Below are positions 1 through 20,691 of a stretch of 20,691 nucleotides of DNA, piece by piece. This DNA comes from Planctomycetota bacterium (GTDB lineage: Bacteria; Planctomycetota; GCA-002687715; DRQF01). The notes below the pieces were generated by a model. That model was not told where the DNA came from and did no database searches. It saw only the letters and a list, made by a program, of their open reading frames with translations. The stretch covers positions 1 to 20,691 of the forward strand of contig JALTLO010000056.1 in assembly GCA_027001995.1 (NCBI GenBank), written 5' to 3'. Every line of letters starts with the position of its first letter. The stretch's first letter is position 1. The translations under genes and the position numbers were made by a program.

Positions 1-281
1 TGGGGGAGGCGCAGTTTGAGCTGGTGACCACCGTGCCTCTTGGCATTGGTGCCATGGTCTTTCCTCCTTGCCCTCTGCTGCCTTTCATTCCTGACCTTTT
101 TACTTTGACCAATAACTTTGGCGGCTCCTGCGCCCAAGTCATTGGCTCCACTCTCACTCCTTGGGTCTCTGCACCTTTTCCTCCCGTTGGTTTTCCTGTG
201 ACCCTCACCTTCCAAGGGATCATCGAAGAATCCCCCGGGGTTTACGTGCCCACCAACGCTGTGATTTACAAAGCTGAGTGA
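1..281 (+). CDS. 3' end of a gene entering from the left; C-terminal domain identical in protein sequence to that of 2094..3890
   Basis: The frame is open from position 3 (GEAQFELVTTVPLGIG...TFQGIIEESPGVYVPTNAVIYKAE) to TGA at 279-281, followed by TAG. The GTG at 24 is an internal codon, not the real start. Confidence 0.9.
   Translation, partial: GEAQFELVTTVPLGIGAMVFPPCPLLPFIPDLFTLTNNFGGSCAQVIGSTLTPWVSAPFPPVGFPVTLTFQGIIEESPGVYVPTNAVIYKAE
1..281 (+). repeat. Direct repeat copy 1 (partner 3610..3890); truncated by the window edge
   Basis: Base-by-base comparison at offset 3609 gives 278/281 identity. Differences are at 128/3737 (C/T), 167/3776 (C/T) and 280/3889 (TGA/TAA). Identity ends at the stop codon. 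Confidence 0.97.
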
Positions 282-631
282 TAGGTGCCAAGGGGCCTGG
301 GGGTTCGAGATCGATGTTGTTTTTTTCTTGTGAATTACATTCTTTCTCTTGACATAGGGGGGAAATACACGGCTTTGGAAAGGTACAGGGGGGACGTGGT
401 TATATGACTCTTCAGTGAGAAGAAGATCATTGTCTGACTTTGCAGCGTAGCTTGGTTGGGTGTTCTTCAAAGACTTGGCGTTCTTGAGAAATGGCGGCTA
501 AGCGGAAATGTGACTGGTCCTTTGGGCCAAATGTGTCCCATTTCGTTTGCGGATAGGTTGCGCGAATTGAGGTCGCATGGGACTTCGCCGTCAGGCAGGA
601 AACGCCAAATAATCTGAAGGGAAGTTTGGCG

Positions 632-2083
632 ATGAGAGAGTTTAAGTTTATTGTTTTGTTGTTCGTGCTCCTAAGCACGCACGTTGTTGCACAGCAGTTA
701 CCGAGCTGTCCGCCGCAGGCGGATGATCGTTATAACGTTGGACCTTGTACAAATCTCGTCCCAAGTCCCGCGTTCTTGACGCCAACTCTTGGCGAGCAAG
801 TTGGACTTACGATGGCTGCCCAATGGGCCGCGATTTCAGATTGCGATACCATCGATGAAGTCCAGGAGGAATTGGTCATCAACATCACTATGAATACTGT
901 GTTGCCGCCGGTTTCTACTGCTATGGGAGTTCCCGGGCAGCTGGCTTGTGATGATGTCCTTTTTAGGATCACAGGGCAGACTTCCTCTGGTTCGTTTGTG
1001 TTCAACATTGGCACCGATGTTTCGGCGACGATGATGAATACCAACCGTTCGCGTTGGATCTTGGGCAAGTACTCAAGAACTTGGTTGGCTAACGATGCAA
1101 ACGGTGTTCCGCTACAATTTGTTCGCTACCTCCTGATGGGCGACATGGAGATTGCAACCCCAACGCCTGCTTCGCCTCTCGTTCCTGATTGTATGTCGAT
1201 CGGGACGCCGGATTTCAGGAATCGGGCTGCGATGCATGGATACATTGACATTAGTTGTTCTAACGGCTCTGTCGAGCCTCCCGTGGATCCGGTGCTTCAA
1301 GCGAGTCTCGTTCTCACCCACTATGACGGTTGCCATAGCCATCTGGATACTCCCATCAACCCTCGAGCGCTTGTGAATGGCAATCCGGCAAAACATGTGG
1401 GGACGACCTATCATTTGGTTGCGCCGATAGGATTCGATTTTACCGTGCCTCTTTTGAACCCGGTGATTCCACTTAATATTGTCAACAGTCCCTTTGACGC
1501 GGTGCGCAGCACCGTTTCGCGGGTTCTTGGACCCGTCATGAACTATGGAATGACGTTCACAAGAATTGGCCCACAGTGTTTCTACGAAACTAGCCATACA
1601 GTCAATGCGACTACAACATCGCAGGATTGCGTCTGCACGGCGATCACAGACGTCAATCGTTATCATCATCAAGTGATCAGTGGAAATTTGAATTGCAACG
1701 TGGCGTCTCTGTGGCAGTCTACTTTTCTTGTGCCAGAAATCCCGACAGGATTCTTTCAATATCACCTCGGACAGTGGACTCCGAGCGCGAGGTTCGATGT
1801 GAGGTCTGTCCATGCATTCCCTGTTTTGGGGACGATCTCCTACCTGGACCAGAACGACCCATCACCGATGGAAACGATACACATCGTTTTTGGAATCAAT
1901 ACTTACTATGCCGAAGTCCCAACGCTCTTCGACCCAGATAGGAACCTCCCTGATCTTTTCAACACACCGGGTGTCGTCCGGACGGACACGCTCTTGGATT
2001 TCGCAAATTCCGTCGGACCGGAAGATCGAAACATGGTTGGTTTTCCAGCCTATGCAAATATTCTCTGGATGATTTCACGGTAG
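632..2083 (+). CDS. Exported Cys/His-rich hypothetical protein (about 483 aa)
   Basis: Long ORF. ATG 632 is preferred over TTG 626 because GAAGGGA lies upstream. Sec-type signal peptide MREFKFIVLLFVLLSTHVVA|QQ, 11 Cys, His clusters (THYDGCHSH, KHVGTTYH). No domain recognised. Confidence 0.85.
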   Translation: MREFKFIVLLFVLLSTHVVAQQLPSCPPQADDRYNVGPCTNLVPSPAFLTPTLGEQVGLTMAAQWAAISDCDTIDEVQEELVINITMNTVLPPVSTAMGVPGQLACDDVLFRITGQTSSGSFVFNIGTDVSATMMNTNRSRWILGKYSRTWLANDANGVPLQFVRYLLMGDMEIATPTPASPLVPDCMSIGTPDFRNRAAMHGYIDISCSNGSVEPPVDPVLQASLVLTHYDGCHSHLDTPINPRALVNGNPAKHVGTTYHLVAPIGFDFTVPLLNPVIPLNIVNSPFDAVRSTVSRVLGPVMNYGMTFTRIGPQCFYETSHTVNATTTSQDCVCTAITDVNRYHHQVISGNLNCNVASLWQSTFLVPEIPTGFFQYHLGQWTPSARFDVRSVHAFPVLGTISYLDQNDPSPMETIHIVFGINTYYAEVPTLFDPDRNLPDLFNTPGVVRTDTLLDFANSVGPEDRNMVGFPAYANILWMISR

Positions 2084-2093
2084 GGGGGAAACA

Positions 2094-3890
2094 ATGAGAT
2101 TCTTGATGTTTTGTCTTCTTTGTCTGCTCGGGTTTAGCGCCATGCTTTCCTCTCAAGCGACGCTCAATGTGCCAAGTGCTACCTATCCGACGATTCAGTT
2201 GGCGATCGATGCGGCCCAAACGGGGGATTTGGTTTTGGTGGCCGCGGGGACTTACGTTGAGAATCTCGATATTCCTCAAGTTGATTTTCGTTTGGTGGGG
2301 GCTGGTGCTGGGAGCTCGATTATTGATGGTAATGCCGCGGGCGCATGTATCAGCTTTCGCGCTCCCGTGTCGAATGCCATGGTGGTTGCTGGTTTCACAC
2401 TGACGAATGGAATCGGTGAGTTGGCTTTTCAAGGGACGACCCCAGTGCCCTCTGGAGGTGGTATTTTTATTCGGAATCCTCAGTTCAGTGTGGGGGTCCC
2501 GATCTCGCCAACCATCAGGAACTGCGAACTGACTTTGAACAACAGCTTTCAAGGTGGGGCTGTCTATATGGAGTTTGGGGGCGACGCTCGATTCAGAAAT
2601 TGTCATTTCCGTGACAACGTCGGTGGCGACAATGATGCGATTTTCGCGAGATTTGGCGGGTCAGTGACTCTTGAAGATTGTGTGGTGGAAAATCATCTTT
2701 CGTCTGTGCACGCGACAATTCGCCTTGATACTTGTCGCGGGAGTTTTGTGAGGTGCCAATTCGAAAACAATGTTACCAATACTGCGAGTGTCCTTTACTC
2801 CAGCAATGCCCCGGGGCCGTCGTTTGGACCGTATATAGAGTTGCGGCATTGCCGATTCATGGGGAATGGCACTTCGACTGGGTTCGGTTCCGCGATGATC
2901 TATGCTGAGGCTACTACGGCCACAGTCATCGACAACTGCCTTTTTGCGGGGAATTTTGGATTTGGGGTGACCCTTATATTTCCAACGACCCTGGCTACAC
3001 CCAGCGGGCTTTCAATTCGAAACTGCACAATCGCAAACAACTCGTTTTCGTCGAATGCGCTCGCGGTGATTCAAGGCGCCCCCACTTTTGAGAACAGTCT
3101 GGTCTATGGCAACTCCATCGTAGGCAGTGGTGTTCCTCTGAATCCCGTTGTGCAGTTTGGTGGTGGATTCAATATCTTCGGCAGTGTCAACTCGATCATC
3201 GAAACCCCAGGCAATGCACCCACCTTAGTCGGCCCAACCTTCATCGACCCATTGAACGGTGACTACCACTTACAACCCGGTTCCGTCGGTGTCGACGGCG
3301 GTACTTGGGCGGGGCTTTCCCCAGCTCCTGGGTTGGCTGATGATGCGGTTGATTTGGATGGGAATCCTCGGGTGCGGGGAAGTGCGGTGGATATGGGGTG
3401 CTACGAAGCTCAGCACATTGCTTATCACCCAGCCGTTGCAGGACGAGTGGGGGAAACTTCTGGTGGGCCCTATGACATTTTGGAAGTGAATGGGTCAAGT
3501 GGTGACATGTTTCGCACGGTATCGGTGCCCTTGGGCACAGCTTCCACTGTGGGCATGACCCAACCCATGAGTGCAGCCGGGCCAAGTAATTTCGCCATCT
3601 TTGGCATGGTGGGGGAGGCGCAGTTTGAGCTGGTGACCACCGTGCCTCTTGGCATTGGTGCCATGGTCTTTCCTCCTTGCCCTCTGCTGCCTTTCATTCC
3701 TGACCTTTTTACTTTGACCAATAACTTTGGCGGCTCTTGCGCCCAAGTCATTGGCTCCACTCTCACTCCTTGGGTTTCTGCACCTTTTCCTCCCGTTGGT
3801 TTTCCTGTGACCCTCACCTTCCAAGGGATCATCGAAGAATCCCCCGGGGTTTACGTGCCCACCAACGCTGTGATTTACAAAGCTGAGTAA
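2094..3890 (+). CDS. Exported right-handed parallel beta-helix (pectin-lyase-like) protein with choice-of-anchor Q-like motif and conserved C-terminal domain
   Basis: Signal peptide. N-terminal TIQLAIDAAQTGDLVLVAAGTYVE cap, repeated 'NC.F..N' and GGGI/GGAV beta-helix rungs, F.DP..GDYHL..GS..VDGG and DLDGNPRVRGSAVDMGCYE motifs. GGGGGA RBS upstream. Confidence 0.88.
   Translation: MRFLMFCLLCLLGFSAMLSSQATLNVPSATYPTIQLAIDAAQTGDLVLVAAGTYVENLDIPQVDFRLVGAGAGSSIIDGNAAGACISFRAPVSNAMVVAGFTLTNGIGELAFQGTTPVPSGGGIFIRNPQFSVGVPISPTIRNCELTLNNSFQGGAVYMEFGGDARFRNCHFRDNVGGDNDAIFARFGGSVTLEDCVVENHLSSVHATIRLDTCRGSFVRCQFENNVTNTASVLYSSNAPGPSFGPYIELRHCRFMGNGTSTGFGSAMIYAEATTATVIDNCLFAGNFGFGVTLIFPTTLATPSGLSIRNCTIANNSFSSNALAVIQGAPTFENSLVYGNSIVGSGVPLNPVVQFGGGFNIFGSVNSIIETPGNAPTLVGPTFIDPLNGDYHLQPGSVGVDGGTWAGLSPAPGLADDAVDLDGNPRVRGSAVDMGCYEAQHIAYHPAVAGRVGETSGGPYDILEVNGSSGDMFRTVSVPLGTASTVGMTQPMSAAGPSNFAIFGMVGEAQFELVTTVPLGIGAMVFPPCPLLPFIPDLFTLTNNFGGSCAQVIGSTLTPWVSAPFPPVGFPVTLTFQGIIEESPGVYVPTNAVIYKAE
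3610..3890 (+). repeat. Direct repeat copy 2 (partner 1..281)
   Basis: 278/281 identical to 1..281; all three differences are synonymous. Confidence 0.97.
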
Positions 3891-3891
3891 G

Positions 3892-5832
3892 ATGATGAAC
3901 TTGTCAAAAGCTATGATGTTGATGGTTTTGCTGTTGAGCTCTTGTTGTGCTGGGCTTTTTGCTCAAGCGGCTTTGTCTCCTTTGGTGACAACCTTTGCCG
4001 GGGGCAATGGTCAGGCTGGCAACATGTTTGAAGTGCGTTCTTTGTCAGGCATTGTCATCAACGATTTCGACGTGAATTTTGATGGGCCGGTGGGTGACTT
4101 CGAAGTTTGGACACTGAACATGCCTGGCACTTTTCTGTTTAATCAAAACAGCAATGCCAATTGGACTCTCGTGGCTACGGTGATGAACTTGCCCAGTCAA
4201 GGCAATGGAGCGTCAACACCCTTGGGCCTTAACTTGGCCCTTGATCTGCCTGCGGGTGTGACTCAGTCGTTCTACATCACTGGCATTAATGGCACGAGTT
4301 TGAACTACACCGATGGCAGCGGGTTTGGCAACGTGGCGGCGGCCAATCTTGACCTGGAGATTTTGGAAGGATTTGGCGGGGCGTATTTTGATTTGGTTTT
4401 TGTTCCACGCATTTGGAATGGCAACATTCATTACTCTGATCGTATTTTGACGGATGTGTCTTTGTTTCGCATCATCGCACCGATGAATGACACCCTGGAT
4501 TGCTCGTTGCGCTCGTCCACTGAAACGGTTCGCGTCAGAATGCAGAATGGCGGCTTGAATCCCATCACGGCTGGGACGATTTTGGCGCTTTCATTCACCC
4601 TCGACGGAAACCCTCCTGTGGTTGAGATGGTGAGTGTTCCTACGACTTTGTCGACGGGGGCGACCTTTTCACACACCTTTGCTGCCACCGCTGACCTCTC
4701 GTCCTTGGGGGCTCACAGTTTGGTTTGTGACGTGGTCTTGGCTGGGGATATGAACCCAAGCAATGATAGTCTGAGTCGAACGGTTGGCAGCGGTGGGCAA
4801 CTGCGGGTGAGTTCCTTTCCTTATGCTGAAGACTTTTTCTTGGTTGGGTCGAACGGTGGCATTGATTTGCCTCTCGGTTGGATTCAAGAACCAGGAGACG
4901 CCACTGGGCTTTCTGCTGACTGGAACATGCGCAACGACCTGGCTCAGGTGAACGGGTTGGGCCCGAATGAGGACCGCACTTTTGGTGTTTCTGGTGATGG
5001 CGGGTTCGCTTATGTGCGGGACGATGGCGACCACGCTGTTGTTGCCATGCGGTCGCCTTGTTTTGATCTGAGTTCTTTGACCAATCCTAATTGCCGTTTC
5101 TTCTTGCATTCGAACAATCCCATGAGTGGGGGCTTTGATTCTCTTTTGTCGGTCGATGTGATTAGTCAGCCCTCGGGAGTGGTGACCCCTGATGTGCTTG
5201 GCCCCGAGGGCCCAGGGGGCCCGGGGTGGCGTGTTCGCAAGATTGACCTGAGCGCATTTGCCGGACAGTTAATTCAACTTGTCTTTCGGGTTGATAGCAC
5301 GGGAAGTTTGAATGATTTGCATGATGTGGCCATCGACGATTTCTCGATTGCCGAGGAAGTGGTGAGCTTGGGGCAAGCACCTCAACCTGGATTGGCCGTC
5401 CTTGATCTGAACGATTGCCACACGGGTAACGTAGACCCATTGCAGTTGGGCTTGAAGGGGCCCTACTTCGCCAACGCCAGAGATGGGGGCAGTTTGATCT
5501 TCAAGATTGAAGGAGAGCCAGCACAGCCTATCTTGCTCTTTGTCGGGCCTCTCAACCCGGCGGTAGCCTCCTTTGCGGGAATTGGCAGCATTGATGCTGG
5601 TGGTCCCATCGGCGCTGGGGGTATTCCGACCTCATTGTTGGTGCTGGCAGATGGGGCGTCCTTTGGCGGCCTAAACGCCTTCTTTGTTACCAGCGCGACG
5701 GGTTCTGTTGATCTAGGCTTCTCCGTCCCCGCTCTGCCTCCCGGAGTCCTTGGCACCTTCCAATGTGCCATCCCAACAACGGTCGGCGCTGGCCTTGCCC
5801 TTTCGAATGCCGTGGAAGTGACGGTTCGCTAG
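3892..5832 (+). CDS. Exported multidomain protein: N-terminal beta domain, CARDB/Ig-like domain, MAM-like domain, C-terminal TFQ...SNAV domain
   Basis: Signal peptide ending LFA|Q. GDMNPSND (CARDB-like); MRSPCFDLS, W....IDLSAFAGQ.IQLVFR and DVAIDDFSI (MAM-like). Starts 1 nt after the upstream stop (TAA G ATG ATG), so the start is 3892 or 3895. Confidence 0.85.
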   Translation: MMNLSKAMMLMVLLLSSCCAGLFAQAALSPLVTTFAGGNGQAGNMFEVRSLSGIVINDFDVNFDGPVGDFEVWTLNMPGTFLFNQNSNANWTLVATVMNLPSQGNGASTPLGLNLALDLPAGVTQSFYITGINGTSLNYTDGSGFGNVAAANLDLEILEGFGGAYFDLVFVPRIWNGNIHYSDRILTDVSLFRIIAPMNDTLDCSLRSSTETVRVRMQNGGLNPITAGTILALSFTLDGNPPVVEMVSVPTTLSTGATFSHTFAATADLSSLGAHSLVCDVVLAGDMNPSNDSLSRTVGSGGQLRVSSFPYAEDFFLVGSNGGIDLPLGWIQEPGDATGLSADWNMRNDLAQVNGLGPNEDRTFGVSGDGGFAYVRDDGDHAVVAMRSPCFDLSSLTNPNCRFFLHSNNPMSGGFDSLLSVDVISQPSGVVTPDVLGPEGPGGPGWRVRKIDLSAFAGQLIQLVFRVDSTGSLNDLHDVAIDDFSIAEEVVSLGQAPQPGLAVLDLNDCHTGNVDPLQLGLKGPYFANARDGGSLIFKIEGEPAQPILLFVGPLNPAVASFAGIGSIDAGGPIGAGGIPTSLLVLADGASFGGLNAFFVTSATGSVDLGFSVPALPPGVLGTFQCAIPTTVGAGLALSNAVEVTVR

Positions 5833-5833
5833 G

Positions 5834-6256
5834 TTAGGTGATATCGGCGATGACCCGGTCGAGAGATTCGACTAAGTAAAGTGGTAAGGAGTGAAGCGTA
5901 TAGCTGACTTCTTGACGTTTGCCCTTCGAGACAACTGTTGTTTCTACTTGCTGGACGCTGGGTGGGTTGAGGTCGAAGCGTATGGCATCGTTGCTATCGT
6001 GAGTAGCCATGAACTGGTGGAGGGAACGAAGGGCACCCTTCTTGGCAGCTTTGACCTCGATGGGGAAGATTTTCGTGCCCCTGGCAATGACGAAGTCTAC
6101 CTCTGCATTGATTTCATAAAGTTAAAGCCCTTGGGTGCTTGCGCAATTGCGGACGAGTGTGGACTTCCGCACTTGTCGGGCGCCTCGAATTACCAAGGGT
6201 TTTCGCCGAGAAGCTGTGTTCCAAGCGTGTCGTGAGCCTTCTGCGTAGCGCAACAT
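5834..6256 (-). pseudogene. Internally deleted AAA_14/DUF4143-family ATP-binding protein pseudogene
   Basis: Hand translation gives MLRYAEGSRHAWNTASRRKPLVIRGARQVRKSTLVRNCASTQGL*LYEINAEVDFVIARGTKIFPIEVKAAKKGALRSLHQF...LPLYLVESLDRVIADIT*. The family N-terminal Walker A (normally GARQVGKST, here G>R) is fused in frame to the C-terminal EVDFV...IEVK...LPLY segment. There is a premature TAA at 6122-6124. Confidence 0.9.
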
Positions 6257-6265
6257 AGGCGCATG

Positions 6266-6321
6266 GTGGACGAAAAAGGGGTCAATTTCAAAGGGCAAGT
6301 GGACGAAAAAGGGGTCAATTT
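6266..6321 (-). promoter_or_regulatory. Perfect 23-bp tandem direct repeat (33-bp period) directly upstream of the ATPase pseudogene; probable operator/promoter
   Basis: GTGGACGAAAAAGGGGTCAATTT occurs at 6266-6288 and 6299-6321. On the minus strand it overlaps TTGAAA-N17-CACCAT, which ends 6 nt before ATG 6256. The repeat is certain; the function is inferred. Confidence 0.6.
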
Positions 6322-6422
6322 TCCCTCAACCAAAGCTCCCCTTTCGCGGCGAGAGGCTTTGGCCGATACAGGGGCCGGTGTTTATCTTCAACGGAAGGAC
6401 AGGGGCGCTCTTGGGCGCGGGT

Positions 6423-7610
6423 TTAGTCCTCGCGAGCCTCTTTGCCCTTCCCTTTGACGTTGATCCGGAATCGGTCTTCATCTTGATGTTGTAACCACCA
6501 AGCCCGTGCTTTCACTAGCAACTTGGGGTCATCATTCTTCCAATTCTGACCGCCGATGAGACCAAGGGAATGAGCCGCCCGTTTGACCAGAGAAATTGGG
6601 ACAGGAACATCTTCTGGGCTAACCTCTTTCTTGCCTGTTTCCTCGAGGAATTTCCGTCGAAAATCGTGAAATTGGTTGGGACCAGCCTGAATATAGAGGG
6701 CTTCCAGGTGTTCTGCCGCAGACTGGCTGAATGGCCTCGTATCAACAAGGAATTCTCCTAAGGCCCGAACCGCCGCCACTCGCAATCTGCGCCCCAAGGG
6801 GTCCTTTTCGTTCTGACCCGGCTTCGGTGGCATTAGTTGTCGGCGGACGGAGTCCCAATCTCTGGCACCATGTCCGGTCAAGAAACGCCCAGTTAAGAGC
6901 CGACCGTCGTTCCCACAAATACGCCCGGCAAGTTCACGATGTTGCATTTCAGCATAGATGTCGTTGAGGCCCTTCTTTTGGCTTTCGTTGAGATTCTTGA
7001 GCTTCTCAAGTGACCGTGACTTCTTGTAGAGCTCGATGCCTCGCTCGAAGCTCCTTTTGGCAAACTTGAAGGGGTGATTGTGTTTCATGGCCTCGACACA
7101 CTGACACCCAGAAATTCCATATACACGACTGCCAGCCCCATTGATCATGACGAAATTGCTGAAGATCATGCTGGTCCAGGGATTATCTTTGTATTGATTC
7201 TTCCACCACGAAAGGCAGGGGACATCTTGAGGGTAGCCAACATCCGTTGTGTTGACTAAGGCCGGGATAGTCTCTTGGTTGATTTGCTCCGGGAACCCCG
7301 GAACTTCGAGCAAGCGCGAACGCATGGCGTAATGGCCTAGTCAGGCGTAGGGACTGTTGCAGTCACCAAGGAATCGACAAAGAAACACAACAAAAACAGG
7401 TTTGTCGAGCCGCCTCCCCTTGGCCATGGCGGTCTTGAGATCAGTTTCCCATTTTATGCCGTCGTTCTTGGCTGCTTGGGCAGCCGAACAGAAACCTTCC
7501 TGCTTGAGTTGGGCTTCGTTTTCTTGGGCTTTTAGATGTGCCGCAAAGAACATGAACATCGTGACGACGCCCAGGAAGAAGAACCAATTTGTTTGTTGGA
7601 ATTTTCTCAT
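6423..7610 (-). CDS. Candidate exported selenoprotein with a thioredoxin-like (SelN-like) fold, 395 aa, UGA=Sec at codon 90
   Basis: ORFs 7341..7610 and 6423..7325 are in the same frame, joined by TGA(7343-7341) CTA GGC CAT TAC GCC ATG. The read-through sequence is WETDLKTAMAKGRRLDKPVFVVFLCRFLGDCNSPYA-U-LGHYAMRSRLL, so the UGA falls at the thioredoxin active-site position after the KPVFVVF strand. Signal peptide ...HLKA|QE. Confidence 0.75.
7286..7326 (-). other. Candidate bacterial SECIS hairpin(s) downstream of UGA 7343-7341
   Basis: mRNA +15..+30 is CAUGCG-UUCG-CGCUUG (one U-U mismatch, loop at +21). A second, stronger hairpin at +37..+55 is GUUCCGGG-GUU-CCCGGAGC. Folded by eye only. Confidence 0.45.
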
Positions 7611-7727
7611 TAGGGAAGAATCTCCGAAACCAAAAGAACAGGAGGCTGTTCGCTGTCTTGTCGCGCAACGCGAACGAACGTAAGTATCGAGATGATGATA
7701 CCAAAATTTGGTTTCTTGGGGCTCAGC

Positions 7728-9545
7728 TTAGCGACCAAGATTCTCGAGGTATTCGCGAACGTCTTTTCTCTCTAACAACGGGTCCTCGGGTATGGCTAGG
7801 TCCATCATGATGAGGAGCATCTCGTCGCGGGCAGACGGCCCCCAGGATACGAGTTTTGGTGGACGATTGGGGTTGAGAGGGTTTTCCGCTGAATTGTCGA
7901 ATGTTCCCGTTAATCGGAGTACACTCCCGGCATGGACGGTTTTCGGTTGGGGAAAGACGTATGGCATCTGCCAATTGAAGTCCCAATCGTTGATACGTAA
8001 GAGTTCGTCTTCCTTGCCATCAGGGTGTTCGACGGAGAATCGAATCTTGCGGCCGAGGAAATGCATGTGGGGGCCCAAGGCCAGAAGCTCCACCGTCAAT
8101 GGTGCGGTTTCTGTGCATTCTGCCACGAATTCGCTGCGCCCAGCGGGGATCGACAGGTCTGCTTTGCGTAGGGCCAAGGTGACGACATGGTGCTTGACCA
8201 CTTCGTTCGCGAAACGCAATCCAATCTTCAAGCGACATTTCGCTGGTTTTCCCCTTTTGGTGAAATGAACTTGAACGACAACATCTGAATGGGCTTTGAT
8301 CGCTTTCGCGTAGCCCGTTGGGAGGGAGTGAGGCAGGGCTCCTAAGGCCCAAGCACCCAGAGTTGCGTCGGGCACAAAACCAGGGTCGCCAAATCGGCGG
8401 TATCCGGGCTTGGGGTCCGCCATGTCCATTTTTCGTGCTGAATCGCTTGTATCGACGAACGCTAACATGTGATGAAAGTTTTCTGCGGGTTCAGGACGAA
8501 ATTCGACGCTCTTGATCAGTCGATTGGTCAGCAAGTTGGATGGCAGCACAAACCAGACGTATTCATCTGGGCCATCTGCGGACAACTCGTATTCCTCTTT
8601 TAGTTGGAGGATGTGGTCCGGGGCACTCTTCCAACCTTTGGGCCAAATGACCTGCGGGGGGGTGTCTTTGGGATCTCCCTTGGGCATTCCGCCATCCACC
8701 CACTCTTTGATTTTTCGTTTCTCGGAATCCAATAGGCGCGCATCCCCGAGGAATCTGTTTCTCGGGCCGGATGCTCGCCATGGGGGCATGGCGCCGGATT
8801 GAGTTTGTTGCACAATGTCTTTGGACATTGTTCTGACCTGCCCGTATGTGATCAAGGAAAAAGGTGCAGGTTCGCCGGGCCGATGACACTTTTGACAATG
8901 ACGTTGGATCAATCCTTGGATATCGCGGTGCCAAGTGATTGATGTGGAAGTAGGTATCTCCGATACCGCTTTCGGGATTAGTCAGCCCCAGGATTCGGTG
9001 TGAACAACTCGTGGTCTCTTCCCATCCAAGAGTGCGGCGATGGCGTTCTGGAGATCGTGGCTCCTGATAGGACGACGTTGTGATTGGCTGGCCCAGCGAT
9101 CGTCAATACGCCCGGAATATTCGATGGCCTGATTTTTGCCAAACAAAAACACTTGACTTGTATTTGTAGCACCTACCGCTTTGACGCTGAGGCGAAGCGG
9201 GTCCTTCAAAATTGTGCAGTCGACTTTGAAATTCTTGGCATGACCCCTGATTGCTTCATCCGATTCGTTGCCCACCATCACCATGATGAACTTAACACCC
9301 CGGTTCTTGAATTTCTCTTGGAGTGAATTCCAAGTTGGCATGTAAGAGTTTGTGATCGGACAAACGGATGTGCAGAACATGAGGACAGTCAGAGTGCTCT
9401 TCGATGACGAAAAAAGAGTGTGGATCTTTCCTTGCGTGTCACAGAGACTCACCGGCGCGATTGACTTTTGGTCCTGGCAAAGAAGGTCGCCAGCCGGTAC
9501 AACGATGCTCAGCAGGACGAAAACTAGGGTATTGAATAGTCTCAT
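7728..9545 (-). CDS. Candidate exported selenoprotein: redoxin (AhpC/TSA-like) + CxxCH cytochrome c + type II copper monooxygenase-like fusion, 605 aa, UGA=Sec at codon 188
   Basis: ORFs 8982..9545 and 7728..8912 are in frame: HTESWG-TGA(8984-8982)-LIPKAVSEIPTSTSITWHRDIQGLIQRHCQKCH. The UGA occupies the Cys of the GCxI motif that follows Y.GRIDD...L..AI.ALL.G in this redoxin family. Other motifs are CTSVCP, CQKCH, and the Cu ligands FHHML, VHF, PHMH and DEM. Confidence 0.85.
8948..8971 (-). other. Candidate bacterial SECIS hairpin downstream of UGA 8984-8982
   Basis: mRNA +15..+29 is GGUAUC-GGA-GAUACC, a perfect 6-bp stem with a G-initiated loop at +21. It is extended by AAG/CUU pairs below a small internal loop. 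Confidence 0.65.
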
Positions 9546-9616
9546 TCTTTTCTCGGGCTGGATAACTCCCAGGGGCGACTTCTGGATCTTCTATGCTTTC
9601 GTGGCCTTAGATTGGC

Positions 9617-9647
9617 AACGATGGTGGGGGAAGCGCCCACCGCCGTC
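9617..9647 (-). other. GC-rich stem-loop just after the radical SAM stop codon; no U-tract
   Basis: Minus strand GACGGCGGTGGG-CGCTTCC-CCCACCATCGTT: 12-position stem with one mismatch and two G-U pairs. Confidence 0.5.
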
Positions 9648-9652
9648 CTCAT

Positions 9653-11386
9653 CTATTCTTGTCGACAGAACTCAACGACTTCGGGTTTAATTGTCATGGG
9701 GCGTTCCAAGCCAGAGAGGTCCATGCCGGATTCGACGAGGTGGGGGAGGTGCCCACCGTTACAAACCAATGTGCGGTTATTGTTGACTGAGAGCATGTTC
9801 TTCAGTTGCTGGACTTCATCTGGTTGCATGCCGGTTGAGACCACGTATTCGCAATGATCGTTATCCTGACTCAGGATAGTGACGCCGTAGTGTTCTGGAT
9901 TCTTAAATACTTCCGTATCTGGGTGAAGTAGGAAGTCGCCGACGAATGCCGTCAGGCCAAAGTCCGCTCTATGGTCAAAGAGAAATTTGGCTGTGTTCAT
10001 GACGTCTTGCCGATCTTCCGTGGGGAAGCCAATAAACCAAAGTAGCTCGGCGGAGACACCGGCCTTTCGAAGGTTCTTAAGCATCTGGGGGAGATCGTTG
10101 AGGTCGTAGCCTTTCTCCATAAGGTTGAGTACGTCTTGATTTGCGGACTCAAAGCCCATAAGGAGGCTCTTGCATCCACCTTCACCTAAGAGTTGGCAAT
10201 ACTCGGGGTTCAAGAGAGCTTTTTCAAATTTCATGCCGCCACCCCAATGAACCTCAAGATTCTCGTCTTTGACGATCTGCGCCAAATTCTTGGCACCATT
10301 GGGCGGAATACTCGAGTCTTGCATGTAGATATAGCGTGCCCCATACCGTTCAGCTAAGTCTTTGACGTCGGCGCGAATCTTGTCCGAGCTCGATTGGCGG
10401 TAGTTTTCACGCCAACCGATGCTGCAGAAAGTGCACTTGCCCCAATAACAACCTCGAGAAATCATCAGTGGATAGACTGGGCCTGGGGTCAAATAAAGAT
10501 CCATGTCTGCCGTGTCGAAGTCTGGAATCGGCAGGTCATCCATCGGCTCGAGGTAGGCCGTTTCTGTGGTGCGAATGAGCTCCTTGTTCGCATTTAAGTA
10601 GATGAAATTGCGGGCATCTTCGAGTTTTGCATGGCCTTCCAAGGCCGCGACGAGCTCGACGATGGCTGTTTCACCATCGCCGAAACAAATTGTATCGGTG
10701 AACTCGAAGATCCAATTGTTAGTCAACCATTTGTCGAGATAGAGCGAAATTAGAGGGCCACCCATGCTTATGTGTAGGCTGGGCTTTCTTGCTCTCAAGA
10801 GGCGCGCCAATCGGACCGCTTCAACCGCTTGTTCTGGGAATGCCACGGAGATCGCGATCATTTCTGGGGCATCTTGCAAGACCGAGTCCAAGAAGACTTC
10901 TTCGTAAAGGTCTCTCACAGGGGACCATGGGTCCGCGACTTGTTGTGCGATCATATCAGCACCAAAATTTTCTCGATGCGGCGAGATGACTGGATCCAGC
11001 TGGTAATAGAAGCCCAATACATCAACCACTGTCCAAAACGCTTTCTTGAACAAAGGCTGGTCGAAGCACCGGACTCGGTCGCGCAAAATGTGTTTACAAT
11101 TCTCCCCATCCAAGACTTTCTCTTCCAATTGGGCAAGCATCTCCGTCAAACGATCTGCTTCGCCGCCTTGTCCTTGGTGGCGCAGTTGTTCGATTAATTG
11201 TCGAGCGCCATGAAGGATCATCTCTGATCTTTGACGATTCAAAAATAGATCTGCCGCCATGGCGTTGAGATCATAGATTCGAGGTTCGTGGCCAGCGTTC
11301 TTGAGCGCCGCTGCCAGCAGGGGGAGCGAGTGATACATGGGGTTGGGAAGGCACAACGAATTGGGAAATACGACAGAGACTCTCAT
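9653..11386 (-). CDS. Cobalamin-binding radical SAM protein (class B methyltransferase-like)
   Basis: B12-domain features (SLPLLAAALKNAGH, ISMGGP, GDGE), SRGCYWGKCTFC, GFESANQDVLNLMEKG, FIGFPTE. Start placed at ATG 11386 (MRVSVVFPN) rather than 11446. Confidence 0.92.
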   Translation of the reverse strand: MRVSVVFPNSLCLPNPMYHSLPLLAAALKNAGHEPRIYDLNAMAADLFLNRQRSEMILHGARQLIEQLRHQGQGGEADRLTEMLAQLEEKVLDGENCKHILRDRVRCFDQPLFKKAFWTVVDVLGFYYQLDPVISPHRENFGADMIAQQVADPWSPVRDLYEEVFLDSVLQDAPEMIAISVAFPEQAVEAVRLARLLRARKPSLHISMGGPLISLYLDKWLTNNWIFEFTDTICFGDGETAIVELVAALEGHAKLEDARNFIYLNANKELIRTTETAYLEPMDDLPIPDFDTADMDLYLTPGPVYPLMISRGCYWGKCTFCSIGWRENYRQSSSDKIRADVKDLAERYGARYIYMQDSSIPPNGAKNLAQIVKDENLEVHWGGGMKFEKALLNPEYCQLLGEGGCKSLLMGFESANQDVLNLMEKGYDLNDLPQMLKNLRKAGVSAELLWFIGFPTEDRQDVMNTAKFLFDHRADFGLTAFVGDFLLHPDTEVFKNPEHYGVTILSQDNDHCEYVVSTGMQPDEVQQLKNMLSVNNNRTLVCNGGHLPHLVESGMDLSGLERPMTIKPEVVEFCRQE

Positions 11387-11463
11387 AGTTGGCTCAACAT
11401 CGATCAAGGAAAAGAAGGTGCGACCTAACAGATTCGCATCGCCCACCCTAGTAGAGTAGACTA

Positions 11464-13296
11464 TTGTCGAATCTTGGTAAACAACTATCGGACTCAGCGT
11501 TCAGGAATCTATCGGGTATGGATCAATGTTCTCAAGAGGTGACAGAGTCAGGGATCTTTTGGACCTTAGGAGGTATTCGACGTCGAGCCGACATCCTCGA
11601 TCATGCCCAGGCTAGCAGCGGCGGAGGGGTCTGGTCTTCATCAAACATCTTCGGGTTTCGCGCTACCATTGATTTTGATCCTCGGGGCCGTGTTCCAGCG
11701 TGCTGGATATCGCGGGGGCAGTTCGACGACAGAGGTGCCTTTGATCAAGCCAAGGATTGTCTCGAGCAAGATTCTGCCGCTTGGGTCATTCCTGATTTGG
11801 TGAGTTGCTCGCCACCATGGTGGGATGAAGAGAACCAGTCAGAACTTGTTGTATGGGGAGATGGGAAAGAAAAGCATACGTTCGCGCTCAGTAGCAAGGA
11901 AACCATCGCGAGTTTGGGCTCTCGGAAATGGCGTGATGTCATGCGCGAGAACTTGAGACGATTCGTCGAGGTTTGGGAGGCCGGTCCCTATGGTGGTGTT
12001 ACACCGGCATATTGTCTGGGTTATGGCACTTTTGATTCCTGGATTCATCACGGATCAACGGAAGGGTACTTCGCGGACTACAACCCATACCTCTTGGATG
12101 AATTTCGCATCTGGTTGGGGCACCAATATGGGACTGTTCAAGAGTTGGAAAAGGCTTGGGGCCGCAGCATCCAATGTGAATCTGATTGCGTTCCGACCGC
12201 GTTACGACGCATGGAAGTGGCACCCACTGGATTCCGGGACCCTGTAGACAATCGTGATGCTATTGATTTTGAGTGGTTCTTGGCAGACTTCACCGCCACA
12301 TTGTTCATGGACATGGCGGAGGTCGTTAAGTTAGTAACTCAGAATCGCAAGTTGTTTGGGGCGCGCTATGGCGACTTTATGAACTTGGCAGCGGTTCAAA
12401 ATGGTATTCAAAATAGCGGTTGCTTGGGGTTAGGGAAAGTTCTTGATTGCGAAGCAATTGATTTTTTGGTGGGGAGCCAAGTGGATTGGTGTGGGCACGA
12501 AGATGCTGTTTTTCCGGCGCTGCCCGCCGCAAGCTGTCAGCTGCATGGAAAGGCCTTTTTTCTTTCTACCGCAATCTGGACAGGGCAGACACATCTTTCA
12601 GCCCGTGAAACCCGAGCTAATCATGGTTTCGCTCGTGGCCGAGGTTATGGGTCTTGGTCTCATCAAGAAGTCAGCGAGGTGGTGTCCGGCCGATCCAAGG
12701 CCGAGGTCGCTTTCGTATTGGACGACTTGAGTTTTCTCTATGTCCAAAGGGCTAAGGAGCAGTTTCGTTTTGTGCTTCACCGGCAAGCTTTGGAACTGGC
12801 AGCCCTGGGAATCCCTTTTGACTTTATTCTTCAAAGAGACTTGTATGATGTGGAGCCATATCGCTTCCTCATGTTCCCAAACACGGCATTCGCTTCGGAT
12901 GAGACTCGTCAACGTTTGCCATCATTGTTGAGTGGCTGGAAAGCAACGGCCTTGTGGTTGGTAGCGCCAGGATTCGCGAATACGGATGTGGCGTTTGAGA
13001 ACGCAGAGAGCCTGACGGGGTTCAAGCTTCATAAACCGGAGGAGCCCCATAGTGTCATGGCCTCCGTGGGCTATGAAGGTATCAATTTGAGCTTTGGTAC
13101 CGAGGAACTGCGGGCCCACACGCCTTTTTTTGACGAGGGCCCATACCGGGTTATGGGGAGATACGTTGAGTCGGGTTTGCCGGCCCTTGGTGAATGTTCC
13201 AAAGGCAGCATGCGCTCAATTTTTTCCGCAGTCCCGGGAGTTCCAGCGATCCTGTTGCGGAAGTTTTGTTTCGAGGCTGGGGTTTCCCTTGGGTGA
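11464..13296 (+). CDS. Beta-galactosidase (GH42)-like protein, possibly degenerate
   Basis: DY......FRIWLGHQYGTVQELEKAWG, S.CQLHGK, and a trimerisation-like domain (GIPFDFILQRDL...YRFLMFPN). No signal peptide. The true start may be ATG 11518 (AGGA upstream). Confidence 0.72.
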   Translation: MSNLGKQLSDSAFRNLSGMDQCSQEVTESGIFWTLGGIRRRADILDHAQASSGGGVWSSSNIFGFRATIDFDPRGRVPACWISRGQFDDRGAFDQAKDCLEQDSAAWVIPDLVSCSPPWWDEENQSELVVWGDGKEKHTFALSSKETIASLGSRKWRDVMRENLRRFVEVWEAGPYGGVTPAYCLGYGTFDSWIHHGSTEGYFADYNPYLLDEFRIWLGHQYGTVQELEKAWGRSIQCESDCVPTALRRMEVAPTGFRDPVDNRDAIDFEWFLADFTATLFMDMAEVVKLVTQNRKLFGARYGDFMNLAAVQNGIQNSGCLGLGKVLDCEAIDFLVGSQVDWCGHEDAVFPALPAASCQLHGKAFFLSTAIWTGQTHLSARETRANHGFARGRGYGSWSHQEVSEVVSGRSKAEVAFVLDDLSFLYVQRAKEQFRFVLHRQALELAALGIPFDFILQRDLYDVEPYRFLMFPNTAFASDETRQRLPSLLSGWKATALWLVAPGFANTDVAFENAESLTGFKLHKPEEPHSVMASVGYEGINLSFGTEELRAHTPFFDEGPYRVMGRYVESGLPALGECSKGSMRSIFSAVPGVPAILLRKFCFEAGVSLG

Positions 13297-13462
13297 ACGG
13301 ATTCTCGTGCCTTTGGGATGTTCTGCCCAATCATTCTTGAAAAAGATATTCGCATTGCTCAGGTAGTTGATTAAGATCGCGTATCTTCCACGATTACCAT
13401 GGTCTATGACCTGGGCAGGGCAGAGAATTCTCAGCCCTCTCAGGGGGCGTTGACTTACAGCC

Positions 13463-15064
13463 GTGCAGGCGGAGTCTTTCTCAATTGGAGCCGTAGTTCT
13501 CTTGAATATCACGTTAGCTCCCCGCGGAGGACTAAGTCACAGCGGAGGGAAGGTCGTCTTGTTCTTCCCCAAGTTTCGGGCACCGCAGCATCCCGTCTGG
13601 ATGCCACTCGAAATCATGACGCTTGGTGTCTCCTTGTGTGACGCTGGCTTCGAAGTCCAACTGATCGACGAGAGAACCGAGCCTGACGCCGTAGGGATTG
13701 CTAATGTTGCTGTTCAGGGGGCCTTGTTCATCGGAATCTCAGCTCGTCCTGGCGACCAGGTTGATCGATCCTTGGAACTTTTCGACTTGCTCAAGGAACA
13801 TCACCCTGGCACTCCGATTGTCTGGGGTGGGTGGTTTCCTTCGACATTTCCGGACGCCTGTTTGAAGATTGAGAACCTTGATTTTGTAGTTCAAGGAGGA
13901 GCGGATACATCCTTAGTTGAACTTGCTTTGCGTATCCGTGACGCCGATGGAGATGTGCGAGGGCTCAAGGGCGTGAATGCTCGTGATGGGAAGAATATTG
14001 TACGCAATCCACGACGGCCTCTTGAGAACCTTGCCAAGACACCGAGAATCCCCTGGGCTTTGTTTCCCGTTCACGAATATCTCACAGCTGATGGTTGTAT
14101 CAATCTCTACACCAGTCGCGGGTGCCCAGGGCGTTGTCGGTTCTGTGGTGTCCCCAGTGTCTTTCCCGGAGTTTGGACTGGCTACGAAGCCGAGAGAGTT
14201 GTCGATGATATTGAGACGCTTCATGGAATGGGGGGACGAATTTTTAAGGTTCTCGATACGGATATGTTTCCCGACCACGAACGTGTACGGGAGATCTGCC
14301 GTCTCCTCATCCAACGCGACTTGAATATTCGTTGGATTGCAGACGTCCGAATAAAGGACGTGATTCAGTTTGACTCGGAAATGTGGGACTTGTTGCGCCG
14401 TAGTGGTTGCGCCGAGTTGGAAACTGGAGGTGAATCTGGAGCCGAAGACCTACTTGACGCGATGCAAAAGGAATGCACTGCTGGAGAAATCTACGATGGC
14501 GTGAAAGTGATTGTCGACCACGGGATTGCAGCTCGAGTTAACTTCATCTTGGGATTGCCGAATGAAACCAAGAATCTGCTCAATGAAACCCTGCGCCTTG
14601 TTCATCGGATCGGACTTCTGGGACCCAAAGCCAAATTCCAATTCTATCGTTTCACCCCCTCTCCAGCGACGCGGTTTGGTTCAGAAACTTGGCACTCCAA
14701 AAATTCAAGGCACGATGGAAGCGTGCCTGTGGATGTTCGAGCTCTCAATGGCGTGCCCATCAACCATGATAAAGCTCCTATGTTTTGGTTGAAGAAATCG
14801 GACGAGGCAAGAGTTAAGCGTTTCTACTATTTGCACCTGCCATTGGCCTACTACTTCCAAGATGACGGGCGAAAAGGGATCAAGCGTTGGGGATTGAGGT
14901 TGCTCATGAAATTGGCGAGGGCGCGGATTCGTTTTGGATTTTCATCGCTTCCCTTCGAGAGCTTTCTTTGTGATGCCTTTGATCGTCCGCTCCCGAGATC
15001 GAGAGAGCATGAGTGGCTTGAACTCAATGAGGCAGCCAGCGCCGAGATGCCAATTGTGGAATAG
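13463..15064 (+). CDS. Cobalamin-binding radical SAM protein
   Basis: PLEIMTLG...GFEVQLIDER, IVWGGWFPS, TSRGCPGRCRFC, GGESG, NFILGLPNET. Start codon uncertain (GTG 13463 or TTG 13502). Confidence 0.92.
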   Translation: MQAESFSIGAVVLLNITLAPRGGLSHSGGKVVLFFPKFRAPQHPVWMPLEIMTLGVSLCDAGFEVQLIDERTEPDAVGIANVAVQGALFIGISARPGDQVDRSLELFDLLKEHHPGTPIVWGGWFPSTFPDACLKIENLDFVVQGGADTSLVELALRIRDADGDVRGLKGVNARDGKNIVRNPRRPLENLAKTPRIPWALFPVHEYLTADGCINLYTSRGCPGRCRFCGVPSVFPGVWTGYEAERVVDDIETLHGMGGRIFKVLDTDMFPDHERVREICRLLIQRDLNIRWIADVRIKDVIQFDSEMWDLLRRSGCAELETGGESGAEDLLDAMQKECTAGEIYDGVKVIVDHGIAARVNFILGLPNETKNLLNETLRLVHRIGLLGPKAKFQFYRFTPSPATRFGSETWHSKNSRHDGSVPVDVRALNGVPINHDKAPMFWLKKSDEARVKRFYYLHLPLAYYFQDDGRKGIKRWGLRLLMKLARARIRFGFSSLPFESFLCDAFDRPLPRSREHEWLELNEAASAEMPIVE

Positions 15065-15149
15065 TTGGAGGGTGCGAGATCAAGGAGAACCGTTGGCCGC
15101 TAGCCTCGTAAAACGGGTGAACCTGTTGGTTTGGGACCAACCATCCTGT

Positions 15150-16706
15150 CTAACTCCGTATCTCGTTGTTGAATGGATAGTAGGTCCCATGATGAGGGAT
15201 TCCGCCTGCCTCACGCAGTAACTTCGCAATTTTTGACCGAACAACTTCGCTGACCGGAAGGGTCTGGAGATCGTATCCTGTTTCTGTGACGCAGAAATCT
15301 ATGTATTCGGCGATGGAGGTCTTGGAATGGCAATCGTCGGTTAAGTCGATCATTCTGGTCAGGCGATAGTCATCGAAATGAAACTTGAGAGACGTGTCCT
15401 GGATCATCTTTCGGATTTCAGCTGGGCTGACTTCGGTGAACCAATCCTGGCTGTCCTGGGGTACGGTGGAGTAGCCAAATTCCGCATCCATCTTACCGTT
15501 CGTTAGATCCGTAACTTGATTGCGAATCTCAGTGCCTTCGAATGGCTGGACATGAAACATGAGCGCCATGTGGGCCGCCGACGACAGTAGGTCGTCGATT
15601 GTCAGTTGCATTTCCTTCCGTGTCTCGGTGGGGAATCCAAACATAGTAAAGGTCGATGTAAAAATGTTGTACTTATCAGAAAGTTCGATCGCCTGTCGAA
15701 GACGATCCAGCTTGTTGTGCTTCTTGACAAGTTTCTGAATGCGTGGGGAGGCACTCTCAATGGCGAGGCTCCAGTGGTAGGTCCCTGCTTCTTTGGCTGC
15801 TGCGATAAACTCTTCTGTCATGAGGTCACCACGCAGACCGTTGGGGAAAGCGAAGGACAATTTCCAATTGCGTTTCACGACTCCATCAAAAAAATCTATG
15901 GCTCTTTTTCGATCGGCGTTGAAGATGTCGTCGACGATTTGAAACTCAGTGACGCCATGGCTGGCCATGAGTCCTTCCATTTCAGTATAGACGTTCTCAA
16001 TGCTTCTTTTTCTCACTGTCTTGCCGAAATGGTCGTGACAGTATGTGCACTGGAAATAACATCCCCGCGTTGTGAAAAGCGATGTTGCTTTTCCTTTGGG
16101 ACGAAGGCCAGTCATGGTCTTAAACTCTTGATAGGCGTCAAGGTCGATTCCCGTGTAGTCTGGGAATTCGATCGTATCCAAGTCTGAGATGAGTGGGCGT
16201 GAGCCTGACGTCCTGCGTCCCTTGCCATCCCACCACTGAACTCCAGTAACATTGTGCCCATTTCCACCGGCCAAGATATCGGCGACCAGTTCAACGAAGG
16301 TGATTTCCCCTTCCAAAGGCACGATAAGATCGATGTTGGAGTCCTTGAATAGGCTAAGGGAGAGAGTTGCTGCGTGTGGTCCCCCCGCAACAACGATGCA
16401 GCTCGGGTTAGCTGCCTTAGCGATTTCGGCTACCATGGGATAAACATCGCTTTGCGACGAGAACCCTCGAATGCCAATGATGTCTGGTTGGACGTCCGCG
16501 AGGAATGACTCCGCCACTGGGCGCAGGAATGTTTGTTGTGGTATCAAGCCCATGTCGCCCACGATGATCTCAACACGATCACCAAATTGGGCGCGAAGGG
16601 CGGCGGAGATGTATTGAATCCCCAGAGGGACCATGACGATTTCCCAGTTGTCTTTCTCGGAAGCGAGATTCACTAGGGCAATCTTTAGAGTTCTTAGTGT
16701 CGTCAC
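15150..16706 (-). CDS. Cobalamin-binding radical SAM protein
   Basis: PLGIQYISAAL, VVAGGPHAA, EGE, TTRGCYFQCTYC, DDIFN, FPNGLRGD, MFGFPTET. GTG start preceded by GAGG. Confidence 0.93.
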   Translation of the reverse strand: MTTLRTLKIALVNLASEKDNWEIVMVPLGIQYISAALRAQFGDRVEIIVGDMGLIPQQTFLRPVAESFLADVQPDIIGIRGFSSQSDVYPMVAEIAKAANPSCIVVAGGPHAATLSLSLFKDSNIDLIVPLEGEITFVELVADILAGGNGHNVTGVQWWDGKGRRTSGSRPLISDLDTIEFPDYTGIDLDAYQEFKTMTGLRPKGKATSLFTTRGCYFQCTYCHDHFGKTVRKRSIENVYTEMEGLMASHGVTEFQIVDDIFNADRKRAIDFFDGVVKRNWKLSFAFPNGLRGDLMTEEFIAAAKEAGTYHWSLAIESASPRIQKLVKKHNKLDRLRQAIELSDKYNIFTSTFTMFGFPTETRKEMQLTIDDLLSSAAHMALMFHVQPFEGTEIRNQVTDLTNGKMDAEFGYSTVPQDSQDWFTEVSPAEIRKMIQDTSLKFHFDDYRLTRMIDLTDDCHSKTSIAEYIDFCVTETGYDLQTLPVSEVVRSKIAKLLREAGGIPHHGTYYPFNNEIRS

Positions 16707-16796
16707 GTTTTTGCCTCGGTCGAGATCTTATCATATCAGAGAGCAGTTGGTAGAGTCCTCAATGACGGTTCGTTAGGCCAAGGTTGCTGACGATAT

Positions 16797-16813
16797 GTTA
16801 CTAAGCCGTTACT
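16797..16813 (+). promoter_or_regulatory. Putative OmpR-family binding site (GTTACT-N5-GTTACT)
   Basis: Direct hexamer repeat with an 11-bp period at 16797-16802 and 16808-16813, about 50 nt upstream of an operon encoding an OmpR-type regulator. Confidence 0.45.
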
Positions 16814-16865
16814 CAGGCTGGCTCCAGGATGACTACAAATAGTGAGTCACTTTCTGGAGGTCATC

Positions 16866-18551
16866 ATGAATATTCTAGTTCTCGTTTTCTTGTTCATCCT
16901 TTGTCCTAGGCAGTTTCTCTTGGCCCAGAATGAGGCGACTCAGTTAGACGATCCTCAATTGGGGCTCCCGGTTCGAGAACTCGTGGTGTTCAAGGATGGT
17001 CATGCACTTGTTCACCATCAAGGGCAAGTGGTTTTGGATGACAACAAGGCCATCGCTTTTCAGGATTTGCCCAAGCCGTTGATGGGGACTTTCTGGCCCT
17101 CTGTGAGAACACCTGGCTGGAAGATCAATTCCACCACTGCGGGTTGGCGCATGGTGGCGGAAGATCGGAACGTGTCGACCTTGGCCGAGTTGATCCTCGA
17201 GAACTGTGGGGCTCGTGTCATGGTGACCGAAAAAGACGATGTGCGCTATTCTGGGAGGCTCCTGAAAGCGGACGCCATCGTTGGCACTATCGTCCTAATT
17301 GAAGTTGAGGAGGGACTCAAAACTCTGCCCATAGCGCGCATTCGAGATGTGACTTTTCTTGACGCCAAACCCAAGAGAAAGCGAGTCTTCAAGGAAAGAA
17401 AACGTGTTCTTGCCTATAGTCTGAGTCAAGAGGACGAGAATGTTGCAGGGAAGGTAGAGCTGGGGCTCTCCTATGTCAGCTCGGGTTTTCGTTGGATTCC
17501 CAATTATCGCATTGAGGTTGATGGCGAGGGAAAAGCGCTTGTTCACATGCGGGCAACTTTGGTGAATGACCTGCGCGACTTGGATGATTGCCTCATTCAG
17601 CTTGTTGTGGGTGTGCCGAACTTCTCATTCTCTGGTATGGCTGATCCCATGGCGCTCGCCTATGGGGTGCAGCAAGTGGGAAGCCAACTGAGTAACTTCG
17701 CTAGCAACTACGATTCCAACATGTTCTCGAATGCCGTTAGAACACAGGTTCTTAATCCTTTACCTGTAGCTTCCACAACAGCCCCTGCCACCGGATATCA
17801 ATTTGGCGCTGGAAAGGCTGTAGAGGATTTCTATGTGTTCAGTGTTCCGGGGATTACCCTCAAGAAAAATGAACGCATGAGCGTGGCGCTGGGATCGTTC
17901 GAATTCAACTATTCCGACCACTATGTCTTGGATATTCCTGTTCAAGTGCCGGGGGAGATTAGATCCAACTATCAGCCGAATCGAACTCAGTGGGACAAAC
18001 TGGCCTCAATGCCAAAGGTGATGCATCAGATCCGTCTGCGGAATCGCAGTAAGATCCCTTTAACCACGGCTCCAGCTTTGATTTTCTCGAAGGGGCGGGT
18101 CGTTTCTCAATCTTTGTTGCGCTACACACCTGCAGGCGGTCTATGCTCTTTGGATCTCAGCAAAGCTATCGATATTCACGTCGAGAAGGAAGACTTCGAA
18201 GTGGGCCGGGTGGCAGACGCCAAGTCTCTCGGTCGGCGCACTTACCATCAGGTTAATTACTCGGGCCGCGTTCGCTTAGCGAATCATGACAACAAGAAGA
18301 TTGTTGTTGAGGTGAATCGCTATCTTGTTGGTCACATGGACGAGAGTCCTGAAGGTGGAGAACGTCACACCCTGAGTCCTTTTGACGATTTAGATACGGT
18401 TTTCGGCCCGACAAGCTCAGGGTCATCGCATCGCGGATGGGCGTCGTGGTGGCGCCAGGTTAACGCCATCGAGAAAGTATCTTGGACCGTGGTTCTTGAT
18501 CCAAAGCAAGAACGAAGTTTAGGCTACACTTGGCACTACTACTGGAGATAG
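16866..18551 (+). CDS. Exported DUF4139-like domain protein
   Basis: GGAGG at 16856-16860 before ATG 16866; signal peptide ...LLA|QN. Motifs VVFKDGHA, LSYVSSGFRWIPNYRI, ATLVND, LVVGVPNF, PLTTAPAL, LRYTPAG. Confidence 0.8.
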   Translation: MNILVLVFLFILCPRQFLLAQNEATQLDDPQLGLPVRELVVFKDGHALVHHQGQVVLDDNKAIAFQDLPKPLMGTFWPSVRTPGWKINSTTAGWRMVAEDRNVSTLAELILENCGARVMVTEKDDVRYSGRLLKADAIVGTIVLIEVEEGLKTLPIARIRDVTFLDAKPKRKRVFKERKRVLAYSLSQEDENVAGKVELGLSYVSSGFRWIPNYRIEVDGEGKALVHMRATLVNDLRDLDDCLIQLVVGVPNFSFSGMADPMALAYGVQQVGSQLSNFASNYDSNMFSNAVRTQVLNPLPVASTTAPATGYQFGAGKAVEDFYVFSVPGITLKKNERMSVALGSFEFNYSDHYVLDIPVQVPGEIRSNYQPNRTQWDKLASMPKVMHQIRLRNRSKIPLTTAPALIFSKGRVVSQSLLRYTPAGGLCSLDLSKAIDIHVEKEDFEVGRVADAKSLGRRTYHQVNYSGRVRLANHDNKKIVVEVNRYLVGHMDESPEGGERHTLSPFDDLDTVFGPTSSGSSHRGWASWWRQVNAIEKVSWTVVLDPKQERSLGYTWHYYWR

Positions 18552-18578
18552 AATTGGGTTGTTCGCACTTGAGGTAAC

Positions 18579-19289
18579 ATGACTATGAGCCAAGGCCGGA
18601 TCTTAGTTGTCGAAGATGATGAGCCCATCAGACGTGGTCTGGTGGATGCGCTCAAATATGCCGGCTACGATGTTTGCCAAGCTGCAGACGGTGAAGCTGG
18701 TTTATTGGCTGCGACCTCAGGTGATGTAGACCTTGTTCTCTTGGATGTGTTGATGCCGAAGCGGGACGGATTTTCTGTTCTCAAAGAGATCCGCGGTCGA
18801 AGGCAGGATTTACCGGTCATCATGCTGACAGCCAAAGGAGAGGAAGAAGATCGTATCGGTGGACTCCGCGCTGGGGCTGATGACTACGTCGTCAAGCCAT
18901 TCTCAGCGGAAGAACTTTTGGCGCGGGTTGATGCAGTCTTGCGTCGCTCTCCACAACGGCGCAAGAACGTAGCCAGTCTCGAACTTGCTGGACGCCGCAT
19001 TGACTTCAATCTTCGCACGATTACCCATGGAGACGGTTCTACCGTCGAATTGTCAGAACGGGAGTGCTGCTTATTGGCCTACTTAGCGCGGAACATGGGA
19101 CGTTGTATTCCGCGGGACGAGCTTCTGTCCGCCGTTTGGGGACTTGATCCAAGGGGTATCAAGACGCGTACTGTTGACATGCACATTGCCCGTCTGCGAG
19201 AGCGCCTGAAGGCAAATGAGGGCCAGGAGATCATTAAGACGATCCGGTCTCGGGGATACTTGCTTGAAGCCGGAACTGCCGAAGAATGA
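18579..19289 (+). CDS. OmpR/PhoB-family response regulator
   Basis: ILVVEDD, LVLLDVLMP (phospho-Asp), MLTAKG, GADDYVVKPF, and winged-helix RTVDMHIARLRERL...TIRSRGY. Start is 18579 or 18585. Confidence 0.97.
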   Translation: MTMSQGRILVVEDDEPIRRGLVDALKYAGYDVCQAADGEAGLLAATSGDVDLVLLDVLMPKRDGFSVLKEIRGRRQDLPVIMLTAKGEEEDRIGGLRAGADDYVVKPFSAEELLARVDAVLRRSPQRRKNVASLELAGRRIDFNLRTITHGDGSTVELSERECCLLAYLARNMGRCIPRDELLSAVWGLDPRGIKTRTVDMHIARLRERLKANEGQEIIKTIRSRGYLLEAGTAEE

Positions 19290-20691
19290 GGCGATCAACC
19301 AAGACATGGATTTTTTTCTCCTTCGGAGCAGCGGTGGTTCTCGGGGTCATGGTTTATGTCTCCCTTCGGGTGTCGGCTGAAGAGAAGAAGGCGAGATTAG
19401 CTCGTTCGGTCGCTGGGCATCAAGAGAAGGAGCGGGCCGCTTTGTGGCGATTGGATAGCGCATTAGCGCCGATCTTGGCCAATGAAACCGGGCGCGCCAT
19501 TGCTGAAATGGCGGGGATAATTCCACTCAGTTCAACTCCGCCAGCGTTTTTTCGCCTCTTCTTTTCACAGGATGCTGAAGGGAATCTCAAGGGGTTTGCG
19601 TCGACACCAAATCTCTCGACAGAACAGAAACGGACCATCAGCCTTCTCGATTTGGAGTCAGTGAAAACCAAAGTCAGAACTGATCACACTTGGGATGACC
19701 CAGAAGCTCAGGACCTCGCCAGTAACCTTGCACTCTTGAACGCCAGCAACTCAAGTGGAAGCGGGTGGGACCGCAATGATGATAGGATTCGTCAGAGAAA
19801 CCAGATGTTGACGAATTTTGCCAATCCGGCGAACATTTTCGTGCCCGCGAAGTTCAGTTGGCGTTCCCTTATGCCCTTTGTTGGTTATTGGCTCAACGTT
19901 GACGGGGTGGACACCTTGTTGCTGTCAAGGCCGGGAGGTGAAAGTAATATCTTTCAGTTTGCCCTGGTGGACTGGGATGAGCTGCGCTTGTGGATGACAA
20001 CACATATCGAGGATCTCTTGCCTCAGGCTTCCTTGGAGCCGGCTTCAACCCGCAGCGATAACTCTCCTCAAGCGCTGCTGACAGCTCTTCCCTTACGACT
20101 GGTGTCGGAACCAGTCCCGCTAGAGTCTGCTACTTTGGGGTTACCTTTGATTCTTGGCTGGGGTGCGGTTTTCTTGGGGCTGATTAGCATTGCTGGTGTG
20201 CTCCGGGCATCTCTATTGATTGGCGATCGGCGAGCGCGCTTCGTTTCGACAGTGACTCATGAACTGCGCACACCCATCACCACCTTTCGTATGTATTCAC
20301 AGATGCTGGCAGACGGCATGGTGACAGAAGAATCGCAGAAAGTTGTCTATCTTCAAACGTTGAAGGAAGAGAGCGCGCGAATTGCTCGGGTGTTGGAAAG
20401 TGTTCTTCTGTATTCCCGCTTGGAAGAAGGACGAGCAGAGGCCAGGAAATCAACGGTCTCAGTGATGGATCTCTTGGACGGCATCATGGTGCCCATGGTC
20501 CGGCAGGCCAGGGTTCACGGCCTTGACTTGAAAATTGACTTTCACCATGCCCAAGACCAAAGCTTGGAGACGGACGCACAGGTGGTTGAGCAAATCATGC
20601 TCAATCTTTTGGACAATGCTGGAAAGTATGCCAGCGGCCAGAGTCGATCTGTCGAACTTTTCAGCGGCGTCGGGAACCATCAACTTTTTCT
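19286..20691 (+). CDS. Membrane sensor histidine kinase (3' partial; absent from the ORF track)
   Basis: ATGA overlap with the regulator stop. Begins MRRSTKTWIFFSFGAAVVLGVMVYVSL (TM1), with a second TM near 20135-20210. H-box FVSTVTHELRTP (His codon at 20258, in frame) and N-box QIMLNLLDNAGKYA. Confidence 0.95.
   Translation, partial: MRRSTKTWIFFSFGAAVVLGVMVYVSLRVSAEEKKARLARSVAGHQEKERAALWRLDSALAPILANETGRAIAEMAGIIPLSSTPPAFFRLFFSQDAEGNLKGFASTPNLSTEQKRTISLLDLESVKTKVRTDHTWDDPEAQDLASNLALLNASNSSGSGWDRNDDRIRQRNQMLTNFANPANIFVPAKFSWRSLMPFVGYWLNVDGVDTLLLSRPGGESNIFQFALVDWDELRLWMTTHIEDLLPQASLEPASTRSDNSPQALLTALPLRLVSEPVPLESATLGLPLILGWGAVFLGLISIAGVLRASLLIGDRRARFVSTVTHELRTPITTFRMYSQMLADGMVTEESQKVVYLQTLKEESARIARVLESVLLYSRLEEGRAEARKSTVSVMDLLDGIMVPMVRQARVHGLDLKIDFHHAQDQSLETDAQVVEQIMLNLLDNAGKYASGQSRSVELFSGVGNHQLF

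Follow-up and report, generated by a model that had tools for sequence, protein, structure and literature searches.

The window, the whole 20,691-nucleotide stretch of DNA that we analysed, contains two adjacent, co-directional genes separated by a gap of 117 nt. Both genes, with the features mapped in them, lie on the reverse strand. Gene 1 (7728..9545) translates as a single 605-amino-acid frame, and gene 2 (6423..7610) as a single 395-amino-acid frame, once TGA is read as selenocysteine (Sec, U). Each gene contains exactly one in-frame TGA, at 8984-8982 in gene 1 (U188) and at 7343-7341 in gene 2 (U90), and the frame is open on either side, as the original prediction had stated. Under translation table 11 the genes fall into ORFs of 187 and 394 amino acids and of 89 and 300 amino acids, respectively; their protein-database entries are pieces of 187, 366 and 300 amino acids, which bears out the expectation that gene callers would break them up. 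Judged by eye, both N-termini resemble signal peptides, in agreement with the export proposed earlier. We consider it very likely, from sequence, that both are single genes whose internal UGA would be decoded as Sec by SelB and tRNA-Sec. Support for this read-through is strong in gene 2, where U90 is almost certainly selenocysteine, and good in gene 1, where U188 is in all likelihood selenocysteine too.

TGA serves as an ordinary stop in this genome. It terminates 1133 of 2713 long ORFs, and of two near-identical copies, with ends at 281 and 3890, one uses TGA and the other TAA, as had been observed at the outset; on these grounds, genome-wide UGA reassignment is ruled out. The Sec machinery that the prediction called for is present, with selA, selB, selD and tRNA-Sec(UCA) (selC) all above cut-off. 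The selD gene itself has an in-frame TGA, and at least 14 further UGA sites, chosen by eye, lie in redox motifs of the genome. Other nonsense-interrupted genes, mostly mobile, also occur there. A hexamer coding model did not set TGA junctions apart from TAA and TAG junctions (67, 54 and 49), and self-homology tests of the junctions were noisy. Assembled public contigs (not raw reads) show both TGA codons. One contig (X1, depth 11.9), from a run possibly made on the source sample, covers the entire stretch with zero letter differences, and it is the only one among the public runs to cover the gene-1 TGA. In another study, a divergent contig retains the gene-2 TGA, while seven listed nearby positions differ, five of the seven synonymously.

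Gene 1 is predicted to encode an exported fusion of a redoxin, a c-type heme domain and a two-copper monooxygenase resembling peptidylglycine monooxygenase (PHM; model pLDDT 90.5). Its redoxin domain (8973..9452, residues 32-191) matches Pfam PF00578 (AhpC/TSA) and PF08534 (Redoxin) above cut-off. Within this domain Cys62 (9360-9362) is Cys in 50 of 50 aligned sequences, and U188 (8982..8984) falls on the conserved C-terminal Gly-Cys, aligning with the Gly-Cys of 2cvb (match E 1.4e-9); it is the probable resolving position. A CxxCH heme c motif (8883..8897; C217, C220, H221) is invariant in the gene-1 alignment, and Met253 is the likely axial heme ligand. A Foldseek search with the predicted model matched PHM (E 7e-16) and DBH (E 7e-15) over a domain at 7788..8618, and PF03712 scored 21.9 bits on gene 1, just below its cut-off of 23. 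The copper ligands of PHM form a His-His...His and a His-x-His...Met set, a pattern that the titles of PHM mutant structures partly echo. Both sets are conserved in gene 1, whose fold matches PHM (1phm, 1sdw, 8dsl) and DBH (4zel), and all six candidate ligands (H358, H359, H427, H493, H495, M576) belong to the 90%-conserved set. Gene 1 thus has the two-domain fold with three-His and His-His-Met sites that defines copper type II (PHM/DBH) proteins, and O2-dependent C-H hydroxylation is predicted. Unlike PHM and DBH, it is bacterial, 16-18% identical to them, and carries Sec along with redoxin and heme c domains of its own. Both products had been described as thioredoxin-fold proteins; both do carry such domains, but the fusion of gene 1 to a heme/copper monooxygenase had been missed.

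Sec redoxins listed to date comprise Prx (TxxU), Prx-like (UxxC, UxxU), Redoxin family (UxxC) and AhpC/TSA (UxxS) proteins (Table 1, PMC13188914). They have PF00578 and PF08534 in common with gene 1 and carry Sec in an N-terminal active-site motif, whereas gene 1 keeps Cys62, places Sec at the C-terminal Gly-Cys 126 residues later, and is a three-domain oxygenase. The gene-1 protein may be an exported, self-feeding copper monooxygenase: electrons would enter at the Cys62/Sec188 pair of the redoxin domain and then pass through the c-type heme to two PHM-type coppers activating O2, replacing ascorbate.

Of 52 aligned homologues, 48 have Cys at the U188 site. Among the 149 non-self matches listed (of 201), 148 are uninterrupted, and the sole match with a stop, in genome G061, has TGA at the U188 codon. 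G061 contains selA and selB, although its selA is weak support given that selA occurs in 74% of the phylum, and the hairpin at its gene-1 TGA has an energy of -9.4 kcal/mol. A single clade for the two Sec copies was rejected (p-AU 1.7e-5); since they do not group in the tree, Sec probably arose independently in each. The Sec version of this PHM/DBH-type monooxygenase appears to be rare. More TGA copies were sought at class level, in a metagenome scan (28 loci), by a DNA pattern (GGC before TGA) over genome contigs (at least 119 loci), by a phylum pattern search whose matches were mostly chance (30 loci inspected), and among relatives of G061, and none was found; a gene-1 fragment search returned itself alone. 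In the DNA-pattern search, 13 of 13 open in-frame matches were real stops past an intact Gly-Cys, or unrelated DNA. Several candidates with one apparent TGA were rejected because they end normally past the Cys, and the similarity of some was too low for alignment. Gene 1 may represent a rare, recent Cys-to-Sec switch that has occurred at least twice. In two congeneric genomes (83% and 89% complete), its paralogues are about 30% identical, with none closer, and its hexamer use is atypical (2nd-9th percentile).

The rarity of interrupted copies among the matches listed also fits a different account, in which only gene 2 encodes a selenoprotein, and gene 1 has either decayed recently to a pseudogene or been misassembled, its TGC or TGT having become TGA at a conserved Cys by chance. 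The genome retains Cys paralogues of gene 1 on contigs C45 and C136 and harbours the nonsense-interrupted genes mentioned above, the gene-1 branch is long (1.5-1.6), its hairpin is weak, and one run covers the U188 codon. However, TGA occupies the equivalent codon in a second, unrelated copy, and the heme and copper ligands of gene 1 are all intact; the window copy matches the family in 46 of the 49 conserved columns, and U itself accounts for one of the three differences. Gene 1 could acquire a stop by 191 single-step routes; the change at the U188 codon is one of these, and it is a transversion. As to assembly error, the depth-11.9 contig agrees with the window. We therefore regard decay or error in gene 1 as unlikely and favor Sec at U188. 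On that reading, this genome holds natural Cys and Sec versions of one unstudied heme-copper monooxygenase, so that the contribution of selenium at the resolving position is directly testable.

In gene 2, the UGA (7341..7343) falls on the first Cys of a thioredoxin CxxC site, giving the motif U-x-x-H. Across 26 distinct family loci the codon in this alignment column is TGA in 24 (the window copy and 23 others) and TGC in two, and never TAA or TAG. Every genome with a gene-2 TGA has selA or selB (21 of 21, compared with 90 of 121 genomes in the background set), and neither gene was found in the two genomes with a Cys gene 2. One same-genus pair reproduces this contrast: G233 has TGA and selA, whereas G291 has Cys and neither selA nor selB was found. 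The site is Cys in eight of eight full-length proteins, and 35 of 47 database matches start directly past the UGA site. Over the five codons from the UGA to the next Met, three relatives show six synonymous changes versus one non-synonymous change. Thus, in homologues of both genes, the position of U is taken by Cys or TGA, as Sec read-through had been expected to show. These sequence patterns suggest that gene 2 belongs to a widespread thioredoxin-like family that nearly always uses Sec and reverts to Cys where Sec machinery is not found, which would make it a clean case in which to test Sec-to-Cys reversion. A search of genome contigs with gene 2 as a single-protein query gave no match.

The predicted gene-2 model (pLDDT 90.7) has a thioredoxin/DsbH fold followed by an all-helical C-terminal part. 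One fold continues across the U90 codon, with the thioredoxin-like domain (7011..7469, approximately residues 48-200) including a G-C-Q-C motif (C169, C171). Its close structural relatives include 3ira (VIA-align Z 10.9, rmsd 3.4, 139 aligned), 3f9u (Z 10.5) and 2ju5 (Z 8.7), and both hhalign and hmmsearch place U90 on the first Cys of CxxC proteins. Residues ~48-200 share this fold with Thioredox_DsbH (PF03190) and Thioredoxin_7 (PF13899), and 12 of 20 family members give weak matches to PF13899. Gene 2 differs from both in having U-x-x-H rather than CxxC, a 9-residue insertion before the site, a substitution at the position aligned with the catalytic cis-Pro of CxxC relatives, and an extra helical C-terminal part of ~190 residues. 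The window protein reached no family cut-off in NCBIfam or Pfam. We propose that gene 2 encodes an exported thiol/selenol oxidoreductase in which the U90 selenolate, placed where the thioredoxin active-site helix begins, would carry out the attack, making or reducing a mixed Se-S bond to an envelope protein or a peroxide. Because U-x-x-H lacks a second Cys, the adduct would be resolved by a distal Cys (candidates C169, C171 and C232) or by an external reductant. Binding of the partner is probably the task of the helical C-terminal part.

Three known selenoprotein families likewise have UGA at a thioredoxin active site: Trx7/PDZ (NF041199, CxxU), VPGUxxT (NF041383) and TsoB (NF045694). Gene 2 uses another Sec motif and lacks any PDZ, rhodanese or DsbD part. 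Against NF041199 the window protein scored 18.7 bits over residues 52-86, versus a cut-off of 300, and Pfam detected no PDZ domain in it, ruling out Trx7/PDZ. It did not match NF041383 (cut-off 275 bits) or NF045694 (805 bits), to which its relatives match weakly; with curated cut-offs unreached and motifs lacking, these assignments too are ruled out. Matches to listed thioredoxin-fold selenoproteins were weak and confined to the N-terminal strand and helix (best E 1.4e-4). We recognised no match to gene 2 in a 2026 table of 119 families, and BSepDB or Haft and Tolstoy 2025 could list the gene-1 and gene-2 families. In the ESM Atlas, two natural Cys homologues fell, at ≥0.9, in clusters without names alone. 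Both families appear to be absent from current catalogues; although UGA recoding is well known, their storage as fragments has concealed them.

The original prediction also cited a hairpin just downstream of the UGA as usual for bacterial Sec. Candidates are present at both sites, but they are weak. Published bSECIS criteria are a G-led loop 16-37 nt past the UGA, a 4-16 bp stem and an energy of -7.5 kcal/mol or lower (PMC13188914, section 5); we scored hairpins with our own script, not bSECISearch. The gene-1 candidate (8953..8967) fits this geometry, with a 6-bp stem and a GGA loop 20 nt past the UGA, but its energy is -6.3 kcal/mol, and equally good hairpins follow 37 TGA stops and 52 Cys codons out of 300 each (12-17% of controls). 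The first gene-2 hairpin (7309..7328), with its loop 20 nt past the UGA, is degenerate in the window copy and weaker against controls than that of gene 1. It is kept in the long-form family, where 76.4% of cells are paired versus 24-46% when slid, with changes on both sides in three of eight pairs. A second hairpin (7286..7304; GUU loop 44 nt past the UGA), common to family-level relatives, is a candidate substitute SECIS. RNAalifold gave near-zero consensus energies for both gene-2 subgroups, with no stable consensus SECIS. As SECIS elements, the hairpins of both genes are suggestive only.

Genes 1 and 2 had been proposed to form a selenium-dependent redox module, in which the gene-2 protein might reduce the redoxin domain of gene 1. 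Their adjacency, shared direction and 117-nt spacing fit such a module, as do the redox character and apparent export of both proteins. Conservation of the pairing was not found, however: no gene-1 homologue lies at any other gene-2 locus (flanks ~1.5 kb), no gene-2 homologue lies within the 12-kb locus of the G061 Sec copy, and gene-2 neighbours vary even within the genus, the two congeneric genomes having gene 2 in different contexts. A terminator-like hairpin (7636-7651) lies between the genes, but such sites occur at chance level (9 found, 7.2 expected), and the promoter and terminator scans gave chance-level results overall. A functional module is accordingly improbable, and the two genes seem to adjoin here only. 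That the UGAs are true stops between short N-terminal genes and coupled downstream genes, or are read as Cys or Trp, is highly improbable: natural split forms of gene 1 do encode redoxin and monooxygenase as two genes, and a Met follows the gene-2 UGA by six codons, but the split forms stop 4-12 codons past an intact Gly-Cys and never at it, the gene-2 stop is always TGA, would split the thioredoxin fold within the active site and goes along with selA/selB, and TGA is an ordinary stop in this genome.

The most extended reading joins two proposals: that gene 1 is the first selenoprotein PHM/DBH-type copper monooxygenase, with a Sec/Cys-heme-copper wire and Sec recruited at least twice at a resolving position unlisted for redoxins, and that gene 2 belongs to one branch of a planctomycete thioredoxin-fold family that is large, uses Sec almost exclusively and may be a bacterial sister of animal selenoprotein N (SELENON). 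We give this combination somewhat less than an even chance. SELENON is described as having a thioredoxin-like motif that holds an SCUG site, with residues Sec462 and Arg466 (PMC12839072). A similar Cys-Sec dyad with Arg at +4 occurs in part of the gene-2 family, where Cys precedes the site in 12 of 20 alignment rows and Arg stands at +4 in 9 of 20, but is absent from the window protein (A-U-L-G-H-Y). A PDB search with the family profile returned no SELENON entry. This kinship is a lead only, a resemblance by motif; if true, soluble bacterial relatives would provide a handle on the human myopathy protein.

Under translation table 11, the minus strand of this region reads as four co-directional ORFs. 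When one TGA in each of two pairs is read as selenocysteine (Sec, U), these become two frames: gene 1, of 605 aa (7728-9545(-)), with U188 at 8984-8982, and gene 2, of 395 aa (6423-7610(-)), with U90 at 7343-7341, each being the sole recoded codon of its frame. The original prediction of two neighbouring genes with a single in-frame TGA each is thus borne out, as is its claim that TGA is a normal stop here: TGA ends 1133 of the 2713 long ORFs of the genome, and two near-identical gene ends within the window stop with TGA and TAA, respectively. These ends (1-281 and 3610-3890) are 281-nt copies of the final part of a gene for a beta-helix protein, with 3 differences, one of them in the stop codon, and are a recent duplication. 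A contig (depth 11.9) from the public sequencing run X1, which may be the source sample, is identical to the whole stretch with zero differences. A second study yielded a divergent contig that spans 7279-7385 and retains the gene-2 TGA; 7 listed positions differ, 5 of them synonymous. Sequencing data therefore support the gene-2 codon in both contigs and the gene-1 codon in the X1 contig only, no run besides X1 covering the latter.

The genome (92% complete) encodes the Sec machinery: selA, selD and tRNA-Sec adjoin one another on contig C148 and selB is on C17, all above cut-offs, and selD carries its own in-frame TGA within a U-x-x-K motif. A junction scan of the genome yielded 141 TGA candidates, of which 140 were listed; from these plus selD we chose by eye 14 clear redox-motif UGA sites and 5 unclear ones. 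The 14 presumably represent thioredoxin-like, Prx, MsrA, AhpD and formate dehydrogenase motifs. The organism is rich in selenoproteins, and homologue taxa point to a planctomycete host. selA was above cut-off in 90/121 genomes of a phylum sample, so that most genomes sampled would use Sec. Unassigned in-frame TGA sites with downstream hairpins lie in the same genome at C105:4114(-), C49:27140(+), C177:10040(-), C155:3624(-), C155:3861(-) and C88:69091(-); the two on C155 share one frame, 237 nt apart, and resemble tandem metal-binding domains with two Sec. Nearby pairs of UGA redox sites occur at C27:3790 and 4141 (+), C105:27174 and 28593 (-), and C68:54773 and 55187 (-), the C27 pair resembling a fusion of a VPGUxxC thioredoxin with a Sec MsrA, with two Sec in one frame.

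Gene 2 almost certainly encodes a selenoprotein, and its family is uncatalogued. Searching 1.84 billion representative proteins returned 47 matches: 35 start just past the UGA position, 1 stops immediately ahead of it, 3 cover only the C-terminal part and 8 span it; in all 8 spanning proteins the U column is Cys. A profile search matched 35/401 phylum genomes (47 matches, the best 30 loci being examined). These loci were combined with earlier ones, after removal of 3 CxxC proteins of the ordinary type, a single partial self-hit and loci matched at the C-terminal part only. Among the resulting 26 distinct loci, the codon was TGA in 24 (window included), TGC in 2, and never TAA or TAG, so the predicted alignment of U with Cys or UGA held. 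selA or selB was above cut-off in 21/21 genomes with a gene-2 TGA, and neither was found in the two Cys-form genomes (94% and 91% complete), one of which is congeneric with a TGA-form genome. Because selA is so common in the phylum sample and kin are not independent, we take this match as support rather than proof. Across three relatives, the five codons from the UGA to the next Met showed 6 synonymous vs 1 non-synonymous changes, the expectation if these codons are translated. One locus (L085; G326:C120:1-2195) holds two tandem short-form genes of the family with a Cys-UGA dyad in each, and a congeneric genome (G001; C548, C58, C245, C334) has at least 3 UGA-bearing paralogues.

The window protein of gene 2 reached cut-off for no NCBIfam or Pfam family, and its relatives gave weak partial matches only. 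In an AlphaFold2 model (53 rows; pLDDT 90.7), position 90 opens the helix following the first core strand. Foldseek returned no match at E <= 0.001 with this model, and VIA-align ranked DsbH-like thioredoxins top (3ira, Z 10.9, rmsd 3.4, 139 aligned; 3f9u, Z 10.5). In profile alignments, the two Cys of CxxC correspond to U and His93, in that order, and the cis-Pro to Ser151. The long form of the family, which includes the window gene, has a helical C-terminal part with G-C-Q and C232 conserved; many shorter forms have a Cys-Sec dyad. The protein is likely an exported monothiol-type selenol oxidoreductase, whose selenol adduct either a distal Cys or an external reductant would resolve. In Table 1 of PMC13188914, taken whole, we recognised no U-x-x-H DsbH-like family and no C-terminal Gly-Sec redoxin or copper monooxygenase, and the new families of PMC12013277, in the part of that paper available to us, included no match to gene 1 or gene 2. 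SELENON, in the portion of PMC12839072 consulted, has an SCUG motif with Sec462 and Arg466; compared with that description rather than with the sequence, the gene-2 family has the preceding Cys in 12/20 aligned rows and the Arg in 9/20, whereas the window protein has neither.

Gene 1 is the weaker half of the Sec evidence. A 140-residue query across its site matched 135/401 genomes (201 matches, 150 listed); among the 149 non-self matches listed, 148 lacked a stop and 1 had TGA. That homologue, in genome G061, is 30% identical and carries TGA at the same Gly-Cys codon with the frame open to its end, a -9.4 kcal/mol hairpin, and selA and selB in its genome. As predicted, U otherwise aligns with Cys (48/52 aligned proteins, from 105 non-self matches). 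A nonsense mutation would also place TGA here, and three observations count against Sec: the other homologue searches made gave no further TGA copies, hexamer use is atypical, and the codon rests on a single run. There are, however, 191 single-step changes that would give a stop, of which this TGA is one, and the gene keeps 46/49 conserved columns (median 48). We consider Sec very probable at this codon. The window and G061 copies lie far apart in trees of 77 and 24 rows and joined in 0% of 200 bootstrap trees; a single clade for the two was rejected (p-AU 1.7e-5). Exactly where the window copy belongs is less secure, its branch being long (1.5-1.6). Gene 1 probably encodes an unstudied heme-copper monooxygenase in a Sec form that is rare and arose convergently.

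The gene-1 protein comprises a redoxin domain (PF00578, PF08534; 2cvb, E 1.4e-9), a heme c motif (CxxCH) and a PHM/DBH-like domain (model pLDDT 90.5; Foldseek E 7e-16), in which H358, H359, H427, H493, H495 and M576 are all conserved. Cys62 is present in 50/50 aligned proteins from the same 105 matches. Electrons would likely pass from Cys62/Sec188 through heme c to the two coppers, in place of ascorbate.

Hairpins in both genes are only suggestive as SECIS elements. Under the bSECIS model, applied as given in the part of PMC13188914 available, the gene-1 hairpin, with 6 bp and a GGA loop 20 nt past the UGA, fits in geometry, but its energy is only -6.3 kcal/mol, and it was equalled by 37/300 TGA stops and 52/300 Cys codons; in a second run it was equalled at 7/14 presumed Sec sites vs 67/400 Cys codons. 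In gene 2, pairing of an 8-bp stem (loop at +20) over 9 long-form loci was 76.4%, against 24-46% at slid positions, and both sides had changed in 3 of the pairs, as scored on the same sequences from which the stem was drawn. RNAalifold gave near-zero consensus energies for both subgroups of the gene-2 family, and the stem is paired in relatives but degenerate in the window copy. A stronger gene-2 hairpin (GUU loop 44 nt downstream) lies beyond the published range and is confounded by protein sequence.

The proposal that the two genes form a selenium-dependent module did not hold as a conserved pairing. None of the other gene-2 loci (33 including duplicates; flanks ~1.5 kb) has a gene-1 homologue beside it, and the 12-kb locus of the G061 Sec copy has no gene 2. 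Gene-2 neighbours vary within the genus, and congeners hold only ~30%-identical gene-1 paralogues. The pairing looks local. A stop-riddled remnant at 5994-6330(-), with a short direct repeat at ~6270-6325, resembles what we take to be the tail of an AAA/DUF4143-type ATPase; an intact-looking ATPase of AAA/DUF4143-like kind lies upstream of a gene-2 orthologue at locus L010. The window also holds three B12-binding radical SAM genes (9653-11446(-), 13463-15064(+) and 15150-16706(-)), none at NCBIfam cut-off; the first shares its strand with gene 1 and lies immediately upstream of it.
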